64,000 nucleotides of DNA from Bacteroidota bacterium. GTDB lineage: Bacteria; Bacteroidota; Bacteroidia; Bacteroidales; JAHJDW01. The stretch covers positions 4,678 to 68,677 of the forward strand of contig JAZDMK010000006.1 of the NCBI GenBank assembly GCA_043800975.1. Reading direction: 5' to 3'. Position numbers and translations under genes: made by a program. Numbering within the stretch: position 1 is the first letter of the stretch; the number at the start of each line of letters is the position of its first letter. The notes beneath the pieces were generated by a model that had not been told where the DNA came from, did no database searches, and saw nothing but the letters and a program-made list of their open reading frames with translations. Positions 1 through 64,000 of the stretch are shown here, one piece after another.

Positions 1-1
1 T

Positions 2-517
2 ATCAAAGCATTGGGTGGAAAGGTTGGCGATTCGCTGATTGAAGATGACAAGATTGAAATCGCACGCAGTATTGTGCAGGAAGTGATGCTGAAGGGTGTT
101 AATCTTTACCTGCCAACCGATGCAATCATTACGCAGGCTTTTTCAAACGAAGCGGATGCAACGGAATGTATTGCCGAGGATATTCCTGACGGATGGATGG
201 GGCTTGATATTGGTCGTAAAAGCTGTAGACGTTTTGCTGAAATCATTAATCATTCTGAAACTATTTTATGGAACGGCCCGATGGGTGTTTTCGAAATGGA
301 TAAATTCAAACAGGGAACAAAGGCTGTTGCAATAGCGGTTGCAAGTGCTACTATCAGCGGTTCATTCTCATTGATAGGCGGTGGTGATTCTGTTGCGGCG
401 ATCAACCAATTTAATCTGACTGATCAGATGAGTTATGTTTCTACGGGTGGCGGTGCTATGCTTGAGTATATTGAAGGTAAAGCTCTGCCGGGTGTGAAGG
501 CGATACTTTCTAAGTAA
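2..517 (+). CDS. pgk: phosphoglycerate kinase, C-terminal part (5' end lies upstream of window)
   Basis: Frame open to window edge; PGK C-terminal motifs WNGPMGVFE and STGGGAMLEYIEGK; stop at 515-517. Confidence 0.92.
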   Translation: MKALGGKVGDSLIEDDKIEIARSIVQEVMLKGVNLYLPTDAIITQAFSNEADATECIAEDIPDGWMGLDIGRKSCRRFAEIINHSETILWNGPMGVFEMDKFKQGTKAVAIAVASATISGSFSLIGGGDSVAAINQFNLTDQMSYVSTGGGAMLEYIEGKALPGVKAILSK

Positions 518-518
518 G

Positions 519-687
519 AATTTATTTTTCATTTTTCTGAAGTATTCCATTCCAATCATTGGAAAATAAAGGAGTACAATTTTTTTAAGCGCAGGTTCGA
601 GTGCAGGCTTTCCACCCGCCGCGGCGGACCTTCTCCAAGCTTCCGACTTCGGGCAAAAATTTAAAAATTCATTTTTCATTTCTTTGA
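519..687. repeat. 22-bp imperfect direct repeats bracketing a GC-rich insert with two perfect palindromes
   Basis: AATTTATTTTTCATTTTTCTGA (519-540) vs AATTCATTTTTCATTTCTTTGA (666-687), 19/22 identical; TTCCAATCATTGGAA at 550-564; CCGCCGCGGCGG at 616-627. Confidence 0.5.
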
Positions 688-699
688 TTTTCCGAAATA

Positions 700-2256
700 A
701 TGTCTATTTTTATAAAAAAATCAATTATGCCTAAAGGACATCTTGTTTTAATCGGTGGCGGAAAAGACACTGATTTTATTTTCGAACGCATTTTCGAACT
801 GGCTGGTGAGAAGGCCAACGTAAAAATGGCTATTATTCCTACAGCCAGTGGTCATATCAATCAGACGATGAATGCGTATGTAGAATATTTTACAAAGGAC
901 CTCGGTTTGAAACCCGAGCAGGTGTGGGCTGTTCCGCTTGCCGTAGAAGATGATGACACATCACCCGATGTGGATGAAAGCCAGTGGAAGATGAATGCAT
1001 TTGATCCTTCTTTTTGTGAAAAAATTGCCGGTTATAACCTTATCTTTTTTGTGGGTGGCGACCAGCGCCGTTACCTGGAAGCTCTGGAAAAGGATAAAGT
1101 GGAAACCCCTTTATTAAAAGCCATTTATCAGGTATATGAAAACGGTGGCGTGGTTGCAGGAACCAGCGCAGGGACAAATATCATGAGTGAGCAATCCATT
1201 GCCGGTGGACGCAGTGAGGAGGCACTCAGCAATCAGATCACATTCAGTTCTACAGAAGACGATGGAAAAAAATTACTGATCATCGATGGATTTGGTTTTA
1301 TTAAAAATGTATTAACCGACACTCACTTTGATGTGCGTGGTCGTCTGGGTCGCTTGATTGAAGCGGCATCACTCACAGGAAATCGTTATGGTTTTGGAAT
1401 GGGGGAATGCACTTCCGTTGTGTATCATCCCGACAGCACGGTTGAGGTTTGTGGTCTAAGCGATGTTTTTATTATTGATATGGTTAATGCGGTTAATCAT
1501 GGAAAGAAAAATTCTTTCCCACATATTACGAATGTTAAAGTTCATATACTGACACACGGTGATTGCTTTAATCTGGAAACAGAAGAATTTAAACCAGGAC
1601 CCGGAAAGCAAAACATCATTAATACCCCTTACTACGGAAAGGATGATTATAACATCAGCCTGAATGTTTTCGGCGAATATGAAATTGCTAACATTATCAC
1701 AAAATATCTGCTCGATAACGAAGCCCATGAAGTAATCGGAATTATGGACTTTGAAAAATATTATCTTCCCGGTAACTCAACGGCCTGTATTCGTTTTTTG
1801 CAGACCAAGGAAACAAATGCTTTCTATTGTAAAGCGAAACTTCAACCCAATGATGAAGAGCCAAAAGAAATTTATTCCGGTATTCATGTTAGGGCTGATG
1901 TAATCCCACTTGATTATGTCGAATCAAATACACGTCATGATGTTTGTGATGTGGTTGCTTTTGCTGTCGACAACTCGTTACGGTTAGTTGTGTTTGATGC
2001 TGAAAAAACATATCCTGTATGTGATGCGAAGGTTGAAATTTATGATCAAAAAAATGAACTGATCTTTCGAACAGGTACTGATAAGTTTGGAAAAGCCCGC
2101 GTGTCAGGCTTCCTGGAAGACGGAGCGCAGTATATGCTAAAAGTGATTTATGACGAAAGTGAAATCCAGGGAAAATTCAACTATGAAGAAAATATGCGTG
2201 GTTTCTGCTTTACAGATAACGCTGGAGAAAGCAACGATCGCAGGGACAGAGATTGA
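700..2256 (+). CDS. cyanophycinase-like peptidase S51 with ~220-aa C-terminal extension
   Basis: 518-aa ORF; LVLIGGGKD, GTSAGT nucleophile elbow and DTHFDVRGRLGRL fit the S51/cyanophycinase pattern; C-terminus has a beta-sandwich-like segment (RLVVFDAE..AKVEIYD..TDKFGKARV). Start could also be ATG 727. Confidence 0.75.
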   Translation: MSIFIKKSIMPKGHLVLIGGGKDTDFIFERIFELAGEKANVKMAIIPTASGHINQTMNAYVEYFTKDLGLKPEQVWAVPLAVEDDDTSPDVDESQWKMNAFDPSFCEKIAGYNLIFFVGGDQRRYLEALEKDKVETPLLKAIYQVYENGGVVAGTSAGTNIMSEQSIAGGRSEEALSNQITFSSTEDDGKKLLIIDGFGFIKNVLTDTHFDVRGRLGRLIEAASLTGNRYGFGMGECTSVVYHPDSTVEVCGLSDVFIIDMVNAVNHGKKNSFPHITNVKVHILTHGDCFNLETEEFKPGPGKQNIINTPYYGKDDYNISLNVFGEYEIANIITKYLLDNEAHEVIGIMDFEKYYLPGNSTACIRFLQTKETNAFYCKAKLQPNDEEPKEIYSGIHVRADVIPLDYVESNTRHDVCDVVAFAVDNSLRLVVFDAEKTYPVCDAKVEIYDQKNELIFRTGTDKFGKARVSGFLEDGAQYMLKVIYDESEIQGKFNYEENMRGFCFTDNAGESNDRRDRD

Positions 2257-2261
2257 TAATT

Positions 2262-4727
2262 TTACAGAACGAAGGTAAAACTGAAACGATAGGCCAGATT
2301 ATTTTTTAAGTCCGGCAATGCATACGCACCATGACGCAGGTAGGTGCCAAAACCTAACCCGAGATAATTAACGCGAATCAAATTATTCAGTATAATTCCT
2401 GTTTCGTGATAACCGAGTGATGGTATCTGGAATTCTTGTCCGGTGTGTCTTTCCACATTCGTCATGTCGCCAAACATCATATTGTGTGCAATCAGAATGT
2501 CAGGACGGAAATGTTTTTTATTCATCAGCAACCTTCCGAAGTTGTGAATGAAAAAGAGCGCTGCATAGCGATCACAGAAAAATTCATTCATGCGCATGGT
2601 TGTAAAAGAATTCGCAGGAAGAATGGTCATAGGTCTGTACGAAGCAGGTGCATTATATAAATTGCACAGTGGCACGTCGCCTTCAACAAAACCGCCTTGT
2701 GCACGAAACATAGTGCGTCCGAAATTTTTTAAGGTGAATGTTTTGTCAACAGATAAATCAAAACGATTGTATTCAAAACTTCCTGAAAATGCACCCAAAT
2801 TCACAGGGAGCATATCACCAAGGCCCCGCGTATACTGTCCTGTAACAATTGGGAAACGTGTTCCCATCGAAAGGCGTGTGTTGAAATTATCCATGAATTC
2901 CTCACGCCATGCAAAGCGGAATCCTACCGAAAATTCGCTGAAAGAATAATTATTCAACATCACACTCACATTTTCATAGGGATAAATGTATTGGTAAGAA
3001 TTTGTCACTGTTTTATCATTGTATGCCAGTGAAGCGCGAAGCTTGAGACACTTCATCAGGTGTGACGAAACTGCAATTTCAGTGGACTGAATCTGATCCA
3101 TATCATTGATCAGGTAATCTCTGTATGCACCGGAAGAAAAGGAAGAGGAGAAAAAGGATTCATCTGAAAAAGGAAATTTAATTTCACCTTTTTCAGTTAC
3201 ATCATTTTTGTATTTAAATGAAAATCGTACATCGCGCGGCTTCCAAAGCCTTATCCATGCATCATATCCGTATTTGAAAGCTTTGTCTTTAAACCCATAA
3301 CCATAAAAACCACCGATGGCAAACCATTGCGAAAGTTTATTGTTGGTTTGAACATCCAGTGTTGTGCGAAAGCCTTCGTAATCGTTGCCTTCAAAAAGAC
3401 GGATAATATCAATTTCAATTATCTTCCATGGAATTTTTCCAAGAATAAATGTTTCCATGTTTCGGAATCGTCGGTCAAAATTTTCTTTTTTCCCAACACT
3501 ATCCATAAAATGATATGTATTTTGATCACGCTCATTCAGGCTATCGGTGCGGTATTGCTGCCAAAAGTCATCTTTCATTTTTGCTGCATTCGGATCAACA
3601 GAAAAGCTTGCCATGCCGAAGTTTTTCCGCGCCAGATTGCTGTCTATTACAATATCGTAGATGTAGGTTCGGCCCAGTGTTATTACGCTGCTGCCATTAA
3701 TCTGCGCATTGTTGAAGGTCATGTCCGTATTCATCTGAACAGGAAACCAGTTTTTTCCGTCAACCCATTCATATTGCTGTTGTATCTTCAAGGTTGTGCC
3801 CGCCTGCGCTTCTGTTGGCTCCGCGATAACATTCTGAATTGCCCAGTTGTTCGTATTGATATAAAGCAGCCCTTTCAAGGCATCGAAATTTTTATTTTTC
3901 CGCGGGCGGAATGAAATGATGAACACACTGTCGTTGCCGGAATAGAGCGTGTCTTCCAGAAGGAAAAAATACTTATTTGTACTGCCGGAACTGATCGGAT
4001 TCAAATACGATTTATCACCCACTTTAATCAGTTCATCGTAAAAAGCGAACGATTGCATTTGCGATGCAAGTATTGTGAATGCAGGATTGTTAAACCCTGA
4101 AACACGCGATCCGATAACGGTTTCGCTGTTAAGCCCGGGCTTTCGATAAAGCCGCTGGCTGACAAATTCCATGATAAAAAAATCGGAAGAGTCTAAAAAC
4201 TTAGTCAGCTTATGCAGTGAAGTATCTTTGCTTCCTGCAATACTATCTGCTTTGCGGAGGTTTTTATTATCTGCTGTAAAAATTGTTTTGTTGTAGGAAG
4301 TGTATGAAAAACTTTTTTTCTGTAAGGGATCGTTACTGTTTCGGAAAGACACCGCATTTTCAATGATTCGGTGGGCTGGATTTTCTCCGGGAAAAATTTG
4401 AACTACGTTCAGTTCATATTGAGTAGATGTTAACTCAGCATTAATAAAAGCTGCATCTGATAAAGGAATACTCAGTGGGCTGTAGCCGACAAAACTAAAT
4501 TTTATTTCTTTCGCCGAAACCGGAACCTGAATTGAAAAGCGTCCATCAAGATCGGAAGTAGTTCCCTGCCGGTTGTTTCCATACGTGATGCTGACAAATG
4601 GAAGTGGTTCGTGTGTGACGGCATCAGTAACTTTGCCTTTTATCGTCTTGCTTTGCGCCAATGATAATAGCGGAATGCAAAAAAGCAGAAAGAAAAAGTT
4701 GGTATATAAAACACGTCTCATTTTCAT
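2262..4727 (-). CDS. outer-membrane protein with CarboxypepD_reg-like N-domain (DUF5686-like)
   Basis: Signal peptide MKMRRVLYTNFFFLLFCIPLLSLAQS, then KGKVTDAVTHEPLPFVSI..SDLDGRFSI; long beta-rich C-terminal region. ORF-track start 4778 trimmed to ATG 4727. Confidence 0.7.
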   Translation of the reverse strand: MKMRRVLYTNFFFLLFCIPLLSLAQSKTIKGKVTDAVTHEPLPFVSITYGNNRQGTTSDLDGRFSIQVPVSAKEIKFSFVGYSPLSIPLSDAAFINAELTSTQYELNVVQIFPGENPAHRIIENAVSFRNSNDPLQKKSFSYTSYNKTIFTADNKNLRKADSIAGSKDTSLHKLTKFLDSSDFFIMEFVSQRLYRKPGLNSETVIGSRVSGFNNPAFTILASQMQSFAFYDELIKVGDKSYLNPISSGSTNKYFFLLEDTLYSGNDSVFIISFRPRKNKNFDALKGLLYINTNNWAIQNVIAEPTEAQAGTTLKIQQQYEWVDGKNWFPVQMNTDMTFNNAQINGSSVITLGRTYIYDIVIDSNLARKNFGMASFSVDPNAAKMKDDFWQQYRTDSLNERDQNTYHFMDSVGKKENFDRRFRNMETFILGKIPWKIIEIDIIRLFEGNDYEGFRTTLDVQTNNKLSQWFAIGGFYGYGFKDKAFKYGYDAWIRLWKPRDVRFSFKYKNDVTEKGEIKFPFSDESFFSSSFSSGAYRDYLINDMDQIQSTEIAVSSHLMKCLKLRASLAYNDKTVTNSYQYIYPYENVSVMLNNYSFSEFSVGFRFAWREEFMDNFNTRLSMGTRFPIVTGQYTRGLGDMLPVNLGAFSGSFEYNRFDLSVDKTFTLKNFGRTMFRAQGGFVEGDVPLCNLYNAPASYRPMTILPANSFTTMRMNEFFCDRYAALFFIHNFGRLLMNKKHFRPDILIAHNMMFGDMTNVERHTGQEFQIPSLGYHETGIILNNLIRVNYLGLGFGTYLRHGAYALPDLKNNLAYRFSFTFVL

Positions 4728-4810
4728 AAATTGAATCGGCAATTTACATTTTTTTAAGATTTCATGATAAGTGTACACAGATTGAACGACGGTGAATTGG
4801 AGATTCTTAT

Positions 4811-4818
4811 TATTTTTG
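4811..4818 (+). promoter_or_regulatory. candidate Bacteroidota -7 promoter box (TAnnTTTG)
   Basis: TATTTTTG lies 22 nt upstream of ATG 4840. Confidence 0.4.
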
Positions 4819-4839
4819 CATGCGTTTTTTTATCAGGGA

Positions 4840-5007
4840 ATGGAAAAGAAGAAAATTATAAAGATCCGGTTTAACAAAAATCAAAAGAACAAGGCTCGAA
4901 GGCGATCAAGCAGGGAGCTTGAGAAGGATTTACCATTGCATTCAGTAGCCTATAAAAACAGAAAAAAATATGACCGGAAGAAAAAACATAAAGCGAAAGA
5001 AGAATAA
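4840..5007 (+). CDS. hypothetical 55-aa extremely basic peptide
   Basis: ATG in frame within ORF 4792-5007; MEKKKIIKIRFNKNQKNKARRRSS..KNRKKYDRKKKHKAKEE; has its own -7 box and is followed directly by a hairpin terminator. Lysine-rich ORFs arise easily in AT-rich DNA, so confidence is low. Confidence 0.3.
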   Translation: MEKKKIIKIRFNKNQKNKARRRSSRELEKDLPLHSVAYKNRKKYDRKKKHKAKEE

Positions 5008-5013
5008 ACAAAA

Positions 5014-5036
5014 AAAGCCCTGAATGGGCTTTTTTG
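5014..5036. terminator. bidirectional intrinsic terminator
   Basis: AAAAAAAGCCC-TGAAT-GGGCTTTTTT; A-run and T-run flank the stem, so it can serve both the small + ORF and the - strand tRNA. Confidence 0.7.
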
Positions 5037-5037
5037 T

Positions 5038-5109
5038 TGACCGACCAAGGCTCGAACTTGGACTCTTCTGAACCAAAATCAGACGTGTTGCCAGTTACAC
5101 CATCGGTCA
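5038..5109 (-). tRNA. tRNA-Gln (anticodon TTG)
   Basis: Reverse complement TGACCGATGGTGTAACTGGCAACACGTCTGATTTTGGTTCAGAAGAGTCCAAGTTCGAGCCTTGGTCGGTCA folds as a 72-nt cloverleaf: 7-bp acceptor, TCTGA/TCAGA anticodon stem, loop TTTTGGT, CCAAG-TTCGAGC-CTTGG T-arm; no encoded CCA. Confidence 0.9.
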
Positions 5110-5200
5110 ATAAGTCGGCAAATATAGCAAATTTAAAAAAACAACAAATTTTTCAGGCTCAAAAATTATTTCTAATTTCACACCCTCAAATAAAAAGCAT

Positions 5201-8200
5201 ATGATGAGTTACAAGCGAATTAATAACGTGGCAGGATGGGCAGCTTTTGCAGTAGCCCTGATCGTTTACACACTGACGCTAGAACCTACAGCCAGTTGGT
5301 GGGATTGTGGAGAGTTCATATTATCGTCCTATAAATTAGAAGTAGGCCATCCTCCTGGCAATGCATTGTTTATCCTGTTGGGTCGCTTTTTTACACTTTT
5401 TGCAGGCGGTAATATTCAACTTGTTTCTGTTATGGTGAACTTCATGTCGGCGCTGATGAGTGCCTTCACTATATTATTCCTTTTTTGGACCATAACGGCT
5501 TTTGCCAGAAAAATTGTTGGTCAGAAAGAAGAAGAGTTAAATCAAAATTCACTCTGGAAAATTATCGGAAGCGGGCTTGTGGGTGCACTGGCATTCACAT
5601 TCAGCGATTCGTTCTGGTTTTCAGCTGTTGAAGGTGAAGTTTACGCCAGCTCATCATTCTTTACTGCTATCGTGTTCTGGGCGATCCTTAAGTGGGAAAA
5701 CGTTGCAGATGATCCAAAAGCAATACGCTGGCTGATACTGATTGCTTACCTTATGGGTTTGTCAATCAATATTCACTTGCTGAATATCCTTACCATTCCT
5801 GCTATTGCGTTTGTTTATTATTTTAAGAAATACAAACCTACTACGAAAGGTGTTATCTACACTTCGATCATTTCTATGGGGATGGTGCTTATAGTGCAGT
5901 ATGGAATCGTGGGCGGGTTGATTAAATTTGCCAGTAAATTCGACCTTTTCTTTGTCAATAGCATGGGAATGGGATTTGGCTCCGGTGTAATTTTCTTTAC
6001 ATTGCTGGTTGTTGGAATAACAGTGTTCGGAATTTATCGTACGATTAAAAAAGGTGCTGTTCTCTGGAATACTTTCTGGCTTTGTTTTGCATTTATCGTT
6101 ATCGGTTATTCTTCATTTGTCGTTGTTGTTATTCGTGCGCAAGCCAATACACCCATAAACGAAAATGATCCAAGCAATGTGTTTGCATTTCTTTCGTATG
6201 TTAACCGTGAGCAATATGGCGACAGGCCTTTGTTTTATGGTCCAAACTACAATGCTGAAATTATTAAAAGTGAAAAGGGAGCTTCGATATACGCAGTTGG
6301 AAAAGACAAATATGATGAAGTAAGTTATAAACCCGAATACAAATATGATCCGAAGGCATGCACTGTGTTTCCGCGTATGTACAGTACAGAATCGCATCAT
6401 ATAGCAGCTTACAAATCTTGGGCTGGCATAAAAGGTGAGGCTACTCCAACATTTTCGCAAAACCTGAAATACTTTTTCGCATATCAAATGAACCATATGT
6501 ATTTCCGGTATTTTATGTGGAATTTTGCAGGGCGGCAAAACGATATCCAGGGCCATGGAAGCGTATCGGAAGGTAACTGGATCACAGGAATCCCTTTTCT
6601 GGATGGCATACGTAATGGTTCGCAAGATAGTTTATCAGATAGCCAGATGAACAATAAGGCTAGGAACACTTTCTTCATGCTGCCATTTTTACTTGGTATG
6701 ATTGGGATGTTTTTCCAGTTTTCAAGAAAAAATAAAGATGCATGGGCAGTCATGCTGTTCTTCATTATGACGGGTGCAGCTATTGTTGTTTATCTGAATC
6801 AATATCCCTATCAGCCCCGTGAACGTGATTATGCATTTGCCGGATCTTTTTATGGATTTGCAATCTGGATAGGACTTGGCGTAATGTCGCTCGCAGATTT
6901 TTTACAAAAGAAAAAAGAATCTTTTATTACAACACTTGCTGTAATTGGTGGTACAATGATTCTGGTTCCCGGTATCATGGCGGCACAGGGATGGGATGAT
7001 CACGATCGATCAAATAAATATACTTCACGTGATTTTGCTGCAAATTATTTAATGTCGTGTAAGCCTAATGCAATTCTGGTTACGAACGGTGATAATGACA
7101 CATTCCCGCTTTGGTACTGCCAGGAAGTGGAAGGAATTCGTACAGATGTGCGTGTAATAAATATGGAGCTTGCCAGTGGCGACTGGTACATCAAGCAGTT
7201 TGTAAACAGATTGTATGATTCTCCACCGGTTGAATTGACCATTCCGGTTGAAGATTACCGCACAGGAACAAACGATTATGTTCCTATCTATGTTGATGAA
7301 GGCACAGACCCGGTGATGGAGCTGAAAGATGTTTTGAAATTTATTGCAAGCAAGGATCCGGATAAAAAAGTTCGTATGGACGATGGCCGTTCGATGAGTT
7401 TCATTCCCTGCAAGTCGTTCCGCATGACAGTGGATTCAGCAACTGTACTGAAAAATGGAATTGTTCCCAAAGAATTTGCCAATAAAATTCAAAAGGTGAT
7501 GGAATGGAAAACGGGCAGGCAGTACATTTATAAGAACGACCTGGTTATTATGGATATTATTGCCAGCAACTTTGGAAAACGTCCGATTTATTTTGTAGCT
7601 CCCAGCAGTATTAGTCATATTGTGAATGTTGAACCGTATTTCCAACTGGAAGGTTTTGCTTCGCAGATTGTTCCCATGCAACTCGATACAAACAGAAAAG
7701 TGGATAATATCAATACTGAAGCGATGTATGATAATATCATGAACAAATTTAAATGGGGCAATGTAAATAATCCAAACAATTACCTGGATCCTGAAACACG
7801 TCGTATGTGTTATAGTGTTCGTATTGCTTTCGGAAGGCTTTCATCCGCATTGGTTTTAGAGGGCAAAAAGGATAAAGCAATAAAAGTTTGTGACCGTTGC
7901 ATCGAAGTTACTCCAGATGCAGCAGTTCCCTATGATCTTTATCTGTTGCCTGTTGTAGAAAATTATTATGCCTGTAATGCCAATGATAAAGCCAATGCGA
8001 TCATAAAACGCATGGTGGATATCGCAGAAAATGAAATGAATTATTACTTCTCGTTAGGAAAAAAACACTTCACAGATATCCAGGAAGATGCACAACGCAA
8101 TATGGCAGTTATTCAGCGATGCATGGACCTTACTCAAAGATACAAGCAAACAGAACTGAATAAAAATATTACATCACGCTTTAACCGTCTGGCGCAAATG

Positions 8201-8215
8201 TATCAGGCTTCATAA
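5201..8215 (+). CDS. DUF2723-type (TMEM260-like, GT-C fold) membrane glycosyltransferase, paralogue 1
   Basis: 1004 aa; multi-TM N-terminal half with EPTASWWDCGEF..KLEVGHPPG..GRFFTLFAG and NGDNDTFPLWYCQEVEGIRTDVRVIN; helical-repeat C-terminus. Confidence 0.85.
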   Translation: MMSYKRINNVAGWAAFAVALIVYTLTLEPTASWWDCGEFILSSYKLEVGHPPGNALFILLGRFFTLFAGGNIQLVSVMVNFMSALMSAFTILFLFWTITAFARKIVGQKEEELNQNSLWKIIGSGLVGALAFTFSDSFWFSAVEGEVYASSSFFTAIVFWAILKWENVADDPKAIRWLILIAYLMGLSINIHLLNILTIPAIAFVYYFKKYKPTTKGVIYTSIISMGMVLIVQYGIVGGLIKFASKFDLFFVNSMGMGFGSGVIFFTLLVVGITVFGIYRTIKKGAVLWNTFWLCFAFIVIGYSSFVVVVIRAQANTPINENDPSNVFAFLSYVNREQYGDRPLFYGPNYNAEIIKSEKGASIYAVGKDKYDEVSYKPEYKYDPKACTVFPRMYSTESHHIAAYKSWAGIKGEATPTFSQNLKYFFAYQMNHMYFRYFMWNFAGRQNDIQGHGSVSEGNWITGIPFLDGIRNGSQDSLSDSQMNNKARNTFFMLPFLLGMIGMFFQFSRKNKDAWAVMLFFIMTGAAIVVYLNQYPYQPRERDYAFAGSFYGFAIWIGLGVMSLADFLQKKKESFITTLAVIGGTMILVPGIMAAQGWDDHDRSNKYTSRDFAANYLMSCKPNAILVTNGDNDTFPLWYCQEVEGIRTDVRVINMELASGDWYIKQFVNRLYDSPPVELTIPVEDYRTGTNDYVPIYVDEGTDPVMELKDVLKFIASKDPDKKVRMDDGRSMSFIPCKSFRMTVDSATVLKNGIVPKEFANKIQKVMEWKTGRQYIYKNDLVIMDIIASNFGKRPIYFVAPSSISHIVNVEPYFQLEGFASQIVPMQLDTNRKVDNINTEAMYDNIMNKFKWGNVNNPNNYLDPETRRMCYSVRIAFGRLSSALVLEGKKDKAIKVCDRCIEVTPDAAVPYDLYLLPVVENYYACNANDKANAIIKRMVDIAENEMNYYFSLGKKHFTDIQEDAQRNMAVIQRCMDLTQRYKQTELNKNITSRFNRLAQMYQAS

Positions 8216-8238
8216 AAAAAGTTAATTTATTGAAAAAG

Positions 8239-8275
8239 GCAGGCTCGCATTTGTGAGCCTGCCTTTTGTTTTTTA
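8239..8275 (+). terminator. intrinsic terminator between the DUF2723 paralogues
   Basis: GGCAGGCTC (8239-8247) pairs with GAGCCTGCC (8255-8263), followed by TTTTGTTTTTT. Confidence 0.8.
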
Positions 8276-8321
8276 TACAAGTAAAAAGTTTTTGTATTTT
8301 CGTTCTGCGAATTATTTCATT

Positions 8322-11300
8322 ATGAAACAATACAAACTATTAAACAATCTTACCGGATGGGCTGTATTTGCCATTTCCAGTATTGTGTACATCTTAACCT
8401 GTGAGCCTACAGCCAGCTTCTGGGATTGCGGTGAGTATATCTCCTGTGCATATAAACTCGAAGTAGGGCATCCGCCTGGTGCGCCTACCTTTCTCCTGCT
8501 TGGTAGATTCTTTACACTTTTTGCAGGTGACGTTTCCAATGTTGCATTCTCTATTAATGTGATGTCGGCCTTAGCCAGTGGATTTACAATTTTGTTTTTA
8601 TTCTGGACCATTACTGCTCTTGCCAGAAAATTATTTCTTTCAGGAAAAGAATACCCGCTTTCTTCAATTCTTAGTGTGCTAGGCGCTGGTATTGTTGGAG
8701 CTTTGGCGTATACATTCACGGATTCTTTTTGGTTTTCAGCTGTGGAGGGTGAAGTGTATGCAACTTCGGCATTCTTTACTGCTATTGTATTCTGGGCGAT
8801 ACTGAAATGGGAAACCGAATCAGATGATCCGCACTCTGTTCGCTGGTTATTCCTTATTGCTTTGCTGGTAGGCCTTTCCGTTGGTGTTCACTTATTGAAT
8901 CTGCTTACAATTCCGGCCATGGCTTTCATTGTTTATTTTAAAAAATACAAGTTTTCAATAAAAGGCCTGCTGATAACAGGTGGAACATCTTTGTTTATCC
9001 TATGGTTGATTATGAGTGTGATCATTCCACAGGTTGTTAATCTTTTTGCAAAATCAGAATTGATGTTTGTTAACGGAATGGGCCTGGGGTTTAATTCCGG
9101 GTCTATCATTTTTGCCATCGTTCTGATAGGCGCTATAATATTAACATTGCGCTATTCCATCCGGAAGAAGAAAATGATGCTGAATACAATTATGCTTTGT
9201 TTTACTTTTTTATTGTTAGGATACTCCACTTTTCTGGTTGTAATTATTCGCTCTGATGCTGGTACACCCATCAATGAAAACAAACCCAATAATCCGATCA
9301 GTTTACTTTCTTATTTGAATCGTGAGCAATACGGCGACTGGCCTATATCATACGGGCAGTATTATTGTGCCCCGGTCGATCCAAAGAAACCCTATCTGGA
9401 TGGAAATCCTATTTACGAACGTGATTACAAAACGGGAAAATATGTGATCACCGATTCAAAGAAAAGATCAATTCCAAATTTTGATTCACGTTTTTGTACT
9501 TTCTTTCCACGTATGTGGGATTCCAAACCAGAGCACATTAAAGAGTATAAAAAGTGGGGAAAGATAATTGGAGAAACAGTGGCAGGTAGCAGCATTGTAA
9601 AGCCAACTTTTACAGAAAACATGCGTTATTTTTTCCGCTATCAGCTAGGATGGATGTATTGGCGGTATTTTGCCTGGAATTTTATTGGAAGGCAAAACGA
9701 TCTTCAGGGTCATGGAAATAATATGGAAGGAAACTGGGCCAGTGGAATTGCTGCTTTTGATGAAGGAAGGCTTGGCCCCGAAAACTCAGTGCCACCAGCC
9801 TATGCAAATAACCCCGCTACCAATCATTATTATTTTCTTCCTTTTATTTTAGGATTGATTGGAATGATTTTCCATTTTAGAAAAAGATGGAAAGATGGTT
9901 TGGTTGTAGCCTTGCTGTTTCTGCTTACGGGTATTGCCATTGTGATTTATTTGAATCAGTACCCGCTTCAGCCACGCGAGCGTGATTACGCATTCGCAGG
10001 ATCCTTTTACGCCTATGCCATTTGGATTGGATTGGGTGTACTTGCTATTATTAATCTCCTGAAAAAATATCTGGCTGAAAAATGGGCAGCCATTTCTGTT
10101 ACTATTGCATGCTTTATTCTTGTTCCGGGAATACTTGCTTCCCAAAATTGGAATGACCATGATCGTTCAGGACGTTATACTTCTCGCGACTTTGCTTCCA
10201 ACTACCTTAACTCCTGTGCGCCAAATGCCATACTTTTTACGAATGGTGATAATGATACATTCCCGCTTTGGTATGCTCAGGAAGTGGAAGGAATCCGTAC
10301 GGATGTGCGTGTAATCAACCTTAGTTTGCTTAATACTGACTGGTACATTGATCAGATGAAAATGAAACAATACCTTTCAGAACCCTTGCCCATCAAGATG
10401 CAGCACGAGCAATACAGAATGGGAACGCGCGATTATCTGCCTATTATGAAAGATACCGGGGCTGTTTTTTCGGATTTAAAAACAATGATGAATTTTGCAT
10501 TGAACGATGAAAACCGAAGAAATACAAATAATGGTCTGATTAATTATTTCCCTACAACAAAATTCAGTATCCCTGTGGATTCAGCGACTGTAGTGAACAA
10601 CGGTACTGTAAAAGCAAACCAGAGAAACCGAATTGTAAAAAGATTGGAATGGGATTACAATCAAAGTTATGTTCAGAAAAACGCATTGTGCCTGCTCGAT
10701 ATTCTCGCTAATAATAATTGGAAGCGTCCGATTTATTTTTCTATGACAACCGGTGCAGATAGTTATTATGGTTTGGAAAATTACTTCCAGCTGGAAGGTC
10801 TGGCGTATCGTCTTGTGCCAATTACAAAAGTGAACGCAGGAGACGGACAGATAGGAATGATCGATGGTGAAATTCTTTATGAGAATATCATGAAGAAATT
10901 TAAATGGGGCAACATCGAAAAACCCGGCGTGTATATGGATGAAACCAACGCTAACATGGCTATGAATTTCCGCTCATTGTTCGCAAGGCTTGCAGGAGCA
11001 TTGACCCGTGAAGGAAAAACCAAAAAATCACTGGAAGTGTTGGAATTTTGTGAAAAAATTATTCCTGATTCAAAATTTCCTCACAGCTATTTCTCCTTGT
11101 CTCTCTGTAATGCCTACTATCAGGCAGGCGCAGTAAGCAAAGGAAGTGAACTCGCAAAAAAGATTTATACAATTTGTCAGTTAGAGCTGGAATATTTCTT
11201 TGCATTAAAACCATCGTTGCGCGTTATTGCTGATACGGAGATACAAAGAGCGTTGTATGTTACAAAAACGCTCATGGAGATTGCAACCTATGCGAAGCAG

Positions 11301-11369
11301 GAAAAAATTAAAAGTGATACGGAACAACTGTTGAAGAAATATTACGGGCAGTATACACCCGGTGGCTGA
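8322..11369 (+). CDS. DUF2723-type (TMEM260-like, GT-C fold) membrane glycosyltransferase, paralogue 2
   Basis: N-terminus MKQYKLLNNLTGWAVFAISS aligns with paralogue 1 (44/62 identical in the first conserved block); ORF-track start 8253 overlaps the terminator and was trimmed to ATG 8322. Confidence 0.85.
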   Translation: MKQYKLLNNLTGWAVFAISSIVYILTCEPTASFWDCGEYISCAYKLEVGHPPGAPTFLLLGRFFTLFAGDVSNVAFSINVMSALASGFTILFLFWTITALARKLFLSGKEYPLSSILSVLGAGIVGALAYTFTDSFWFSAVEGEVYATSAFFTAIVFWAILKWETESDDPHSVRWLFLIALLVGLSVGVHLLNLLTIPAMAFIVYFKKYKFSIKGLLITGGTSLFILWLIMSVIIPQVVNLFAKSELMFVNGMGLGFNSGSIIFAIVLIGAIILTLRYSIRKKKMMLNTIMLCFTFLLLGYSTFLVVIIRSDAGTPINENKPNNPISLLSYLNREQYGDWPISYGQYYCAPVDPKKPYLDGNPIYERDYKTGKYVITDSKKRSIPNFDSRFCTFFPRMWDSKPEHIKEYKKWGKIIGETVAGSSIVKPTFTENMRYFFRYQLGWMYWRYFAWNFIGRQNDLQGHGNNMEGNWASGIAAFDEGRLGPENSVPPAYANNPATNHYYFLPFILGLIGMIFHFRKRWKDGLVVALLFLLTGIAIVIYLNQYPLQPRERDYAFAGSFYAYAIWIGLGVLAIINLLKKYLAEKWAAISVTIACFILVPGILASQNWNDHDRSGRYTSRDFASNYLNSCAPNAILFTNGDNDTFPLWYAQEVEGIRTDVRVINLSLLNTDWYIDQMKMKQYLSEPLPIKMQHEQYRMGTRDYLPIMKDTGAVFSDLKTMMNFALNDENRRNTNNGLINYFPTTKFSIPVDSATVVNNGTVKANQRNRIVKRLEWDYNQSYVQKNALCLLDILANNNWKRPIYFSMTTGADSYYGLENYFQLEGLAYRLVPITKVNAGDGQIGMIDGEILYENIMKKFKWGNIEKPGVYMDETNANMAMNFRSLFARLAGALTREGKTKKSLEVLEFCEKIIPDSKFPHSYFSLSLCNAYYQAGAVSKGSELAKKIYTICQLELEYFFALKPSLRVIADTEIQRALYVTKTLMEIATYAKQEKIKSDTEQLLKKYYGQYTPGG

Positions 11370-11384
11370 TTTTTAATTTACTAA

Positions 11385-12020
11385 ATGACATTAGTTAAAC
11401 CGCCTTGTTTTGTAAGGTTGCTGACGCAACGATACATTAAGTGGAGTATTCCAACGAATAAACCCATTCTGTATCTTACGTTTGACGATGGTCCCCATCC
11501 GGAGGTAACACCTGCAGTTCTCGAAATTCTGAATCAGTTTCAGGTGAAGTCAACTTTTTTCTGTATAGGTAAAAATGTCGAGGAAAACATTTCTGTTTTT
11601 GAAAATTTAAAGAAGCAAGGCCATGCTGTGGGAAATCATACCTATTCACATATGAATGGCTGGAATGTTTCAAGCGAGGAATATTGTAAAGATATCGAAC
11701 GTTGTTCCTCTGTTTTTCAATCTCGTTTGTTTCGTCCGCCCTATGGACGAATCAGAAGAAAACAAGCCATTCAGCTTTCAAAGCAATTTGAAATTATTGG
11801 CTGGTCAGTATTAAGCAGGGATTATGATCAGCGTGAATCAAAAGAAAGCTGTGCAAAAAATGTAACAAAGGCAATGAAGAGCGGCTCTGTTATTGTTTTT
11901 CATGATAGTATGAAAGCAAAAGAAAATGTATTGGGTGCATTGCCATTATTTCTGAAGGCTTCGATTGATAAAGGATATCGCTTTGAGACTCTGGAAAATG
12001 AAATTAATGGAAAGAAATAG
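11385..12020 (+). CDS. polysaccharide deacetylase (CE4 / NodB homology domain)
   Basis: LTFDDGPHPEVTP..STFFCIGKNV..GHAVGNHTYSH; only 15 nt after the preceding gene. Confidence 0.85.
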   Translation: MTLVKPPCFVRLLTQRYIKWSIPTNKPILYLTFDDGPHPEVTPAVLEILNQFQVKSTFFCIGKNVEENISVFENLKKQGHAVGNHTYSHMNGWNVSSEEYCKDIERCSSVFQSRLFRPPYGRIRRKQAIQLSKQFEIIGWSVLSRDYDQRESKESCAKNVTKAMKSGSVIVFHDSMKAKENVLGALPLFLKASIDKGYRFETLENEINGKK

Positions 12021-12023
12021 TAT

Positions 12024-12404
12024 TTAAAAATTCAAAATTTCTTCGTCTCGATAAAGCAGGAGAATCGCTGAGTTTGGAACGAGAAAGAATTTTTCGCGGT
12101 TGAATTCAATTTCGAAAGCATGTTTCTGAAGGTAGATAGCAAGGTCGCCTTCCTTAGCCTGGAGCGGGAAATACTTATTAGAATCTGAATTTTGTTTCCA
12201 CGACTCACTGTTTTCTTCTGATGAGGGAATCGGGTATCCCGGGCCAACTTTTACAACGTAACCTGATTGAATCACTTCTTTTTCAAGAACACCCGGTGGA
12301 AGGAGCAGTCCTGTTTGCGTACGCTCTGTCATGGTGGCTGGCTTGATCAATATCCTGTCACCGACAACGATTAGGTGGCTAAGCTTTTCAACTTTCAGAT
12401 TCAT
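12024..12404 (-). CDS. GroES-fold co-chaperonin family protein (orphan, with insertion)
   Basis: VVGDRILIKP..TQTGLLLPPG..SGYVVKVGPG..EGDLAIY resembles Cpn10; 126 aa, with an extra ~30-aa acidic/serine-rich insert; no groEL nearby. Confidence 0.6.
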   Translation of the reverse strand: MNLKVEKLSHLIVVGDRILIKPATMTERTQTGLLLPPGVLEKEVIQSGYVVKVGPGYPIPSSEENSESWKQNSDSNKYFPLQAKEGDLAIYLQKHAFEIEFNREKFFLVPNSAILLLYRDEEILNF

Positions 12405-12422
12405 AATGCATAAGTTATGGAT

Positions 12423-12450
12423 ATAAAAAAAAGCTCCGATTGGAGCTTTT
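12423..12450 (-). terminator. intrinsic terminator after tRNA-Gln(CTG)
   Basis: On the minus strand AAGCTCC-AATC-GGAGCTT is followed by TTTTTTTT. Confidence 0.7.
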
Positions 12451-12453
12451 TGT

Positions 12454-12525
12454 TGTCCCGCTAGGGGTCGAACCTAGACTCTTCTGATCCAGAGACAGAC
12501 GTGTTGCCAGTTACACCACAGGACA
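12454..12525 (-). tRNA. tRNA-Gln (anticodon CTG)
   Basis: Reverse complement TGTCCTGTGGTGTAACTGGCAACACGTCTGTCTCTGGATCAGAAGAGTCTAGGTTCGACCCCTAGCGGGACA; 72-nt cloverleaf, anticodon loop CTCTGGA, CTAGG-TTCGACC-CCTAG T-arm. Confidence 0.88.
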
Positions 12526-12561
12526 ATTAGACCGCAAAAGTAAAAAATATTTTTTAAATTC

Positions 12562-13557
12562 CTAAGAATTGTATGCCCATTTTAAATAAATCGCACCCCA
12601 GGTGAATCCTGCACCAAAGGCTGTGAGTATGATGTTGTCACCTTTTTTCAGTTTCTTCTCCCATTCCCAAAGGCAAAGCGGGAGTGTAGCTGAGGTTGTA
12701 TTTCCGTATTTTTCGATGTTGATCATTACTTTGCTTTTATCGAGTTTCATACGGTTGCCGGTTGCTTCAATAATACGCATGTTTGCCTGATGGGGAACCA
12801 GCCAGGCAAGGTTTTCGGAAGTAAGATCATTTCTTTTCATGATTTCTTCTGAAACATCAGCCATTTTTGAAACAGCCCATTTAAAAACAGCCTGTCCTTC
12901 CTGATAAATAAAATGTTCCTTTGCATCAACAGTTGCATGGGATGCAGGTTTCGCTGAGCCTCCTGCTTTCTGATGAAGATGAACTCTTCCAACGCCATCG
13001 GAATGAAGACTTGAATCCATTAAACCGACTTCTTCGGTTGTGGGTTCCAGCAGAACAGCTGCGGCACCGTCACCAAAGATAGGGCATGTGGCACGATCTG
13101 TATAATCAACAATAGAAGACATTTTTTCTGCGCCCACTACCACAACTTTTTTGTACTGTCCTGATTCAACATACTTAGAAGCAGTTGCCAGAGCGAAAAG
13201 AAATCCGGAACAACCCGCATTTAAATCAAAACTGAATGCATTGCGGATATTGCACTTATCACTGATAATATTAGCTGTAGCAGGAAATTGCATATCACCA
13301 GTTACAGTAGCACAGATCAAAAGATCAACTTCCTCGGGTTTAGTATTTGTTTTCTTTAAAAGGCCTTCAACAGCAGGTGCACCCACTTCAGATGAACCTT
13401 TGTTTTCGCCTTTAATAATTCGCCTCTCACGAATTCCGATGCGTGTCATGATCCACTCATCTGTTGTGTCAACCATCTTCGCCAGTTCCTCATTCGTGAG
13501 AACATATTCAGGAAGATATCCGTTGACGCCTGTTATCGCAGCTCTAATTTTTGTCAT
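12562..13557 (-). CDS. fabH: beta-ketoacyl-ACP synthase III
   Basis: 331 aa; NAGCSGF active-site Cys, [18 protein letters not shown]. Confidence 0.93.
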
Positions 13558-13568
13558 GTTCAGTGCGT

Positions 13569-14513
13569 TTAATTTTTTAAAGCGCCGGCGATTTTTTGTA
13601 CAAGTCCAGCGTTAAATATATGTTTAGAAAAAAGTAACATGCTTTTTATGGCTTTTCCATTCGAAATACCATGCCCCAGAAGTACAGTGTTGTCAATGCC
13701 CAGAATAGGTGTACCACCGTAATTTTCATAATTAAAACGGGAAAGGAATGGATCGTCAGCGCCAAAGCGCTTTGCAAAAGTACGGAACAATGTTTCAGAA
13801 AGTTTTAAAATGATATTCCCTGTAAACCCGTCGCATACCATTACGTCTGCTTTGTCTTTGAAAAAATCACGGGGTTCAACATTTCCAACAAAATTCATCT
13901 CTTTGTCTTCTGACATAAGTTTATGTGCAGCAAGAGAGAGAAGGTTTCCTTTGTCTTCTTCATGCCCAATATTGACAAGACCGATGCGGGGCGTTTTGAT
14001 ATTGTGAACGTGCTGGGCATATAATGATCCGATAATCCCAAATTGCTGAAGAAGTTCTGGCTTTACATCGGAATTGATGCCTGCATCCAGTAATATTCCA
14101 ATACCACCGTCTTCTTTGGGAATGGGATTGGTAATACATGGACGCATTATTCCTTCTATCAGACCAATCACATAAATAGCTCCTACCATCATAGCGCCCG
14201 AATGACCGGCACTGCAAAAGCTGTCAATTTTTTTTGCTTTCAGATATCCATATCCCAGTGCAATACTTGAATTGGGTTTCTGAACCAATACTTTTGAAGG
14301 CTGATCACCTGTCAGAATTTTTTCGGGAGCATGTACAATTTCAAAGCGCGATAGCGTAGCATTTCGTTCTTCCAGCTCTTTTTCAAGAATGGAACGATCA
14401 CCAAAAAGCACGATAATATCATCTGATGCAATTTCAGTGAGAGCTAGTAAAGCACCTTCAATCGTCGACTTGGGGGCAAAATCCCCGCCCATTGCGTCGA
14501 GTCCGATTCTCAT
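13569..14513 (-). CDS. plsX: phosphate acyltransferase
   Basis: [14 protein letters not shown].., GHSGAMM; classic position between rpmF and fabH. Confidence 0.92.
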
Positions 14514-14531
14514 CTTCTGCGACTAACAGGG

Positions 14532-14717
14532 TTAAACAGCTACTTTCTTTTCGATAGCCTGCTTACCTCTATAGAAACCGCACTCTTTACATACACGATG
14601 GTAAAGGACGGGTGCCCCGCAGTTTTGACAACTTACAACAGTTGGAGCTACTGCTTTATAATGGGTCCTTCTTTTGTCTCTTCTCTGGACGGAGTGCCTG
14701 CGTTTTGGATTTGGCAT
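14532..14717 (-). CDS. rpmF: 50S ribosomal protein L32
   Basis: MPNPKRRHSVQRRDKRRTHYK, CxxC..CxxC zinc ribbon. Confidence 0.93.
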   Translation of the reverse strand: MPNPKRRHSVQRRDKRRTHYKAVAPTVVSCQNCGAPVLYHRVCKECGFYRGKQAIEKKVAV

Positions 14718-14743
14718 AACAATTCAATTTTATAAATGATACA

Positions 14744-15262
14744 TTAAAACTTTAAATTCTTCAATTTATTCCACCTTGGATCGTCCGCTTCGTACTGTTC
14801 TTCCGGAGGAGCAAGCTTGTCAAGAACATCATTGCTGCAACCGGGAATGTCTTCAGATTTACCTGGATGAACACGGCGATAAGGAATCAATAAGGAAATG
14901 AACTCATAAATATATTGCCGCAGATCAATTTCTGAATCTGATTCGGGAATAGTGATTTCTTCGTCACTGTCTTCCCGTCGGGTATCACCCAGCTTAACTA
15001 TCAGGTGAGGGCTTCCTTCCACATCAAGATCAAAATACTCCGCACAATGGTCACATAGAATATGTACAGTTCCTTTGATATGAAAATTCAGTAAAAGCGC
15101 ATGAGTTCCCCTTTCGAGAACTACGTCCACTTCTAATTTCCCTTTTCGGATTTCAGAATAATCCAACTGCGAAAAGAACGAATCACTGATAGGAAAACCG
15201 AATGTGTAATTTCCGTTGTCCAGTCCACTGAACTCAATCACATATCCGGCATCCTGCTTCAT
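14744..15262 (-). CDS. DUF177 / YceD-family protein
   Basis: 172 aa, acidic, C..CxxC pattern; conserved position upstream of rpmF. Confidence 0.8.
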   Translation of the reverse strand: MKQDAGYVIEFSGLDNGNYTFGFPISDSFFSQLDYSEIRKGKLEVDVVLERGTHALLLNFHIKGTVHILCDHCAEYFDLDVEGSPHLIVKLGDTRREDSDEEITIPESDSEIDLRQYIYEFISLLIPYRRVHPGKSEDIPGCSNDVLDKLAPPEEQYEADDPRWNKLKNLKF

Positions 15263-15410
15263 AAGCGCTTGGTTTAAAAAGCCTGCAAAGGTAAAAAAAT
15301 TTTTTACAAAACCAAATATTTAAAACCGAACAAGATTATTAAGCAAAAACAATACTGGAAAGCGTTTGCAGATCGCGGTCTTGTTTTAGGATAAGAATTC
15401 AATTTGAACC

Positions 15411-16307
15411 TTATCCTCTGGAAAACATGGCTTTAAAAATCTGACCAGCTACTTTTGGGTTTTCCTTCATCCGGCGAGTAGAATACCCATACCAGTCTTT
15501 ACCAAAAGGCACATAAATCCGTAAGCGGTGGCCTTCTTTGGTTAATTCGCGCCGCTTAGAATCCCTGACTCCCAAAAGCATTTGGAATTCATATTCTTCT
15601 TTTTTCAAACCAAATTTCTGTATTTGCTCCCGGGCGTCATCAATCAATGGATCATCATGTGTTGCAATACCTACATAATAACCATTGTCAAGAGCAAGCG
15701 TCAGTAGTTTTTTGAAATTGCTCCTTACTTCTTCTTTTCCCTGAAAAGCAAGTGTGGGAGACTCACGGTATATTCCTTTGCAAAGGCGAATTGACGGTTT
15801 TAACGGTGCCAGTGCTTTGATGTCTTCCTCGGTTCTGAATAAGTACGATTGAACCACAAAACCCACATTTGTGAAACCTTCAGCGCGGAACCGCCGGTAA
15901 AGATCAAGTGTAAGTGTTGTGAAAGGAGTATTTTCCATGTCCAGTCGAACAAAAATTCCGTAATCAGCAGCTTTTTTCAAAATCTCAAGAATGTTGTTGT
16001 AGCCAAATTCAGGATCAATACCTAATCCCAGAGATGTTGGCTTAACGGAGAGATATGTTTGCAACTTATGTTCTTTAATTGCATCTACAACCTGAGAACT
16101 CATTTCCTTTTCGTGTATAGCCCGGTCTCGTTTCTCCACAAACTCACCCAGCACATCAATGGTTGTCATATTTCCTTCACCTTCTAGTTTCTTCGTCACA
16201 TTGACTGCGTCGATCAGGTCAGCACCGGCAATGTACTTCATAGCCACTTTGCGCACAATAAATTTTGGCACAATGGGCATCATTTTAACAATCATTTTAC
16301 TAATCAT
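15411..16307 (-). CDS. proline dehydrogenase family protein
   Basis: VKPTSLGL, VRLDMENT, VQSYLFRTEED, IRLCKGIY, IATHDD, FQMLLGVR, YVPFG..YSTRRMKENP. Confidence 0.85.
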   Translation of the reverse strand: MISKMIVKMMPIVPKFIVRKVAMKYIAGADLIDAVNVTKKLEGEGNMTTIDVLGEFVEKRDRAIHEKEMSSQVVDAIKEHKLQTYLSVKPTSLGLGIDPEFGYNNILEILKKAADYGIFVRLDMENTPFTTLTLDLYRRFRAEGFTNVGFVVQSYLFRTEEDIKALAPLKPSIRLCKGIYRESPTLAFQGKEEVRSNFKKLLTLALDNGYYVGIATHDDPLIDDAREQIQKFGLKKEEYEFQMLLGVRDSKRRELTKEGHRLRIYVPFGKDWYGYSTRRMKENPKVAGQIFKAMFSRG

Positions 16308-16501
16308 AAAGCAGCGATTTTGGACAAAAGTATAAAATTATTTTTCCTGCAAACGATTTTCAATTCAATAAATGACAAGAATTTTAACAGATGGGTAAAC
16401 AGCCTCATTTGTCGCACTTTGTTTTTTGAGAAATTTAAGTAAATGAGAAGAGAAAAACTCACAAAAAAAACGGAATGTTTTAAGAAAATTCTTAAAAAAG
16501 G

Positions 16502-17146
16502 CTATTTCTTATTTCTGGTCAACAAACCATTAAAAAGAACATTCAATGTTAAATTAATATTCTTGTCCAGTTCTTTCACGAAACGTTCCGTTTGAATTGG
16601 ATTTTCGAATGCCTTCATCATTAATACAAGTATATATGCAGCAAGGTCTGCATCAGCAATACTAAATACTTTCTTTTTAATTCCTTCAGCAAAAATTTCT
16701 TTGATAATCTGCATTTCCATTTCATCGTATTGCTTACGGATTCTTTCAATAAACGCATAATTTTCAATGTACTCATATTGATAAGTAGTATAAAAATTAG
16801 TCATGTTATAAAACATCCTCATGCGAATCTGAACATAAGCACGCAGCTTGTCTTCTGGTGCTTTTTGAGCAGCCATTCCTTTGTATAAAGCCACTTTGAT
16901 CTGATCAACTTCGTCTTCAATTACAGCTTCAAAAATTTCTTCTTTGCATTTAAAGTAATAATACAATGAGCTTTTTGCACGGTTCACAGCCCGCGAAATA
17001 TCGTCCATTGTCGATTTTTTCAAACCATAACGGGTAAATACAACCCGGGCCTTTTCAATTATTACTTTCCTGAAATCTTTGTTCTTGTCGATTTTCTTAC
17101 TTTTGTAATCTGAAATGATCGCCGCTTTTTTATTTTGTGTACTCAT
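16502..17146 (-). CDS. TetR/AcrR family transcriptional regulator
   Basis: N-terminal HTH: FTRYGLKKSTMDDISRAVNRAKSSLYYYF. Confidence 0.85.
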   Translation of the reverse strand: MSTQNKKAAIISDYKSKKIDKNKDFRKVIIEKARVVFTRYGLKKSTMDDISRAVNRAKSSLYYYFKCKEEIFEAVIEDEVDQIKVALYKGMAAQKAPEDKLRAYVQIRMRMFYNMTNFYTTYQYEYIENYAFIERIRKQYDEMEMQIIKEIFAEGIKKKVFSIADADLAAYILVLMMKAFENPIQTERFVKELDKNINLTLNVLFNGLLTRNKK

Positions 17147-17247
17147 CGATTAATTTCTTTTTATCCAATTCGATAGTAAAAATATGAATTTTAATGCAAA
17201 TATAGTCGGTAATTTGAAAAATACACGTTTGATTAAAAAAATGATAT

Positions 17248-18252
17248 ATGCCTGCTAACTTTCGATACATAAAAATTTTATTATTGAAAGTTACTTTGCG
17301 AAAAATATTTCATGCATTCGCGAATTTCAGTTCCTATGTTTTATCAAATTTTTTTAAGGTAGCAGTTGTGTGGGGAATGCCCTGCATAGTGACAATAGAG
17401 CCAACCAATCGTTGCAATCTGAATTGCCCCGAATGTCCTTCAGGAAATAAATCGATGACAAGAAAGCGGGGTGATATTGACAAACATTTTTTTTATTCAC
17501 TGATTGATCAGATCAAAAAATCAACATCTGCATTAACGCTTTATTTTCAGGGAGAATCGTATCTTCATCCGGATATTTTTGAAATAGCAACATATGCTTC
17601 TTCATGCAAAATAATTGTGAATGTGTCCACTAATGGACATTTTCTGGAAATTGAAAATGCCAAAAAAACGGTGGATTCAAAAATGGATCACGTGATTATT
17701 TCGCTGGATGGATTTTCACAAAAGGATTATCAGAAATACAGAATTGGCGGGGATATGCAAAAAGTGCTCAATGGTATTAAAAACCTTCGTCTGGCACGCA
17801 CAGAAAAAAAATCACTACGTCCATTTATTACAGCTCAGGTTCTGGTATTAAAATCAAATGAGAAACACCTGAGCGAAATTAAAAGAATAGCAATTGAGCA
17901 TGGCGCCGACCGTGTTGTTTTCAAAAGCGCACAATTTTATGACCTTCAAAACGCATCAGATCTGTTACCCGAAAATCCGTACTGGACGAGATACAGAAAG
18001 GACGAAAATGGAAATTTTAAAATTAAAAATAAAATCAGAAATCGCTGCAAGCGATTGTGGACAAACCCTGTGGTAACATGGGATGGAATGATGATTCCTT
18101 GCTGCTTTGATAAAGATGCAACATTCCCTTTAGCTGACCTTACTAAAATTAAAAGTAAGGATGCATGGAAAAGCCCGTCATTCAACTTATTCAGGAAGCA
18201 AGTTCTTCATTCCAGAAAAAAAGTGCAAATTTGTTGTAATTGTACAGAATGA
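17248..18252 (+). CDS. radical SAM / SPASM-domain protein
   Basis: CNLNCPEC (CX3CX2C) cluster; Cys-rich C-terminus CKRLW..PCCFDKD..CCNC. Confidence 0.8.
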   Translation: MPANFRYIKILLLKVTLRKIFHAFANFSSYVLSNFFKVAVVWGMPCIVTIEPTNRCNLNCPECPSGNKSMTRKRGDIDKHFFYSLIDQIKKSTSALTLYFQGESYLHPDIFEIATYASSCKIIVNVSTNGHFLEIENAKKTVDSKMDHVIISLDGFSQKDYQKYRIGGDMQKVLNGIKNLRLARTEKKSLRPFITAQVLVLKSNEKHLSEIKRIAIEHGADRVVFKSAQFYDLQNASDLLPENPYWTRYRKDENGNFKIKNKIRNRCKRLWTNPVVTWDGMMIPCCFDKDATFPLADLTKIKSKDAWKSPSFNLFRKQVLHSRKKVQICCNCTE

Positions 18253-20036
18253 AACCTTTTAAAAAATCATTTGATAAGTTACTTGAACGATTCTTATACT
18301 GGCGTATTGGCAGGATTAGCGATCGTACATTTTTATTTCTGACTAGTATCGTTATTGGTGTTGTCGCCGGCCTGTTTGCTGTTTTACTAAAAGTTATGGT
18401 AAAATGGACAGAACATGGACTGTTGTATTATTTTAATTTGAAAAATGAAAATTACTTTTTCTTTCTCTATCCTTTAATAGGAATTTTTCTTTCATGGCTC
18501 TTCATTAAGCTGGTTTTACAGGGCAATTTGCAGAAAGGAATCAGTAATATTCTTTACATTATTTCCAAGAAGAAATCAAATGTAGAACTGTATCATACGT
18601 ATTCGCATTTACCCACCAGTGCTGTTACAGTTGCATTCGGTGGATCTGTTGGATTGGAGGCACCCATCGTTGCTACAGGCTCTGCACTGGGATCCAATAT
18701 TGCCAGGAAATTACGTTTTGGTTATAAAGAGAGAACACTATTGTTGGCTTGTGGTGCGGCTTCCGGTATTGCTGCAGTTTTTAATTCGCCGATTGCGGGA
18801 GTACTTTTTGCTTTTGAAGTATTGCTTGTCGAGTTTACAATTCCGGCATTTATTCCTTTGCTCATCGCTGCTGCATCTGCTGCTGTTGTTTCAAAAATTC
18901 TTTACAGCGGACAAATATTTTATCTCATTACCGGAGGCTGGGTTGTTGAGGCAATACCCTTTTATATTTTGCTGGGTGTATTGTGCGGACTCGTGTCAGC
19001 CTACTACATAAGAATGAACACTTATGTTGAAATGGCGTTTCATCATGTTCCGCCTATACGCAAAATAATTACTGGCGGGTTGATTCTTGGCGTATTGTTG
19101 TTTTTTCTTCCACCACTCTATGGTGAAGGTTATCAAACAATAGAAGGATTGCTTGCGGGCAACGGAAAACTTTTGCTTGTTAATTCTCCATTCGCTGATT
19201 TTAGGATGGATCCCTGGTTTTTACTTTTATTTGTTGGTGTTATTATTATTGTGAAAATCTTTGCAACAGCAATCACAATCAGTGCGGGTGGTAACGGAGG
19301 AATCTTTGCACCTACACTGTTTGCCGGTGCGCTTACCGGATTTTTCTTTGTGCTGCTTTTTAGATTATTGGGAATCGACGATCTGAATACATCCAACTTT
19401 ATTGTTGTTGGAATGGCCGGAATATTAAGCGGAGTTATCCATGTACCCCTGACAGCCATCTTTCTCATTGCCGAAATAACAGGCGGCTACGTGCTCTTCG
19501 TTCCTCTTATGATTGTTTCAGCGATGTCCTTTTTTATTGCACGTTATTTTGAACCCCATTCTGTATATACAAAAAGCCTTGCACGTCGCGGGTTTTTAAT
19601 TACATCCGACAGAGATCAAACGGTACTGTCACTTCTCGAGCTGTCAACCTTAATTGAAAGAGATTTTTCAACCGTCCCTGTTGACGGTACATTGAGCGAT
19701 CTGGTAAAAGTAATTGCCAAATCAAGAAGAAATATTTATCCGGTTGTTGATACAGAAGGACATCTGGAGGGCTTGATAAACCTTGGACAGGTGAAGCCGG
19801 TGATGTTTAAGGAAGATTTGTATCATACACTTCCTGTTCGAAGTCTTATGGTAAAACCCATGGCAATTGTAGATGTTAATGAAGAGATGCGCGTAGTAAT
19901 GACCATGTTTGAAAAATTTGATCAGCCATCCTTTCCTGTAACAGAAGGAGGAAAATACATCGGATTTATTTCAAAATCCCTTCTTTTCGACCATTACCGA
20001 AGCATGATGAAAAAACAGGCACGAGAGTTTGTTTGA
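18249..20036 (+). CDS. ClC-family chloride/proton channel with C-terminal CBS pair
   Basis: GGSVGLEAP, GIFAPTLF motifs, ~10 TM segments, CBS-like tail; ATG 18249 overlaps the upstream TGA (ATGA). Confidence 0.85.
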   Translation: MKPFKKSFDKLLERFLYWRIGRISDRTFLFLTSIVIGVVAGLFAVLLKVMVKWTEHGLLYYFNLKNENYFFFLYPLIGIFLSWLFIKLVLQGNLQKGISNILYIISKKKSNVELYHTYSHLPTSAVTVAFGGSVGLEAPIVATGSALGSNIARKLRFGYKERTLLLACGAASGIAAVFNSPIAGVLFAFEVLLVEFTIPAFIPLLIAAASAAVVSKILYSGQIFYLITGGWVVEAIPFYILLGVLCGLVSAYYIRMNTYVEMAFHHVPPIRKIITGGLILGVLLFFLPPLYGEGYQTIEGLLAGNGKLLLVNSPFADFRMDPWFLLLFVGVIIIVKIFATAITISAGGNGGIFAPTLFAGALTGFFFVLLFRLLGIDDLNTSNFIVVGMAGILSGVIHVPLTAIFLIAEITGGYVLFVPLMIVSAMSFFIARYFEPHSVYTKSLARRGFLITSDRDQTVLSLLELSTLIERDFSTVPVDGTLSDLVKVIAKSRRNIYPVVDTEGHLEGLINLGQVKPVMFKEDLYHTLPVRSLMVKPMAIVDVNEEMRVVMTMFEKFDQPSFPVTEGGKYIGFISKSLLFDHYRSMMKKQAREFV

Positions 20037-20054
20037 TGAATCGGAAAACAGTTT

Positions 20055-20062
20055 TATATTTG
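20055..20062 (+). promoter_or_regulatory. candidate -7 promoter box (TAnnTTTG)
   Basis: TATATTTG lies 25 nt upstream of ATG 20087. Confidence 0.45.
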
Positions 20063-20086
20063 CACGAATAACTAAATTTTTAAATT

Positions 20087-21286
20087 ATGTCAAAAGTCCT
20101 GATTATTGGAGCGGGCGGCGTTGGTAGCGTTGTAGTAAACAAATGCGCACAAGTGCCAGAAGTTTTTACCGAAATAGTTTTAGCAAGCCGTACACTTTCC
20201 AAGTGCGATGCCATTGCAAATGAAATCGGTGGTAATAAAATTAAAACTGCAAAGGTAGACGCGGATAATGTTCCCGAGCTTGTCAAGCTGATTCAGGAAC
20301 ATAATCCTGCATTAGTCATTAACGTTGCATTGCCTTATCAGGATTTGACAATCATGGAAGCCTGTCTGCAAACAAAAGTGAACTATCTGGATACAGCCAA
20401 CTATGAACCCATTGATGAAGCAAAATTTGAATACAGCTGGCAATGGGCATTTCATGATCGTTTTAAAGAAGCTGGTTTGCTTGCAGTGTTGGGCTGTGGC
20501 TTCGATCCGGGAGTTACCAGTATTTTTACCGCGTATGCTAATAAGCATTACTTCGATGAAATTCATTATCTCGACATAGTGGATTGTAATGCCGGTGATC
20601 ATGGAAAATATTTCGCAACGAATTTTAATCCCGAAATCAATATTCGTGAGATTACTCAACATGGGCGCTATTGGGAAAATGGGAAATGGATTGAAACAAA
20701 ACCATTGGAAATTCATAAACCCATTGAATATCCAGGCATAGGTCCCAAGGAATCGTATCTTCTTTATCATGAAGAATTAGAATCGCTGGTTAAAAATTTC
20801 CCGACAATTAAACGTGCCCGCTTCTGGATGACCTTCGGGCAGCGCTATATCACTGCATTGGAAGTATTGCAGGAAACAGGTATGACTTCAATCAAACCGA
20901 TTAAATTTCAGGGAATCGACGTGGTTCCATTACAATTTCTGAAAGCTGTATTGCCAGAACCTTCATCACTTGGTGCTGGCTACAAAGGCGAAACCTCCAT
21001 CGGTTGTCAGATTCGCGGAATCAAAGACGGTAAAGAGAGAACTTACTTTGTGTGGAACAATTGCAACCATGCTGAAGTGTTTAAGGAAATTAAAGCACAG
21101 GCTGTATCATACACCACTGGCGTTCCTGCCATGATCGGTGCCATGATGATACTTACCGGAAAATGGGCAGGCAAAGGCGTTTTCAATGTAGAAGAATTCG
21201 ATCCGGATCCTTTCATGGAAAAACTGAATATTCACGGATTGCCTTGGCATGAAGAGGTTGATAAGGCTTTACCAGTTGAAAAATAG
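20087..21286 (+). CDS. carboxynorspermidine synthase/dehydrogenase (saccharopine dehydrogenase family)
   Basis: MSKVLIIGAGGVGSVV Rossmann start, 399 aa; partnered with a carboxynorspermidine decarboxylase downstream. Confidence 0.85.
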   Translation: MSKVLIIGAGGVGSVVVNKCAQVPEVFTEIVLASRTLSKCDAIANEIGGNKIKTAKVDADNVPELVKLIQEHNPALVINVALPYQDLTIMEACLQTKVNYLDTANYEPIDEAKFEYSWQWAFHDRFKEAGLLAVLGCGFDPGVTSIFTAYANKHYFDEIHYLDIVDCNAGDHGKYFATNFNPEINIREITQHGRYWENGKWIETKPLEIHKPIEYPGIGPKESYLLYHEELESLVKNFPTIKRARFWMTFGQRYITALEVLQETGMTSIKPIKFQGIDVVPLQFLKAVLPEPSSLGAGYKGETSIGCQIRGIKDGKERTYFVWNNCNHAEVFKEIKAQAVSYTTGVPAMIGAMMILTGKWAGKGVFNVEEFDPDPFMEKLNIHGLPWHEEVDKALPVEK

Positions 21287-21312
21287 TTATTAGTTATTAG
21301 TGATAAGTTATG
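21285..21312 (+). repeat. 4 x 7-mer tandem array AGTTATT AGTTATT AGTGATA AGTTATG (left arm)
   Basis: Read directly; the last unit contains the ATG of the four-helix-bundle ORF. Confidence 0.85.
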
Positions 21313-21681
21313 AGTGTTGGTGAGAAAACAATAAAAGAAAAAAGTTTTTTATTTGCTGTTCAAATCATCAAAGTATACAAGTTTCTTATCGAACAAAAAA
21401 AAGAATATGTTCTTAGTAAACAAATCTTAAAAAGTGGTACTTCAATTGGTGCAATGGCTAGAGAGGCACAAAATGCAGAAAGTACAGCTGATTTTATTCA
21501 TAAATTAGGAATTGCTCAAAAAGAATGTGATGAAACAATTTATTGGCTTGAGCTCTTAAAAGAAACAGAATATTTAAAATCTGAGGAATTTGAGATGTTG
21601 TTTTTCAAAGCAAATGAGTTATTAAAAATGATTCGTAGTGCAATAATAACTACTAAACAAAAGTTGCATAATAAATTATAA
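21310..21681 (+). CDS. four-helix-bundle protein (23S rRNA intervening-sequence protein family, TIGR02436-like)
   Basis: 123 aa; ..LSKQILKSGTSIGAMAREAQNAES..DFIHKLGIAQKECDETIYWLELL.. is the typical pattern. Confidence 0.85.
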   Translation: MSVGEKTIKEKSFLFAVQIIKVYKFLIEQKKEYVLSKQILKSGTSIGAMAREAQNAESTADFIHKLGIAQKECDETIYWLELLKETEYLKSEEFEMLFFKANELLKMIRSAIITTKQKLHNKL

Positions 21682-21704
21682 CTCATAATTCATAACTCAT
21701 AACT
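21677..21704 (+). repeat. 4 x 7-mer tandem array TATAACT CATAATT CATAACT CATAACT (right arm, inverted complement of the left arm)
   Basis: Read directly; the first unit contains the TAA stop of the four-helix-bundle ORF. Confidence 0.85.
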
Positions 21705-21708
21705 GAAT

Positions 21709-22860
21709 ATGGCTATTGATTTTAATAAGATTCCATCACCCTGTTACGTGCTCGATCAGGAGTCGCTGCGCATCAATCTGGAAATTTTAAATATGGTGCA
21801 AAAAGAAGCAGATGTAAAAATCATTTGTGCACTGAAAGGATTTGCCATGTGGAGTACGTTCCCCATGGTTCGCGAGTACTTGTCTGGTGCGGCCGCCAGC
21901 TCTCTCAACGAAGCTCAACTTGTGCTTGATGAAATGGGTTGCACAGCGCACACCTATGCTCCCGTATACTTGGATCATGAGTTTGAAGAGTTACTAGGAT
22001 ATAGTAGTCATATTACTTTCAACTCACTTTCTCAATGGGAAAAATTTCGTGATAGAGTAAAATTATTCACGCGACCAATAACCTGTGGATTGCGCATCAA
22101 TCCTGAATATTCAGAAGTAGAAACCGAATTGTATAACCCTGCTGTTGCAGGATCACGCCTTGGAATTCGTCCTGCACAAATGCCTGAGAAATTGCCCGAG
22201 GGAATTGAAGGGTTGCATTTTCATGTGTTGTGTGAAAATGATTCTTTTGTTTTGGAACGCACTTTACAAAAAGTAGAAGAAAAATTTTCTCATCTGATTA
22301 AGCAGGCGAAATGGCTCAACATGGGCGGCGGACACCACATCACACGCAAAGGGTATGATGTGGAACATCTGGTGAAAATGTTAAAGGAATTCAAGAATCG
22401 TTATCCAAATCTGGAAGAAGTAATTCTCGAACCCGGCGAAGCGATTGGCTGGCAAACAGGCTACCTGACTTCTACAGTGCAGGATATCGTAGAAAGTGAA
22501 GGAATCAAAGTGGCAATGCTTGATGTTTCTTTCACCTGCCACATGCCCGATTGCCTGGAAATGCCTTATAAGCCGACTATATTAAATGCAACGGATGCAG
22601 TGCCCGGAAAACCAACTTACAGAATGGGAGGCATGAGTTGTCTGGCCGGCGACTATATGGGCATGGGCGACTATAGTTTTGACAATGAATTAAAGCCCGG
22701 TGATCCGATTATTTTTGATGACATGATTCATTATACCATGGTGAAGACATCCACATTCAATGGTGTGAATTTGCCTGCCATTGGTATCTGGACGGAGTCG
22801 GATGAATTTATTTTACTGAAATATTTTGGTTACGAAGACTACCGCAACCGTTTGTCCTGA
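21709..22860 (+). CDS. nspC: carboxynorspermidine decarboxylase
   Basis: 383 aa, PLP-decarboxylase fold pattern (IPSPCYVLD.., NMGGGHH, EPGEA), downstream of the dehydrogenase. Confidence 0.85.
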   Translation: MAIDFNKIPSPCYVLDQESLRINLEILNMVQKEADVKIICALKGFAMWSTFPMVREYLSGAAASSLNEAQLVLDEMGCTAHTYAPVYLDHEFEELLGYSSHITFNSLSQWEKFRDRVKLFTRPITCGLRINPEYSEVETELYNPAVAGSRLGIRPAQMPEKLPEGIEGLHFHVLCENDSFVLERTLQKVEEKFSHLIKQAKWLNMGGGHHITRKGYDVEHLVKMLKEFKNRYPNLEEVILEPGEAIGWQTGYLTSTVQDIVESEGIKVAMLDVSFTCHMPDCLEMPYKPTILNATDAVPGKPTYRMGGMSCLAGDYMGMGDYSFDNELKPGDPIIFDDMIHYTMVKTSTFNGVNLPAIGIWTESDEFILLKYFGYEDYRNRLS

Positions 22861-23988
22861 TCACACTTCAACCGTTTTCAAGATCGCATTCCAAAGCCCT
22901 CTTGCGCTTTCGTCCCAGTTAAACAAAGGTCTGCGACCCCTTCCCCGTGCGATTAGTTCGTTTCTTAAAGCAGGATCAAATGCAATTTTTTTCATGGCGG
23001 CTGAAATACTATTGTAATCTGAAGGGTCTGTCAGCAATGCGGCATCGCCCGCCACTTCAGGCATAGAGGATGTGTTCGACGTGATAACAGGGACATCACA
23101 ACCAAAGGCTTCTACGATCGGAATGCCGAAGCCTTCATAAAAAGAAACATAGGTAAGCGCAAGTGCAGAACCAAGAACCTGATGCAGCTTCCGGGTTTCA
23201 AGCCTTCCGGTAAAAATCACATCATCTTTGAACTGCATCTCTTTCCAGATTTTTTCCAGATTAAAGTTGTTCCATAATTTGTCACCTACAATAACGAGTT
23301 TGATAGAACATTCGTTCTCCTTACGGAACTGGTCGTATGCACGAAATAAATTCGAAATGTTCTTTCTGGGATGCAGTGATCCAACGAAAATAAAAAAATC
23401 ATTTCCGGATGTAATTTCCTTTTTTATAAGATTCTTTTCGTCTTCGGTAAGTGACGTGTAACGTTCGTTAGCGCCATTGTATACAACATCAATTTTATCA
23501 GAATCAATTTTGTAAAGATCAATTAAATCTTTTTTGGTATGCTCAGAAACAGAAATGATACGCTTCGCTTTTTTTGCATACAAAGGAAAATACTTGCGAT
23601 AGAATCTTCTTGATACTGGCGGAATATCTTTAGGATTATGCTCGAAAGCAATATCATGAAATGTAATTAGCTGTGGAATATTTAAACGCAGTGAACCATA
23701 ACTGTCAGGTGAAACAAAAATATCGGCTTTGTATTTTTTCAAGAAGGAAACGATGGAATGCTCAAACCACCAGTACCACAATAAAGGATGCCGTGTCTGT
23801 GGGCCAAGAATAACGGGCGTTATATTATCTGAAAAAAGAAATTCATCATCATACTCACGATCGAATAGAAAAACAAATTCGTGCTCCGGATGACTTTTGG
23901 TAATACGCTTCAGCGTTTCATATTCCACCCAGCCGATACCTTCCAGCTTTCCTTTTAATAATAATCTTGTATTGACGGCTATTCGCAT
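22861..23988 (-). CDS. glycosyltransferase, GT4 (GT-B) family
   Basis: C-terminal E..FGIPIVEA..G.PVI.S motif; stop codon abuts the nspC stop (convergent, 0-nt spacer). Confidence 0.85.
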   Translation of the reverse strand: MRIAVNTRLLLKGKLEGIGWVEYETLKRITKSHPEHEFVFLFDREYDDEFLFSDNITPVILGPQTRHPLLWYWWFEHSIVSFLKKYKADIFVSPDSYGSLRLNIPQLITFHDIAFEHNPKDIPPVSRRFYRKYFPLYAKKAKRIISVSEHTKKDLIDLYKIDSDKIDVVYNGANERYTSLTEDEKNLIKKEITSGNDFFIFVGSLHPRKNISNLFRAYDQFRKENECSIKLVIVGDKLWNNFNLEKIWKEMQFKDDVIFTGRLETRKLHQVLGSALALTYVSFYEGFGIPIVEAFGCDVPVITSNTSSMPEVAGDAALLTDPSDYNSISAAMKKIAFDPALRNELIARGRGRRPLFNWDESARGLWNAILKTVEV

Positions 23989-24035
23989 TACATTTTCCTG
24001 TTGCGCAAACTTAAAGACTTTTTTAATATCGCTGA

Positions 24036-25802
24036 TTACTTTTTTACTTTTTTATCTTTATTGAAAAAGTAACTATGTTGTGCCTCTTTATCATTCTTAC
24101 TTCTGGCAACAAACACCGTCGTTCCTGTATAAGGATCCAGCCCGGTATAATACATGACAGAGGATAAAGTCATAGGCGTGGGCGTCAGCATCTGCACCTG
24201 CTCCAAATGGAAGCCCATCTTCCCGGTCTTCTCCGAAAGTGTTTTCATATCATTCGTATCACATCCTGGGTGGCAGGAAATGAAATACGGAATCACCTGC
24301 TGGTTCAATGCATTCGCAACGCACACTTCGTCAAAATGTTTTTTAAACAATACGAACTTTTCAAAATCGGTTTTGCGCATCAGTTTTAAAACCTTTGGTT
24401 CCGTATGTTCAGGCGCTACTTTTAATCTGCCGGAAACATGGTGAATGATCAGTTGCTTTGCATAAGCCGTTAATCCGAAACGCTGATTGACCGAGCTTTC
24501 AAACCCTGTAAACAAATCATAGCGAATCCCGCTTCCGATAAATACTTTCTTAATTCCCTTGATCTGACGCGCTTTCTCATATACGCCCATCAAAGGCTTG
24601 TGGTTGTGATCCAGATTGGCACATACCGATGGAAAAATGCACGAAGGTCGTTTGCATTTTTTACACTTTGTTTCTTCAATGCCTTTCATCCGGTACATAT
24701 TCGCAGTGGGTCCGCCCAGATCGCTCACGTATCCTTTGAAATCTTCCATCTGAACAACAGCCTCCAGCTCATTTAATATAGAAGATTCCGAGCGACTGGA
24801 AATAAATTTTCCCTGATGTGCTGAAATCGTACAAAAGCTGCAGCCCCCAAAGCAGCCACGATGCATCGTTACCGAATGCCGGATCATTTCATACGCGGGA
24901 ATCACACCTCTTTTTTTATAGCGTGGATGCGGAAGGCGTGTATAGGGTAGGTTAAAATAGGAGTCAAGTTCATTGGATTCAGCAACGGGAAGAGAAGGAT
25001 TCACAACAATTGTCTTTCCATGCATCAGTTGAATCATTCTTTTCTGATCCATCCGGTTTGACTCTTCTTCCACAGTACAAAACATTTTTGCAAAAACCTT
25101 TTTGTCTTTCACGCAGGCTTCATGCGAAGGAAGTGTAATGGCATTTTCATTTTCTTTTACAGAATTATTCTGAGAAATGAATGCAGTTTGAGGAATGAAA
25201 TCAAGCGATGAAACAGCCTTTCCGTTTTTTAATTCCTGTGCAATAGTTAGAATGGTTTTTTCTCCCATGCCGTACACAAGAAGATCGGCGGGACATTCAC
25301 ACAGTATTGAAGGTTTCAGTGTATCACTCCAGTAATCATAATGTGTGAACCTGCGCAGCGATGCTTCAATGCCACCAAGGATAACAGGAACATCCGGAAA
25401 TAGTTCTTTCAGAATTTTTGTATAAACATAGGTCGCATAATCCGGCCGGAAGCCTGATTTATCATCAGCTGTGTAAGCATCATCCGAGCGGAGGCGCTTG
25501 GCTGCGGTGTAATGATTCACCATCGAATCCATGCAGCCGGATGTGACACCAAAGAACAGACGCGGCTTTCCCAGCTTCTTAAAATCACGCAGATCATCCC
25601 GCCAGTTGGGCTGCGGAAGAATAGCAACTCTATATCCCGCATGCTCCAGCACACGCCCGATCACAGCAGTTCCGAATGAAGGATGATCCACATACGCATC
25701 ACCACTCACAAGAATAATATCTACATAATCCCAGCCCAGATCTAGCAGCTCGTCTTTTGAAACGGGCAGCCAGTCTTTGATGGTGAAGGGGGGCTTTTTC
25801 AT
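24036..25802 (-). CDS. ygiQ: YgiQ-family radical SAM protein (UPF0313)
   Basis: 588 aa; HRGCFGGCSFCTISAHQG cluster; N-terminal IILVSGDAYVDHPSFG. Confidence 0.88.
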   Translation of the reverse strand: MKKPPFTIKDWLPVSKDELLDLGWDYVDIILVSGDAYVDHPSFGTAVIGRVLEHAGYRVAILPQPNWRDDLRDFKKLGKPRLFFGVTSGCMDSMVNHYTAAKRLRSDDAYTADDKSGFRPDYATYVYTKILKELFPDVPVILGGIEASLRRFTHYDYWSDTLKPSILCECPADLLVYGMGEKTILTIAQELKNGKAVSSLDFIPQTAFISQNNSVKENENAITLPSHEACVKDKKVFAKMFCTVEEESNRMDQKRMIQLMHGKTIVVNPSLPVAESNELDSYFNLPYTRLPHPRYKKRGVIPAYEMIRHSVTMHRGCFGGCSFCTISAHQGKFISSRSESSILNELEAVVQMEDFKGYVSDLGGPTANMYRMKGIEETKCKKCKRPSCIFPSVCANLDHNHKPLMGVYEKARQIKGIKKVFIGSGIRYDLFTGFESSVNQRFGLTAYAKQLIIHHVSGRLKVAPEHTEPKVLKLMRKTDFEKFVLFKKHFDEVCVANALNQQVIPYFISCHPGCDTNDMKTLSEKTGKMGFHLEQVQMLTPTPMTLSSVMYYTGLDPYTGTTVFVARSKNDKEAQHSYFFNKDKKVKK

Positions 25803-25861
25803 AAATTCATGTCAGATGTGTGATGGAAAATGTAAAAATTCTTAACTCAACTGATTACTGA

Positions 25862-26311
25862 TTACTTTTTCCCTTTAAATCCGGCAGCATCAGTAAGCGT
25901 TAATTTAAACGCCCGTTTGCAGTTTCCATTCACCGGAGCATCGAAGCCGGTGAGTTTGCCCTGCACACACACTTCTTTTCCGGCATTTTCTTTTATGGTT
26001 TTAAACAGTGTTGCATTGTCAGTGGTTTCCACTTTCACTTCCACCATTTGCTTTCCGTCGGCACTCTTCACAAAAAATTTATCGTACGAATAGCTTACAT
26101 TCGTGAAAATATTGGCTTCATCCACCACGCCGCTTACCCACATCAGTTCATCCTCGCGTGCATGCTTCTGCCCGCAGGGAGCCTGAAAACTTTCATAAAA
26201 AGAAGAAACTGTATAGCAGCACTTCTCTTTGCTTTTGCAGTTTTTTTTCGAACCGCAGCATCCGCTGATGAGCGCGGTAATGATGATGGGCAGAAGGATG
26301 TGTTTTTTCAT
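25862..26311 (-). CDS. hypothetical Cys-rich lipoprotein
   Basis: MKKHILLPIIITALISGC lipobox; start trimmed to ATG 26311. Confidence 0.5.
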   Translation of the reverse strand: MKKHILLPIIITALISGCCGSKKNCKSKEKCCYTVSSFYESFQAPCGQKHAREDELMWVSGVVDEANIFTNVSYSYDKFFVKSADGKQMVEVKVETTDNATLFKTIKENAGKEVCVQGKLTGFDAPVNGNCKRAFKLTLTDAAGFKGKK

Positions 26312-26408
26312 AATAGAAATGATATAACTACAAAGATAGGAAAACAAAAGGATACAGTATTGGATAGTAAAATGATACTAATTAGGAAATGATTATGAAG
26401 AAGATTAA

Positions 26409-26813
26409 TTACTTAATCGGAATTTGTTTGACGGATCCTGAACAAACATCACCTTCTTTTATCCCATCAATCCATACCTGTAAAGTTTTTATCCGGGCTT
26501 CAGTAAGCTCTGTAAGATATTCTGACCAACACATGGGTTGAATACTTCCGTAATACGAAGGTCCTCTTTCGGGGAATTTCATTAGCATTTCCGCATCTCT
26601 GAATTGAATCCAGATTCTTTGCGATATCCTGAGGTTTTTAATAAAAGCAGTATCTTCTTTGTATTCCTTCAGAATTTCCTGATAGATATGATTAAGTTTT
26701 TTATCTGTTTTTAGATATTTTTGATTTGCAGCATCATTTAATTCAAGTTGCGTTTGCCCAAAAAGAAAGGATGTTGAACAAAACAATAATGCAATGATTA
26801 ATATTCTTTTCAT
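26409..26813 (-). CDS. lysozyme-inhibitor LprI-like (DUF1311) secreted protein
   Basis: Signal peptide, then ..KLNHIYQEILKEYK..SQRIWIQFRDAE.. Confidence 0.7.
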   Translation of the reverse strand: MKRILIIALLFCSTSFLFGQTQLELNDAANQKYLKTDKKLNHIYQEILKEYKEDTAFIKNLRISQRIWIQFRDAEMLMKFPERGPSYYGSIQPMCWSEYLTELTEARIKTLQVWIDGIKEGDVCSGSVKQIPIK

Positions 26814-26865
26814 TTGTTTTGAGAAATGTGATCAAACAAAAATACTACTTTTTCAATGATTTTAC

Positions 26866-26947
26866 CTTTGGTGCATTTTGGTGCCTTGGTGTCTTGGTGG
26901 CAAAGAATTTCCGCCACTAAAACACAAAAGCACAAAACCCCACTAAA
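26866..26947 (+). repeat. long imperfect hairpin built from degenerate TTGGTG repeats and their complement
   Basis: 5' arm CTTTGGTGCATTTTGGTGCCTTGGTGTCTTGGTGGC, 11-nt loop, 3' arm GCCACTAAAACACAAAAGCACAAAACCCCACTAAA; about 28 of 35 positions can pair, including G-U. Confidence 0.7.
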
Positions 26948-26948
26948 T

Positions 26949-26980
26949 TACGTTCGGCGTAGAATTCAGACTACGACGTA
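26949..26980 (+). other. second hairpin (5+5 bp with a 4-nt bulge)
   Basis: TACGT-TCGG-CGTAG-AATTCAGA-CTACG-ACGTA. Confidence 0.55.
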
Positions 26981-27084
26981 AATACAAAAGCTTTCCAAAA
27001 TATTATTTACCCTCACCGCGGGCCTTTCTACACGAAAGTGATCTTTCAAAATACATTTACAATAAGCATCAAATCTAATTTCTT

Positions 27085-27092
27085 TATCTTTG
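27085..27092 (+). promoter_or_regulatory. candidate -7 promoter box (TAnnTTTG)
   Basis: TATCTTTG lies 12 nt upstream of ATG 27104. Confidence 0.4.
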
Positions 27093-27103
27093 ATTACATT
27101 TTT

Positions 27104-29464
27104 ATGAATCGCATAATTCTCTCCATACTTACCCTGCTGATTCTTCCCTCAGCTCTTCTGTCGCAGAACATGACGCAGACCATTCGCGGAACTGTGCGCG
27201 ACCGCGACTCCCAAAAGCCTTTGTGGGGAGCCAGTGTGGTTGTGGTGCAGTCGCAGCCGCTCATCGGCATCACAACAGATTCCGTGGGGAAGTTCCGTTT
27301 ATCAAAGGTTCCCGTGGGAAGACACACACTGAAGATTTCATTCATCGGGTATGAAGACCTTGTATTGCCTGAACTGATGGTTGGTTCCGGAAAAGAAATC
27401 GTTTTGAATATCGAACTGAAAGAATCCGTAAAGACCTTTAAAGAAATAAAAATTACCGCCAACAGTGAAAGGGAAAAACCGCTGAACAGCATGTCCACGG
27501 TCAGTGCAAGATCATTCAATACCGAAGAAACCGGGCGATATGCCGCCTGCATCAACGATCCTTCGCGCATGGCACAATCGTTTGCCGGCGTTTCCGGAAA
27601 CGGGGACCAGAGCAACGAAATCATCATCCGCGGAAATTCTCCTCGGGGAATGCTTTGGCGCATGGAAGGAATCGAAATTCCCAACCCCAACCACTTCACT
27701 GGCGGGCAGGGCAATTCCGGAGGCGGTGTGAGCATCCTCAGCAACATCATGCTTTCGAATTCCGATTTCTTTACCGGTGCTTTCCCCGCCGAATACGGCA
27801 ATGCGCTCTCGGGTGTGTTTGATATTAATCTGAGAAAAGGCAATGCCGAAAAACGCGAATACGCTTTTCAGTTCGGTGTGCTGGGCAGTGAGATCGCGCT
27901 GGAAGGGCCTCTCAGTAAGAAGAACGAAAGTTCCTATCTGTTCAGTTATCGTTATTCCACGCTCGACTTTTTATACAAAATCGGATTGAAAGTTGCCGGA
28001 AACATCATCCCGAAGTTTCAGGATTTCTCGTTCAACTTCAACATGCCCACCAAAAAAATCGGACGCTTCTCCCTGTTCGGCATCGGCGGATTGTGCAGCC
28101 TGGGCAACGATCCCGTATATGATTCCGCAAAATGGAAAAAGTTTTCCGACCGCTTCTTTTATGATGAAACCGGAAAGATAGGCGCAACGGGCCTCAGCAA
28201 TTTTTATCTTTTCAGAAACGGAAAAACCTATCTAAAAACTGTTCTTTCTTTATCCTCCGACGAAACGGCCAGCGATGAAGACACCGTGAGCAAAGCATAC
28301 ACCAACGTGCATTTGAACGACAACCGCTTTTTGTATTATTATCCGCGGGCATCCATTATGCTGAATCATAAATTCAATACGCAGCATGTGATACGGACGG
28401 GAATTTTGTACAGTGTTTACGGATACGATCTTCTTTCCAAATCACTCGTGGGTGAAGACGGAATGTATCATTCCAGAATCGACACCAGCGGGCGCACCGC
28501 GCTGACGCAGGCATACGTGCAGTGGCAGTATCATCCGCTGGAAAACCTGACGCTGAATGCCGGCCTGCATTCCATGCTGTTCGCACTGAACAACACGTAC
28601 AGTATAGAACCGCGTTTCGGTCTGCGCTGGGAGTTCAGCGGAACGCAAACGCTGACGGCGGGTTTCGGTATGCACAGCCGCATCGAATCTATTTCGAATT
28701 ATCTGGTGGCGCATCGCGATACGGCCGGAAATATTTTTTACCCTAACCGTGAAGTGGGCTTCACGCGCGCGCTGCATGCAGTGGGCGGATACGAGCGGAT
28801 GCTGCGCGAAGACCTGCAGCTGAAGGTGGAATTGTATTATCAGTATCTCTACGATGTGCCCGTGGAGGATACCGCTTCCTCCTTTTCGGCCCTGAATTAT
28901 TCGGGCGGCCTCACCGATATGACGCTAGTGAACAAAGGAACCGGAAATAATTATGGCATCGAGATCACGCTCGAAAAATTCTTTACACACAATTTTTATT
29001 TTCTTTTCACCAGTTCGCCGTATCAATCGCGGTACAAAGGAAGCGACGGCGTGCTGCGCGACAGTTATTACAACGGGAAGTATGTGCTGAACCTGCTGGG
29101 CGGCAAGGAATGGAAAACAGGAAAAAACAAAAACAATATTATCGGTTGCAACCTGCGTGCGATTTACAAAGGGGGCAATCGCCAAACGCCTATTGATCTA
29201 AGTCTTTCGCAGAGTTCGGGCAACACCGTGTATGTGAACGATCAAATTTATTCGCTGGCTGGCCCGCTCTTTTTCCGCACCGATGTGGGTTTCAGCTACA
29301 GGCACAACGGAAAGAAAGCCGCCTGGATACTGAGCTTCGATGCCGAAAACGCCATGAACCGCAAGAACGTATACAGCACCTATTACGACCGCGACACAAA
29401 AAAGATTGAGTACAATTATAATCTGGGGCTGATACCGATAATTGGGTTTCGGGTGGAGTTTTGA
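27104..29464 (+). CDS. TonB-dependent receptor with CarboxypepD_reg N-domain
   Basis: Signal peptide MNRIILSILTLLILPSALLSQ; IRGTVRDRDSQKPLWGASVVV..; plug motifs; ends in an aromatic beta-strand (GFRVEF). Visibly GC-rich. Start trimmed from 27038. Confidence 0.85.
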   Translation: MNRIILSILTLLILPSALLSQNMTQTIRGTVRDRDSQKPLWGASVVVVQSQPLIGITTDSVGKFRLSKVPVGRHTLKISFIGYEDLVLPELMVGSGKEIVLNIELKESVKTFKEIKITANSEREKPLNSMSTVSARSFNTEETGRYAACINDPSRMAQSFAGVSGNGDQSNEIIIRGNSPRGMLWRMEGIEIPNPNHFTGGQGNSGGGVSILSNIMLSNSDFFTGAFPAEYGNALSGVFDINLRKGNAEKREYAFQFGVLGSEIALEGPLSKKNESSYLFSYRYSTLDFLYKIGLKVAGNIIPKFQDFSFNFNMPTKKIGRFSLFGIGGLCSLGNDPVYDSAKWKKFSDRFFYDETGKIGATGLSNFYLFRNGKTYLKTVLSLSSDETASDEDTVSKAYTNVHLNDNRFLYYYPRASIMLNHKFNTQHVIRTGILYSVYGYDLLSKSLVGEDGMYHSRIDTSGRTALTQAYVQWQYHPLENLTLNAGLHSMLFALNNTYSIEPRFGLRWEFSGTQTLTAGFGMHSRIESISNYLVAHRDTAGNIFYPNREVGFTRALHAVGGYERMLREDLQLKVELYYQYLYDVPVEDTASSFSALNYSGGLTDMTLVNKGTGNNYGIEITLEKFFTHNFYFLFTSSPYQSRYKGSDGVLRDSYYNGKYVLNLLGGKEWKTGKNKNNIIGCNLRAIYKGGNRQTPIDLSLSQSSGNTVYVNDQIYSLAGPLFFRTDVGFSYRHNGKKAAWILSFDAENAMNRKNVYSTYYDRDTKKIEYNYNLGLIPIIGFRVEF

Positions 29465-29465
29465 T

Positions 29466-29680
29466 TTGGGCGCCCGCCGCAATTCCCCTTCTGGATAGAA
29501 GGGGTGGACTGCGCAGCAGGACGGGGTAGTCGAATCCGTCGCGAACGCATCCAAAGGTTTAGTGAGCGGATTAATCAAAAAACATTTGGATCGAAGATCT
29601 CGTACAGAATGTGCGAGTATCTTCAAATACTCAATTTACGGTCAATCATTCTAAGAAGTATTTGGGCGCCTTAACGGGCT
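29466..29680 (+). repeat. GC-rich palindromic repeat-module cluster, copy 1
   Basis: CCCCTTCTGGATAGAAGGGG hairpin 29485-29504; TGGACTGCGCAGCAGGACGGGGTAGTCGAA 29505-29534; GAATCCGTCGCGAACGCATC module; ATACTCAATTTACGGTCAATCAT module. All recur at 32.3 kb and 33.1 kb. Confidence 0.85.
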
Positions 29681-29704
29681 GCTCCGGGGTCCGCTTCGCT
29701 TCCG

Positions 29705-29833
29705 CCAGCCAGAATTCACCAATGTTTCGCTTCTTTGAATGAGCAGTCATCCTGAGCGGAGTCGAAGGATGACAACTAAGCATAATCCTCTGTAGCGAAA
29801 CATTTTTGTTTGTACATATGTCCCTCTGGCTGG
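29705..29833 (+). repeat. nested inverted repeats
   Basis: CCAGCCAGA (29705-13) / TCTGGCTGG (29825-33); AATGTTTCGCT (29721-31) / AGCGAAACATT (29794-804); inner hairpin GTCATCC-N14-GGATGAC. Confidence 0.7.
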
Positions 29834-29917
29834 GCCTTCGCCCTCCGCATCCCGGGCGCAGATATTAGTTTTTTGCTTCAGTCATTAGTTAAAACGTAAC
29901 TCCTGTTCACAAAATTT

Positions 29918-30487
29918 TCAAACCTTCGAAATAATTAATTTCCAACGCTCTTTTATAGTAGTATCCTTGATGAATTCATAAATAAAATTGCCAATTGGAA
30001 TATGTTCGCCTTTAAATTCAAATTTATAATAACCTTCTGTTTCTTCTACTTTTTTCCCAAATAATAATAAAACATCAAAAACATTAGATCGCTCTGTTTG
30101 TACTACCAAATTGCTGCTTGACAAGTAGGGTTTATTTGGATTGCTATTAAATATTATTTCAGCCCTGCGAAATGTTTGATGATCTTTTTGTATTGGATTC
30201 AGGTCTTTTGAAAAATTAAAAAATTCATAACAAAATTGCACTTCAGAAACCTGCCTATATTTCAGACGTATTAATGGTAATGGTTGATAATTTTCATCAA
30301 CATTTAACCACATAGTAGAGATTTCTAAATTTGAATAACTGTCTATAATATGAAAAAATTGATTTAAAGATTTAAATGTTAAAGGTGGAGTAACTTTCTT
30401 TAACTTTTCAGTTTTTATTTTACCTATATAACTTATGAAAATTAGAGTTAAGATAAGGAGTATTAGTATGACTGGTATATAGTACAT
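29918..30487 (-). CDS. hypothetical single-pass membrane protein (cassette partner)
   Basis: 189 aa; N-terminal TM helix YYIPVILILLILTLIFISYIG; no recognisable motif; about 20% G+C. Confidence 0.6.
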   Translation of the reverse strand: MYYIPVILILLILTLIFISYIGKIKTEKLKKVTPPLTFKSLNQFFHIIDSYSNLEISTMWLNVDENYQPLPLIRLKYRQVSEVQFCYEFFNFSKDLNPIQKDHQTFRRAEIIFNSNPNKPYLSSSNLVVQTERSNVFDVLLLFGKKVEETEGYYKFEFKGEHIPIGNFIYEFIKDTTIKERWKLIISKV

Positions 30488-30522
30488 TATTTTAATTTTT
30501 TCTTCTACCCTTTGTTTTATGC

Positions 30523-31233
30523 TTAAGTGTAATTTTCAATTCTCCAATTATCGATATTTCTCTCCTGAATGTTACAACTAATACCAATAAAAACTATCTT
30601 TTTGTTTTTTATCAGATATTTTTCATAATATTTTTTCTCAATGATTTGTTTAATAGCAACATTAGGATTTGACATTTTAAACTCAAGTATTAGTATTTGA
30701 TTTTCAAGATCAATTACTGAATCAATACGACCAAGATTAGTTTCATCTTCACTGATAATTTCGAACCCTAGTACTTTTAGTAAAATATGGAAATTAGAAT
30801 GAAAAAAAGCTTCATTAACTTTAATATCATAAGAAATGCTTGCAAAAATAGATTTAACATCTCTGAAAAAATCATCAAAATTATTTTCTATTAAATTCTT
30901 TTTCATTTTATCATTCCTATTGTACTCTTTTAATACAGAATTGATTTTGGGAAGTGGTAACCATGAAATATTTCTAATAGCTTGTTTCTCGATCTCTACA
31001 TGTTTATTTAGTGCCACTTCAATAATCTTCTTTTCATTTACGTAATCAATGTCAATCTTTTTTAGAAATTCACCTTTGATTAATATTTGATAGGAATAGG
31101 TATACCATTCATCCATCCCCACATAAACAACGTCTTCAAATGAACCTTTTATTTCAGATTCTTTAATAATCTCAGCAGCCTTATCTTCTTCAACAGATAA
31201 TAAGTAACCAACCAATTGTTCATTAAGATCCAT
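30523..31233 (-). CDS. PD-(D/E)XK nuclease-domain protein (PDDEXK_9-like C-terminal half, unknown N-domain)
   Basis: 236 aa; NEAFFHSNFHILLKVLGF..SEDETNLGRIDSVIDL..ILILEFK..AIKQIIEKKYYEKY..IVFIGIS..ERNI matches the PDDEXK_9 pattern with E/D/ExK positions intact. Confidence 0.7.
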   Translation of the reverse strand: MDLNEQLVGYLLSVEEDKAAEIIKESEIKGSFEDVVYVGMDEWYTYSYQILIKGEFLKKIDIDYVNEKKIIEVALNKHVEIEKQAIRNISWLPLPKINSVLKEYNRNDKMKKNLIENNFDDFFRDVKSIFASISYDIKVNEAFFHSNFHILLKVLGFEIISEDETNLGRIDSVIDLENQILILEFKMSNPNVAIKQIIEKKYYEKYLIKNKKIVFIGISCNIQERNIDNWRIENYT

Positions 31234-31334
31234 TCTTGTTATTTACTCTAGTTCTATTTAAAAGCAGCTAACCTACAGTATTTACAAATTTATACATTAT
31301 TATTAATCTCACCAAGAAAAATGAAATAAGTGCT

Positions 31335-31360
31335 CCCTTTCCATATTCATAGGGAAAGGG
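31335..31360. repeat. CCCTTTCC-N10-GGAAAGGG hairpin (variant of the island hairpin family)
   Basis: Read directly; followed by TCGGGGATAGGG. Confidence 0.6.
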
Positions 31361-31496
31361 TCGGGGATAGGGTAAGTACCGCTAAGCTCCAAAAAAATTA
31401 AGTAAAAATTCTTATGTTTCTGATATACTAAAACAAAAATCTCCTCGTTTTTATTTCATAAAACAACAAATTGTTTAACTATTAAAACCTACTGCC

Positions 31497-32243
31497 ATGA
31501 ACACATTCATTGAAACAGGTCACGCTAAAAACGTAGCAAACTTTGAGGACCTCATCTCGTTCTGCTCCGGTTATGGCGTCGCCTACAACCCTTCCCGCAA
31601 TGCCCTGAAAATACCGGCAATGCAAACCCTGCTTACTTCTTCCCGCACTGCCCTCCAAACGGCAAAGGCTGCAAAAACTGCGTATGACAACGCTACCAAC
31701 AACCGTGAAACTGCATTCCTGGGTTTCCGAAAGCTCGCAACACGTATCATAAACGCCCTCGATTCCACAGAAGCATCAAGGCTTACCGTGAACGATGCAA
31801 AATCAATCAATCGTAAAATTCAGGTTAAGCGAGCAAAGAAAATTGAAGAGGTTGTTCCGGTAACGCCCGAAAACCCTACCGCTTCAGCCGAAATACACCA
31901 CATCTCTGTATCGCAGCAAAGCTACGATTCCCAAATCGATCATCTCGCAAAGTTGGTTGTAATACTCACTGCAGAACCCTTGTACAATCCCAACGAAGCC
32001 GATCTGAAACTGACTGCGCTGAACACATACCTCACAAACTTGCGCACGCTGAACACCGCTGTAATCAATACGGCCACTCCTTTCAGCAATGCAATCATCT
32101 CCCGCGATACCCTGCTGTATATGTCCGAAACGGGTCTGGTTGATATTGCTAAAGCAGTTAAAAAATATGTAAAGTCAGTATTTTTCGCAACCAGTCCCCA
32201 ATACAAACAAATCAGCAAAATCCAGTTCCGCCACGTAAAATAA
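31497..32243 (+). CDS. hypothetical helical protein with internal duplication
   Basis: 248 aa; residues 30-74 and 163-207 align with 16/45 identities (YNP..LK..A..T.LT..RT..); GC-rich; followed by a terminator. Confidence 0.65.
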   Translation: MNTFIETGHAKNVANFEDLISFCSGYGVAYNPSRNALKIPAMQTLLTSSRTALQTAKAAKTAYDNATNNRETAFLGFRKLATRIINALDSTEASRLTVNDAKSINRKIQVKRAKKIEEVVPVTPENPTASAEIHHISVSQQSYDSQIDHLAKLVVILTAEPLYNPNEADLKLTALNTYLTNLRTLNTAVINTATPFSNAIISRDTLLYMSETGLVDIAKAVKKYVKSVFFATSPQYKQISKIQFRHVK

Positions 32244-32280
32244 CCCCGCACTTCCTGTGACTCGGTTTATATATATGAAT

Positions 32281-32315
32281 CCCTGTATGCCGCAACATAC
32301 AGGGATTTCCTTTTA
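32281..32315 (+). terminator. intrinsic terminator
   Basis: CCCTGTATG-CCGCAA-CATACAGGG, then ATTTCCTTTT. Confidence 0.65.
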
Positions 32316-32318
32316 ATT

Positions 32319-32547
32319 CCCCTTCTGGATAGAAGGGGTGGACTGCGTAGCAGGACGGGGTAGTCGAAATACTCAATTTACGGTCAATCATCAAAAGAAC
32401 TTTTAACGGGTGGACTGCGTAGCAGGACGGGGTAGTCGAAATACTCAATATACGGACAATCATCAAAAGAAGCATTAACAGATGGACTCGAACTGAGCAG
32501 TTGAATCCGTCGCGAACGCATCAAAAGAATTAGTGATAGGTTTATTG
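32319..32547 (+). repeat. repeat-module cluster copy 2, including a 72-bp tandem duplication
   Basis: Hairpin CCCCTTCTGGATAGAAGGGG 32319-32338; near-identical 72-bp units start at 32339 and 32411; a diverged third unit from 32483 carries the GAATCCGTCGCGAACGCATC module. Confidence 0.85.
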
Positions 32548-32554
32548 AAATACA

Positions 32555-32562
32555 TAAATTTG
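32555..32562 (+). promoter_or_regulatory. candidate -7 promoter box (TAnnTTTG)
   Basis: TAAATTTG lies 23 nt upstream of ATG 32585. Confidence 0.4.
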
Positions 32563-32584
32563 CATATTCTCATCAATACACCCA

Positions 32585-33094
32585 ATGAAGTATTATAGCA
32601 TTTCTACAAAGGATAGTGCAATAGAAGCTGAAACTTTCTTCATTCACTCAACAATTCTCTATAAAAATTATACGCCTGCAATACCCTTTAATCCTGAGTT
32701 AAAAGAGCGTGCAAAAGAACTTCGTAAAGCAGGAAATTTAGCTGAGGTTATTTTCTGGAAGCAGGTTCATAGAAAAAATTTCTGGGGAATAGACTTTGAT
32801 CGTCAAAAGGTGATAGGTAATTATATTGTTGATTTTTTTGTTAAAAGTTTAAGCCTTGTAATTGAGATTGACGGACGCAGTCATAATCAAAAAGAAGTAC
32901 AAGACAGGATCAGGCAGGATTATCTGGAATCAATAGGGTTATATGTATACAGAATTAAAGATGCCGACATACGAAATGATTTGAATTCAGTGATTGAAGA
33001 ATTGGAGCGATTTATACTTCATCGTTATGCAACACCCCGCCCTATCGGGCACCCCTCTGCCAGAGGGGATTTTAAAAATTCCCCTTCTGGATAG
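32585..33094 (+). CDS. DUF559 (Vsr-like) endonuclease-domain protein
   Basis: ..AEVIFWKQV....FDRQKVIGNYIVDFF....VIEIDGRSH......D..R...L...G..V.R; C-terminal tail HPSARGDFKNSPSG is encoded by palindromic repeats. Confidence 0.8.
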   Translation: MKYYSISTKDSAIEAETFFIHSTILYKNYTPAIPFNPELKERAKELRKAGNLAEVIFWKQVHRKNFWGIDFDRQKVIGNYIVDFFVKSLSLVIEIDGRSHNQKEVQDRIRQDYLESIGLYVYRIKDADIRNDLNSVIEELERFILHRYATPRPIGHPSARGDFKNSPSG

Positions 33095-33297
33095 AAGGGG
33101 TACTCCGCTTGCGGAGGGGGGTAGTCGAAATACTGGTTTACAAGCAATCAACCAAAGAAGTTTATAGGCACCTGCCGCAATTCCCCTTCGAGATCGAAGG
33201 GGTGGCACGAAGTGACGGGGTAGTTGAAAATACTAAATTTACAGCCATTCATCCAATGACGCTTTAACGTGTGGACTGCGCAGCAGGACGGGGTTAT
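33052..33297 (+). repeat. repeat-module cluster copy 3
   Basis: CCCCTCTG-C-CAGAGGGG 33052-68; CCCCTTCTGGATAGAAGGGG 33081-100; CTCCGC-TT-GCGGAG 33103-16; CCCCTTCGAGATCGAAGGGG 33183-202; TGGACTGCGCAGCAGGACGGGG 33271-92. Confidence 0.85.
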
Positions 33298-33347
33298 TAG
33301 TCTTTATTGAGAAAGGACTTTAGTCCTGATAGTGAAAAATGAACTCC

Positions 33348-33685
33348 AAAAGGAATTCTACCACCTTCAAAAAGAAAACTACCACCTGTAAAAAGAATTC
33401 TCCTTCCTGAAAAAAGAATAAGAGCACCTTCAAAAAGAAAAAGAGAAACGCAAAAAAGAATTATTCAACCTGTAAAAAGAAAACCCGCATCTGCAAAAAG
33501 AATTCTCCCACCTGTAAAAAGAAATCTTGCACCTGCAAATTGATTTTTTTTCTGATTCTTCAGGAAAACTCCTTCCTGCATAAAGAAATCCCGAACCTGT
33601 AAAAAGAATTCTTCTACCTGCAAAAAGAATTATTCCGCCTGTAAAAAGAATTCTTGCACCTGTAGCAAAAATATCTGTGTCTAAT
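33348..33685 (+). repeat. array of about 16 direct repeats with an exact 21-bp period
   Basis: A-tract starts at 33348, 33369, 33390, 33411, 33432, 33453, 33474, 33495, 33516, 33537, (33559), 33580, 33601, 33622, 33643, 33664; consensus AAAAAGAATTCTnnCACCTGY; no ORF of 60 aa or more in the track. Confidence 0.9.
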
Positions 33686-33710
33686 CTGTGTATATCTGTA
33701 TCATCTGTGG
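33673..33710 (+). repeat. four ATCTGTG(T/G) boxes spaced 9-11 bp
   Basis: Boxes start at 33673, 33684, 33694 and 33703. Confidence 0.8.
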
Positions 33711-33868
33711 TGAAAATAAGATCGCAGATTATGATAGCATAACACCAATAAGGTTTTCAGCCAAATGAAATCCGTCTATCCATATCCTGCATTAGATAAC
33801 AAACCCCCAAAATAAATGTATAAGCTTCTTCAGGTAACAATCACTTCCCTGTCCGCTGGTCAGGCGGG

Positions 33869-33983
33869 GGTCTTCCGTCTCCGGTCTTCCGTCCCTTTTA
33901 TATTTACAATTAACAAAACACTGAAAGGCGCTTGCCTGTGTGCTGGACTTCCATTTCCGTCTTCGGTCTCCGGTCTTCCGACC
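33869..33983 (+). repeat. GGTCTTCCG-type repeat element (half copy 33869-33895, full copy 33946-33983)
   Basis: GGACTTCCATTTCCGTCTTCGGTCTCCGGTCTTCCGACC; homologous to the reverse complement of 51877-51915. Confidence 0.75.
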
Positions 33984-34056
33984 AAAAAAACCATACCCTG
34001 TTTTGTATAATATTAAAAACATCTTCCTAAATTCGCATCAAACAAAACCAACGATT

Positions 34057-35721
34057 ATGACCCGACATGCAATTCTTTCACTGTTCGTAGTGGCTGTTGT
34101 TATTTTCTCAGCAGGCTGCGGCGGATCTGGTAAAAAAACCGATCAGAAAAACGATTCCACTAAAACCGACAGCGGTATGCAGAAAAAACTGGCGCAGTTC
34201 GCCACCTTCAAACTGACCACCGACATGAGCAAACTGTCGGACAAAGAAAAACAAATGATTCCGCTGCTGATTGATGCAGCCATGATCATGGACGATCTTT
34301 ACTGGATGCAGACTTATGGAAACAAAGATGAGTTTCTGGCAACGATTAAAGATGAAGATGCAAAGAAGTTTGCCAACATAAATTACGGCCCCTGGGAGCG
34401 CCTGAACGACAACCAACCTTTTCTGGAAGGTGCAAAAGTAAAAACACCGGGTGTAAATTTTTATCCGGCGGATATAACGAAAGAAGAATTTGAAAAGCTT
34501 GCTGATAAAGATAAAAAGAGTCAGTATACCGTTATTGTTCGAAATCCAGATAAGAGCCTGAAAGTGGTTTGGTATCATGAATACTACAAGGACAAACTTT
34601 CGAAAGCTTCTGATCTGATTAAACAAGCTGCTGCATTGTGCGAAGATGCCGGACTGAAAAAGTATCTGGAACTGCGTGCCGATGCATTGATGACCAGCAA
34701 TTACAAGCCCAGCGATATGGCATGGATGGATATGAAGACCAACAAAATTGATTTCATCTGCGGCCCGATCGAGAATTATGAAGACGGTTTGTTTGGTTAC
34801 AAATCGGCATTCGAAGGATTCGTTTTGGTGAAGGATATGGAATGGAGCAACAAGCTTGGAAAATTCACGGGCATGCTTCCGATTCTGCAAAAGAAATTAC
34901 CGGTTGAAGATAAATACAAAAAGGAAGTTCCTGCAGCAGGCTCTGATCTTGGCGTGTATGATGCCATCTACTATGCCGGTGATTGCAATGCGGGAAGTAA
35001 AACCATTGCTATCAATCTGCCAAACGACGAAGATGTTCAGCTGAAGAAAGGTTCACGCCGCCTGCAACTGAAGAATTCGATGAAAGCAAAATTCGACAAC
35101 ATTCTGATGCCGATTGCGAAAACACTGATGGATCCTTCACAGATGAAGAACGTGAAGTTTGATGCTTTCTTCACCAATGTAATGTTTCACGAAGTGGGAC
35201 ATGGTCTTGGAATTAAGAAAACAGTCAACGGAAAAGGCTTTGTACGCGATGCGCTGAAAGATCTGTATTCAGGAATCGAAGAAGCGAAAGCGGATATTCT
35301 CGGTTTGTTTATGGCTACCACGTTGATTGAAATGAAAGAAATCACAAACATAACTGCTGAAGACTGCTATGTTACTTTTGTTGCAGGTATCTTCCGTTCC
35401 GTTCGCTTTGGTGCAGCCAGTGCGCATGGTAAAGCCAATATGATGTGCTTTAATTTCTTTGAAGATAACAAGGCATTTACTGTAAACAACGACGGAACTT
35501 ACAAAGTAGACTTTGTGAAAGTGAAGGAAGTAGTGAACCTGTGGGCTGCTAAAATCATTACCTGGCAGGGTAATGGTGACTATGACGGACTGAAAGCTTA
35601 TTTTGAAAAGAACAGCAACATACGTCCGGCTTTGCAGAAAGAACTGGATCGCCTGAAAACTGCTAATATCCCTGTGGATATTATTTTCGATCAGGGAAAA
35701 CAAACGTTAGGGTTGAAGTAA
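34057..35721 (+). CDS. DPP III-like (M49-like) zinc metallopeptidase lipoprotein, HEXXH variant
   Basis: Lipobox VVIFSAGC; FHEVGHGLG plus EEAKADILG second zinc motif; ORF-track start 33940 runs over the repeat element and was trimmed to ATG 34057. Confidence 0.7.
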   Translation: MTRHAILSLFVVAVVIFSAGCGGSGKKTDQKNDSTKTDSGMQKKLAQFATFKLTTDMSKLSDKEKQMIPLLIDAAMIMDDLYWMQTYGNKDEFLATIKDEDAKKFANINYGPWERLNDNQPFLEGAKVKTPGVNFYPADITKEEFEKLADKDKKSQYTVIVRNPDKSLKVVWYHEYYKDKLSKASDLIKQAAALCEDAGLKKYLELRADALMTSNYKPSDMAWMDMKTNKIDFICGPIENYEDGLFGYKSAFEGFVLVKDMEWSNKLGKFTGMLPILQKKLPVEDKYKKEVPAAGSDLGVYDAIYYAGDCNAGSKTIAINLPNDEDVQLKKGSRRLQLKNSMKAKFDNILMPIAKTLMDPSQMKNVKFDAFFTNVMFHEVGHGLGIKKTVNGKGFVRDALKDLYSGIEEAKADILGLFMATTLIEMKEITNITAEDCYVTFVAGIFRSVRFGAASAHGKANMMCFNFFEDNKAFTVNNDGTYKVDFVKVKEVVNLWAAKIITWQGNGDYDGLKAYFEKNSNIRPALQKELDRLKTANIPVDIIFDQGKQTLGLK

Positions 35722-35743
35722 TCTGAGTATTTTACCCGATTTT

Positions 35744-35819
35744 GGATTTGAGATTTATGATTTTTGATTGCATGACTTTGCTTTTTTGAAATCATAAACC
35801 CAGATTCCTAAATCATAAC
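35744..35819 (+). repeat. TTTATGATTT with two downstream complements
   Basis: TTTATGATTT 35754-63 pairs perfectly with AAATCATAAA 35789-98, or nearly so with AAATCATAAC 35810-19. Confidence 0.55.
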
Positions 35820-35828
35820 TCGTATCAT

Positions 35829-36242
35829 ATGGGAATTGTAAAAGAATTCAAGGAATTTGCGGTACGTGGCAATGTCTTCGACATGGCGATTGGTATCGTG
35901 ATTGGTGCTGCATTTGGAAAAATTGTAACATCACTTGTGACAGATGTAATCTTACCTCCACTGGGTATTTTAATAGGCGGGGTTGATTTCACAGACCTAA
36001 GCATCATATTACAAAGTGCGAGTGTGGACGCTCTTGGAAAACCGGTTGATGCAGTTGTGCTGGGTTATGGTAAGTTCATTCAAACCCTTTTTGATTTTGT
36101 CATCGTTGCGTTCGCCATATTTTTGGTGATCAAGGGAATGAATAGAATAAAGCGTAAACAGGCTGCTGAAGCACCACCTGAGCCAACAAACCAAGAAAAG
36201 TTACTTACAGAAATACGTGATTTATTAAAATCGCAGAAGTAG
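35829..36242 (+). CDS. mscL: large-conductance mechanosensitive channel
   Basis: [33 protein letters not shown].. Confidence 0.93.
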
Positions 36243-36278
36243 AAAAAAAAGAGCCATCAACGATGGCTCTTTTTTTTA
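36243..36278. terminator. bidirectional intrinsic terminator (mscL / skp convergent)
   Basis: AAAAAAAA-GAGCCATC-AAC-GATGGCTC-TTTTTTTT. Confidence 0.85.
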
Positions 36279-36797
36279 TTTAAGATTTAGTTGTTTTTTG
36301 ACGAGCGGTAGAATGTCGTCTCCTTTTTCAAAATAAAGAAGAACACCCACACCGGCGTCAATAATGTATGTGTAACCATTTGCTTTAGCTACATCTTCGA
36401 TAGCTTTCTTTGCCTTGTCAATAATAGGCTGCATCAGTTCGCCTTCTTTTTTCTGAAGTTCACTCTGTGCAGATTCCTGGAAATCCTGAATTCTTTTTTG
36501 CAAATCAACAAGTTCTTTTTCTTTCACCTGTTTGATCAGATCGGTGTATTTTGCGCCATTGGCTGTATAATCATCATACTTTGTCTGAAGTTCATTCTTC
36601 ATTATAGTCAGCTGATCATCCAGTGATTTTGCATAATTTTCGATAACTTTCTTGGCAGAATCACGGCCGGGCATGATGCCCAGCAGTTCATTGGAATCGA
36701 TGTGTCCAATTTTTTGTTTGTTCTGCGCAAAAAGTGCAGCAGGGATAAGGAGCGTGCAGGCCAGTGCCAGCAATAAAAATCGTTTCTTCATATTCAT
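36276..36797 (-). CDS. OmpH/Skp-family periplasmic chaperone
   Basis: Signal peptide, then a coiled-coil K/E/Q-rich body; downstream of bamA. Confidence 0.85.
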   Translation of the reverse strand: MNMKKRFLLLALACTLLIPAALFAQNKQKIGHIDSNELLGIMPGRDSAKKVIENYAKSLDDQLTIMKNELQTKYDDYTANGAKYTDLIKQVKEKELVDLQKRIQDFQESAQSELQKKEGELMQPIIDKAKKAIEDVAKANGYTYIIDAGVGVLLYFEKGDDILPLVKKQLNLK

Positions 36798-36800
36798 TAA

Positions 36801-37358
36801 TTATTTGGGTTTATTATCATCTTTGTTTGTACCGAAGCCGCCGGGTTTGTATCCGAGTGATTCAAGAACCTGATCGCTGATGTCAATTTTCGGACTGACA
36901 TAAAGCATAATTAAATCACTTGATTTGTCAAATACAATCATGTAATTTCCTTTGGTGCCGATATCGTTTACTGCATTGTACAGTTTATCCTGAATGGGTT
37001 TGATCAGTTCCTGACGTTTCTTGAAAAGATCACCGTCGTTACCAAAACGTTTTTTCTGAAGTTCCTTGGCTTCTTTTTCTTTATTCAGAATTTCATCCTG
37101 ACGTTTCTTTTTAATGTCTTCGGGAAGGAGTACTTGTTCTGCCTGATACGATTTGTATAGTTTATCGATTTCAGCAAATTTTCCTTCAATTTCTTTTTGC
37201 CAGTCTACTGAAAGCTGGTCAACCTGTTCCTGTGCAGCATTGTATTCAGGAATGTTTTCAAGGATGTATTTTGTGTCTACATACCCGATCTTCTGTTGTG
37301 CAAATGCGAATGCGCCAACAAAAAGAACTGCTGATAATGTTAAGAGAATGCGTTTCAT
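36801..37358 (-). CDS. OmpH/Skp-family periplasmic chaperone (second copy)
   Basis: MKRILLTLSAVLFVGAFAFAQQKIGYVD..; start trimmed to ATG 37358. Confidence 0.85.
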   Translation of the reverse strand: MKRILLTLSAVLFVGAFAFAQQKIGYVDTKYILENIPEYNAAQEQVDQLSVDWQKEIEGKFAEIDKLYKSYQAEQVLLPEDIKKKRQDEILNKEKEAKELQKKRFGNDGDLFKKRQELIKPIQDKLYNAVNDIGTKGNYMIVFDKSSDLIMLYVSPKIDISDQVLESLGYKPGGFGTNKDDNKPK

Positions 37359-37416
37359 AATTTTTTCCTCCAAATTTAGAGATTATTTGTTAATAGCATA
37401 AAAATATCTGTGTGTT

Positions 37417-39918
37417 CTATTCAATAGATGTGCCAATTGAGAAATGGAACTGTCCGCCAGATATGCTGTTTGAGTAGGGCCCCTTGTCGAAACCATAGCC
37501 CCAGTCGAGTCCCAGCATACCAAAGAAAGGCAAATAAATTCTGACACCCACACCGGCAGAGCGTTTCATGGAGAAAGGATTAAAATCTTTAAATTTCAAC
37601 CACGAGTTTCCTGCTTCAACAAATCCCAAAACAAAAATGGTAGCCATCGGATTAAGTGAAACCGGAAATCTTAATTCAGCGGTATATTTATCAAATATTG
37701 AGGCGCCAATATATGACCCCGTAGGACCTCTCGGTGTAATTGTCTGATTTTCGTAGCCGCGAAGTGCGATTAGTTCACGTCCGTCAAATGAATTATAACC
37801 GGTAAGGCCATCACCACCTACATAGAAGCGTTCAAAAGGTGCAAGCCCTACTTCAGGATTATACATTCCAAGAAAGCCATATTGCATGCGTGTATTCAGA
37901 ACAAGATTTCCAGCCAGTCGCGTAAACCAGGATGCTTTGAATTTCCATTTGTGGTATTCTACCCAATGATATTTTTCCTGAGAAGAAAGGGTTGAATAAT
38001 CTTTGCTATTAAAAACAGAATAGGGTGGGGTGAACGATGCTTTCAGCGAAAATTCAGAACCGGCACGTGCATAAATCGGTGCGTCAATCGAGTTTCTTCC
38101 GATAGCAACACCAAGACTGACATTGTTTGCAACACCATTGCTGAATCCTGAAATCAGGCTGTAGTTGTCAAGTGTATAATTCTGTAAAGTTGCATCGGTA
38201 TAGAAAGTAAAAAAGTCATCCGGCCACTGCATACGTCTTCCCAGGCCAACCACAACACCATTAATGCTCATTGCCTGACGCAATGAATCAGTACGTTTAC
38301 GACCGTTTGAATTCAAAAAAGTATGAAATAAAGTAACGCTTAAAGCATTGGGTTTTTTACCGCCCAACCAGGGTTCTGTGAAAGATGCATTGTAAGACTG
38401 ATAATATAAACCATTTGATTGTGCACGAATGCTCAGCATTTGACCGTCGCCGGAAGGCAAAGGTTTCCAAGCGCCTTTCTTAAAAGTTTTTCGAGCGGAA
38501 AAATTATTGAACGAAAGGCCGAGTGTGCCGATAACACGCCCTGCGCCCCAACCACCGGACATTTCAACCTGATCGGATGAAGTTTCTTCAACGGTGTATT
38601 CAAGGTCTACCGTTCCATTAGAAGGATTGGGTGTAGGAGAAATATTTATTTTTTCAGGATCAAAGAAACGCAATTGTGCAAGCTGACGAACAGAGCGCTG
38701 AATATCGGAGCGGTTAAATAATTGTCCGGGCTTGGTTCGAATTTCACGAAGGATAACTCTGTCGCTGGTTTTTAAATTACCAGTAATTGAAATGCGGTTA
38801 ATAGTTGCCTGCTTTCCTTCACTGATACGTATTTCAATGTCGATAGAATCGTTATCGATCTGCGTTTCTACAGGGTTGATTGAGAAAAACAAATAACCAT
38901 CATCCATGTATAAAGAAGAAACATCACGTCCGTCTTTATTCATAGTCAGATTTTCATTCAGTAAAGATTGGTTGTAAATATCGCCCCGTTTTATTTTCAG
39001 AATTTCGGTCAACTCCTGCGTAGTGTGCTTTGTGTTACCAACCCATGAGATGCTACGGAAATAATATTTTTTTCCTTCTGCAATTGTAAGGTAGAGATCA
39101 ATGTAGCGGTCATCCACTTTTACAAGAGAATCCTTTGTAAGCACAGCATCACGAAAGCCTGCAAGGTTGTACTTTTCAATGACTTTGTTTTTATCGGCTT
39201 TATAATCTTCTTCCGAATATTTGGAAGCTTTCAGAATACCAAAGGTTCTTTTTCGTTTGGTTTCTTTCAGGAAGCGGGCAATTTGTTTATCGGAATAATG
39301 GGTGTTTCCTTCAATATGGATTGTCTGAATTTTCACCTTTGAATGCTTGTTGACAGTGATATCCAGATTTGCATAATTGGCATAAGCGCTATCCGTTTTT
39401 TGAACGATATTAACTTCAGTATTCAGATATCCTTTGTCAACAAAATGTTCGAGAATAATATTTTTCGACATCATCAACCGGTTGCTGGTGATAGCGTCGC
39501 CTTTGGTAAGTGTGATTTTTTCCTTGATCTTATTGGCTTCTGCTTTTCTAAGGCCGATAATTGAAATTCTAGACAGTTTGGGTCTTTCCTTTAAATATAT
39601 ATCAAGAAAAATGGTTGTGCCAATCAGTTTGGTTGCTGTAATTTTTACATCAGAAAAAAGTCCCTGCTCCCAAAAAATCTGAATGGCGCGTGTGATTTTT
39701 TCACCGGGAATTTTTATTTTATCTCCCACCTTGAGACCTGAAAGGCTTATCAGAGTGTTGTTGTCAAGATATTGTACCCCGGAAATTGTAATCCCGCCGA
39801 TTTCATATTCACGGGGAACAGAATAGTCAATTTCAAAGTTCGAAAGATTGGTAACCTGTGTAAATGCAGGTGAGACCAATCCTAAAAAAATGTAAGCAAT
39901 CCAAAGAACCTTTTTCAT
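37417..39918 (-). CDS. bamA: outer membrane protein assembly factor BamA
   Basis: 833 aa; five POTRA-like repeats plus an Omp85 barrel; 1-nt overlap with the uppS stop. Confidence 0.92.
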   Translation of the reverse strand: MKKVLWIAYIFLGLVSPAFTQVTNLSNFEIDYSVPREYEIGGITISGVQYLDNNTLISLSGLKVGDKIKIPGEKITRAIQIFWEQGLFSDVKITATKLIGTTIFLDIYLKERPKLSRISIIGLRKAEANKIKEKITLTKGDAITSNRLMMSKNIILEHFVDKGYLNTEVNIVQKTDSAYANYANLDITVNKHSKVKIQTIHIEGNTHYSDKQIARFLKETKRKRTFGILKASKYSEEDYKADKNKVIEKYNLAGFRDAVLTKDSLVKVDDRYIDLYLTIAEGKKYYFRSISWVGNTKHTTQELTEILKIKRGDIYNQSLLNENLTMNKDGRDVSSLYMDDGYLFFSINPVETQIDNDSIDIEIRISEGKQATINRISITGNLKTSDRVILREIRTKPGQLFNRSDIQRSVRQLAQLRFFDPEKINISPTPNPSNGTVDLEYTVEETSSDQVEMSGGWGAGRVIGTLGLSFNNFSARKTFKKGAWKPLPSGDGQMLSIRAQSNGLYYQSYNASFTEPWLGGKKPNALSVTLFHTFLNSNGRKRTDSLRQAMSINGVVVGLGRRMQWPDDFFTFYTDATLQNYTLDNYSLISGFSNGVANNVSLGVAIGRNSIDAPIYARAGSEFSLKASFTPPYSVFNSKDYSTLSSQEKYHWVEYHKWKFKASWFTRLAGNLVLNTRMQYGFLGMYNPEVGLAPFERFYVGGDGLTGYNSFDGRELIALRGYENQTITPRGPTGSYIGASIFDKYTAELRFPVSLNPMATIFVLGFVEAGNSWLKFKDFNPFSMKRSAGVGVRIYLPFFGMLGLDWGYGFDKGPYSNSISGGQFHFSIGTSIE

Positions 39919-40667
39919 TATACGTTATTTTTTATTTGTTCACTGGTCAGTCCGAAGCGTCTTTCCCTTTGTTGAAAGTCAACTAAAGCGTCATAAAAAT
40001 CTTCTTTTCGGTAATCTGGCCAGAGAACGGGAGAAAAATACAATTCAGCATAGGCGGTTTGCCAGAGCAGGAAATTGCTGATACGTTGTTCACCACTGGT
40101 GCGTATCAGTAATTCAGGATCAGGTATTCCGCGGGTATATAAATAATCAGAGAATAAACGATCTGAGATTTCGTCAGGTTTTAAATTTCCGTTTATGCAT
40201 TCAGAGGCAATGTTTCTGACGGCATTGACAATTTCTTCATGGGAACTATAACTCAGTGCCAGGACTAAGTTTAAGCGGGAGTTGGAAGAAGTTTTCTGAA
40301 TAACATCCATTAATTCCTGACGGCATTCTTCGGGAAGTTTATCAGTATTTCCAATTGTGAGGAGGCGAATATTATTTTTGTTTAAAGTATCAATTTCACC
40401 GTGAATAGTTTTGACTAGAAGATTCATCAGTGCATCAACTTCCTCTTTGGGGCGGTTCCAGTTTTCAGTAGAAAAAGCGTAAAGAGTGATGTACTCAACA
40501 CCAAGTTCAGTGGCCGCTTCCGTAACCTGACGTACAGATTCCACGCCATTGTTATGGCCATAAATGCGCGCCTGTCCCTGTTTCTGAGCCCAGCGACCGT
40601 TTCCATCCATAATTATCGCAACGTGCTTTGGCAACCGCTTACGATCAACATCCTCTATTCTTGCCAT
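39918..40667 (-). CDS. uppS: isoprenyl transferase (undecaprenyl diphosphate synthase)
   Basis: HVAIIMDGNGRWA, ..YAFSTENW.RP..EV, RTSGE.R.SNFLLWQ; ORF-track start 40883 overlaps the upstream gene and was trimmed to ATG 40667. Confidence 0.9.
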   Translation of the reverse strand: MARIEDVDRKRLPKHVAIIMDGNGRWAQKQGQARIYGHNNGVESVRQVTEAATELGVEYITLYAFSTENWNRPKEEVDALMNLLVKTIHGEIDTLNKNNIRLLTIGNTDKLPEECRQELMDVIQKTSSNSRLNLVLALSYSSHEEIVNAVRNIASECINGNLKPDEISDRLFSDYLYTRGIPDPELLIRTSGEQRISNFLLWQTAYAELYFSPVLWPDYRKEDFYDALVDFQQRERRFGLTSEQIKNNV

Positions 40668-40698
40668 TTCAGATTTTAAAAAAAGTAGTCCGGCTTTG

Positions 40699-41562
40699 TT
40701 AGCGGGAATCGTATTCGTGGAATTTTCTTGATTTACCATAAGCCGGGCAATTTTCTTTTCCGGCTTTAATCCGGAATGAAAGAATGATTCCGGCAAAGGA
40801 GTACCAGTCTTTATTTTTTGAGTTCCCGCGCTGGAGATCCGTATTATTGGGTGTTTCGCCCAAATCACGGATTGTACGGTCACTTAATACCAATGCAGTG
40901 GGCCCATTTTCACTTCCTACAGTATATGGATCTGCATAGGTTGAACTCACATCATCGAGGTAGTCGGTGAAAGTTCTGCGCATGCCGTACTCAAATCCAA
41001 GAGAAATTTTTCCAAAAAGATTGAATCGAAATCCCAGACCGAAAGGAATTGCAAAAGAAGTTAAGGAGTAGGGTTGTCTGTCGGGATACATGGAAGTTCC
41101 CTGTCCTTCAGTACCCAATGGTTGAAGGGCGTACCATGTGCCTTCGTAATTTGCTTTCGGGTTGAATTTGAACATTGAAATCCCTCCAAAAATGTAAGGT
41201 GTAAAAGGATATTTGGGATTTCCAGTGATATATGGAAGAAAATTAAATTCACCTTCTGCAGAAAAATCAGCCACCACTGATTTGAAGCTTAAATTTCTTT
41301 TTGCATTAAAATCAGAGATAAGGTCATCTCCCGCTACATTTCCATAGAAGAAATTTCCTTTAAAAGAAAATCTTGGGTTGAAGTTATACCGGTAAACAAT
41401 CCCGCCGGCCGGCCGGATCATGAGAAATTGTTTGTATGGGTTAAGGTCGCCGATGTAATAGGAGGTACCTCCAAAAAAACCGACTTCAGAACGTTGGGCT
41501 TTTATTGACTGCATTGGTAGTGTCAACAAAAAGAGCAAAAGAAGTTTTAGTGTAGTTTTCAT
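40699..41562 (-). CDS. outer-membrane beta-barrel protein (DUF6089-like)
   Basis: Signal peptide ..SIKAQ; alternating beta pattern; paralogue of the next gene (shared RKTFTDY(L/M)DDVS motif). Confidence 0.65.
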   Translation of the reverse strand: MKTTLKLLLLFLLTLPMQSIKAQRSEVGFFGGTSYYIGDLNPYKQFLMIRPAGGIVYRYNFNPRFSFKGNFFYGNVAGDDLISDFNAKRNLSFKSVVADFSAEGEFNFLPYITGNPKYPFTPYIFGGISMFKFNPKANYEGTWYALQPLGTEGQGTSMYPDRQPYSLTSFAIPFGLGFRFNLFGKISLGFEYGMRRTFTDYLDDVSSTYADPYTVGSENGPTALVLSDRTIRDLGETPNNTDLQRGNSKNKDWYSFAGIILSFRIKAGKENCPAYGKSRKFHEYDSR

Positions 41563-41570
41563 AGTTTAAT

Positions 41571-42464
41571 TTAGAATTTTGGAATTCCAAAGAAACGTTT
41601 AGAATGAGGAATTTTATAACGCATAGTAATGGTCATAAACATATAGGAATCCTTATCTCCGGGATCTCCACGTTGTTGGTTTGCTGTAGTTGCGCCAGGA
41701 ATAGCTCCTGTAGTAGGGTTTGAAAAGTATCCAGCCATTGTACCTAACTCGTCAGTCATGTATTCTTTGTCTGGATAAGTAGTGCTTACATCATCCATGT
41801 AATCAGTAAAAGTTTTGCGCATTCCAATTTCGAGGCCAATGAACCATTCTTTGGATAAAATGTATTTAAACCCAATACCCATTGGGATGGCAAGCTGAAT
41901 GCGATGATAAGGAGTGCGGGAATCATAGTAGCCTTGTCCTTCAGTACAAAGTGGTTTAAGAGCATACCACGCTCCGTCAACATATTTTCCTTTAGGATTA
42001 AAGTAGAAACCACCAATTCCAGTGAAGATATAAGATGTGAAATGGATGTTTTTTAAACCCTGGATACCTTTGAGGCGATAACGGTGGCCTTTTTTCTCCC
42101 TGATAAATTCATAACAAACTTTACCGGCTGTTTCAACAATGGGAGAGCGATAAGTAATATTTCTGTTGTTGCGGGCAGGCTCAGTTGTAAGTTTGTCGGC
42201 CCCGTATATCCAACCATACGTCATATCAAATTGAGTGCAGATTTCTTTTGTTACTCTATAAGAATATCCAATAGTTGTAAGCGGGCGGGTAGCACGAAAT
42301 TCAAAATCACGAAGGCCATTGGTACCAATCTGGTTAGCACCCCCCAATTCCCCAAGAAAATTAGTTGTTCCCAAACCAAAAAGAAATTCAGCGCGGTTTC
42401 GCTTCCACATCTGTGCCTGAGCAACGATTGGAATAAACAGCAATATCAACAAGTATTTTTTCAT
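41571..42464 (-). CDS. outer-membrane beta-barrel protein (DUF6089-like), paralogue
   Basis: MKKYLLILLFIPIVAQAQ signal; GMRKTFTDYMDDVST shared with its neighbour. Confidence 0.65.
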   Translation of the reverse strand: MKKYLLILLFIPIVAQAQMWKRNRAEFLFGLGTTNFLGELGGANQIGTNGLRDFEFRATRPLTTIGYSYRVTKEICTQFDMTYGWIYGADKLTTEPARNNRNITYRSPIVETAGKVCYEFIREKKGHRYRLKGIQGLKNIHFTSYIFTGIGGFYFNPKGKYVDGAWYALKPLCTEGQGYYDSRTPYHRIQLAIPMGIGFKYILSKEWFIGLEIGMRKTFTDYMDDVSTTYPDKEYMTDELGTMAGYFSNPTTGAIPGATTANQQRGDPGDKDSYMFMTITMRYKIPHSKRFFGIPKF

Positions 42465-42567
42465 ATGCATGAGCAGACAAATTGCAATTATCTCAACAAA
42501 AATAATAAAAAAAATGTCTGTTTGTATAAGTAAAACGCCTATTTGACTCGTTTAGTCTTAAAGAAAG

Positions 42568-43446
42568 TTAAATTCTTTTATCCGCCCCCCACATAAGTTT
42601 GTCTCTCAGTGTTTTAAGAAAGCTCTGTTCAATAAATTTTACGAGTTTAATTTCAAAGTCTGCCTTACGGATTTCAAGTTCAGTACCCATTTCAAGTTTC
42701 ATTGACCTTGAATCAACCCCAAGCATAAAGGTTGAATTACGTCCTTCGGTTTTAAAACGCAGGATAGATTCGCTGTTAATGACCATTGGCCTGACGTTCA
42801 GATTATGGGGTGCGATAGGAGTTATAACAAAATCTTTAGAATCAGGCGCCAGAATGGGTCCGCCACAACTAAGGGAATACGCTGTAGAGCCAGTGGGTGT
42901 TGAAATAATCAAGCCGTCGGCCCAGTATGAATTTAAAAATTCCTCATTCAAATAGGCGTGAACGAGAATCATGGATGAAGCTTCATTCTTATTGATTGTG
43001 ATGTCGTTAAGTGCAAAATTTTCTTTCCCGAAAATTCCCAGCCCGGAAGAAATCGAAATTAAAGATCTGGAATCAATATTATAATTCTTATTGAGAATAT
43101 TATCAATAGCCATATCAATTCCTTCAACGGAAACACACGAAAGAAACCCAAGTCTTCCTGTATTAATTCCAAGAATGGGTATAGCTGATTCGCGCACCAG
43201 ACTTACAGCTTCAAGCATAGTCCCGTCGCCACCAATGCTAAACATAAAATCCAGAGAAGGTTTTATTTCAGCGGGTGAATGAAAAACCGGGAAGGCCTTC
43301 GTATCAGGCAAAACTCGGATGTAATCCTTGTAATAGGGTTCGTAGAATACGATGTCGATTTTTGCAGATTCAAGACGGGATATGAGATTCCGGATTTCAC
43401 GAATCCATTTCTCATTCACTTTTCTTCCAAAAATTCCGATTCTCAT
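42568..43446 (-). CDS. nadK: NAD kinase
   Basis: MRIGIFG.., SIGGDGTMLEA, TPTGSTAYSLS.GGPI; start trimmed to ATG 43446. Confidence 0.9.
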   Translation of the reverse strand: MRIGIFGRKVNEKWIREIRNLISRLESAKIDIVFYEPYYKDYIRVLPDTKAFPVFHSPAEIKPSLDFMFSIGGDGTMLEAVSLVRESAIPILGINTGRLGFLSCVSVEGIDMAIDNILNKNYNIDSRSLISISSGLGIFGKENFALNDITINKNEASSMILVHAYLNEEFLNSYWADGLIISTPTGSTAYSLSCGGPILAPDSKDFVITPIAPHNLNVRPMVINSESILRFKTEGRNSTFMLGVDSRSMKLEMGTELEIRKADFEIKLVKFIEQSFLKTLRDKLMWGADKRI

Positions 43447-43453
43447 AAATTGT

Positions 43454-44878
43454 TTATATAGGTGCCAGAAAATGCAAAAATAACCCACTTTCGTTCATGT
43501 GGTTCAAAGAATATTCGATTCTGAATACTTTATCATAATAGGTTACCAGATCAATTCCAATTCCTGTGCTATACAGGAATAAATTAGATAATGGATTGTG
43601 ATTATTCCACTGGTTATCCCAAACGTATCCGCCATCGCTAAACAAATTCAGATACAAGGCGTAATAGCCACGGCCAAACTTCTCGGATGGGATGAAAGAG
43701 AGATGGAATGTGCGGTTGCTGATCAGGGTATATTTCAGATTTGTTTTAAACATAGTGTAGTGCTGCCCATCGACAACATAATATTCATAACCCCGGATGT
43801 ATTGATTGTTATAACCCAGCCCGCGCTGCAGATAATAGGGTTGTGGAAAATGATTCGAAATTTTTCCTGCCACACTGGCCGAAAAATTAAAATGATACGG
43901 TAAAGGAATAAATTTTTTCAATACTGCGGATGCCTGCAAAATATCAAGATTGTCGTTTCCTAAAAAACCCAGGCCATACTTCGCTGTATTGAATTCAAAA
44001 TAATGACCGCGCATCGGATAAAAACGTGAGTCGCGGTAATCGGCAGCAAAACGATAATTAACAGAAAGAAATTGTTTGAATTTTTTTTGATTATTAAAAT
44101 ATTCGGGAGAAGAAACCCGAAGGGAATCTGAAATTTTTGCCTGAACAAATCCAAACTGAATGATGTGATTAAAATACAAGCCCTGCCGGCAGGTCAATTG
44201 TATGTTGGCATTCAATTCATGAAGAGAAAAGTTTTTTTCATCATTGAAATATTGCAGTTCATTTCCCCAGGAACGATAGGGAATCATATGATTACGGGAT
44301 AACGTGAATACGAATGCAGAGCCAAACACTTGTTTTTTGTCGAGATAAGGAATCTTATAAGCCATTCCGATTTCCTGATCATAGCCGGTGCGGGCAAGGA
44401 ATTTCAGCGATTCTTTTCGTCCCCTGAAGTTAACCCGATCGATAAAAATACCGTAATTTATTTTTTTAAAATCAGGATTTTTTATCCAGACATTGATATC
44501 CCGCTCTGCGATTTCTAATAGCGGAAACGGCCACAGATACCATCTTTCAACAACACTGATTAAAATTGAACCTGAAGAATCTTTTTTTTCTATCGTAACG
44601 AAATTAAATAATGAAGTATTTAAAAGATTTTCACGACTGCTTCTGAAAAGATCTTTTTCTTCGGGAAGAAAAATTGTATCACCAGTCTGGAACTCCAGTT
44701 CTCGAAAGATAATATGAGAGCGTGTTATCTTGTTCCCGGATACTTCAATTTTTTTAACAATAAAATAGGACGTGTCAATTGTTTGCGAAAATGAAAAGGA
44801 AGAATAAAAAATGAGAAATAGTAAACAAAAGAAATTGTACAAAAAACAAAATGATAATTTATGCTTTGCTTTACCCAT
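43454..44878 (-). CDS. Omp85 (BamA/TamA-like) family outer-membrane protein with a single POTRA
   Basis: VKKIEVSGNKITRSHIIFRELEFQTGD POTRA, then a beta-barrel ending in an aromatic-rich strand. Confidence 0.7.
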   Translation of the reverse strand: MGKAKHKLSFCFLYNFFCLLFLIFYSSFSFSQTIDTSYFIVKKIEVSGNKITRSHIIFRELEFQTGDTIFLPEEKDLFRSSRENLLNTSLFNFVTIEKKDSSGSILISVVERWYLWPFPLLEIAERDINVWIKNPDFKKINYGIFIDRVNFRGRKESLKFLARTGYDQEIGMAYKIPYLDKKQVFGSAFVFTLSRNHMIPYRSWGNELQYFNDEKNFSLHELNANIQLTCRQGLYFNHIIQFGFVQAKISDSLRVSSPEYFNNQKKFKQFLSVNYRFAADYRDSRFYPMRGHYFEFNTAKYGLGFLGNDNLDILQASAVLKKFIPLPYHFNFSASVAGKISNHFPQPYYLQRGLGYNNQYIRGYEYYVVDGQHYTMFKTNLKYTLISNRTFHLSFIPSEKFGRGYYALYLNLFSDGGYVWDNQWNNHNPLSNLFLYSTGIGIDLVTYYDKVFRIEYSLNHMNESGLFLHFLAPI

Positions 44879-44886
44879 TGGGCGTT

Positions 44887-45549
44887 TTAGATATTCAGAT
44901 AGTTCATAAACTGATCGTAGCGGTCTTTTAAATCATCCAGATATTCCGCTTCGCTAAATGATGCTTTTACAATATAATCATACCTGTGAAAAGTTTTCAG
45001 GATGGGTTCAATATTCGTCACATTGACTTTCAGCGTAACCTCCATTTTCATGGAATCGGTATGAGAAGTGACGTAGCTGCTCAAAACTTTTGCATCATTC
45101 GATTCTACAATTTGTGCAATCTGACTAAGTGAATAATTATTCATGTTTAATTCCAGCACAATAATACCGCCCGGATTTTGAATAGCGCCCATCTCAGAGA
45201 ATGCAGTAACCAGCCCGCGAAGGGTAATCACACCCAGATAATTATTTTTTTCATCTAAAACCGGAATCAACGACAACTTCAAATTTGCCATGGTACGGAT
45301 CACCTCATAAATGTGCTGGCCCTTACTGACAAAAGGTTTTTGCAGCGATAGGGAATGATTTCCCACGGGTTCATCCGGAAGATTTGCATCAAAAAGGTCA
45401 CTTTCGGAAATAACACCGAGAAACTGCTCGTTGTTTACAATCGGAAGGTGAGAAACTTTATACTCTTCCATCAATAGCAATGCTTTATCACCGGTGTCGG
45501 AAGTTTTCAGCGGCATTACGGTTTCGGACAGGAGCTTTTCGGCAATCAT
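44887..45549 (-). CDS. CBS-domain pair protein
   Basis: Two CBS-like repeats (..[19 protein letters not shown].. / ..[20 protein letters not shown]..). Confidence 0.8.
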
Positions 45550-45649
45550 GGTTTAGCTTTTTTACAAGAGAATAAAAGTATAAAGAATTTCGATACAGCC
45601 CGACAAAGACAAATTTTCTTTTGTTTTTTTTATGCAGATAAGATATTGC

Positions 45650-45657
45650 TAACTTTG
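45650..45657 (+). promoter_or_regulatory. candidate -7 promoter box (TAnnTTTG)
   Basis: TAACTTTG lies 16 nt upstream of ATG 45673. Confidence 0.45.
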
Positions 45658-45672
45658 CACAAAAGTGAAGAA

Positions 45673-46386
45673 ATGACCAAGCTTAGTGTAAATATCAATA
45701 AAATAGCCACCCTCCGAAATGCCCGCGGAGGAAATATTCCCGATGTTCTTAAAGCAGCGCTTGACATTGAAAAATTCGGAGCAGAAGGCATTACCGTGCA
45801 TCCACGTCCCGACGAAAGGCATATTCGCTATGCAGATGTATATGCATTGAAACCGGTTCTTAAAACGGAATTTAATATTGAGGGATACCCCAACGAACGC
45901 TTCATTCAGTTAATAGAAGAAGTTCGCCCGGCTCAGGTAACACTGGTTCCCGATCCGCCGGATGCGCTGACATCCAATGCGGGCTGGGATACCAAAAAGA
46001 ATAAAGATCTTTTAAAAGAGCTTTCTGAGGATTTTGAAAAATGGGGTGTGCGTGTTTCTATATTCATCAATCCCGATGTTGAGATGATCAAACATGCCGC
46101 CGATACAGGTGCAGACAGAGTTGAATTGTATACCGAGTCATATGCTTCCGGGTATGTCAAAGACCGTGAAAAAGCTATTGCGCCTTTTATTCTGGCAGCG
46201 CAAACAGCTATTCATGCAGGTCTTGGATTGAATGCCGGCCACGATCTGAGTCTCGAAAATTTAAAATATTTTAAAGAAAAAATTCCGGGATTGATGGAAG
46301 TTTCTATTGGTCATGCTTTGATTTCTGATGCCTTGTATCTAGGAATGGAAAACACAGTCAGGCTTTATTTAGATTGCCTCAAATAA
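45673..46386 (+). CDS. pdxJ: pyridoxine 5'-phosphate synthase
   Basis: [43 protein letters not shown]. Confidence 0.92.
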
Positions 46387-46390
46387 ATTC

Positions 46391-47158
46391 ATGAAGCTCT
46401 TTTTTCAGAAAATGGGCGAGGGCCGACCCCTTTTTATTCTGCACGGCTTATTTGGTTTGTCCGACAACTGGTATTCCATCGGGAAAAAACTTTCTTCGCA
46501 ATTTTGTGTTTACATTCCTGATATGCGCAATCACGGGCACTCCGGGCATTCTGATGATATGAATTATGAAGTAATGTCGGATGATCTGACTGCATTTATT
46601 GAAAGTGAAAATATTACCAATCCCATAATTGTTGGACATTCAATGGGTGGCAAAGTGGCTTTGCAATTTGCCCTTAATCATTCGGATATTCCTGCAGGAC
46701 TTATCATTATTGATATTACAGCAGCTCAATATCCGCTTCATCATAAAAAATTTACGCAGGATTTGCTTCAGGTAAATTTTTCAGATGTCAAGGAAAGAAA
46801 AGATATTGAAATTCAGCTGGAGCAATTTATCAGCGAGCCTGCGGTATTGCAGCTGATGATGAAAAATATTCAGAGAAATGATAAGGGCAGGTTTCATTGG
46901 AAGTTCAACCTAGATGCAATTTCCAGGAACCTTGAAAATATTCATGCAAGAATTTATTCAGAGAACACTTTCAAAAAGCCTGCAATGCTGCTGCGCGGAA
47001 CCGATTCAGAGTTCGTAAAGGAAGATTCTTTTGCTGAAACAAAATTGTTGTTTCCACTTTTAGAATTATCCACAATTGAAAATGCAGGGCACTGGGTGCA
47101 GGCCGATCAGCCCGAGGAAGTACTGTATAAAATTATTAGATTCAGCGAAGCAATTTAA
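46391..47158 (+). CDS. alpha/beta hydrolase
   Basis: HGLFG.., GHSMGG nucleophile elbow, C-terminal ..AGHW. Confidence 0.85.
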   Translation: MKLFFQKMGEGRPLFILHGLFGLSDNWYSIGKKLSSQFCVYIPDMRNHGHSGHSDDMNYEVMSDDLTAFIESENITNPIIVGHSMGGKVALQFALNHSDIPAGLIIIDITAAQYPLHHKKFTQDLLQVNFSDVKERKDIEIQLEQFISEPAVLQLMMKNIQRNDKGRFHWKFNLDAISRNLENIHARIYSENTFKKPAMLLRGTDSEFVKEDSFAETKLLFPLLELSTIENAGHWVQADQPEEVLYKIIRFSEAI

Positions 47159-47994
47159 TTTTTTAGAAATTTTTTCCGAATCTGCACACCTTTGTTATTG
47201 GTAGCAATGAGTGTATAGAAGCCGCTTGGAAAGGAAGAAAGATCAATCGAAAAATTATTGCTTATTTTAACATTGTTCAGATAAAGTGTTTCTCCAAGAT
47301 TATTAATTACTGAAAGTTGAGTCATATTAAAATGGGCTGGTTCAATATTCAATACATCCAATGCAGGATTGGGATACACATGAATATTTCCGGCTTCATT
47401 TTCTTTAACTGACATTGCCGGGATATTTGTAATAGTAATATCGTCAATAGCCACACCTTCGCCACCGCCAATGGTAATCAAAATAGAATCCGTTGCACCG
47501 ATCTGGGCCGAGGGAATTCCCACAGTCAGGTTCATCCAGTTATTCATCGCAGAGAATTCCGACCAGATAACATGGTTCGAAGGTCCATTTTTGATATTGA
47601 CCTGAAGCACGGGCATCCCCCATGTCAAAGTGCTTGTAATGTAATAGCGGCAACTGAAAACCAAAGAATCGGCCGATGAAAGATCAACTGTTCCGGTACT
47701 TACATTTGCAACATAGAAGCCACCGCAGGGAGACTGCGGATTGACGGCCATAAAATATCCGCCGTTCTGTGATCCGTTAAAATTCACATTTGCGGAAAAA
47801 AATATGGCAGCATTTCCTCTTGATGCTTCACCGCAGGGAGAAGCACCTTCGGTAAGCTGAAGGTCACCGGGATTTACAAATGAAGTAACAGGGCTTGTTT
47901 CAAAATCTTCATGAAACAGAATCTGCGCTTGTGCTGTAAAATTTAGCGATGTTGCTAAAAGTATAATTGCGGAAAAAATAGTTTTGGTTTTCAT
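47155..47994 (-). CDS. secreted protein with T9SS C-terminal sorting domain
   Basis: Signal peptide MKTKTIFSAIILLATSLNFTAQAQ; C-terminus ..VYPNPALDVLNIE..FPSGFYTLIATNNKG.. Confidence 0.75.
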   Translation of the reverse strand: MKTKTIFSAIILLATSLNFTAQAQILFHEDFETSPVTSFVNPGDLQLTEGASPCGEASRGNAAIFFSANVNFNGSQNGGYFMAVNPQSPCGGFYVANVSTGTVDLSSADSLVFSCRYYITSTLTWGMPVLQVNIKNGPSNHVIWSEFSAMNNWMNLTVGIPSAQIGATDSILITIGGGEGVAIDDITITNIPAMSVKENEAGNIHVYPNPALDVLNIEPAHFNMTQLSVINNLGETLYLNNVKISNNFSIDLSSFPSGFYTLIATNNKGVQIRKKFLKN

Positions 47995-48055
47995 AATGTA
48001 TGGTTTGAGAGGATTTGTGTAAAGATAAATAGAAAAGAACAAATGAAAAAAAACA

Positions 48056-48574
48056 TTAAGATTCTTTTTGAACATCGTTCAGACGGAAGCCATACTTCCC
48101 TGCAAATTCTTTTTGTTTTGTTTTGAATTCATCCAAAGCCAGATCAAGCTCAAGGCGAATATCAGAGCGAAGCTTATCCAGTTTTTTTTGCTGAAAAACG
48201 GAAAATGTGCGTAGGTGCGTATCGCTGATCTGAATTATTTCGGCGTATTGTTTTTCTAAGAGCGTTCTGTATAAATTTATAAGTTTTAAGGCTGCGTTTT
48301 TTAACGAATTGTTGTTTTCGAAGTCGCCTTGTTTTTCAATTGCCATTGCAGATATGCCGGTTTGTTTAATTGCATTCAATCTGTTTTTTTCTGAAAGTTG
48401 TACATCTCCATTTTCAAAAGACTTATCGAGAATATTCATTTCTTCCACAACCAAAGACTGGTATTTGATAATTGTGTCGTTGTATTGCACCGCATGCTTC
48501 GAGCTGGATGAACAGGAAGGCAATACAAGACTCAGCGCGATGCAGATTGATAGTATGGCGGGTGTAATTTTCAT
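48056..48574 (-). CDS. hypothetical lipoprotein
   Basis: MKITPAILSICIALSLVLPSC lipobox; helical. Confidence 0.55.
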   Translation of the reverse strand: MKITPAILSICIALSLVLPSCSSSSKHAVQYNDTIIKYQSLVVEEMNILDKSFENGDVQLSEKNRLNAIKQTGISAMAIEKQGDFENNNSLKNAALKLINLYRTLLEKQYAEIIQISDTHLRTFSVFQQKKLDKLRSDIRLELDLALDEFKTKQKEFAGKYGFRLNDVQKES

Positions 48575-48646
48575 ATCTCAGCACAAAATTAATCTTTTTA
48601 GGTTGTGTATAGAATGAATAAGAAAAAAATCAGTTTGTTTTTATTG

Positions 48647-48654
48647 TATTTTTG
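48647..48654 (+). promoter_or_regulatory. candidate -7 promoter box (TAnnTTTG)
   Basis: TATTTTTG lies 18 nt upstream of ATG 48672. Confidence 0.45.
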
Positions 48655-48671
48655 GAAATCAATTCAAGAAT

Positions 48672-49427
48672 ATGACTCCGGTTTCTGCGGTGATAATTAC
48701 TTTTAATGAAGAGCGCAACATTGCGCGCTGCATTGATTCCCTAAAAGGAATTGCAAATGAGATTGTGGTGCTGGATTCTTTTTCCAAAGATAAAACCGAA
48801 GAAATCTGCCGAAATCTTGGGGTGAAATTTTTTCAGCATGCTTTCGACGGGCATATTCAGCAAAAAAACAGGGCAATCAAGTACGCTACCTATCCGCATG
48901 TGTTGTCGCTTGATGCGGATGAAGCTTTGTCGGATGAACTAAAAAAATCAATTCTGGATGTAAAAAATAATTTTTCACGGGATGGTTATTCCATGAACCG
49001 CATGACGAATTATTGCGGGAAGTGGATCAAGCACAGCGGCTGGTATCCGGACAGAAAGTTGCGGCTTTGGAATTCTCAAAAGGGCGAATGGCGCGGGATC
49101 AATCCGCATGATAAATACGAATTGTTTGAAGGTGGCAATGAAGGATTTTTAAAGGGCGATCTTTTGCATTATTCTTATTACAGCATTGAGCAGCACCGCG
49201 AGCAGATCGAGAAATTCAGTACTATTGCCGCGAAAGCACTTTACGGGATGAATAAAAAATCAACACTGCTGCATTTGATTATTAAACCCGTTGCCAAATT
49301 TATCAGAAACTATTTTCTGAAACTGGGTTTTCTGGATGGCGCTTCCGGTTGGACCATCTGCAGGCTAACTGCGAAAGAGACGTATATGAAGTATGCGAAA
49401 CTGCGGAAGTTAAACAAGGATAAATAG
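48672..49427 (+). CDS. glycosyltransferase family 2
   Basis: VSAVIITFNEERNI..LDSFSKDKT..LSLDADE. Confidence 0.85.
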   Translation: MTPVSAVIITFNEERNIARCIDSLKGIANEIVVLDSFSKDKTEEICRNLGVKFFQHAFDGHIQQKNRAIKYATYPHVLSLDADEALSDELKKSILDVKNNFSRDGYSMNRMTNYCGKWIKHSGWYPDRKLRLWNSQKGEWRGINPHDKYELFEGGNEGFLKGDLLHYSYYSIEQHREQIEKFSTIAAKALYGMNKKSTLLHLIIKPVAKFIRNYFLKLGFLDGASGWTICRLTAKETYMKYAKLRKLNKDK

Positions 49428-49432
49428 AAATC

Positions 49433-50779
49433 TTATTTCGGTTGCGATCCAACAGGTTTCTGCGGAGTATCCTGTGGGTTCAAAAGATTTTTCACCAGTT
49501 TTCCTTTATCATAAATGGCCTGAAATAGTATCTGTCCGTCTTTGCTGTAGAATGTCCATTTGCCATCTTTCTTGCTGTGATAGTAGCTTCCTTTTTCAGC
49601 CACTTTTTTGTTGGCATGATAGGAAATAAATTTTCCGTGTAAAATATTTTTATTGAAAGTTTCTTTCATCATCAGGCGGTTGAACATATCGTAAAATTCC
49701 CATTCACCCTGTTTTTTATCATCCAGATAGCTTCCTTTTTCAAGTGTTTTGCCCGTTTCGTAGTTGCCAAAATACTTGCCGTTCTTTAATCCTTTTTTAT
49801 AGGTACACATGTATTCCGTTTCGCCATTTTCAAACCAGTGCGTATCCGAACCGTCTTTTACGTTGTCCTTGTAATGGGTAACATATTTTACTTTGCCACT
49901 TTTGAACCAACCTTCCCATTTGCCCGTCATTTGCCCTGCCGAGAAGAATCCTTTATCACGCAGCACACCATCTTCATACCATGTATTCCATTCACCTTCT
50001 TCTTTTCCGTTTTTAAAAAGACCGGTGTGATGTACTTTTCCGTTTTTATGCCATGCCGTGGTAGTGCCTTCTTTCATGCCCATGACGTAAGTAATCTCTT
50101 TCCACTTTTCATCCGTGTCGTAATAATAGGTCCACTTTCCATTTAGTTTGCCGTTGCTGAAAGAGCCTTCACTGCCCGGTTTCCCGTTGAAGTGATAAAA
50201 TGTCCAGGGCCCGTCCTGTAAGCCTGCAACAGAACTGCCTTTCATTTCAACATTTTCGTTACCGTACCACCAGGTGGCAGGACCTTCAATTTTTCCATCT
50301 TTATAAACACCTTCAAATTCTTTTTTGCCGTTGTTGTGCCAGCTGGTGCAAGGGCCGTTCTGCATTCCGTTTGCATACACTGCTTCTTTTTTTAATCTGC
50401 CAAGTGTGTCCCAATAAAGCCATTTGCCACTCATCTTTCCATTACATACAGGACCGCGCATTTCTTCTTTTCCGTTTTCATACCAGTTCACACTAATACC
50501 ACTGTCGGCTGCAATCACGCTCCATTTGCGACCTGTATGATAAAAATAATTCCATTTTCCGGTTTTTTTACCTTCTTTGAAATTACCCACACACATCTTT
50601 TGGCCGTTCTCATACCAATAGGTCCACAATTCTGTTTCCAGAGAATCTATTTTATAACCTTCGCTTTTTTTCTGTTTGTTGGGCCAGAAATCGGTTGAGA
50701 GTTTTTTAACAGGCTGCGCAGAAAGCAGAAGAGATGAGATCAGGAATATGCTAAGAAAACAAAAGGATTTTTTATTCAT
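49433..50779 (-). CDS. MORN-variant / YwqK-like repeat protein (secreted)
   Basis: Signal peptide, then about 15 repeats of G.W..(W/Y)..NG......(F/Y).(N/D)GK..G. Confidence 0.75.
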   Translation of the reverse strand: MNKKSFCFLSIFLISSLLLSAQPVKKLSTDFWPNKQKKSEGYKIDSLETELWTYWYENGQKMCVGNFKEGKKTGKWNYFYHTGRKWSVIAADSGISVNWYENGKEEMRGPVCNGKMSGKWLYWDTLGRLKKEAVYANGMQNGPCTSWHNNGKKEFEGVYKDGKIEGPATWWYGNENVEMKGSSVAGLQDGPWTFYHFNGKPGSEGSFSNGKLNGKWTYYYDTDEKWKEITYVMGMKEGTTTAWHKNGKVHHTGLFKNGKEEGEWNTWYEDGVLRDKGFFSAGQMTGKWEGWFKSGKVKYVTHYKDNVKDGSDTHWFENGETEYMCTYKKGLKNGKYFGNYETGKTLEKGSYLDDKKQGEWEFYDMFNRLMMKETFNKNILHGKFISYHANKKVAEKGSYYHSKKDGKWTFYSKDGQILFQAIYDKGKLVKNLLNPQDTPQKPVGSQPK

Positions 50780-50865
50780 TTGATTTGATTTTAATCAGGT
50801 ACAATAATATCAATTTTTAAAAGAACGTAAGAACATCCTAAAAAAGTATTATCAACCGGAAGTTG

Positions 50866-51840
50866 TCAGTTATTTCTTTGAATGGTAAACAAAATAAGAT
50901 TTTCAAAAGAGTCTCTTGCAGCGCAGGGAGCAGCAACCTCTTTCAGTAAAACGATCGCATCCTCTGCCAGTGAATCCATTTTTTTCTGAGCCATGGATAT
51001 CCCACCTTTTTCATTTACAAACCGAATGACTTCCTCCACCTTGCCCTTTTTTTCACTGTCATGTTTGATGGTTCTCAGAATTTTTTTCTTTTCAGAAGGA
51101 TCGGATTTTTGTAGCGCGTAAATCAAAGGAAGTGTAACTTTTTGCTCTCGGATATCGAGACCCGTAGGCTTTCCAATGCTTTTCGAAATCCTGTAATCAA
51201 ACACATCATCCCGAATCTGGAATGCAGTTCCCAGCAATTCGCCAACCCGGTACATTTTTTTTGATATTTCTTCGGAACAGCCTGCTGATAAAGATCCGCA
51301 CGCACAACAAGCACCAAAAAGAGTGGCTGTTTTTCGGCGGATTACTTCAAAATAAAGTTCTTCGGTGATATCAAGCTTTCTGGCTTTTTCATATTGCAAT
51401 AGTTCGCCTTCACTCATGTCGCGAACAGCGCGGGACACGATTTCGAGCAAAGGATAATCTTTATTTTCCAGTGCAAGCAACATCCCGCGGGAAAGAAGAA
51501 AATCGCCGGATAAAACAGAAATTTTGTTTTTCCAGATAGCGTTCAGTGAAAAGAATCCTCTACGTTCATCCGAATTATCAACCACATCATCATGGATGAG
51601 CGTGGCAGAATGCAAGAGCTCAATCAAAGCTGCTGCGCGATACGTGGATTCTGTTGCTTCATTAAAAATCTTTGCAGCCAGAAAAACAAACATCGGGCGA
51701 ACCTGCTTGCCTTTTCGTTTCAGCATATAGCGCAGAACCTTATCCAATAAAGGAATGGGTGTTTGAATGTACTCGCGGAATTTGGTGTCGAATACATCAA
51801 GTTCTTTCTGTATGGGTTGTTTCAGATCGGAAAGATTCAT
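50866..51840 (-). CDS. polyprenyl diphosphate synthase (IspB-like)
   Basis: LIHDDVVDNSDERRG and FQIRDDVFD motifs; TTG at 51864 trimmed to ATG 51840. Confidence 0.88.
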   Translation of the reverse strand: MNLSDLKQPIQKELDVFDTKFREYIQTPIPLLDKVLRYMLKRKGKQVRPMFVFLAAKIFNEATESTYRAAALIELLHSATLIHDDVVDNSDERRGFFSLNAIWKNKISVLSGDFLLSRGMLLALENKDYPLLEIVSRAVRDMSEGELLQYEKARKLDITEELYFEVIRRKTATLFGACCACGSLSAGCSEEISKKMYRVGELLGTAFQIRDDVFDYRISKSIGKPTGLDIREQKVTLPLIYALQKSDPSEKKKILRTIKHDSEKKGKVEEVIRFVNEKGGISMAQKKMDSLAEDAIVLLKEVAAPCAARDSFENLILFTIQRNN

Positions 51841-51876
51841 ATTTGAATAAATGAATGCGGACAAAGATACAAAATT

Positions 51877-51915
51877 GACCGAAGACCGTAGTCAGAAGAC
51901 CGAAATGGAAAAGCC
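51877..51915 (-). repeat. GGTCTTCG-type repeat element (second locus)
   Basis: The reverse complement GGCTTTTCCATTTCGGTCTTCTGACTACGGTCTTCGGTC aligns with 33946-33983. Confidence 0.75.
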
Positions 51916-51972
51916 AGCGTTAGTTTCTCCTTTCTTAATTTGTATTTTTCCATTTGACATGCTTCGATTGTT

Positions 51973-51980
51973 TACTTTTG
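51973..51980 (+). promoter_or_regulatory. candidate -7 promoter box (TAnnTTTG)
   Basis: TACTTTTG lies 13 nt upstream of ATG 51993. Confidence 0.45.
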
Positions 51981-51992
51981 CAAAAAAGATAT

Positions 51993-52772
51993 ATGGGAAC
52001 GTTTCTTTTTCACAACGTTGTATTTGGGCCGGTGCTAAGTCGCAGACTTGGGCTTTCACTTGGAATAAACCTTCTGCCATTAAACCGAAAAATTTGCAAT
52101 TTCAACTGCATTTATTGTGAGTGTGGATGGACGGAAGCAGCTGTTATACCCGAAAATGAATATCCTCCCCGTGAGCTGGTCAAAGAAAAACTTATAGAAC
52201 GACTCAAGGAACTTGCCGAACAACAGCATTTGCCGGAAGCAATCACATTCGCTGGAAATGGAGAGCCCACCCTGCACCCATTGTTTTCTGAAATTATTGA
52301 TGATACAATTGAAGCCAGAAATATATTTGCACCTGATGCAAAGGTTACAGTTCTATCAAATGCATCGGGTATTGTTAATGACAAAATTTTTGAGGCACTG
52401 AAAAAAATTGACAACAATATTTTAAAACTTGACGCGGGTTCACAAGAGACGCTGGCAAAAATTAACCGTCCGTTATCAGAATGTAATCTTGAATTGCTTA
52501 CTGATCGAATGAAATCTTTTCATGGAAAAATGATTATACAATCGCTTTTTCTGCGTGGAGAAGTGGATGGAATTCCGGTTGATAATGTAAGTGATGAAGA
52601 AATCAAGCTATGGTTAAAAATAGTTTGTGAAGTGAAGCCATCGCTAGTAATGATATACCCTGTTGCACGTTCAACGCCGGGTGGAGGAATTGAAAAAGTT
52701 TCGCGGGAAGAATTAGAAGCGATTGCTGCACGCGTGAATGCATGCGGGATTGAAACGATGGTCGTTAATTAG
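51993..52772 (+). CDS. radical SAM protein
   Basis: VFGPVLSRRLGLSLGINL..CNFNCIYC (CX3CX2C); start trimmed to ATG 51993. Confidence 0.8.
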   Translation: MGTFLFHNVVFGPVLSRRLGLSLGINLLPLNRKICNFNCIYCECGWTEAAVIPENEYPPRELVKEKLIERLKELAEQQHLPEAITFAGNGEPTLHPLFSEIIDDTIEARNIFAPDAKVTVLSNASGIVNDKIFEALKKIDNNILKLDAGSQETLAKINRPLSECNLELLTDRMKSFHGKMIIQSLFLRGEVDGIPVDNVSDEEIKLWLKIVCEVKPSLVMIYPVARSTPGGGIEKVSREELEAIAARVNACGIETMVVN

Positions 52773-52775
52773 AAT

Positions 52776-53276
52776 TTATTTTTTCTTCGTAGTTTTCTTT
52801 AAGGATGCATTAAACTGAAACGGAAGGAAAGTTTCGGAAGAAGGCGCTACTATTATTTTGTCATTCGTTCCAGAAAGCAAAATGGTAATTGGTTTTTTCT
52901 GCAAAGATTCATATTCTGCAATTACCTGCCGGCAGGAACCGCAAGGGTATATAGGTACAGAAGCCGGTTTTCCATGTGATTCGGCTGTAATTGCTATGGC
53001 TTTAATTTTTGCTTTCGGAAAATTAGCTTTGGCAGAAAAAAGGGCAACTCTTTCAGCGCACATGCCTGAAGGAAAAGCAATATTTTCCTGGTTGTTTCCC
53101 TGAACAATCACATTGTTGTCGAGCCAAACTGCACAACCTACCTGAAATTCTGAATAAGGTGCATAAGCGTCCTTTGCTGCACGTTTAGCGGCATGAAGTA
53201 ATGATGCAAAATCAGGATCGAGTTCCCTGGCATTACTAAATTCCTGTATTGTCAGTATGGTTTTAATTTTTTTCAT
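52776..53276 (-). CDS. cdd: cytidine deaminase
   Basis: CAERVALF and PCGSCRQV zinc motifs; start trimmed to ATG 53276 (14-nt overlap with the upstream gene). Confidence 0.88.
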   Translation of the reverse strand: MKKIKTILTIQEFSNARELDPDFASLLHAAKRAAKDAYAPYSEFQVGCAVWLDNNVIVQGNNQENIAFPSGMCAERVALFSAKANFPKAKIKAIAITAESHGKPASVPIYPCGSCRQVIAEYESLQKKPITILLSGTNDKIIVAPSSETFLPFQFNASLKKTTKKK

Positions 53277-54855
53277 GATGTTTTTTTTCGCTGAGTGAAA
53301 GGATATCATTTTTTGCAGAAAGAGTAAGGAACACGCTGAAAAAAGCGTAAAACGTAACGCCGGTTGATGTTTCAAGTGTATCTTCAGTAAGCATTGAAAT
53401 TATTAAAATAAGAAAAAACGGAACGTACAGAAAATGTTTTTTTGTATACAATGGATAAAATAAAACGAGTAAAAAAAGCAGAAGCCCGGGAATGCCGAAT
53501 AAAATGGCCATTGTGAGGTATTCATTGTGTGTTTTCAAACGCCATCGGGGTTGGAGTTTTGATTTTGAAATTTCGTATTGATTTTTATAGGCCTGATTAA
53601 TATCACCAGTACCTACGCCAATAATTAAATTGTTTTTAAAAATCTGCCAGCCATTTTTCCAGAATTCGATTCGCATTGTAGCGGAATGTCCGCTTGGATT
53701 TCCATATTGAATGTAATTGTCATATTCCCAAATAAGGCTGTGAATACGGGCTTTCAAGTCGGATTTTTTCATGTACAGAATATTGGCTGTACCATTTTCG
53801 ATTTCATGAATCTCATCATGAGAAAGTGATAAAAATCCAACAGAATCTTTTCGCAATCCTTTTGAAGTCATAAACCGCAGCAGGGTGTAACGAATTCCCT
53901 GGTTGTTATTATCAAGGCTGTCAAAAGGAATATTACTGGAACGTTTCCAGGCGCGTTCCAATTCTTTCCAGGCCATATAACGATATACGAAATATCCGTT
54001 TTCTTTTTCTTTGTTTTCGAGCTTATGCTCATACATTTCTCCGCCTTTCGTATAAAGCGCTGGCATTTTTTCATCCGTTTCGCGCTGAATGTAAAAATCT
54101 GCGATCTGTTTTTTTATATAGAAAAACGAAACAATAACAAGCCCTGTTAAGAGCACTGCCGGAATCGATCGCAGCCAGGGACTTTGAATATTTCTAAATA
54201 AATTAAACACGATGAAAAGTGATAAAATCAGAAGTATCGAAATTCCGGTTACGGACTCAAGCACTACTAAAAACCATAAAAACCAGAGTGCAGGAAGAAG
54301 TAAAAGAATTTTTTTTAAATGGGGTTTGAAAAGTTCATCAAACATGAAGAAGTAATACAATGCAGCAACAGAAAGGCAAACCATCAGGCTTAAGCGGATG
54401 TTTGATATGAAAACAGAAATGTCACGAATGTCGATAATTTCTTTTCCTGTTAAACCCTGATAAACTAAATAACTATACAAAGTGGAAAAGAAAACGGCAA
54501 CAGTAAAAAAGGCAAGCAGTCCTCGAAATACTTTTCTGCATGGGGCTTCAGAAGTCGATAAGATTAATGTTAATATAAATATCGGTGCTTTCACACGAAG
54601 ATCTTTCAGGGCATATGAAAAATCTGTTGTCCAGAGTAATCCAATTACGTGAATAAAATAGAGTGAGAGAAAAATCCACGCAAGGCGGTTTACGCGAAGT
54701 TTATTCCATTTCTCACGAAAGCGGCCTTCAATAAGCCAGTTTCCAGCTAAAATTATTTGTGATATACTGAGAAAAAATTCGGAGAAGGGAAGCCCTGCTA
54801 TTAAAAGCACCAAGCCTGCCACAAAGATCCCGCGGTGAATTTTTTCTCTGTTCAT
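53263..54855 (-). CDS. O-antigen ligase-like (Wzy_C) polytopic membrane protein
   Basis: More than 10 TM segments; ..THNEYLTMAILFGIPGLLLF.. motif. Confidence 0.7.
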   Translation of the reverse strand: MNREKIHRGIFVAGLVLLIAGLPFSEFFLSISQIILAGNWLIEGRFREKWNKLRVNRLAWIFLSLYFIHVIGLLWTTDFSYALKDLRVKAPIFILTLILSTSEAPCRKVFRGLLAFFTVAVFFSTLYSYLVYQGLTGKEIIDIRDISVFISNIRLSLMVCLSVAALYYFFMFDELFKPHLKKILLLLPALWFLWFLVVLESVTGISILLILSLFIVFNLFRNIQSPWLRSIPAVLLTGLVIVSFFYIKKQIADFYIQRETDEKMPALYTKGGEMYEHKLENKEKENGYFVYRYMAWKELERAWKRSSNIPFDSLDNNNQGIRYTLLRFMTSKGLRKDSVGFLSLSHDEIHEIENGTANILYMKKSDLKARIHSLIWEYDNYIQYGNPSGHSATMRIEFWKNGWQIFKNNLIIGVGTGDINQAYKNQYEISKSKLQPRWRLKTHNEYLTMAILFGIPGLLLFLLVLFYPLYTKKHFLYVPFFLILIISMLTEDTLETSTGVTFYAFFSVFLTLSAKNDILSLSEKKHHEKN

Positions 54856-54861
54856 TCCCGT

Positions 54862-56553
54862 CTATTTTTCCTTGTTTTCTGGTTTGTAAGTTCCGTTCAG
54901 GATTGACTGATATAGCGATTTATTATTTAAAACCTCAACAGCTTTTTGAATTTCGTTATCTGTAGAAATGGATGCTTCAATTCTTCCTTTTTGGAAATAA
55001 TAACGTGATACAATTTCATCTTTCAAAAGCATCATGATTTCTTCTTTGAAGCGTTCAATATCTTCATTTTTGTTGTGCATCAGTTTGCTCCGTAAGGATT
55101 CATACTCGGTTTTTATCAGATCGAAATATTTTTCATTTTCTGCAATTTTTTTAAAGTCCTCAATCGCCTTTTCAGATTTTGTTTTGTAATCATAATCTTT
55201 GTCAGAAATGTATTTTACAAATTCATTGTAGATAGCACTGTTGATTTTGAATTCACCGGGTTTGGCAATGGATTTGTTTTCTCTTCGATAGCGAGTTGCG
55301 AATTCAAAAACCAGAAACTTACTCAAGAGGCTTATTGAGATTTCGCTCAGCTTGCGGGGTTCAATAACTACATCGGGTTTAACACCACCGCCATCATAAA
55401 CAATTCTTCCGTTGTGCGTTTTAAAAGGATGCGTAAGGGAATCGACAATTTTTCCAACGCTACCGTCTTCATTGCGGTGTGAATAATCGATTGCCTGAAT
55501 ACAACGTCCACTGGGTATATAATATTTTGCAATGGTAACTTTTACTTTAGTGTTATAGCTGAGCGGAAAAACATTTTGTACAAGTCCTTTTCCATATGTT
55601 CGCTGGCCAATGATGACGCCCCGGTCCAAATCCTGAATGGCGCCGGAAACAATTTCACTGGCTGAAGCACTCCCACTGTTGACAAGAACCACGAGAGGAA
55701 GATCTGTATCGACAGGATTATTAATCGTTGCATGGCTGCGGCATTGTTCTTTCAGGCGGCCTTTGGTATTTACAATCAGTTGTCCCTTTTTCACCCAGAT
55801 ATTACAAATATTAACAGCTTCACGAAGCAAACCGCCGCCATTACCGCGGAGATCAAGAATAACACCTTTCAGTTTCGTTTTTCCTTTCAGTTCATTGAAT
55901 GCATTTTTAACTTCAGTGCCGGCGTTTTCAGTAAAACTGCTGAGGCGAATGTAGCCGATGTCGTCGGATACGATTCCATAATAGGGAATATTATCAATTT
56001 TAATTTCTTCACGAAGGATTGTTTTTTCAATAATTCCTTCGCCTTCGCGTTGGATTTTAATTTTCACTTCAGTCCCGGGTTGTCCTTTCAAAATGGTGCT
56101 TATATCCGAAGTGGATTTTCCTTTTGCAGATTTTCCATTAATCTCAAGAATGATATCACCGGCTCGTAAGTCATTTTTTTGTGCAGGGAAACCTTCGTAG
56201 GGATCGGTGATCACAACGTTGTCGCCTTGTTTTTGAATCATCGCACCTATGCCGCCGTACTGGCCTGTAGTCATGAACATGTAATCTTCAATTTCTGATT
56301 CCGGGATAAAATTTGTGTAAGGATCCAGCGATTCAAGCATTGCCTCGATAGCTGTTTCAACCAGTTTTCCCGGATTTGTTTCATCTACATAACTTTGGTT
56401 TATTTCACGAAACAAGGAAGTGAAAATGTCAAGGTTTTTGGCAATTTCAAAATTATTGTCAACGATACGTGTTGTTGATGATGTGACGAAAACAAGGCCA
56501 ATTGCAAAGAACAGAAGGCGGAATTTAATAACAAACGCTTTAATCTTTTTCAT
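54862..56553 (-). CDS. ctp: S41 carboxyl-terminal processing peptidase with PDZ domain
   Basis: LDLRGNGGG, VLVNSGSASASEIVSGA, GKGLVQ; start trimmed to ATG 56553. Confidence 0.88.
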   Translation of the reverse strand: MKKIKAFVIKFRLLFFAIGLVFVTSSTTRIVDNNFEIAKNLDIFTSLFREINQSYVDETNPGKLVETAIEAMLESLDPYTNFIPESEIEDYMFMTTGQYGGIGAMIQKQGDNVVITDPYEGFPAQKNDLRAGDIILEINGKSAKGKSTSDISTILKGQPGTEVKIKIQREGEGIIEKTILREEIKIDNIPYYGIVSDDIGYIRLSSFTENAGTEVKNAFNELKGKTKLKGVILDLRGNGGGLLREAVNICNIWVKKGQLIVNTKGRLKEQCRSHATINNPVDTDLPLVVLVNSGSASASEIVSGAIQDLDRGVIIGQRTYGKGLVQNVFPLSYNTKVKVTIAKYYIPSGRCIQAIDYSHRNEDGSVGKIVDSLTHPFKTHNGRIVYDGGGVKPDVVIEPRKLSEISISLLSKFLVFEFATRYRRENKSIAKPGEFKINSAIYNEFVKYISDKDYDYKTKSEKAIEDFKKIAENEKYFDLIKTEYESLRSKLMHNKNEDIERFKEEIMMLLKDEIVSRYYFQKGRIEASISTDNEIQKAVEVLNNKSLYQSILNGTYKPENKEK

Positions 56554-56809
56554 ACGAAGTCTTATTGGGTTTGCGAAAAGAAAATTTTTCGGGAACGGGA
56601 TCATACCCACTTCTTCCCCAGGGGTTGCAAGAAAAGATTCGACGGGCTGCCAGGTATGAACCTTGGAAGAGACCGAATTTTTTTAAAACGCCCAGTGCAT
56701 ATACGGAACAGGATGGCTCAAAGCGGCAGCTTGGCGGAAGATAGGGGGATAATGCCAACTGATACAATTTAATCAGGCCTACGAACGGTGCTATCAGAAC
56801 CTTTTTCAT
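56540..56809 (-). CDS. yidD: membrane protein insertion efficiency factor YidD
   Basis: LIKLYQLALSPYLPPSCRFEPSCSVYA....G......L...RI..CNPW. Confidence 0.9.
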   Translation of the reverse strand: MKKVLIAPFVGLIKLYQLALSPYLPPSCRFEPSCSVYALGVLKKFGLFQGSYLAARRIFSCNPWGRSGYDPVPEKFSFRKPNKTSYEKD

Positions 56810-57179
56810 ACTCTTCAATCAGCCGGTCAATCAGCTGATTCATTTTTTGTTCAACTACCGGATAAGCCGGAATGTTTTTATCAAGGTATATTATTGCAAA
56901 GATGCACTTTTTCTTTGTGTTTTCCAATACAGAATAAAGGCGGTGCTTGCATTTTCGGTATGCTTCCTTATTCAGCCGGCGGATGCGGTTGCGGTCGGTT
57001 GCTCTGCGGATCGCTTTGCGCTTATAACTAAAGAGAACCTGAGCCTGTGCAGGAATTTCTTCATCGGTAGCAAGCCATATCATGCGGTACGGATAGATTG
57101 TAACCGAAGAACCCTTACTGAATAATTTCCGGATCAGGTGAAAACGGCAAAGCCTCTCGTCCTTGCTGAACGTGGGCAT
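56769..57179 (-). CDS. rnpA: ribonuclease P protein component
   Basis: FSKDERLCRFHLIRKLF..; RR.RR..KE basic motif; precedes yidD. Confidence 0.88.
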   Translation of the reverse strand: MPTFSKDERLCRFHLIRKLFSKGSSVTIYPYRMIWLATDEEIPAQAQVLFSYKRKAIRRATDRNRIRRLNKEAYRKCKHRLYSVLENTKKKCIFAIIYLDKNIPAYPVVEQKMNQLIDRLIEEYEKGSDSTVRRPD

Positions 57180-57187
57180 CAGCTGAA

Positions 57188-57937
57188 TTATTTTTTATTT
57201 GTTTTTTTCAAGAACTGATCAATGGCCATGGTCATTGAAGGAGCCTGTGGAGTGGGGGCTTCTACATCGAGGCGCAATCCTGCATCAATTACAGCTTTTG
57301 CAGTGGTAGGGCCAAATGCAGCAATCACTGTTGTGTTTTGTTTAAACTTTGGGAAGTTTTTAAACAAAGATTTGATTCCTGACGGGCTGAAAAAAACCAG
57401 CATGTCGTAACCGGGTGTTTCACCCAGATCGGAGAGATCGCTGGCCAGCGTACGATAAATGATGGCCTTTGTGTAATTGATTTTATTTTCGTCGAGCAGT
57501 TTTGAGATTTCCTGCTTGTGAATATCAGAGCAAGGAACAAGAAAACGTTCGGTTTTATGTTTTTTAACGATATCTACGAGATCGGAGAATTTTTGTTTGC
57601 CGTAGAAAATTTTTCGTTTGCGATACACAATAAATTTCTGCAGGTAATAGGCTATCGATTCGGTAACACAAAAATACTTAAGTGTTTCCGGGACAGTTAC
57701 ACGCATTTCAGTACAAATGCGGAAAAAATGGTTTACAGCGTTTTTACTTGTAAAGATAACTGCAGAAAAATCAAGTATTCCGATACGATCTTTTCTAAAA
57801 TCGCGTGAAGGAATACCTTCAATACGGATAAACTGACGAAAGTCAATTTTAACGCAAAACTTTTTAGAAATTTCGAAATACGGATTTTTCTCGGTTTCCG
57901 GTTTAGGCTGTGACACCAGGATGCTTTTAATCTTCAT
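57188..57937 (-). CDS. hemD: uroporphyrinogen-III synthase family protein
   Basis: MKIKSILVSQPKPE.. typical Bacteroidota HemD-like N-terminus; 249 aa. Confidence 0.8.
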   Translation of the reverse strand: MKIKSILVSQPKPETEKNPYFEISKKFCVKIDFRQFIRIEGIPSRDFRKDRIGILDFSAVIFTSKNAVNHFFRICTEMRVTVPETLKYFCVTESIAYYLQKFIVYRKRKIFYGKQKFSDLVDIVKKHKTERFLVPCSDIHKQEISKLLDENKINYTKAIIYRTLASDLSDLGETPGYDMLVFFSPSGIKSLFKNFPKFKQNTTVIAAFGPTTAKAVIDAGLRLDVEAPTPQAPSMTMAIDQFLKKTNKK

Positions 57938-58024
57938 GTTTCCGGACGGTTTGTTGCTTCCTGTAATTAATCAAAAAATGCCATTGTCAGAAGTAAACTT
58001 GTTGAAATAAAAGTTGCAACAGGC

Positions 58025-58894
58025 CTATAAAACTTCTTTTACAATTTTTATAAAAAGGAACAACGGCAAAATTTCGAGGGTGCAAAGATACAAAAACAAT
58101 TGGAATTTGGAAAATTTTGAATTATTCCCAAAAATATTGACTCCCCGCATAATACGATAAAGATAAAGGAGGGCAAATGTACTAAAACAGAAAATAAATA
58201 TAGGAAACTGAAGATCAAAGATCAAAAACCGATTGACAAAAACAAAAGGTGTAATCAACATTCCGAAAAAAAGATTAAAAAGAAAAATCTGAAAAAGGTA
58301 TTCGGAAAATTCCTTTTTCATCTGAATTAAATTGCCAAATACCTTAAAAAGAATGGATTTAAAAAAATAAAGTAAAAAGAAAAAGACAAGGCAACTCAAA
58401 TAAAGTAACACACCGTGAAGGTATGGTATCTGAATATTTTGAAACTGAATAAACTGAAAAACAAGCAATCCGGAAGATGCGAGAAAAAGCAAATACAAAG
58501 GAATTACACCATAGCGCGAAAAGATGGATCCCTCGCGACTTAGTTGAATTAAAAAGCGAACGCCGATAAAGCTGCTCCATAGTTCATGAAGCCGCCGGGA
58601 TGCAATTTTCAGAGCGAAGCAGAAAAATGCCGCAACAAATAAAGCAATTGCCGCCGAGCCATTATCGTTTGCCATAATATTGGATGGCTGATAAGCCTGA
58701 GCAGGAAGATTATGGGGAGAAAAAACAGACTGTGTAAATTGAATTTTTTCCTGTGCTTTAATAAAACCCAGCGTATTTGCATCATGAATTCCCTTGCGTG
58801 AAAATGAATTGGGTACAACAGATGCAGGTGTCCCGTAATAAGAAAGCGGGATTGAATCAAAAACCGGTTTGGTGCAACAGTTAACTAAATTCAT
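58025..58894 (-). CDS. DUF4271-like polytopic membrane protein
   Basis: Six or more TM helices; conserved position next to hemD in Bacteroidota. Confidence 0.6.
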   Translation of the reverse strand: MNLVNCCTKPVFDSIPLSYYGTPASVVPNSFSRKGIHDANTLGFIKAQEKIQFTQSVFSPHNLPAQAYQPSNIMANDNGSAAIALFVAAFFCFALKIASRRLHELWSSFIGVRFLIQLSREGSIFSRYGVIPLYLLFLASSGLLVFQFIQFQNIQIPYLHGVLLYLSCLVFFFLLYFFKSILFKVFGNLIQMKKEFSEYLFQIFLFNLFFGMLITPFVFVNRFLIFDLQFPIFIFCFSTFALLYLYRIMRGVNIFGNNSKFSKFQLFLYLCTLEILPLFLFIKIVKEVL

Positions 58895-59610
58895 CAGGCT
58901 GGCACATCAGGCGGATTTGTTTCCTGCGTTGGTGCAATAGGTCCGTTTTTAAAAGGCGATTTGCGATTCAGAATTTTTATGGCACGAATTGATAATATTA
59001 CACCAACAATAATTGATATAAATGAAATAATGAAAAGACCGGGAATGTTATCCATGAAGAGGAAATAATCGTACAGCCCATGGAAGAATGTTGCAATAAG
59101 CAAGCCTGTGATTAATAGTCCAAGGCTGCGTTCCCTGAATTTCGCAAGTCCTACAAAATAACCCATCATAACAGCCCAGATTGCGTGACCGGGTACAGCA
59201 GTAAATATTCTCAGCAGACCTACTTCCAAACCGCCATCCAAAACATAGAAAACATTTTCTAAGGCAGCAAATCCCATTGAGATCATCACTGCGTAAACAA
59301 TGCCATCAACGGGTTCGTTGAATGCTTTCCTGCGATATGCATATACACGCAAAAAGAAAAACTTGCAGAATTCTTCAGAAAAACCTACGATCACAAAAGC
59401 ATAAACTGCATTGCTAACCCAGTCTCCTTTAACAACTGTATAAATCTCGCTTCCCAAAAGTTCGAGACCAATAGCCGGAAAAATACTGACAACGCCCAGG
59501 AGGAAACTGATCAACAATATTTTTATGGGCTCTTTTTCGTATTTGTCTTTGAAGTAAACAAAGAGAATAATAGCAAGTGCAGGTGCCAGAGCAAGGCCAA
59601 TTAGATACAT
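58894..59610 (-). CDS. PrsW-family intramembrane protease
   Basis: FSEEFCKFFFLR and FHGLYDYF motifs; multi-TM. Confidence 0.8.
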   Translation of the reverse strand: MYLIGLALAPALAIILFVYFKDKYEKEPIKILLISFLLGVVSIFPAIGLELLGSEIYTVVKGDWVSNAVYAFVIVGFSEEFCKFFFLRVYAYRRKAFNEPVDGIVYAVMISMGFAALENVFYVLDGGLEVGLLRIFTAVPGHAIWAVMMGYFVGLAKFRERSLGLLITGLLIATFFHGLYDYFLFMDNIPGLFIISFISIIVGVILSIRAIKILNRKSPFKNGPIAPTQETNPPDVPA

Positions 59611-59748
59611 ATCTTTTTAATTTTGTTTTGTAAAAGTAAAAAGATTCCTGAAAATTTTAATGATTAAAGTAAATTACACATTAAAATTAAAATTGATAAA
59701 ACACTTTAGTATTAGAAATTTTTCAGGAAAAGAAGCATGTAAGTTTGT

Positions 59749-60120
59749 TCAGATCAGACGAAAATCAAACTTAAACACAAATTCATTTCTCGGCTGCTTT
59801 GCATAAATACACATTTTTATGTCTTTCATTTTACTTACTACGTAATCAGAAAGAAGTTGATTGTTTGAATTTAATTCATCCAGTACAAAACTTCCATTTT
59901 CATTAAAAGAAAAACTAATAAGAACAAAGCCCTCTATTCCTTGCTGTTTTGCAAATTCAGGATATAAAACAAGGTTCTGAATCTGTTTTTCAAGTAAAAT
60001 GCGATATTCTGAGTTTTGCGCGGGAGGATTCTTTTCTGGTCCGTCGGCCTTTACATTTGAAAATGAAAAAAGACTCAGAATAGTGATGGCTGCAATAAAT
60101 ATTGAGGTTTTGTATGTCAT
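59749..60120 (-). CDS. small secreted protein, TonB C-terminal-like fold (tentative)
   Basis: Signal peptide; ..YPEFAKQQGIEGFVLISFSFNENGSF.. resembles the TonB_C pattern. Confidence 0.4.
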   Translation of the reverse strand: MTYKTSIFIAAITILSLFSFSNVKADGPEKNPPAQNSEYRILLEKQIQNLVLYPEFAKQQGIEGFVLISFSFNENGSFVLDELNSNNQLLSDYVVSKMKDIKMCIYAKQPRNEFVFKFDFRLI

Positions 60121-60205
60121 AATTTGTATCTCCTATTTTAATTTAGATTAAATCTAAACAAAGGAAAGGATATTTTTATTGTAAAGCAAGTTTTTTAATA
60201 AAAAA

Positions 60206-63200
60206 TTAACGCATTAAATACATCTTCCCGAACTCCTTGGTGAAGTATTGGTCGGCGCCGGTGGACATGCGCTCGATGTTTTGACCGTTGATGTTGGTAA
60301 CAACACGATAGAGATATATGCCGTTGGCCAGGCGGTCGCCCCATTGGTCGGTACCGTCCCAGGTATAGTCAGTAATATTTCTTCCAATACGGATGGATCC
60401 CAGTTCATCGAGACCAATTTCGCGCACAACTTTCCCCGTAATTGTAAAAATCTGAATTTTAAAATAGGAGGGAAGTTCAGAGCCTGTTAGCGTAAACACA
60501 AAATGCGTGCGGGTTGTGAATGGATTGGGCCAGTTGAGCACATTGGTAATCATGGATTTGTTGATTACTTCAAAACTGATTTTGTATTCATAATCGCCCG
60601 AGAAATTCTGAGAAACATCTTTCGACTGAACCAGCAGCTGATAGGTTCCGTCGACCGGAAAGAGTGCGTTCCATTCTACTTTGCACAGGTTTTCGGGAAG
60701 TGTGGCGGGAAAAAATTCCAGTATCCCGTTATTCTGAATGTTGAAATAAACCCTGTGTGCGGCAGATTCGCCGGGTGCTTGCAGGTAAATGCGGAACTGG
60801 GTTGTGTCGCTGTCTTTGGTAGGCCCTAAAAATATGTTTTCATCTTTCATGCGTATCTCGATCAGAGGCTTTGCAGAAACAATATCGCCGTCGAGTATGT
60901 GTTGCCCGTCGAACGTGACATCCAGAATGGGATTTATTTTATCGTTGATGACAAAAAACGGCAGCTGCCCGATGTTGTTGAAATGATATTGCTCCAACTG
61001 ATCGTTGAAAGGGTTTACCTCGATCCATAAAATATTTGCACCGACATAATATTGGGAAGAAAAAGAAATGCTGTCGATGAGAATATCGCCGGCAGGATGG
61101 GGCCGCAGCCGATGATCGGCAACAATGTGTGTATTTTTACTGGCATCAATGACATAATAAATAATCCGGAGACTATCCATGTCGTATGTGCTGATGTTGT
61201 GCGTGGCAATGGAGAGGCGGACTTTGTCGCCTTCAAACAGTGTATCGTTGTGATAGGTAAAATGCAGGGAGGGATCGAGAGCGGTTTCGGGAACGCCTTC
61301 AAACAGTACCTGCCAGCGTTTCATTTGCGAAGGCGTTCGCAGGGAGTCGTCAGTCATTTCGGCCACCAGCTTGAGTGTGGTATAGATTTGTGCATCAATC
61401 CGATTGTACAGATTATAGATATCCCCTGAATCGACAGGCAGTTCATGGATGAGCGTATCCATGGAACCATTTTGTTTGATTCCAATTACACTTAATTTGA
61501 TGGTATCCACATTAACGGGATCGTTCGAAAACCGTTTCCAGTGGAGGGAATTCCATTTGGTGGCCGGCCCTACTATTTCGGAAACGATATTTCCTTTTTT
61601 CCAGTTCGTGGTTATGCTGTCGTTTAAAGAAATTACATCGGCTGATGTATTACCCAGCACTTCGTGCGCCTGCCCCGGATAGCCTTTTCTTCCGAACAAA
61701 AGATAAGGCTTATCGTTTTTTACTGTACTGATATCCGGAATAAAAATGCTGCCCACTGAAGCAAAAGCATTTCGCAGGTTCAGATCAAAATTATCTGCAT
61801 TTATGTTGCGGTGGCTGTATGCCAAGACATAATATCCGGTGGGAATTGTATCGAGGAAATGTTTGATGCGATTATGCCAGTCGGAAGTAGTAATGCTACC
61901 ATACAAGCTGCTCGATGGTTCCTGAATTGTAAAAAAATCAAACCAGTAAATACCGGTACTATAAGGAGTGCAATGAGCATCATTATACATTCCGATCATT
62001 TGATCAGGAGGAACATTATTATTCCATAATTGACAACTAACTGGATTGATTACGGCAAAACGTATCCCGTTACCCACATCCTGTGCACAATGCCAGAGGC
62101 CGATCAGTGACCCGTTCATTTTCATCCATTCTTCCTGCCACTGAATGCTGATGGGGTATATGCCGGTTTGCATCAGGATAGATTTGATATCATTGAAGAA
62201 ATCAAACCTTCGCATGCTGCGGTTAAACTTTACATAGGTATAATCGTCGTTTTTAAACTGAAAAAAATGTGCCTGACCCCAGCCCCATTTGGTTGGTACG
62301 TATTGGAAAGAGCTTTCCTTCCAGTTATAATAACCGCCGCCTGTTGCAGAATCGGGGCTGACGCGCCAGTAATAAACGGTGCTGTCGGTAAAAGAGAAAG
62401 GAGGTGTCCACTCCACAACGCCACCACTGTGGCTGATCAGCGTGCTTTGTAAAAAGGGTGAATTAAAAGTATCGGTAGTGTCTATTTGAAAAACATAGGA
62501 GCGCATTGCAGCGAAAGGGTTGCCGGTGCTGGCTTTCAGAGTAATGGTAGAAGAAGGAATTACGGCGTACTGATAAGGATAAACAGGATAGATATCTGCC
62601 GTCATGATGTATGTGCCGACAGTAACGGAATTATTACTTTCATTGAGTTCATCAATATTATTAAAGGCATCAAGCGTTATTGTAAAACTGTTGTATCCTA
62701 CGCCCCGAATCTGGTTTACTGCGAAGGAAACAAAATACTGCGTTGTATTCAGGGGAGCATTCACCATTTTGGAAACCATCTCAGTTGTTCCGTCGGGGAA
62801 AGTTCTCCTGATGGTAAGCATGTATAAATCGTTGATTGCCCTGCCGATGTTGTGTGCATTAACGAGAATGTTGAAAGAGTCTCTTTCGGTAGAGATAAAT
62901 GGTGGATCAAAAATAACATCTGAAGCGGAAAGCGTATAATCGGGTTTTATAAAATTGTGAATTTTAATTGCCGGATCTCCATGCAGTGTCATTCCCAGAC
63001 AAACGTCTTTTTTAGAGGGGTAAAGTGTTTGAACTGTTTTGATCGTATGCTTAATCTGTTCCCCTAAAGATTTTCCATAGTGAATATGTGAAAATTCATC
63101 ATACAGGTTGGAGGAATAAAAGAAAAGATCAGAAATTAGAGATTGAGAAATAGAGGAAAGATAAGCAATAGCTCCTTTATTCTCAATAATGACAAAATGT

Positions 63201-64000
63201 TCACTGGAACTTTTATCGATTTCAAATAAATCACCGGCATAGCAGGAATTAGCCAGTATAAAAGGATATTTTCCGTTATAGTTTTCATAAAGCTCGGGAT
63301 CATTCGTACTCTGATCAAATCCATATCCGGCGGCATGACCGAAAAATGTCATAATGGCAACTCCGTTGTTGATCATTGCCTGAAGAGAATCAGAAGTATT
63401 GGTCTGAATGGGTTCTGTAGAAGATTTTAAAAAGGTGGTTACATTCCCGCCGAAGTAAGGAGCACGAACAGTATCTTCAAAAATTTGCAATAATGCTTCA
63501 AGAACATCTTGCTCTGCTTCACTTGTCCCTCCACCGAAATGAAGTACTTCTTTCATCCATGCTTCTGGTGTTAACTGTGCATTTTCATATTTTTTTACTT
63601 TATCCAGATACAACCATACATCATAAGGTATTTTTGCACTGAGCCTTCCTGTAGGGATAGCGGGTTTAAAGAGAACGTCATCCAGTTTGTTTGTAAAAAG
63701 AATATCGGAAGGCGGATTGCCGTATGAAGGAACCAGCGTGCCTGCGTAGTAGGTAGGGTTTTTGCGAAAGACTTCCGGCTTGTATGATTTCCCGATCAGG
63801 AAAATATCTTTTGGAATGCTGTCGAATTGTTCAGTTGCATATTTACAAAACTTTCGAATGGATAGAGGATGCTTGCGAATGCCATAACCAAACTGATCGT
63901 ATAATTCATCCACATCAGCAAGAAGTACATTATAACTCCCGCCCAGCGAGCTTTCGCGATAAAATTCATATTGTTCAGCTTCATCTTTAAGACTGCTGTG
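60206..64000 (-). CDS. C25 (gingipain-like) cysteine peptidase with T9SS-type C-terminal beta-sandwich; 5' end outside window
   Basis: Frame stays open from 63913 to the window end (..SLGGSYNVLLADVDELYDQF..); FFGHAAG / ILANSCYAG His-Cys dyad context; C-terminus NWPNPF..FVFTL..IQIFTITGKVV..GIYLYRVV. Confidence 0.75.
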   Translation of the reverse strand, partial: HSSLKDEAEQYEFYRESSLGGSYNVLLADVDELYDQFGYGIRKHPLSIRKFCKYATEQFDSIPKDIFLIGKSYKPEVFRKNPTYYAGTLVPSYGNPPSDILFTNKLDDVLFKPAIPTGRLSAKIPYDVWLYLDKVKKYENAQLTPEAWMKEVLHFGGGTSEAEQDVLEALLQIFEDTVRAPYFGGNVTTFLKSSTEPIQTNTSDSLQAMINNGVAIMTFFGHAAGYGFDQSTNDPELYENYNGKYPFILANSCYAGDLFEIDKSSSEHFVIIENKGAIAYLSSISQSLISDLFFYSSNLYDEFSHIHYGKSLGEQIKHTIKTVQTLYPSKKDVCLGMTLHGDPAIKIHNFIKPDYTLSASDVIFDPPFISTERDSFNILVNAHNIGRAINDLYMLTIRRTFPDGTTEMVSKMVNAPLNTTQYFVSFAVNQIRGVGYNSFTITLDAFNNIDELNESNNSVTVGTYIMTADIYPVYPYQYAVIPSSTITLKASTGNPFAAMRSYVFQIDTTDTFNSPFLQSTLISHSGGVVEWTPPFSFTDSTVYYWRVSPDSATGGGYYNWKESSFQYVPTKWGWGQAHFFQFKNDDYTYVKFNRSMRRFDFFNDIKSILMQTGIYPISIQWQEEWMKMNGSLIGLWHCAQDVGNGIRFAVINPVSCQLWNNNVPPDQMIGMYNDAHCTPYSTGIYWFDFFTIQEPSSSLYGSITTSDWHNRIKHFLDTIPTGYYVLAYSHRNINADNFDLNLRNAFASVGSIFIPDISTVKNDKPYLLFGRKGYPGQAHEVLGNTSADVISLNDSITTNWKKGNIVSEIVGPATKWNSLHWKRFSNDPVNVDTIKLSVIGIKQNGSMDTLIHELPVDSGDIYNLYNRIDAQIYTTLKLVAEMTDDSLRTPSQMKRWQVLFEGVPETALDPSLHFTYHNDTLFEGDKVRLSIATHNISTYDMDSLRIIYYVIDASKNTHIVADHRLRPHPAGDILIDSISFSSQYYVGANILWIEVNPFNDQLEQYHFNNIGQLPFFVINDKINPILDVTFDGQHILDGDIVSAKPLIEIRMKDENIFLGPTKDSDTTQFRIYLQAPGESAAHRVYFNIQNNGILEFFPATLPENLCKVEWNALFPVDGTYQLLVQSKDVSQNFSGDYEYKISFEVINKSMITNVLNWPNPFTTRTHFVFTLTGSELPSYFKIQIFTITGKVVREIGLDELGSIRIGRNITDYTWDGTDQWGDRLANGIYLYRVVTNINGQNIERMSTGADQYFTKEFGKMYLMR

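Follow-up and report, generated by a model that had tools for sequence, protein, structure and literature searches.

A PDDEXK_9 nuclease with an acidic N-terminal domain in place of the ATPase module, encoded beside a membrane-anchored orphan on an AT-rich islet of a Bacteroidota genome

Within a stretch of 64,000 nucleotides from a Bacteroidota bacterium (hereafter, the window), two adjacent genes, ORF A and ORF B, occupy an islet of strikingly AT-rich DNA. A sequence-only reading had proposed that they form a two-gene system, with a nuclease and a membrane partner acting together in defense. The question raised by this locus is therefore whether A and B belong together, or whether the nuclease stands alone and its neighbor was carried along. 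Our favored view is that A represents an architectural variant new to PDDEXK_9, a nuclease family that is known but experimentally uncharacterized.

Layout and composition of the islet

The locus contains the following features, given in window coordinates:

29469..29662, plus strand: composite REP-like repeat, left copy
29671..29866, no strand assigned: nested GC-rich palindrome of about 200 nt directly 3' of B, present as a single copy in the window
29880..31490, no strand assigned: AT-rich block, 26.7% G+C, GC3 0.20-0.21
29918..30487, minus strand: ORF B, 189 aa, membrane-anchored orphan with one N-terminal transmembrane (TM) helix
30488..30522, minus strand: 35-nt spacer between A and B, free of promoter-like or terminator-like signals
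30523..31233, minus strand: ORF A, 236 aa, stand-alone PDDEXK_9-family PD-(D/E)XK nuclease, assigned by its PF08011 match and its homologues
31285..31292, minus strand: TAAATTTG, candidate promoter for A and B, matching the Bacteroidota -7 consensus
32303..32550, plus strand: composite REP-like repeat, right copies (72-nt unit, twice)

The sequence-only reading had placed both co-directional ORFs and the 35-nt gap exactly, and its hand counts of G+C were correct (13/60 at 30301-30360 and 11/60 at 30601-30660). Its broader estimates did not hold: the block, put at about 20% G+C, measured 26.7%, and the neighbors, put at about 57%, measured 46-49%. The lowest 300-nt windows inside the block reached 22-25% G+C, the top 300-nt window among its neighbors 54.7%, and the 64 kb as a whole 39.6%. 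GC3 was 0.20 in the islet against 0.46-0.59 in its surroundings, with B equal to A in both G+C and GC3. We presume that the block was acquired horizontally. The boundaries of the insertion are inferred from composition; a search for an empty site anchored on the flanking receptor-like gene returned only relatives of at most 50% identity, which did not share the synteny. At 26% G+C, stop codons have a calculated frequency of about 0.086 per codon, giving about 6e-10 for 236 open codons. ORFs this long are thus far beyond chance, and both also have homologues.

The spacer carries no promoter or terminator signal, and no intrinsic terminators were found between 29.4 and 31.6 kb. From the silent spacer, A and B are probably co-transcribed. 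The -7 promoter consensus of Bacteroidota is TAnnTTTG, and TAAATTTG lies 52-59 nt upstream of the ATG of A, a match that counts as weak evidence in DNA this AT-rich.

As the sequence-only reading had noticed, GC-rich palindromic or REP-like repeats bracket the islet, the left and right REP-like copies enclosing B, A, and a 248-aa ORF. The palindrome downstream of B folds at -39.3 kcal/mol (z -2.6) and was rejected as an attC site because the attC scan was negative. An Rfam search of 29-34 kb gave no match. Apart from a DUF559 ORF, whose start is 1352 nt from A in agreement with the 1.3 kb claimed, the flanking genes are housekeeping ones, encoding BamA, OmpH, UppS, a radical SAM enzyme, an M49 peptidase, and an outer-membrane receptor-like protein with a CarboxypepD_reg domain. 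The window, in which we found no integrase, attC site, or defense gene other than DUF559, is no defense island.

Architecture of the nuclease

ORF A divides into three parts:

30949..31233, minus strand: acidic alpha/beta N-domain, residues 1-95, without family assignment
30817..30948, minus strand: three-helix linker, residues 96-139 (helices 96-104, 107-115, and 119-133 in the AF2 model)
30523..30816, minus strand: PD-(D/E)XK core with motifs I-IV, residues 140-236 and the stop codon

Residues 140-230 of A matched PF08011 (PDDEXK_9) with an E value of 3.1e-16 over profile positions 2-105 of 105, and the score of 59.7 bits, well above the Pfam gathering cut-off of 25.5 bits, bears out the original domain call. 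In the published motif scheme for PDDEXK_9, motif I is a Glu in the first core helix, motif II an Asp, motif III E-x-K, and motif IV a Gln in the second helix (PMC1913061). The corresponding residues of A are E141, D171, E184-F-K186, and Q196, and all four motifs are invariant in 30 family members and across five architectures. The E, D, and E-x-K positions recognized from sequence are thus present and conserved among 30 homologues, which removes the concern that the catalytic residues might not be. Judged by these residues, A is predicted to be a catalytically intact PD-(D/E)XK nuclease. Its AF2 model (mean pLDDT 87) has a core consisting of a helix at 141-154, strands at about 159-186, a helix at 190-209, and strands at 212-221 and 226-234, mostly at pLDDT above 80. 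Foldseek matches of this core were weak but consistent, pointing to the Cas4 protein SSO0001, ACE1, and RecB-like phage nucleases, and nothing in the PDB and viral libraries reached E <= 0.001.

The N-domain has the topology helix-helix-strand-strand-helix-strand in the AF2 model (pLDDT 86-96) and is acidic, with a pI of 4.57 (4.3-5.0 across the A family, about 30 full-length proteins of 51-65% identity). It is conserved along its full length within the family. Searches against Pfam, at E values up to 10, and against PDB sequences assigned it to no family; whatever came up was at chance level, for instance a dynein light chain (E 0.18). Weak fold matches to 3fov, the Era KH domain, and OsmC/Ohr, none at E <= 0.001, make a KH-like or OsmC-like resemblance only a lead from the model.

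Canonical members of the family, DUF1703 proteins, combine AAA-ATPase_like (PF09820) with PDDEXK_9 (PF08011) (Knizewski et al. 2007, PMC1913061), and such proteins are expanded in Cardinium (PMC6387759). Residues 103-230 of A align to residues 383-512 of a canonical 519-aa protein (E 2e-25), whereas nothing aligns between residues 1-382 of that protein and residues 1-102 of A. The linker and nuclease module of A are homologous to those of the canonical proteins, with 32% identity across 130 aa to one encoded on a Fulvitalea plasmid (E 2e-25), and motifs I-IV are the same. Unlike the canonical proteins of about 520 aa, however, A has 236 aa and lacks the whole AAA+ module of about 380 aa; in its place stands an acidic alpha/beta domain of about 95 aa with no relatives detected in Pfam or the PDB. 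No match of A to PF09820 was obtained at E up to 10. On these two grounds, the absent PF09820 match and the absent alignment to the canonical AAA part, we exclude the N-domain as a degraded AAA remnant, a possibility that the sequence-only reading had itself raised. That reading had described an acidic, unplaced domain of about 110 aa replacing the AAA module; its description stands except for the size, which is about 95-102 aa, residues ~103-139 being a helical linker already common to canonical members. This linker, shared with all other PDDEXK_9 architectures from about residue 103-110 of A onward, is the counterpart of the "small alpha-helical region" of DUF1703 (PMC1913061); in the canonical protein, residues 383-420 are the homologues of helices 96-133 of A. 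A is a self-contained, horizontally mobile PDDEXK_9 (DUF1703) endonuclease by family, with the linker and catalytic core of that family and a different N-terminal domain.

Three other short architectures share a C-terminal module that is 36-50% identical to that of A, with N-domains unrelated to the one in A, and their sources are all Bacteroidota-type genomes or metagenomes. One (P0036) joins the module of about 130 aa to a Response_reg domain; a family of 271-295 aa (P0032-35, P0037, L012, L013) carries an N-terminal helical domain of about 140 aa; and a 315-aa Flavobacterium protein (L011) has an N-terminal domain of about 190 aa. This coupling of one module to an AAA+ ATPase, a receiver, or another small N-domain suggests a general design in which a swappable switch sits on a fixed nuclease effector.

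Other known systems resemble A less closely. Shedu (SduA), a single-gene defense nuclease, is one polypeptide that ends in a PD-(D/E)XK nuclease and begins with a variable domain to which a regulatory or sensing role is ascribed. The likeness to A is a works-like analogy only, as Shedu belongs to another family and A matches neither PF14082 (SduA_C) nor the PADLOC Shedu models. Similarity of the core to Cas4 and ACE1 (4ic1, 9iab/9iac; Foldseek E 0.03-0.1) is below significance, and the window contains no CRISPR or pAgo gene. In PADLOC-DB v2.0, no model was significant for A, the best being Cas4_II at E 0.01.

A-family genes at other loci and the proposed role of A

Thirteen A-family loci besides the window were sampled for their neighborhoods. 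No conserved partner gene of any kind was found beside A across these 13 loci. Two A homologues (P0016 and P0017) are cargo of attC cassette arrays in two loci (L001 and L040). By a criterion of RYYYAAC ... GTTRRRY with a paired bottom-strand hairpin and R''/R' ending in a G-T pair, there were 15 attC-like sites in L001, which served as positive control, 3 in L040, and none in the 64-kb window. The window copy is thus not an integron cassette, lacking any bounding attC. Integrases adjoin A homologues in L002, L004, and L009, and an IS66 element was also found beside an A-family gene. In most loci the G+C of the gene is below that of its surroundings, three loci being uniformly AT-rich. A-family genes travel alone as low-GC mobile cargo.

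Several of these genes also lie next to defense genes. One A homologue precedes a pAgo gene (PADLOC E 4e-302) by 180 nt, an adjacency seen in only 1 of 14 loci; the Spirosoma copy adjoins a Shedu SduA_C gene (5e-21), two loci have PDC-S31 (5e-94 and 2e-23), and another has PIN_12. As a raw count, immediate defense-gene neighbors occur in 5/13 other loci. Small defense genes (BRiCs) are reportedly abundant among integron cassettes, about one third of them encoding TM helices, and BRiC homologues outside integrons are reported to lack attC sites; a PDDEXK_9 cassette is not mentioned there (bioRxiv 10.1101/2024.07.02.601719). The two A homologues in attC arrays resemble BRiCs in being cassette cargo, and the window copy of A differs in having no attC site.

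With moderate confidence, we favor an explanation in which A is a single-gene mobile conflict or defense nuclease whose N-domain replaces the ATPase, and B is a co-acquired, lineage-restricted passenger. A would be a metal-dependent DNA nuclease, as predicted, with the N-domain gating or targeting its activity, and would probably act alone as an effector against invading DNA. B would be a membrane-anchored protein with a cytoplasmic domain that arrived alongside A from a donor of low G+C, a lineage-restricted orphan instead of a conserved partner. Of the defense role claimed at the outset, the part concerning the nuclease is plausible from its neighbors and cassettes. Because we found no nuclease activity or phage phenotype in the literature for any PDDEXK_9 protein, the argument for defense is one of association. 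Against this explanation, A has no PADLOC match, the islet lies among housekeeping genes, and the close spacing and common composition of A and B would suit a functional pair as well.

PDDEXK_9/DUF1703 is a large family whose members have been regarded as predicted nucleases since 2007, and its function is not known to have been demonstrated by experiment. At 236 aa, with what appears from sequence to be an intact active site and, in the model, a small well-folded N-domain where the ATPase would be, A offers a handy minimal representative for biochemical work. Its recurrence beside pAgo, Shedu, and PDC-S31 and in integron cassettes makes it usable for testing the family as a defense effector.

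The alternative that survives best, although unlikely, is that A belongs among selfish or mobility-associated nucleases, for example those promoting their own spread or recombination in the manner of Rpn/YhgA-type PD-(D/E)XK proteins or homing-type endonucleases, and that its sites in islands reflect mobility and not defense. Such a nature would suit its low G+C, its patchy distribution, its proximity to integrases, IS66, and attC arrays, and the setting of the window copy, a hotspot dense in repeats that also holds a gene for a DUF559 (Vsr-like) endonuclease. PDDEXK_9 has, in addition, been grouped with newly found PD-(D/E)XK families that include YhgA-like putative transposases (PMC1913061). 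However, the A gene lacks its own terminal inverted repeats and target duplications, has not multiplied in the window or within any other locus, and did not turn up on viral contigs; its mobility is supplied by the attC cassettes and integrase islands that carry it as passive cargo.

We consider it improbable, and next in rank, that the cassette is inert, recently acquired, and non-adaptive, with B an inconsequential fast-evolving orphan and A perhaps heading for decay. The extremely foreign GC3, the housekeeping neighborhood, the orphan status of B, and a pseudogenised A copy in Spirosoma (L010) are all in keeping with it. Yet both ORFs are intact despite the stop-codon density of 26% G+C DNA, all catalytic and structural residues of A are in place, and B bears a mark of selection in its cytoplasmic domain, described below.

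ORF B and its proposed pairing with A

One further feature concerns ORF B:

30422..30478, minus strand: TM helix of B, residues 4-22, Kyte-Doolittle mean 2.77 over 19 residues

This single strong hydrophobic helix, at the N terminus as the sequence-only reading had it, spans residues 3-27 in the AF2 model (pLDDT about 80). It is followed by KIKTEKLKK, from which the domain of about 165 aa beyond it is predicted by the positive-inside rule to be cytoplasmic. B had no family match in Pfam, NCBIfam, PADLOC, or PHROGs, just as no motif had been recognized in this domain, and its AF2 model is unreliable (pLDDT 50), being built from two sequences. Its sole homologue is P0039 (MFH0895253.1, locus tag V2A54_12535), with 44-48% identity, in which three hydrophobic segments precede the B-like domain. 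A full HMMER scan of 1.84 billion representative proteins with the two-sequence profile found this one relative; word-indexed search found none beyond it, and none was found in genome, metagenome, viral, and plasmid collections. Long stretches of the cytoplasmic domain are identical in B and P0039 at 48% overall identity, which argues for selection on the protein.

That A and B constitute an obligate two-gene defense or abortive-infection system, with the nuclease as sensor or effector and the membrane protein as effector, we regard as very doubtful. The two genes are co-directional, 35 nt apart, and equal in their anomalous composition, and the gap shows neither a promoter nor a terminator signal, as would fit a functional pair. 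Moreover, one A homologue (L001) shares a single attC-bounded cassette with a 227-aa protein of two TM helices, and small membrane ORFs also adjoin A-family genes in L004, L009, L011, and L040. Against this, a B homologue lies beside the A-family gene in 0/13 other loci (the locus of MFH0895253.1 falls outside this count), so that in every A-family locus examined outside this genome the two genes failed to co-occur. The membrane ORFs at the five other loci are mutually unrelated and differ in side, strand, and size (48 to 239 aa), and seven other loci have no small membrane neighbor. Their enrichment is marginal, with P between 0.006 and 0.15 depending on the background rate and a criterion set after the fact. 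When two close A genes (83% nucleotide identity) are compared, they cease to resemble each other about 80 nt upstream of the coding sequence, and the second locus lacks the two-TM ORF. The B family consists of two members in total. As indirect evidence only, P0039 is an NCBI protein, and the sole NCBI source among the A-family matches is that of the window. In the loci examined, the A-B arrangement is a one-off juxtaposition, unsupported as a system and not to be counted as a new defense pair.

Least probable of all is that A-family nucleases pair with interchangeable, non-homologous membrane-anchored partners (B, the 227-aa two-TM protein of L001, the 239-aa TM protein that is the membrane neighbor in L004, and others), which, if true, would describe a fixed cytoplasmic nuclease with rapidly replaced membrane proteins, perhaps a sensing or localizing component, in a defense architecture that specifies its partner through topology instead of homology. 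The unrelated membrane ORFs at five other loci do leave room for a loosely specified partner, and count to that extent against the reading of A as a single-gene nuclease.

An AT-rich islet with two open reading frames

The sequence-only reading had proposed that two minus-strand ORFs, A (a PDDEXK_9 nuclease gene) and B (encoding a membrane protein), form a two-gene defence or abortive-infection pair on an AT-rich islet. Its observations largely held, as did its interpretation of the domains, but the two-gene system was not supported. Both ORFs are present exactly where they had been called, 35 nt apart. Their lengths of 236 and 189 codons far exceed chance in such AT-rich DNA, and homologues are known for both proteins. 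The features of the islet and the surrounding window are as follows:

30523-31233, minus: ORF A, 236 aa
29918-30487, minus: ORF B, 189 aa
29671-29866: unique nested palindrome of ~200 nt, directly downstream of B
29469-29662, 32303-32550 and 33065-33300: composite REP-like repeat, found nowhere else in the 64 kb
31497-32243, plus: 248-aa ORF, divergent from A, with a host-like G+C of 46%
32585-33094: DUF559 gene (PF04480, E 1.5e-26)
33348-33664: 21-nt degenerate tandem repeat x15 (consensus AAAAAGAATTCTTCCACCTGT, 64% matches), intergenic, upstream of an M49 peptidase gene
5201-11369, plus: two ~1000-aa tandem paralogues, each with a TMEM260-like protein O-mannosyltransferase domain at its N-terminus (E about 1e-74)

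Two hand counts of G+C were correct on recount and the AT-rich block itself stands, but its contrast had been overstated: the islet has 26.7% G+C (29880-31490) rather than about 20%, and the flanking genes have 46-49% (GC3 0.50-0.59) rather than about 57%, with 39.6% for the window overall. A and B have 26.2% and 26.7% G+C, with GC3 values of 0.21 and 0.20. We also confirmed GC-rich repeats on both sides of the islet and a nearby DUF559 gene, which starts 1352 nt from A. The REP-like family, composed of a hairpin CCCCTTCTGGATAGAAGGGG, GGACTGCGCAGCAGGACGGGGTAGTCGAA and an AT-rich tail, is confined to one 4-kb stretch of the window, with copies after the stop codons of a receptor-like gene, the 248-aa ORF and DUF559; the final ~20 codons of the DUF559 ORF come from one copy. 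B, A and the 248-aa ORF lie in a 2.8-kb segment flanked by the two outer copies; the 248-aa ORF matched no family in Pfam, NCBIfam, PADLOC or PHROGs. The genes around the islet are typical of a Bacteroidota chromosome (BamA, OmpH, UppS, a radical SAM enzyme, glycosyltransferases, M49 peptidase, a Por_Secre_tail protein and C25 peptidase), with no integrase, transposase or defence gene besides DUF559.

Domain architecture of A

The PDDEXK_9 call was borne out by PF08011 at residues 140-230 (59.7 bits, cut-off 25.5); NCBIfam gave no match to A, and PADLOC and PHROGs gave none that was significant. A homology search recovered ~30 full-length relatives, every one of metagenomic or MAG origin. They measure 236-241 aa, with 51-65% identity, and their alignment is conserved end to end. 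Invariant family positions fall on the four DUF1703 motifs defined by Knizewski et al. (PMC1913061), confirming that the catalytic residues are present:

Motif I: E141
Motif II: D171
Motif III: E184-F-K186
Motif IV: Q196

E162, E164 and G168-R169-I170 are also invariant. An AlphaFold2 model built from the family alignment is confident (mean pLDDT 87) and has three parts, beginning with an N-domain (residues 1-95, helix-helix-strand-strand-helix-strand) and a linker of three helices (residues 96-133). A has an intact PD-(D/E)XK active site and a conserved helical linker.

The N-domain is, as had been described, acidic and unplaced (pI 4.57, family 4.3-5.0), with ~100 aa that match no family. 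It is conserved and confidently folded in the predicted model. Searches against Pfam at E up to 10 and against PDB sequences gave no match, and structural likeness to 3fov, the KH domain of Era and OsmC/Ohr was weak (Foldseek E 0.009-0.1). We rejected the reading of this domain as a decayed AAA module: residues 1-102 of A are unmatched in residues 1-382 of a canonical DUF1703 protein from a Fulvitalea plasmid (519 aa; AAA-ATPase_like PF09820 at 4-199, PF08011 at 421-512), which aligns only over A103-230 (its residues 383-512; 32% identity, E 2e-25). Plasmid and phage tblastn matches to A likewise begin at residue ~100-117. Because alignments are confined to A from this point on, the shared unit consists of the 'small alpha-helical region' and the nuclease, and the first ~100 residues form a domain of their own.

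Other proteins carry the A-type C-terminal module behind a receiver domain (P0036), a ~140-aa helical N-domain (P0032-35, P0037, L012 and L013) or a ~190-aa N-domain (a Flavobacterium protein, L011). The folded N-domain of A occupies the slot of the ATPase or receiver domain in sister proteins. A profile search with the N-domain alignment (E <= 0.01) gave zero matches, even among its ~30 source proteins, a null that is uninformative on other architectures.

A is a member of a known, uncharacterised nuclease family in a new architecture, and its chief value is as a minimal model for PDDEXK_9. We found no experiments on any PDDEXK_9 protein in the literature searched; a Cardinium paper (PMC6387759) treats such proteins as putative secreted nucleases of undetermined role. 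A would be a metal-dependent DNA nuclease, gated or targeted by its N-domain.

Genomic homes of the A family

At two other loci, L001 (5.6-Mb genome; ENA ERZ26165376 ctg355693) and L040, the A-family gene is cargo in co-directional arrays of small ORFs (L001:500-12400 and L040:800-2620) with attC-type sites between them (n=15 and n=3). These sites, of 61-88 nt, have pairing GCCCAAC ... GTTGGGT/C boxes, co-varying inner stems and a variable loop; none occurs in the window or the remaining loci. The arrays look like a chromosomal integron or CALIN. The L001 array is bordered upstream by an nSTAND3/NACHT gene; 55-nt tandem repeats stand between its ORFs and attC sites, and it contains a duplicated cassette (2194-2493 = 6830-7129, 98%). 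At L002, L004 and L009, the A-family gene is only one to three genes away from a tyrosine-recombinase-like gene. In most loci the surrounding DNA is richer in G+C than the A-family gene; L008, L011 and L013 are uniformly AT-rich. None was found on IMG/VR viral contigs.

Several immediate neighbours are known or candidate defence genes. At L008 (5684-9160), a pAgo of 664 aa (PADLOC E 4e-302) lies 180 nt downstream, followed by an overlapping 200-aa ORF, with a DUF4238 gene upstream; together with the A-family gene these make a compact low-GC defence island. In Foldseek, A is weakly similar to the Argonaute-associated Cas4-like ACE1, perhaps by coincidence. PDC-S31, a PADLOC candidate single-gene defence, adjoins the gene in two unrelated loci (L034:97-930, 101 nt upstream and co-directional, 5e-94; L035:4110-4865, 2e-23), and a PIN_12 protein does so at L037. 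In Spirosoma endophyticum DSM 26130 (L010; NZ_FOLQ01000001.1, 8001-10083), an A-family copy appears pseudogenised (tblastn spans residues 32-236, remaining ORF 127 aa). Immediately downstream of it comes a 422-aa Shedu gene (SduA_C, E 5e-21), and the two are bordered by an efflux pump operon on one side and by housekeeping genes on the other.

The A family is solitary, mobile, low-GC cargo, repeatedly beside defence genes. A is a reasonable single-gene defence candidate, and may be a conflict or defence effector acting alone.

B as a proposed partner of A

We compared 13 other independent loci with an A-family gene or variant (L001, L002/3, L004-6, L007, L008, L009, L010, L011, L034, L035/36, L037, L038 and L040). 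By tblastn and blastp, none (0/13) had a B homologue, so wherever co-occurrence could be tested the two genes do not occur together outside this genome; the locus of P0039, the sole relative of B, is not among the 13. Nor was a conserved partner revealed when all neighbours within 3 kb were compared with one another; what recurred, in a few loci, was limited to integrases and a DUF5677 protein. The comparison of L001 with L040 is the clearest: the DNA of their A genes is 83% identical, likeness ends ~80 nt upstream of the gene, and the 227-aa ORF preceding A in L001 is missing from L040.

Small, mutually unrelated ORFs with N-terminal hydrophobic helices adjoin the A-family gene in six loci:

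Window: B
L001: 227 aa, sharing an attC cassette with the A homologue
L004: 239 aa
L009: 183 aa, divergent
L011: 188 aa
L040: 48 aa, uncalled

Interchangeable, non-homologous membrane-anchored partners for the nuclease are improbable: before L040 was added, such neighbours stood at 5/13 loci against a background of 6-12%, a marginal excess (P 0.006-0.15) under a criterion picked after seeing the data and with the number of hydrophobic ORFs inflated by AT-rich DNA.

A and B are probably co-transcribed. Upstream of A, at a distance of 52-59 nt, a TAnnTTTG -7-type motif provides a candidate promoter; the A-B spacer has no such motif, and no terminator was found there. A low-GC donor probably supplied both genes together, and B is probably a passenger, or at best an accessory specific to this lineage.

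B has the single strong N-terminal hydrophobic helix ascribed to it (residues 4-22). Given the lysine-rich stretch that follows and the positive-inside rule, its ~165-aa C-terminal domain should be cytoplasmic. It is also without recognisable motif, matching no family in Pfam, NCBIfam, PADLOC or PHROGs, and its AF2 model is unreliable (pLDDT 50). No relatives were found in genome, metagenome, viral or plasmid collections, and when 1.84 billion representative proteins were scanned in full by HMMER with a two-sequence profile, the sole relative remained P0039 (NCBI MFH0895253.1). This protein, from a Bacteroidota MAG, is 44-48% identical to B and has three hydrophobic segments ahead of the B-type domain.

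What the first reader, a model, noticed from the sequence alone, without database searches (positions are those of the whole stretch)
33348..33685. Sixteen exactly phased 21-bp direct repeats (A-tract + AGAATTCT + CACCTG) in non-coding DNA: iteron-like, centromere-like or intrinsically curved
The A5-6 tract starts fall at 33348, 33369, 33390, 33411, 33432, 33453, 33474, 33495, 33516 and 33537. After one AT-rich interruption (AAATTGATTTTTTTTCTGATTCTTC) that shifts the phase by 1 nt, they resume at 33580, 33601, 33622, 33643 and 33664. The period is exactly 21 bp, which is two helical turns, so every A-tract lies on the same DNA face. The consensus is AAAAAGAATTCTnnCACCTGY. Five units contain GAATTC inside the palindrome AGAATTCT. 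In the first nine units GAATTCT-type and GAAAAC-type units largely alternate, which hints at a 42-bp higher-order repeat. Stops occur in frame (for example TGA at 33408-33410), and the ORF track has nothing of 60 aa or more here. Arrays of 17-22-bp phased direct repeats next to an AT-rich patch are the classic architecture of iteron replication origins and ParR-type centromeres. No rep or par gene is adjacent. It could instead be a protein-coating or strongly bent regulatory scaffold upstream of the DPP III-like gene.
Basis: seen in the sequence. Interest (0 to 1): 0.7.

Follow-up and report, generated by a model that had tools for sequence, protein, structure and literature searches.

The report
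Repeat array partnered with orphan gene
The 21-bp repeat array is real and non-coding, and it is the constant downstream partner of a large, unannotated Bacteroidota protein family, so it points to an undescribed protein-plus-repeat module and not to a replication origin or a control region for the neighbouring peptidase gene.

Summary
The array (33348-33665) is real. It has 13 clear 21-bp units in two blocks, 9 and 4, separated by a 43-bp AT-rich break. It is unique in the window and open in no frame.

It does not belong to the downstream M49 peptidase gene. It belongs to an orphan gene, here called p248 (31497-32243, 248 aa), which has no Pfam, NCBIfam, PHROG or PADLOC match. The p248 family has more than 4,000 Bacteroidota-type members.

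In 12 of 14 independent p248 loci, a tandem array with a period of exactly 21 bp begins just after the gene's terminator. The unit sequence differs completely between loci. In the window, a roughly 1-kb insertion (repeat elements plus a DUF559 gene) separates gene and array. A 97%-identical relative lacks that insertion.

The array evolves 2.4 times more slowly than the gene's third codon positions, so it is under selection. In 7-8 loci, but not in the window, a two-helix hairpin with strong covariation follows the array.

p248 is basic and all-helical with no known fold. It is absent from the plasmid and phage collections.

Best reading: a multi-site binding platform for p248. DNA is slightly favoured over RNA, and this is unresolved. 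The origin, centromere, coding and peptidase-promoter readings are rejected.

The parts
31497..32243 (+). p248: orphan 248-aa gene, the conserved partner of the array
   Evidence: No hit in Pfam, NCBIfam, PHROGs or PADLOC. 4,122 homologues, all named 'hypothetical' or unnamed. 2,919 clusters at 50% identity, all 240-270 aa in the top 150. AlphaFold2 pLDDT 86: two helical halves joined by a disordered linker. No fold match. Family median pI 9.5 and net charge +9.
32278..32314 (+). Intrinsic-terminator hairpin of p248 (12-bp stem AATCCCTGTATG/CATACAGGGATT, then TCCTTTT)
   Evidence: Read from the sequence. Identical in the 97% relative L150. Comparable hairpins with T runs follow the gene in L137, L140, L141, L149, L153, L155, L156 and L062.
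32316..33295 (+). Insertion that separates p248 from its array: hairpin repeats, 72-bp repeats and a DUF559 endonuclease-like gene (32585-33094)
   Evidence: Absent in L150, where the array starts about 150 bp after the stop codon. Repeat families D2-D7. DUF559 Pfam hit, E = 1.5e-26.
33348..33536 (+). Array, proximal block: nine 21-bp units (AAAAAGAA box, variable 9 bp, CCTGy)
   Evidence: Orthologous units are 93% identical to L150 with no indels.
33537..33579 (+). 43-bp AT-rich break containing a T8 run; shifts the register by +1
   Evidence: Conserved in L150, including the length of the T8 run.
33580..33663 (+). Array, distal block: four 21-bp units, followed by a degenerate unit at 33664-33684
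33686..33737 (+). Weak candidate for the distal hairpin that other loci carry (4-bp and 6-bp stems, 4x4 internal loop, 24-nt loop). The loop sequences differ, and this is probably a chance match
   Evidence: Geometry-only scan. Found neither by the motif scan nor by covariance model R1 at E <= 10.

Best explanation
The array is the cis partner of a conserved, unannotated module. The module runs: p248 gene, intrinsic terminator, tandem array with an exact 21-bp period, and in many lineages a two-helix hairpin. In the window a 1-kb insertion has pushed gene and array apart.

Proposed mechanism, which is inferred and not shown: each unit offers one short box (here CCTGyAAAAAGAA) plus a tolerant 9-bp spacer. 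The basic, all-helical p248 protein binds one box per unit. Because 21 bp is two turns of B-DNA, all sites lie on one face of the duplex. Five to eighteen protomers could then line up side by side as a one-sided nucleoprotein filament.

The box sequence drifts between lineages and between paralogues in one genome, so each protein would keep its own array. What the complex then does (autoregulation, a titration store or an addiction/defence switch) is unknown.
For: Shown:
- Gene-array linkage. A 21-bp-period array lies downstream of p248 in 12 of 14 independent loci: the window, L150, L120, L062, L137, L140, L141, L145, L147, L149, L153, and the IMG/VR contigs L151 and L152. L150 is the same locus as the window in a 97% relative, so these count as one locus. 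In L156 the array is upstream. L155 is cut off upstream. The window has only one such array in 64 kb.
- Constant period. The period is 21 in every array, while the unit sequence turns over completely.
- Purifying selection. The array is 93.3% identical over 252 ungapped nt, against 83.9% at the gene's third codon positions. My tally of that call's per-position counts gives the box about 3.5% divergence and the spacer about 11%.
- Conservation is block-like, not 3-periodic.
- p248 is consistently basic.
- Two paralogues in one metagenome-assembled genome carry different units (L147 against L153).
- Arrays next to identical proteins from different samples are identical.

Inferred: that p248 is the binder, and that the bound form is duplex DNA.
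Against: - p248 has no recognisable DNA-binding fold.
- The same CTGCAAAAAGAA box is kept by p248 proteins that are only 41-61% identical (L120, L062, L141). Proteins that are 56-63% identical have other boxes. Box and protein therefore do not obviously co-vary.
- Arrays with the same box exist in Flavobacterium, Pedobacter and Epilithonimonas with no p248 gene in the retrieved DNA.
- Units are not enriched for palindromes (combined p = 0.25).
- Predicted curvature is not conserved.
- A covarying single-strand hairpin follows the array on the gene's strand. In several loci a T run or terminator follows that hairpin. This argues that the region is transcribed, which favours the RNA rival.
Confidence: 0.4

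Rival explanations
1. Repeat RNA partner. The array is transcribed on the gene's strand, by read-through of the p248 terminator or from an unrecognised promoter. The distal hairpin and its terminator would form the 3' end. p248 would bind, or cut, one 21-nt repeat per protomer. The module would then work like a type III toxin-antitoxin or abortive-infection pair, or like a protein sponge.
For: - A two-helix hairpin (P1, internal loop ACAU/AAGA, P2) lies 7-163 nt beyond the array on the gene's strand in 7 loci. 94% of cells are paired against 56% in shuffles, and 14 of 15 pairs change on both sides. P1 was not part of the search criterion.
- Hits with exact loops occur only in p248 loci across 1.18 Mb scanned on both strands.
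- Covariance model R1 adds L062 in the right place and on the right strand.
- T runs or a terminator with compensatory changes follow the hairpin in L145, L062, L141, L151 and L137/L138.
- The module is autonomous, occurs in several copies per genome with distinct repeats, and often sits next to restriction-modification, patatin, PD-(D/E)XK or DUF559 genes.
- p248 is basic.
Against: - The array lies after a strong terminator, and no promoter was found in front of it.
- The order is the reverse of ToxIN.
- p248 has no match to any Pfam family, which includes the toxin families.
- The arrays show no folding signal on either strand (mean z about -0.4).
- The window's own array is conserved without any hairpin.
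Confidence: 0.3
2. Iteron replication origin or partition centromere of an integrated plasmid or phage.
For: Phased 21-bp direct repeats with an AT-rich patch. An array directly downstream of a protein gene resembles sopB-sopC of the F plasmid (from general knowledge).
Against: - No Rep, ParA, ParM or TubZ gene in any of the loci.
- p248 has no match in the plasmid or phage collections.
- No skew switch and no DnaA boxes nearby.
- The module sits between ordinary chromosomal genes.
Confidence: 0.05
3. Decayed or unconventional coding sequence for a heptad-repeat peptide (21 bp = 7 codons), on either strand.
For: The period is a multiple of 3. Gene callers place ORFs on some arrays (L137 106 aa minus strand, L142 51 aa minus, L147 116 aa plus, L150 94 aa minus). 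A minus-strand frame often reads x-x-R-[IF]-L-F-x.
Against: - Stops occur in all frames in the window and in L150. The +1 register shift is conserved between them.
- ORFs fall on inconsistent strands and frames.
- Conservation shows no 3-periodicity.
- Differences between the window and L150 are not concentrated at third positions of any frame. This is my tally of the per-position counts.
- A 21-bp unit free of stops is expected by chance in most frames.
Confidence: 0.05
4. Curved or protein-coated regulatory scaffold for the downstream M49 (DPP III-like) gene.
For: The A-tracts are in helical phase. The predicted end-to-end/contour ratio is 0.62, the 0.7th percentile of the window. The array lies 390 bp upstream of the gene.
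Against: A 72%-identical M49 gene has no array upstream. In other loci the array follows p248 whatever lies downstream. Curvature is absent from several family arrays.
Confidence: 0.03
5. Neutral slippage-prone minisatellite, or a binding array for an unrelated host factor that merely tends to sit next to p248.
For: Arrays with the same box occur without p248 in other Bacteroidota classes.
Against: The array diverges 2.4 times more slowly than third codon positions and has no indels. Copy number is identical across samples. Linkage to p248 holds in 12 of 14 loci, against about 1 array per 64 kb of background.
Confidence: 0.1

Closest known systems
Iteron arrays of theta-replicating plasmids (R6K, pSC101, P1, F ori2/incC)
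   Same: Tandem direct repeats of about 20 bp spaced two helical turns apart. Each has a conserved box plus a spacer, sits next to the gene of the protein presumed to bind it, and has an AT-rich patch nearby.
   Different: No Rep-type winged-helix protein. Not on plasmids or phages. No DnaA boxes or skew switch. Up to 18 units. Chromosomal, with several copies per genome.
sopB-sopC (F plasmid) and ParR-parC type centromeres
   Same: The repeat array lies immediately next to the gene of a small binding protein, and many sites would build one long nucleoprotein complex.
   Different: No partner NTPase (ParA, ParM or TubZ). No RHH or HTH fold. Units are not palindromic. No plasmid context.
Type III toxin-antitoxin systems (ToxIN, CptIN, TenpIN)
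   Same: A two-part autonomous module of one protein gene plus an adjacent tandem array of short direct repeats, with a terminator between them. Repeats are lineage-specific. The module is frequent near defence genes.
   Different: The order is reversed (gene, then array). Repeats are 21 nt, not 34-45 nt. There are 5-18 copies, not 2-6. The protein is all-helical with no ToxN/AbiQ-like match. No promoter was found for the array.
CsrB/RsmZ-type sponge RNAs
   Same: Many short, similar protein-binding motifs within 200-400 nt.
   Different: Those motifs are irregularly spaced in hairpin loops, and the RNA genes are not linked to the gene of the protein they bind. Here the spacing is exactly 21 and no hairpins are predicted in the array.
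Flavo-1 RNA motif (Rfam RF01705)
   Same: A Bacteroidota-specific motif of unknown function. It is found about 240 bp upstream of p248 in two loci.
   Different: It is a different element, it lies on the opposite strand, and the window lacks it. A transcriptome study reports that Flavo-1 hits lie sense or antisense to transcribed regions, or outside them (PMC9723704).

Membership tests
Iteron-type replication origin | Tandem 17-22-bp direct repeats in helical phase | tested here: met
   Period exactly 21 bp, 13 clear units.
Iteron-type replication origin | Adjacent gene for a Rep initiator (Rep_3 / winged-helix) | tested here: not met
   No Rep among the neighbours. The linked p248 is all-helical, has no Pfam hit and has no fold match.
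Iteron-type replication origin | Resides on a plasmid, phage or integrated replicon | tested here: not met
   tblastn with p248 finds nothing in 72,556 plasmids or 50,697 phages. Its flanks are chromosomal genes.
Iteron-type replication origin | DnaA boxes, an AT-rich unwinding element and a strand-skew switch | tested here: not met
   The nearest DnaA-like boxes are about 2-3 kb away (30304 and 35673) and are not enriched. No skew switch. An AT-rich patch exists, but inside the array.
Plasmid partition centromere (parC / sopC / parS arrays) | Partition NTPase gene (ParA, ParM or TubZ) in the same locus | tested here: not met
   None in the window neighbourhood or in any related locus.
Plasmid partition centromere (parC / sopC / parS arrays) | Centromere-binding protein with an RHH or HTH fold that binds the repeats | tested here: inconclusive
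   p248 is basic but has no recognisable fold. Binding cannot be tested with these tools.
Type III toxin-antitoxin (ToxIN-like) | Tandem direct repeats adjacent to the protein gene, separated from it by a terminator | tested here: met
   Gene, terminator hairpin and then array in most loci.
Type III toxin-antitoxin (ToxIN-like) | Array upstream of the toxin gene with its own promoter | tested here: not met
   The array is downstream of the gene in 12 of 14 loci. No promoter is evident in the 10-35 bp between terminator and array.
Type III toxin-antitoxin (ToxIN-like) | Toxin of the ToxN/AbiQ, CptN or TenpN families | tested here: not met
   No hit in Pfam or PADLOC. All-helical model.
Type III toxin-antitoxin (ToxIN-like) | Repeat RNA is made, processed to unit length and neutralises the protein | not testable with these tools
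   Needs RNA-seq and toxicity assays.
CRISPR array | Identical repeats separated by unique spacers of similar length | tested here: not met
   Units abut head to tail. The 9-bp variable part recurs among units.
Intrinsically curved DNA (phased A-tracts) | Predicted curvature well above background | tested here: met
   End-to-end/contour ratio 0.62 against a background mean of 0.89, the 0.7th percentile. The wedge angles were recalled from memory, so this is approximate.
Intrinsically curved DNA (phased A-tracts) | Curvature conserved in the homologous arrays, as expected if curvature were the function | tested here: not met
   L137 0.98, L140 0.92 and L147 0.94 are straight.
Any Rfam RNA family | Match to a curated covariance model | tested here: not met
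   Nothing at gathering score in the window except two tRNAs. Nothing relevant at E <= 1 in 31300-34100.

The most novel reading that the evidence does not exclude
p248, the 21-nt repeat array and the ACAU/AAGA hairpin form a previously unrecognised, phylum-wide ribonucleoprotein or addiction/defence module of Bacteroidota. It would be a new class of protein-plus-repeat-RNA system, analogous to type III toxin-antitoxin pairs but unrelated to them. Each protomer would measure out exactly 21 nt.
Probability: 0.3. Interest if true: 0.85.

Novelty: new variant of a known kind. Interest (0 to 1): 0.72.

Why it matters
A family of several thousand 'hypothetical' Bacteroidota proteins gains its first functional handle. 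Each gene carries, in cis, a selected tandem array with an invariant 21-bp ruler, and often a covarying hairpin.

This gives direct experiments: binding of p248 to the array as DNA or as RNA, transcript mapping, and toxicity and phage-challenge tests. It also gives a large natural data set of protein/box pairs from which a recognition code could be read.

If the RNA reading holds, it would add a new class of protein-plus-repeat-RNA module. Bacteroidota lack Hfq, ProQ and CsrA (from general knowledge), so a new RNA-protein system there would stand out. If the DNA reading holds, it would be a chromosomal one-sided filament system with no plasmid role.

It also matters for annotation. Gene callers currently place spurious ORFs on these arrays, and the arrays probably break metagenome assemblies, since many p248 contigs are only 1-3 kb long.

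Tried and rejected
- **Coding.** Six-frame translation, ORF consistency, the 3-periodicity of conservation and the codon position of substitutions gave no support.
- **Start codon in the hairpin loop.** A minus-strand ATG inside the conserved ACAT loop gives ORFs of 5-134 aa, which is not a conserved ORF.
- **RNA structure of the array.** z-scores are about 0 on both strands across 13 arrays.
- **Palindromic cores (dimer operators).** Not enriched, combined p = 0.25.
- **Conserved curvature.** Present in the window but not across the family.
- **Minus-strand sRNA sponge.** The idea was CAGGUGG motifs with a sigma-70-like promoter and a terminator. These are consensus matches at chance level, and sigma-70 rules do not fit Bacteroidota.
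- **Array of Bacteroidota -7 promoter boxes (TAnnTTTG) on the minus strand.** This fits the window-type box and one perfect box at 33666-33673. It does not fit most other arrays.
- **Fold and sequence searches for p248.** Nothing below E = 0.05. No domain fusions among the best 150 representatives.
- **Homology of the 404-aa gene next to the L083 array to p248.** hhalign probability 0.2%.
- **Extended conservation downstream.** Only one 24-nt block is shared, by L141 and L153.
- **Literature.** Searches for 21-bp repeats or type III TA in Bacteroidota returned nothing relevant.
- **The hairpin in the window.** Motif scans and covariance model R1 found none.

Full report
**1. The observation**

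The region 33348-33665 is a head-to-tail array with a period of exactly 21 bp. Tandem Repeats Finder reports 15.0 copies, 64% matches and no indels, with additional rows at periods 42 and 63.

In 21-bp register there are nine good units (33348-33536). A 43-bp AT-rich break follows (33537-33579), which moves the register by +1. Then come four good units (33580-33663) and a degenerate tail.

The consensus is AAAAAGAATTCTTCCACCTGT. Positions 1-8 and 18-19 are nearly invariant, and positions 9-17 vary. The motif occurs 9 times within 3 mismatches against 0.23 expected, always inside the array. No frame is open with a start codon.

**2. What the array belongs to**

The array lies in a 960-bp gap between a DUF559 gene (32585-33094) and an M49 peptidase lipoprotein gene (34057-35721).

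A scan of representative genomes with a two-unit pattern gave mostly chance hits. It also found genuine 21-bp arrays with the same CTGnAAAAAGAA core in other Bacteroidota. A three-unit scan of metagenomes found more.

Two of those loci, L120 and L062, carry a homologue of the window's ORF 31497-32243 ('p248') just upstream of the array, at 41% and 55% identity.

p248 has no Pfam, NCBIfam, PHROG or PADLOC match. It has 4,122 homologues, all unnamed or 'hypothetical' and all from Bacteroidota-type sources. They form 2,919 clusters at 50% identity. The best 150 are all single-domain proteins of about 205-281 aa.

**3. The linkage is general**

I fetched contigs for family members chosen without regard to repeats. 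A tandem array of period 21, with 5-18 units, starts 10-150 bp after the p248 stop codon in L137, L140, L141, L145, L147, L149 and L153, and in the IMG/VR contigs L151 and L152. It usually starts right after a hairpin plus T run.

In L156 the array is upstream of the gene. L155 is cut off upstream. Both of these genes are followed by a patatin gene.

Counting the window and L150 as one locus, because they are the same locus in close relatives, 12 of 14 independent loci have the array downstream. By contrast the whole 64-kb window holds one such array.

The unit sequence is unrelated between many loci:
- CACCTGyAAAAAGAATTCT
- TAGAATATTCCTTTTGGCACG
- CATTTATTTTCTCTGACAGTA
- CAACAGTATTTGAAAGAACTC
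- ATGATGACTGAGTATTCTCGA
- AAAGTAAATTGCGTACGTAAG

The period is always 21.

The genomic contexts are unrelated. They include hydrogenase and glycosyltransferase genes, T9SS cargo genes, type I and Eco57I/MmeI-type restriction-modification genes, and hydrolase genes.

**4. Why gene and array are 1.1 kb apart in the window**

L150 encodes a p248 that is 97% identical. Its sequence matches the window through the terminator hairpin (32278-32314) and then runs into the orthologous array about 150 bp after the stop codon.

The window instead has about 980 bp of hairpin repeats, 72-bp repeats and the DUF559 gene (32316-33295). This stretch is an insertion.

An M49 gene that is 72% identical, in another genome, has no p248 or array upstream. 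The array is therefore not an M49 control element.

**5. The array is functional and non-coding**

Between the window and L150, the gene's third codon positions are 83.9% identical (40 of 249 differ). The array is 93.3% identical over 252 nt with no indel, and the AT-rich break with its T8 run is kept. My tally of the per-position counts gives about 3.5% divergence in the box and about 11% in the spacer.

Conservation within arrays is block-like, not 3-periodic. Open frames over arrays fall on inconsistent strands and frames, and they are broken in the window and in L150.

Contigs that encode identical p248 proteins, from different samples, carry identical arrays. The arrays are therefore not hypervariable contingency loci.

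**6. Properties tested**

| Property | Result |
|---|---|
| Curvature (my own wedge model, with angles recalled from memory) | Window array at the 0.7th percentile of the window; L137, L140 and L147 are straight, so curvature is not the conserved property |
| RNA folding of the arrays | No signal on either strand |
| Palindromes in units | Not enriched |
| Rfam | No family matches |
| Origin features | No skew switch; no nearby DnaA boxes |
| p248 in plasmid and phage collections | Absent |
| p248 structure | Confident model (pLDDT 86), two helical halves (8-108, 138-240) with a disordered linker; no structural neighbour |
| p248 charge | Median pI 9.5, net charge +9 |

**7. A third component in relatives**

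A structured element lies on the gene's strand just beyond the array (7-163 nt) in L137, L141, L145, L147, L149, L151 and L153. It consists of an outer helix P1 of 4-10 bp, an internal loop ACAU opposite AAGA, an inner helix P2 of 8-9 bp, and a loop of 23-48 nt. The helix sequences differ in every locus.

I aligned the seven elements after trimming the terminal loop to 16 nt. On that alignment 94% of cells pair, against 56% in shuffles and 21-41% in slid controls. Fourteen of 15 pairs change on both sides.

P2 pairing was a search criterion, but P1 pairing was not. Hits with exact loops occur nowhere else in 1.18 Mb scanned on both strands.

A covariance model adds L062 (E = 0.05, correct place and strand) and a weak hit in L156. 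It finds nothing in the window.

T runs, or a terminator with compensatory changes, follow the element in several loci. In L137 against L138 there are no differences over 1,864 nt up to the end of the element, then 13% divergence. A minus-strand ATG inside the ACAT loop does not open a conserved ORF.

This element suggests that the strand is read as RNA. The window's array, however, is conserved without it.

**8. Interpretation**

What is shown: a conserved module of orphan gene plus a selected 21-bp array, often with the hairpin.

What is inferred: the array is a multi-site platform for the basic p248 protein.

I slightly favour duplex DNA (0.4). My reasons are that 21 bp is exactly two helical turns, that this ruler survives complete sequence turnover, and that the array sits behind a terminator with no visible promoter.

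The repeat-RNA reading (0.3) is supported by the covarying hairpin, by the terminators beyond it, by the type III TA-like layout, and by the frequent restriction-modification, patatin or nuclease neighbours.

Evidence against p248 as a specific binder: the same box is kept by proteins of 41-61% identity, and arrays with that box occur without p248 in Flavobacteriia and Sphingobacteriia.

The origin, centromere, coding, M49-scaffold and neutral-satellite readings each fail direct tests (see the membership table and the rival explanations).

**9. Novelty**

Neither the protein family, nor the array association, nor the hairpin is in Pfam, Rfam, NCBIfam, PHROGs or PADLOC. None appears in the literature I could search.

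The architecture resembles known protein-plus-repeat systems (iterons, sopC, ToxIN) but meets the defining features of none. I file it as a new variant of a known kind, with about a 0.3 chance that it is a truly new class of module.

Noticed in passing
window 32316-33295: About 980 bp of nested repeat elements surround a DUF559 endonuclease-like gene. They comprise a 25-nt hairpin AATTCCCCTTCTGGATAGAAGGGGT (3 copies), 72-bp tandem units containing GGACTGCGTAGCAGGACGGGGTAGTCGAAATACT, and 67-nt copies at 32367, 32439 and 33228. The stretch is absent from the 97% relative L150, so it is a recent insertion and looks like a REP-flanked cassette. A similar GAGCGTAGTCGAAGGGG element flanks the L083 array on both sides.
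   Followed up: partly
window 33856-33983: Direct repeats GGTCTTCCGTCTCCGGTCTTCCGTCC / GTCTTCGGTCTCCGGTCTTCCGACC lie 89 bp apart, just upstream of the M49 gene start. Function unknown.
   Followed up: no
window 33666-33709: Right after the array there is a run of ATCTGT motifs with a period of 10-11 bp. On the minus strand there is a perfect Bacteroidota-type -7 promoter box (TATTTTTG, 33666-33673) pointing into the array.
   Followed up: partly
L137 7044-7113, L141 7096-7158, L145 5020-5082, L147 5303-5366, L149 5112-5174, L151 5044-5128, L153 4336-4400, L062 749-816 (-): A new covarying two-helix element (P1, ACAU/AAGA internal loop, P2, large loop) sits just beyond the p248-linked arrays. 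It is not in Rfam and it is absent from the window.
   Followed up: yes
L147 3687-3760 (-), L153 2684-2758 (-): Rfam Flavo-1 (RF01705) matches at 49.2 and 40.7 bits (gathering score 42). They lie about 240 bp upstream of two paralogous p248 genes of one metagenome-assembled genome, on the opposite strand. They are probably dispersed repeat elements.
   Followed up: partly
L018 190-603, L119 3535-3799, L042 1837-2054, L022 5865-5976, L083 5429-5716, L126 3320-3602, L124 97-368: 21-bp arrays with the same CTGCAAAAAGAA core occur in Flavobacterium, Epilithonimonas, Pedobacter and other Bacteroidia, with no p248 gene in the retrieved DNA. Most sit 100-400 bp upstream of a same-strand gene (vWA, amylase and others). 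In L126 the array is bracketed by direct repeats of about 60 bp.
   Followed up: partly
L155 164-1993, L156 3001-4901: Two paralogous p248 genes in one metagenome-assembled genome are each followed directly by a patatin-like phospholipase gene instead of an array. In L156 a 21-bp array (2526-2765) lies upstream of p248.
   Followed up: partly
L145 1-3767, L153 1-1252, L151 256-1656: p248 modules repeatedly sit just downstream of restriction-modification genes (type I HsdS/HsdR; Eco57I/MmeI-type methylase-nucleases). In L151 they also sit next to P63C and Bro-N domain genes. This suggests residence in a defence island.
   Followed up: partly
L141 8253-8388, L153 4810-4982: A second, different 21-bp array lies further down the same long non-coding gap after p248. 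L141 and L153 also share an identical 24-nt block, CCCTTCTGTAAAAATTTAAACGCC.
   Followed up: no
L137 7114-7448 vs L138: Two strains are identical over 1,864 nt (upstream gene, p248, array, hairpin). They then diverge by 13% immediately after the hairpin. This is a sharp boundary of recombination or of constraint.
   Followed up: partly
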